From: Promethearchaeota archaeon
Lineage (GTDB): Archaea > Asgardarchaeota > Odinarchaeia > Odinarchaeales > JBHLKK01
Direction of reading: 5' to 3'
Assembly: GCA_048939465.1 (NCBI GenBank)
Contig: JBHLPL010000020.1
Span: 1 to 6,523, forward strand
DNA length: 6,523 nt
The stretch's first letter is position 1. The number at the start of each line of letters is the position of its first letter. The position numbers were made by a program, and so were the translations under genes. The notes beneath the pieces are model-generated. The model saw nothing but the letters and a program-made list of their open reading frames with translations. It was not told the DNA's origin and ran no database searches. Positions 1-6,523 of the stretch are shown here, in pieces.

Positions 1-935
1 AGTGTCAAGAGGACTCTTCTGGAATCTATCCCAAGTTCTTTTAGAAGGTTTGTTCCCCAATTGACCTTTAGCAGAATCGTTTCAGGAGACTCATCAGCGG
101 CGATGAGAAAGAGCACCAGGTCTGCTGACTTCATATCAAGTAGATTTAATTCGAAAGATTTTATCAGTTCGGGATACAAATCAAAAACGAAGCCAATTGT
201 GTCAACAAAAAAGAACGGACTGCCGTCTAAGCTCCTTTGGTATTTGCTTGAAAGCGTAGTGAACGGTTGATCACTTATAGGCTTATTCTCTCCGGTCAAT
301 GTATTGAAAAGCGTGGTCTTACCAGCATTATAGTATCCAGCAATGCATATTATGGGAATATTGAGTTTCTTTCTTTTTTTGATTCTGAGGTTTTTCTCTG
401 AAATGAGCTTGTCCATTTCTTTCTTGATTCTGCTGATCCTTCTCCTCAAACCCTTTATCTTACTGTGGAATGCATACTCGCCCATAGACCTAAAAAACGG
501 ATGCTCTCTTGAGAACTTCAGAGACGCTTCTAACTTGAAGTATGGGAGAAGCTTCTTCAAGGTCGCAAACTCGATTTGAAGCTTGGATAGTCTATCAGAC
601 GCTGCCATCTCGAAAATTCTGAGAGTCAAATCGTATCTATCGATGACTTCACATCCTAGCTTTCTGGCAAGGTTGAACCGTTGTTTGCTTGACAGGACAT
701 TGTAAAAAACTACAAAGTCCAGTCTTTCCTTGTCAACTATGTCTTTTAACTCTCCTACTTTGCCCGATCCCATAAGGAATCTTGAGGTAGCCCTGGTCCT
801 GGTCTGGACAAATTGGCCGGCCACCTCAAAACCGGCTGCAGTGGCCAGTTTTTCTAGCTCTTCTAGCTTGATCTCGAATTTCATGTGATCGTGTGGGTCT
901 GTTTTCAATAAACATAAAAGCGCTTTGTTATTCAC
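1..935 (-). CDS. hflX: HflX-family GTPase, archaeal type; partial, 3' end lies beyond the left edge of the window
   Basis: Manual minus-strand translation is open from a probable GTG at 935 (in-frame TGA further upstream; ATG at 884 is an alternative) to the window edge. N-domain reads MNNKALLCLLKTDPHDHMKFEIKLEELEKLATAAGFEVAGQFVQ...FLMGSGKVGELK...VIDRYDLTLRIFEMAASDRLSKLQIEFATLK. G1 is GYYNAGKTT (312-338), G2 DQPFTTL, G3 DTIGF. The frame reaches RRVLLT at the edge, just before the expected G4 NKxD. The IDR..L.L.IF...A.....KLQIE.A.L segment is the HflX hallmark. Absent from the ORF track, presumably because its stop codon is outside the window. Confidence 0.92.
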   Translation of the reverse strand, partial: MNNKALLCLLKTDPHDHMKFEIKLEELEKLATAAGFEVAGQFVQTRTRATSRFLMGSGKVGELKDIVDKERLDFVVFYNVLSSKQRFNLARKLGCEVIDRYDLTLRIFEMAASDRLSKLQIEFATLKKLLPYFKLEASLKFSREHPFFRSMGEYAFHSKIKGLRRRISRIKKEMDKLISEKNLRIKKRKKLNIPIICIAGYYNAGKTTLFNTLTGENKPISDQPFTTLSSKYQRSLDGSPFFFVDTIGFVFDLYPELIKSFELNLLDMKSADLVLFLIAADESPETILLKVNWGTNLLKELGIDSRRVLLT

Positions 936-1052
936 GATAACCACTTTGAAATCATTTTTGAAGAGTCAGGGCTTCACTGTCTCCGCTCAATCAGTCGTAT
1001 TGAAAACACTCCTATATTTGTTTCCCTTTGGAAAGAGTAATAAGGACTACGA

Positions 1053-1069
1053 ACCAAATACAATTTGGT
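1053..1069. promoter_or_regulatory. Perfect palindrome, candidate operator in the hflX/CBS divergent region
   Basis: ACCAAAT-ACA-ATTTGGT with 7-bp arms, 22 nt upstream of the CBS ATG. The function is inferred. Confidence 0.35.
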
Positions 1070-1080
1070 CAAGCTTAGCT

Positions 1081-1087
1081 GGGTGAT
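1081..1087 (+). promoter_or_regulatory. Ribosome-binding site of the CBS gene
   Basis: GGGTGAT ending 4 nt before ATG 1092; matches the archaeal GGAGGTGAT consensus. Confidence 0.7.
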
Positions 1088-1091
1088 ACTT

Positions 1092-1541
1092 ATGCCTTAT
1101 GTAATAGACGTTATGAGGAAACCTATCTTCTGCGAATCTGAGATACTTGTCACTGAAGCTGCAAAAACTATGAAAAAGAACAGAAATGTGAAGAACAGAA
1201 TTGGCAGTCTGATTGTGATTGATGGCAATGAACAGGTGATTGGTGTGATTACGGAAAGAGACCTTGTTCACAGGGTACTTGGAGAAAACAAAGATCCTAA
1301 AACAACAAAGATAGGAGAAGTGATGAGTAAGAACATAATTACTGTAGGGCCATATGTTTCACTGATTGAAGCTTTGAAGATTATGCGGAAGAATGATGTT
1401 CGACGATTACCTGTTACCAGAAACAAGAAACTTGTTGGCATACTCACTGAACGAGAAATAGCAACAGCTGTCATTCGTGCAAGCGATGAACAACTTAAAC
1501 TCAGCAGATTAAAAGATCTGGGAGAATATCTAATCCCGTAA
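1092..1541 (+). CDS. Stand-alone CBS-domain pair (Bateman module) protein, about 149 aa
   Basis: Two CBS repeats: EAAKTM...IGSLIVID...VIGVITERDLV and EVMSKNIITV....SLIEALKIMRKNDVRRLPV....LVGILTEREI. The start is placed at ATG 1092 rather than the track's 1065 because GGGTGAT (1081-1087) lies just upstream. Confidence 0.93.
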   Translation: MPYVIDVMRKPIFCESEILVTEAAKTMKKNRNVKNRIGSLIVIDGNEQVIGVITERDLVHRVLGENKDPKTTKIGEVMSKNIITVGPYVSLIEALKIMRKNDVRRLPVTRNKKLVGILTEREIATAVIRASDEQLKLSRLKDLGEYLIP

Positions 1542-1567
1542 TCTTTCTGCTTCTCTTCGGGCTTTCT
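1542..1567 (+). terminator. Possible pyrimidine-rich terminator or attenuator after the CBS gene
   Basis: TCTTTCTGCTTCTCTTCGGGCTTTCT directly follows the CBS stop and precedes a 6-bp hairpin. Confidence 0.25.
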
Positions 1568-1632
1568 GGTTGGAGAATAGGCCAACCCTAAGCTTTGTAT
1601 TTCTGAAATAAGAACTGCAATAGAGAGTTCTT

Positions 1633-1643
1633 GGTGAGGAGGT
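1633..1643 (+). promoter_or_regulatory. Ribosome-binding site of the MBL-fold hydrolase gene
   Basis: GGTGAGGAGGT ending 4 nt before ATG 1648. Confidence 0.8.
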
Positions 1644-1647
1644 TGAA

Positions 1648-2292
1648 ATGGTCTCAGTGAAATGGTTGGGTCACGCTTGTTTTGAAATAAGAAACAAAGT
1701 AACCGTTATAACCGACCCTCATAATGGAAGAGGTATAGGGATTGAACCGCCGAAATCCAAAGGTGATATAGTACTAATAAGCCACGAGCACCACGATCAT
1801 ATAGATGGGACTCCGTTGGTTACGAAAGATGATTCAGTGGTCATAATAGGCTTTGTTGGAGAAAAAACAGCCAAGGGTATACAAATCAAAGGAGTAAGAT
1901 CCTATCATGACCCAACATCGGGCAGTCAGCGGGGAGAGAATAGCATTTATGTATTTAGACTTGGAGGCATTTCATTCTGTTTTCTGGGTGATCTGGGGGA
2001 GATACTGAATAGAAGACAATTAGATGAGATAGGAGATGTTGATATCCTCCTGATTCCTGTTGGCGGAACCTATACATTAGACGCAGATGAAGCGTCCCAA
2101 GTCGCCGAAAAGATCAACCCTCGAATCACAATTCCAATGCATTACATGATTCCTGGCCTTTTGCTGCCAATAGCCGGCGTTGATGATTTTCTCAAAGGGA
2201 AGAAGAGAACAAGACGGGTTGATTCAAATACTTTCACTGTAACAAAAGAGACTTTGCCGGAAGAGAATGAAATAATGATTCTCTCTCCCTAA
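1648..2292 (+). CDS. Metallo-beta-lactamase-fold Zn-dependent hydrolase (COG2220/UlaG-like, Lactamase_B_3 type), 214 aa
   Basis: Motifs WLGHACF, ITDP, SHEHHDHIDG (HxHxDH), YHD....RGEN, LGDLG, DILLIPVGG and IPMHY. Strong RBS GGTGAGGAGGT at 1633-1643. Substrate unknown. Confidence 0.93.
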   Translation: MVSVKWLGHACFEIRNKVTVITDPHNGRGIGIEPPKSKGDIVLISHEHHDHIDGTPLVTKDDSVVIIGFVGEKTAKGIQIKGVRSYHDPTSGSQRGENSIYVFRLGGISFCFLGDLGEILNRRQLDEIGDVDILLIPVGGTYTLDADEASQVAEKINPRITIPMHYMIPGLLLPIAGVDDFLKGKKRTRRVDSNTFTVTKETLPEENEIMILSP

Positions 2293-2348
2293 TCCTTTGG
2301 ATTTCCATAGGAATTCATTAGACGGATTCTGGCCCAAGGTTGGAGGAA

Positions 2349-2557
2349 GGGGATGAAATTCCGAATGAAAGTTGAGAGGGCGGAATGAGGAGAGCATTAG
2401 GAGTGAACGGGGATCCTTCCAGTCAACATCATTCTGATTAGCTTTCTGAGCACCTGGTAAAATTTCTTATCGTCATAGCCATTCCTTATGGCTCTTCGTA
2501 TCAAATACTTTGATATCGTGTTAATTCTCTGGATTTTCTGTTCCATATTTCATCCCC
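2349..2557. repeat. 11-bp perfect inverted repeat pair bracketing the 49-aa ORF
   Basis: GGGGATGAAAT at 2349-2359 and its reverse complement ATTTCATCCCC at 2547-2557. The sequence match is exact; its significance is uncertain. Confidence 0.4.
2397..2546 (-). CDS. Putative small basic helical protein, 49 aa, not in the ORF track
   Basis: ATG 2546 to TAA 2397: MEQKIQRINTISKYLIRRAIRNGYDDKKFYQVLRKLIRMMLTGRIPVHS. SD-like GGGGATGA lies 3 nt upstream. Amphipathic helix/NGYDD turn/helix pattern. Co-oriented with and 92 nt downstream of the helicase, filling an otherwise empty 346-nt gap. Confidence 0.6.
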   Translation of the reverse strand: MEQKIQRINTISKYLIRRAIRNGYDDKKFYQVLRKLIRMMLTGRIPVHS

Positions 2558-2611
2558 AACTTGATTACTATGCTATTGGGGCTTTTAAGCGGAGGGAGAC
2601 CCCGATATAAA

Positions 2612-2620
2612 TGAAAAAAC
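2612..2620 (-). terminator. Possible archaeal oligo-T terminator after the helicase
   Basis: Minus-strand GTTTTTTCA about 20 nt downstream of the helicase TAA. Confidence 0.3.
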
Positions 2621-2638
2621 AAGCAGCTGAGTAGAGAA

Positions 2639-5230
2639 TTAATCTGATAAGATGAAAGGAGTCTCAATGGATTTTATTAGATAGTCAATATCTTCTGCAA
2701 CACCCTCACTATCACTTACTTCGGCTATTCTCTGAACGGCCTTCAGGCTATGGATCAGACTGTCAAACCAATTGAATATATCTCCTGGATATGCATAGAT
2801 TTCATATTCTTTGAGAAGTTGGTAGGAAATTCCCTTTGGAGTCAGACCGTTCATCCTAAGGTCAATCAGCTTCTTAGAAAGGGTTATTTGACCACAATCA
2901 CAATAAGGGTTATCTTTGCATCTGCAATCAAAAATCTCAAGGACCCATTTGGAGAAGATCCTCAGTGTTCTTCTACTAATCTTGCTAGATCTCCTTCGTT
3001 TGTGCCAGATCTCCATGGTGTTCAGAACCCAGTCTGCAAATAACCTGCTTGGAAAGTGAGTATTGAATGCCCTACTCAGCTCAGCTACAAGATTATCCGA
3101 AAGATAGGCAGATTTGAAGGGTTCGAGTTTTATCGCCAATTCCAAGGGATCGGTTTTCCCTAGATTCTTGTGCACAAATGTTATGTCACTTGGCTTTAGG
3201 AATGAAATGGATCCCATTTTCCCCAAATCTGTCGGGAGGATCTTTCCGTTTTCCTTTTTGATGAATCCTCGCTTTTCAAGGAACTTCAAGATATCTGCCA
3301 AATCTATTGAGGGACCGAGCATGAGATTGTAAACCTTGTCCAGCGCGCTTATAGATAGAGATTCCTGAGTGCATATTGATGCCAAAACCTGCTCAGCCAC
3401 AGATTCGAATTCAGGTTCCGAGACTACATCTTCCACTTCACCGTCAAGCAACTCAACAGCAATCTTATCTTCGGTGACATTCTGCTTGCCAAAGTATTTT
3501 CTTCCTGGCTCCACAAGCAGAACAACCTTACCCCTATCATGCTTCCCCAATCTACCTGCCCTACCGAGCATTTGATTAAACATTGCATTGGTAAGGTAGT
3601 CTTTCCCCATCATCAAAGACTCAAATACAACTTGACTGACAGGTGCGTTGAATCCCGCACCCAGGGCGTAAGTAGTTACAAGGGATTGATATTCGCCCTC
3701 TGCAAACAGCTCCTCAGTACTCTTTCTCCTGGCATAAGTCATACCAGCATGATAAGATGTCACTCTCAGGTTTCTCTTGCTCAGCCAATCAGATATCTCC
3801 TGAGTTTTCCTTCTTGAATTGGTGAAAACAAGCGTTTGACCCGGATACCCACTGCTACTGATGTGCTGATTTTCTATGTGAATTAGCTGATCAATTGCCT
3901 TCAGCTTCTCTGATTCTGAAACAGTCACAATTAGGTGTCGTTCCAGGGGAACTGGTCTGCCTTTGTGTTCAACGAGTTTTAGATTCAGCTTTTCGGCCAG
4001 CTGTTTGGGATTCCCAACAGTCGCGGATAACCCGATAAACTGGCAATTCGGGTATTGGCTTTTCAGCCTGCTTATCAAACCATCCACTTCAATACCCCGG
4101 TCTTCATCTGCAAGCATTTGGATCTCATCGATTACAACTGTTCCGATATCGCCGATATCTTTAGAGTTACCTGATCTCAGCAGAAAATCGAACCCCTCAT
4201 ATGTGCCTACGATGATGTCTGCTTGACTTATATCGCTGTCGACAACAACAAGTTCTTCTTCCCCAGTATCGATCTTTGACATTCCTACGCGAATCGCTGC
4301 TCGAAGTCCCAAGTCTTCATACTTCCGTCTGAACTCTTCATATAATTGATTCGCAAGCGCAACAAGAGGGACGAGAAAGCAGAATGTTTTTCTTTTGAGT
4401 GCCCTAAAAACGCCAGCAAGTTCTCCGATCAAGGTTTTCCCGCTTGACGTTGCCGAGACTATGAGGATGCTCTCACCCTCGAGCAACCCATTCCTGATCG
4501 CTTTAACTTGAGCAGGGAGAAGCCAATCTATCCCTTCTCTCTGCCAGATCTCCTTGAGTTCTTGAGGAAGATCCAGATGAGCAATTCTCATCTCTTCGGG
4601 CGGCTCAAACGGAGGGATCACATCATAAAGCGTAGCACTCGGCTGATTCACATTCACACCTGAAGCAAGAAAACCAAGAACTCTTTCTACACTTCTATCA
4701 CGCTTCAGCATACGATCTACATGACCAGATAGTCTCCTATTAACATCTATTCCACGATACTGGAGCTCTCTTATGAGTCCATTTCTGGCGCAGCGAAGGC
4801 AGACTTTTTCCCCTTGAAATTCATAATTCTTCTTGCCCAGATCTGTTATTCTGTAACCATCAAAAAGGCAATATCTGCATAGATTAACCTCTCTAATTTT
4901 GGACATATCAATCCGGAAATCCCTAAACATCGAGCGAAGCTCCTTAACAAACGGAGGAGCGACATTCTTAGGGATCAATACCTGTTTCGAATTACGTATT
5001 AGGTTCATAAACTCTTTGGGATCAAGGAAAGTCTGGTTCCCTTTATATTCGAGCCAGTATCTTTCGGGTCTGAGTCTTCCTTTTTTATAGTGGAATTTAG
5101 CTCTACCAGAGTAAACAGGAATATTGCCAACTAGCCCTTTTCGTGGTTGAATCAATTCAATATCTATTTCATCGCTTTTGTTCTTGTAATTCAATATTAC
5201 AACAGAATATTTTCCAGAAAAAGCTTTCAT
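2639..5230 (-). CDS. Archaea-specific superfamily 2 (Ski2-like DExH/D) helicase, COG1202 type with probable C-terminal DUF5814-like domain, 863 aa
   Basis: Q-motif region LLPAQ, motif I ATSSGKT (4433-4453), Ia LVPLVALANQ, Ib VGTYEG, II DEIQ (4118-4129), III SAT, RPVPLERH, IV VFTNSR, YHAG and VI QMLGRAGR. N-terminal CRYC...CLRC (4790-4879) and C-terminal CRCKDNPYCDC (2894-2926) Cys clusters match the family as I recall it. Confidence 0.92.
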   Translation of the reverse strand: MKAFSGKYSVVILNYKNKSDEIDIELIQPRKGLVGNIPVYSGRAKFHYKKGRLRPERYWLEYKGNQTFLDPKEFMNLIRNSKQVLIPKNVAPPFVKELRSMFRDFRIDMSKIREVNLCRYCLFDGYRITDLGKKNYEFQGEKVCLRCARNGLIRELQYRGIDVNRRLSGHVDRMLKRDRSVERVLGFLASGVNVNQPSATLYDVIPPFEPPEEMRIAHLDLPQELKEIWQREGIDWLLPAQVKAIRNGLLEGESILIVSATSSGKTLIGELAGVFRALKRKTFCFLVPLVALANQLYEEFRRKYEDLGLRAAIRVGMSKIDTGEEELVVVDSDISQADIIVGTYEGFDFLLRSGNSKDIGDIGTVVIDEIQMLADEDRGIEVDGLISRLKSQYPNCQFIGLSATVGNPKQLAEKLNLKLVEHKGRPVPLERHLIVTVSESEKLKAIDQLIHIENQHISSSGYPGQTLVFTNSRRKTQEISDWLSKRNLRVTSYHAGMTYARRKSTEELFAEGEYQSLVTTYALGAGFNAPVSQVVFESLMMGKDYLTNAMFNQMLGRAGRLGKHDRGKVVLLVEPGRKYFGKQNVTEDKIAVELLDGEVEDVVSEPEFESVAEQVLASICTQESLSISALDKVYNLMLGPSIDLADILKFLEKRGFIKKENGKILPTDLGKMGSISFLKPSDITFVHKNLGKTDPLELAIKLEPFKSAYLSDNLVAELSRAFNTHFPSRLFADWVLNTMEIWHKRRRSSKISRRTLRIFSKWVLEIFDCRCKDNPYCDCGQITLSKKLIDLRMNGLTPKGISYQLLKEYEIYAYPGDIFNWFDSLIHSLKAVQRIAEVSDSEGVAEDIDYLIKSIETPFILSD

Positions 5231-5397
5231 CTTAGACGCGCCCTAGTTGAATACGAATTAGAAATAGCTAGAAAGCCAAACTTACGATGGTTCTATAGCT
5301 TATAAACATTACGATGTTGTTATCCCGATAACTGCAATCGTATCGATGGAGAACTGCGAGGTTTTGCTGGGAAATGGCGATTATCGCAACAATATTT

Positions 5398-5427
5398 TTA
5401 TATATTAGGGATTTCGCATTATATATT
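5398..5427. promoter_or_regulatory. Tandem TATA-like elements in the helicase/7TM divergent intergenic region
   Basis: TTATATATT occurs at 5398-5406 and again at 5419-5427, 21 bp apart. A further TTTATAAG on the minus strand lies at 5299-5306. Confidence 0.4.
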
Positions 5428-5534
5428 GAGAAAGCCGTAAATTGCTGGTTTATGGAAAGAAAAACGTCTGATAGATAGAGAAGGTTGGAGTTAATCATTG
5501 CTGATCACGACAAGGTTTTTCAGACAATTGGAAA

Positions 5535-6467
5535 GTGAACTACTTGATGATTCAAATAACTGAGGTTTTAATCACTTTATTAAGCGCAACCGTCTGGATA
5601 CCTTGGGTTGTACTGACAATTACTGTCTATCGGTATTACCGTCGCCATCGAAGTAATCCCATCCTTACCATAATATACTGCAGTATGTCTTTAACCATCG
5701 CTCTATACTTCTTTTCATTGAACGTAATCTTGGGTGCCTTTGCGTTAAGTTCAGTTATTTACATCAAGCTATTCAGCATATTCAACCTGTTAGGCGTCCT
5801 TTTCTGGATGCGTGCTGTGATCCATCTGGTCAACCCCGCTCACAAAGAATGGATAATACCACAGTTTGTGTACTGGCTAGTCATAATCGTTACTGAGTTT
5901 GCAATAATTGGTAACCTATACCCTCTAAGCGATATCACAGTCCTTCATGATGCACTGATATTCGGATATCTTGCCGTGAGCTTTAGTGTATCCAGTTTTT
6001 TTCTAATCCGCCTTAATCGAAAGCTAAGAAATAGAACGCTAAAGAGGCACCTGAAGATGTTAATCGCAGGGACTTTGTTCCCGAGCCTAATACACTTTTT
6101 CGCCGATACTTACACGATCAATTGGATTCTTCCTGCAATTTCCCCTTGTTTTGCTGCAATCTTCGCTTGGCTCTTCGGCTTGCTCATCTACTTCGGTGTA
6201 GTATTTAGAGGCATAGAAATTCTGAAGCTATTCTCATTTGAAGGCGCAATCAGCCTGGATCCAACTATAAGGGATTTTCGAGTTTATGCCCTTCTAACCG
6301 ACTACACTTCACCAGAAGGAACCTGTAAGTTTTATGATACCGGTTTGAGATCGAAGTGCCGTTTAGACCCGCTGGTCTTTCGGAGAGATTGCAGAGGAGT
6401 CGTCTTCATTGAAGGTTTTGTTTGCCACCAAATAAGGTATCATATAGACAAAGAGGAAGACAGATAG
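5535..6467 (+). CDS. Seven-transmembrane membrane protein (7TM receptor-like) with a C-terminal Cys-rich cytoplasmic domain; function unknown
   Basis: Seven hydrophobic segments at about aa 11-32, 43-65, 75-97, 107-128, 137-158, 174-193 and 198-222. Basic loops RYYRRHR (after TM1) and RLNRKLRNRTLKRHLK (TM5-6) imply N-out/C-in. The roughly 85-aa polar tail carries four Cys. The start is GTG 5535 or in-frame ATG 5547 (AGTGA at 5534-5538 could be the RBS). Confidence 0.82.
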   Translation: MNYLMIQITEVLITLLSATVWIPWVVLTITVYRYYRRHRSNPILTIIYCSMSLTIALYFFSLNVILGAFALSSVIYIKLFSIFNLLGVLFWMRAVIHLVNPAHKEWIIPQFVYWLVIIVTEFAIIGNLYPLSDITVLHDALIFGYLAVSFSVSSFFLIRLNRKLRNRTLKRHLKMLIAGTLFPSLIHFFADTYTINWILPAISPCFAAIFAWLFGLLIYFGVVFRGIEILKLFSFEGAISLDPTIRDFRVYALLTDYTSPEGTCKFYDTGLRSKCRLDPLVFRRDCRGVVFIEGFVCHQIRYHIDKEEDR

Positions 6468-6523
6468 CTTCGACGCTTGATTCACAAAAGGTTTTTAACT
6501 GGAAATATAGACCTTTAATTGTT

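Follow-up and report, generated by a model that had tools for sequence, protein, structure and literature searches.

How might a seven-transmembrane (7TM), receptor-like protein pass on a signal when it carries no kinase, cyclase or chemotaxis output? The window, by which we mean the whole 6,523-nucleotide stretch of DNA analysed here, raises this question with a gene whose predicted product ends in a short tail bearing four cysteines. We found that this tail, the sole cytoplasmic part predicted for the protein, is a conserved and unnamed four-Cys domain, and that the same genomes use it alone and on other scaffolds. Our results show that the domain is real and undescribed, as judged from its independence, its conservation, the architectures in which it occurs, its predicted cytoplasmic location and its lack of a named relative.

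Layout of the receptor-like protein and its cysteines

The gene encodes a protein of 310 amino acids (Table 1), to which database proteins found by protein search are 72-100% identical. One database copy (P0002) has 306 amino acids, a length that fits a start at the ATG at 5547 rather than at the GTG at 5535. The 7TM protein contains six cysteines in total, and between residues 242 and 310 the only ones are C264, C275, C286 and C297 (C1 to C4). A direct read bore out the claim of the initial annotation that the codons of these four lie exactly 33 nt apart; all are in frame with the open reading frame. In 200,000 shuffles, any arithmetic progression of four cysteines with a step of 2-29 arose 58 times. 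The annotation had also held that the DNA is not a tandem repeat, and we reached the same result: Tandem Repeats Finder returned nothing in 6200-6523, and a tandem-repeat or slippage origin of the spacing is rejected on that ground. Among the four 11-residue units of the tail, cysteine is the sole residue in common. We conclude that the even spacing of the cysteines in the tail is real and beyond chance.

The full-length AF2 model (pLDDT 74.8) consists of seven transmembrane helices, a short helix and then the four-Cys domain. The short helix (residues 227-234) lies in the linker, which is the least confident part of the model and falls below a pLDDT of 50 at 234-239. Because the lysines and arginines of the predicted loops sit inside (4, 1 and 8, for a total of 13) and none sits outside, the model with its positive-inside count places the four-Cys tail in the cytoplasm. 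The stand-alone copies of the domain described below have no visible signal peptide, which agrees with this predicted placement.

Fold searches with the membrane part revealed resemblance to GPCRs (TM 0.45-0.56, E about 1e-2) and, with TM 0.5-0.6, both to uncharacterised archaeal 7TM proteins and to proteins that bear the annotation 'Histidine kinase N-terminal 7TM region'; a Pfam scan gave no match to any 7TM family at the sequence level. Seven helices, an N-out/C-in arrangement and a fold-level TM of 0.45-0.6 are thus common to the modelled membrane part and to HisKA_7TM-type or GPCR-like sensors. In contrast to those sensors, the protein has no kinase, cyclase or MCP output: the four-Cys domain alone follows the membrane part. 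We class the membrane part as a predicted 7TM receptor-like (HisKA_7TM-like) region, at the level of fold only. The model and the fold searches agree with the initial annotation: the protein is predicted to adopt a 7TM receptor-like fold, with the tail as its sole domain in the cytoplasm.

Table 1. Coordinates of the receptor-like gene, the parts of its product and the loci of tandem paralogs. Positions are those of the window, except in the last line.
Feature	Residues	Coordinates	Strand	Basis or remark
Gene for 7TM protein with four-Cys tail	310 aa	5535..6467	+	Open reading frame; GTG start at 5535
Seven transmembrane helices	8-222	5556..6200	+	AF2 helices; N-terminus outside, C-terminus inside
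Linker after TM7	223-241	6201..6257	+	AF2; least confident part of the model
Four-Cys domain	242-303	6258..6443	+	HMM envelope 239-303; alignment A2; AF2
Helix alpha-1	246-254	6270..6296	+	Contains near-invariant R249 and invariant A252
C1	C264	TGT 6324-6326	+	Direct read; invariant in A2; followed by near-invariant Y267
C2	C275	TGC 6357-6359	+	Direct read; invariant
C3	C286	TGC 6390-6392	+	Invariant; C-x-G motif with invariant G288
Short beta-hairpin	291-296	6405..6422	+	Turn at invariant G294
C4	C297	TGC 6423-6425	+	Invariant; directly precedes the last helix
C-terminal helix alpha-2	298-309	6426..6461	+	AF2; starts right after C297
Tandem paralog loci		G003:C1:1291000-1292271; G004:C3:1290-2502; G041:C266:7-1444; G007:C21:4693-5293

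The tail is an autonomous, portable domain

A search of the same genome revealed two further copies of the domain. One (L002:919-1950, + strand, contig C126) encodes a paralog of 343 aa, likewise a 7TM protein, in which a multi-helix membrane region is joined to the tail; it is 32% identical overall to the query, and its cysteines are spaced 10/11/10 with a fifth cysteine in addition. The other (L003:1477-1728, - strand, contig C96) encodes a stand-alone four-Cys protein of 83 amino acids that is 46-48% identical to residues 239-301 of the query. Two other genes flank this stand-alone gene on its own strand: 13 nt upstream of it is one for a 480-aa protein that is hydrophobic at its N-terminus and has a transmembrane anchor at its C-terminus, and downstream of it is an aldehyde:ferredoxin oxidoreductase-like gene.

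A whole-protein search of 1.84 billion representative proteins returned 28 matches, most of which align to the tail only. We identified 62 distinct instances of the domain from several Asgard lineages, alone or joined to 7TM, TPR or other regions. The architectures, read from the sequences of the 28 matches and from open frames in related genomes, are diverse. By itself the domain makes up proteins of 79-124 aa. It stands at the C-terminal end of 7TM proteins that are 273-343 aa long, follows a 7TM region and a middle domain in a protein of 447 aa (P0015), and follows other N-terminal regions in proteins of 202 and 230 aa (the latter P0028). It also precedes C-terminal extensions, in proteins of 170 and 175 aa, and a single transmembrane helix, in a protein of 126 aa. 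Two proteins of about 540 aa (L021:72-1716 and L022:84-1695) end in a divergent four-Cys segment with a spacing of 10/10/11, which matches the domain HMM with E about 1e-5; the N-terminal part of one of them, L021, contains TPR repeats (TPR_12, E 5e-22). The four-Cys segment of these TPR proteins may represent a distant branch of the family. Together, these results demonstrate that the tail, about 65 aa in length, is a domain in its own right that is portable across architectures. Fusion to other domains, which the initial annotation had suggested looking for, is realised with 7TM, TPR and other regions, next to the stand-alone copies.

Tandem paralogs are frequent: paired genes for 7TM proteins with the domain occur in three genomes, and paired stand-alone genes in one more (Table 1). 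For two of the regions joined to the domain, the one at the N-terminus of P0028 and the one in the middle of P0015, a roadblock/longin identity was considered on the basis of language-model feature scores of 0.85-0.92 in the ESM Atlas. It remains a lead only, as hhalign against the genome's own Robl_LC7 proteins gave a probability of 1% and Pfam gave no match.

The domain is also the part of the protein that is conserved. In an alignment of 28 copies (alignment A2), A252, C264, C275, C286, G288, G294 and C297 are invariant and R249 and Y267 nearly so, with a mean column identity of 39%. When the full-length protein is aligned, all seven invariant columns and 11 of the 12 nearly invariant ones fall within the tail. 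Distant 7TM homologs are 40-55% identical to the query over the domain, and 14-21% over the membrane region. We defined the unnamed Asgard four-Cys domain as a helix with R...A, followed by C1-(F/Y), C2, C3-x-G and G...C4, with cysteine distances of about 10, 10-12 and 10. The query conforms to this definition, with every invariant column present and a domain HMM match of E 1.8e-31. The expectation that homologs would keep all four cysteines was confirmed, as these are invariant in A2 across distant homologs.

Two other features that had caught the eye in the query are not those of the family. The first is the strict even spacing, which had been put forward as a signature. Among 57 parsed distinct copies, the distances C1-C2/C2-C3/C3-C4 are usually 10/11/10 (n=36), less often 11/12/10 (n=10), 10/10/10 (n=9) or other (n=2), and only C3-C4 is a constant distance. 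Because 10/10/10 occurs in 9 of 57 copies only, the perfect 11-residue period is, on the sequences compared, specific to the clade of the query and a stand-alone clade of the same genus. The second is the basic residue that follows each cysteine in the query, which is not conserved across the parsed copies: family-wide, C1 is followed mostly by proline (directly, in 32 of 57 instances), C3 mostly by glutamate, and C4 mostly by proline, glutamate or threonine.

Additional cysteines are common. A fifth cysteine stands at C3+4 in 28 of the 57 copies, where the query has valine, and a CC pair is present at C4 in 15 of 57. An 88-aa stand-alone protein (P0036) is the sole complete instance in which C1 is replaced; it has tyrosine there and keeps a fifth and a sixth cysteine, which hints at a shift of the ligand set between subfamilies, or reflects a sequencing error. 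Because the fifth cysteine, the CC pair and the change of C1 to tyrosine all occur, the true ligand set may differ between subfamilies.

Fold, known families and the probable metal centre

An AF2 model of residues 232-310, built with alignment A2, is confident (pLDDT 88.7, pTM 0.74). Three long loops carry C264, C275 and C286, one each, with single bridges at Y267 and C275. All four cysteines lie outside the two helices (246-254 and 298-309), and the loops score above 90 though secondary structure is scarce. Confident loops with scant secondary structure are typical of metal-organised domains, and we infer from the model that this may be such a domain.

We searched for a known family that would account for this predicted fold. 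We scanned the tail, the stand-alone protein, the paralog and the 28 aligned members with Pfam and NCBIfam and obtained no meaningful match; the best score, to zf-CCCH_UNK (E 0.056), came from one member. A sequence profile search of the PDB yielded only a chance match to eL29 (E 0.39). A Foldseek search of the PDB with the domain model found no match, and in an exhaustive wide VIA-align comparison over 48,161 chains the best Z was 2.3, against a typical best of 7-8; small domains score low in both, so that the absence of a match is not proof. Searches of the ESM Atlas with the domain model, by shape and by features, returned nothing usable. Among the AFDB clusters we found one uncharacterised protein of 153 aa with 30% identity over the cysteine region, which is probably a member of the four-Cys family. 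The literature that we searched on Asgard 7TM and Cys-rich proteins yielded no description of the domain. Several unclassified small Cys-rich archaeal domains are listed in one paper (PMC13607799), and the four-Cys domain may or may not be among them. These results uphold the initial annotation's view of the tail as a discrete domain that no library names.

The annotation had also seen a loose likeness to YkgJ, with which the query shares the character of a Cys-rich, presumed metal-binding, prokaryotic protein. This comparison did not survive: above its cut-off, the YkgJ profile (CxxCxxCC, PF03692) picks out two genuine members elsewhere in the genome (52.6 and 40 bits) but none of the three genes with the four-Cys domain. 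Even with E allowed to reach 10, Pfam scans of the domain returned no PF03692 match, and the domain lacks the CxxCxxCC motif. Likewise, a ferredoxin-type 4Fe-4S domain is rejected, as the CxxCxxCxxxCP motif and a Pfam Fer4 match are both absent.

A further general likeness is to the small Cys4 zinc modules, zinc ribbons and treble-clefs, that sit at the cytoplasmic ends of prokaryotic sensors. Small size, four conserved cysteines and a cytoplasmic position are common to these modules and the domain as modelled, as are a hairpin followed by a helix that starts from the last cysteine, and promiscuous fusion. Classical zinc sites use close CxxC pairs. In contrast, the four-Cys domain has no CxxC knuckle pair; its cysteines follow one another at intervals of about 10 residues, each on a separate loop, so that each ligand would come from a separate loop, a difference that we count against the metal reading; nor did the Pfam scans of the domain reveal a match to any zinc-finger profile. 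Relatives with C-x3-C and CC might still, to judge by their sequences, have a geometry related to that of zinc ribbons or treble-clefs. We conclude that the four-Cys domain is a new, unnamed family; it belongs to a well-known general class, that of small Cys4 modules, and its predicted fold is unmatched.

On balance, we think it somewhat more probable than otherwise that the tail is a portable, unnamed cytoplasmic domain of about 65 residues that holds one metal centre on its four thiolates and serves as the signal-passing part of a 7TM sensor. In this domain, the four invariant thiolates would bind the metal centre and thereby hold a loop-rich fold together. A single metal centre is the simplest reading because the domain combines little regular structure with four invariant cysteines in a cytoplasmic protein. 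Zn(II) would be the most likely metal and an Fe-S cluster the main alternative, with zinc somewhat likelier.

If the cysteines held an Fe-S cluster, [4Fe-4S] or [2Fe-2S], its state could gate or report on the receptor, much as in WhiB, FNR or NsrR: a change of oxidation state, or loss of the cluster through oxygen, NO, iron or redox stress, would alter the tail. The host archaea live anaerobically in sediment and are rich in Fe-S proteins, the genome occurs in mangrove and sediment metagenomes, and ligands on four separate loops would suit a cubane as well as zinc. Cys-Pro and C-x-G both occur around Fe-S ligands, which gives some weight to the frequent proline after C1 and the conserved C-x-G at C3, and about half of the members have an extra cysteine. 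However, the Pfam and NCBIfam scans matched no Fe-S family profile, a CxxCxxC-type motif is absent, there are no conserved cluster-assembly or redox genes nearby, and nothing in our analysis distinguishes an Fe-S cluster from zinc. We therefore treat an Fe-S sensor as a tentative possibility, to be taken seriously but not expected.

The cysteines might instead work without metal, as a thiol switch in which two reversible disulfide pairs sense oxidants, or through persulfide or lipid modification. The invariant cysteines are even in number, and their regular spacing loosely recalls the twin Cx9C/Cx10C (CHCH) proteins, whose cysteine intervals are likewise of about 10 residues. Twin Cx9C/Cx10C proteins are disulfide proteins with regularly spaced cysteines, which are borne on two antiparallel helices and form their disulfides in an oxidising compartment. 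The four-Cys domain does not belong with them: it is cytoplasmic and archaeal, and the AF2 model puts its cysteines in loops, not on paired antiparallel helices. The cytoplasmic placement and the strictly anaerobic hosts also argue against a switch of this kind, and a loop-rich fold predicted with high confidence usually depends on a lasting cross-link, for example a metal. Lipid anchoring in particular is at odds with the soluble stand-alone copies. We consider a metal-free thiol switch very unlikely.

Possible signalling role, distribution and genomic context

Under the preferred reading of a metal-holding domain, the tail would pass on or modulate the signal of the 7TM sensor, probably by contacting other proteins. 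It is the only soluble part of a receptor-like sensor, hence its proposed place as the signal-passing piece, and protein contacts are probable because the domain is too small and featureless for an enzyme. If metal or Fe-S binding and coupling to partners are both true, the domain would define a receptor output that is new for the lineage and, as the stand-alone copies are small and soluble, would offer a handle for finding the partners of these receptors.

A more specific version of this role would make the domain an Asgard-specific signalling adaptor: stabilised by a metal or an Fe-S cluster, it would connect 7TM receptors with soluble partners bearing the same or a cognate domain. We regard this version as unlikely. 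A related proposal is that the domain pairs with itself, in the manner of death-fold or TIR domains, and so might recruit stand-alone or fused copies to the receptor tails. Receptor-fused, stand-alone, repeat-fused and C-terminally extended forms within single genomes match the pattern of adaptor domains. However, the genomes of one family (f2) contain the 7TM-fused form only, with no stand-alone copy found, and the domain genes are not neighbours of one another save for the tandem paralogs. Homotypic pairing of this kind seems a very improbable mechanism. A complex prediction for the receptor tail, the stand-alone paralog and Zn, run without controls, gave a score of 0.01, which weighs neither for nor against it.

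A domain profile matched 44 of 400 genomes of the phylum, and the positive genomes cluster by family: in some families all sampled genomes are positive, and in others none is (0 of 135 and 0 of 31). The number of copies per genome ranges from one to six. Among members with a taxon name, the labels are Hodarchaeota, Odinarchaeia, Atabeyarchaeia and Helarchaeota, and one further member comes from a MAG labelled Euryarchaeota. With that one exception, the domain is so far restricted to Asgard archaea among its named members, the range outside the phylum being drawn from the single-sequence search of 1.84 billion representatives. All members of the family are annotated as hypothetical proteins, and the domain deserves a family entry because 62 distinct instances now read 'hypothetical protein'.

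The taxon labels of the relatives seem to disagree with their placement by order. At NCBI the nearest named relatives are Candidatus Hodarchaeota, whereas Odinarchaeia is the label of proteins from genomes placed in the same order; these genomes measure 1.3-1.4 Mb, and one is closed. Several metagenome studies of mangroves and sediments, independent of one another, contain the sequence of the window; among the sequencing runs that contain it, no RNA runs are listed.

The neighbourhood of the receptor-like gene does not point to a partner, because the neighbouring genes are housekeeping genes that vary between lineages. Its neighbours in the window encode HflX, a CBS protein, an MBL-fold hydrolase, a DEAD/DUF5814 helicase, ribosomal protein S25e and enzymes of purine synthesis. 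Those in other lineages include peptidyl-tRNA hydrolase-like genes, genes for tRNA enzymes and radical SAM genes, and no neighbour of the domain genes is conserved.

Several smaller features of the window were also observed. The helicase (863 aa, 2639-5230, - strand) has a Cys-rich N-terminal part, and the ortholog in a relative has DEAD, Helicase_C and DUF5814 domains. Between the helicase and the 7TM gene lies an open reading frame of 76 aa (5268-5498, - strand), at whose place the relative has a called gene of 95 aa without a Pfam match (L024:7600-7887). Downstream of the helicase lies a basic open reading frame of 49 aa (2397-2557, - strand), and in the relative, which is 72% identical, a called gene of 49 aa occupies the corresponding position (L024:4617-4766).
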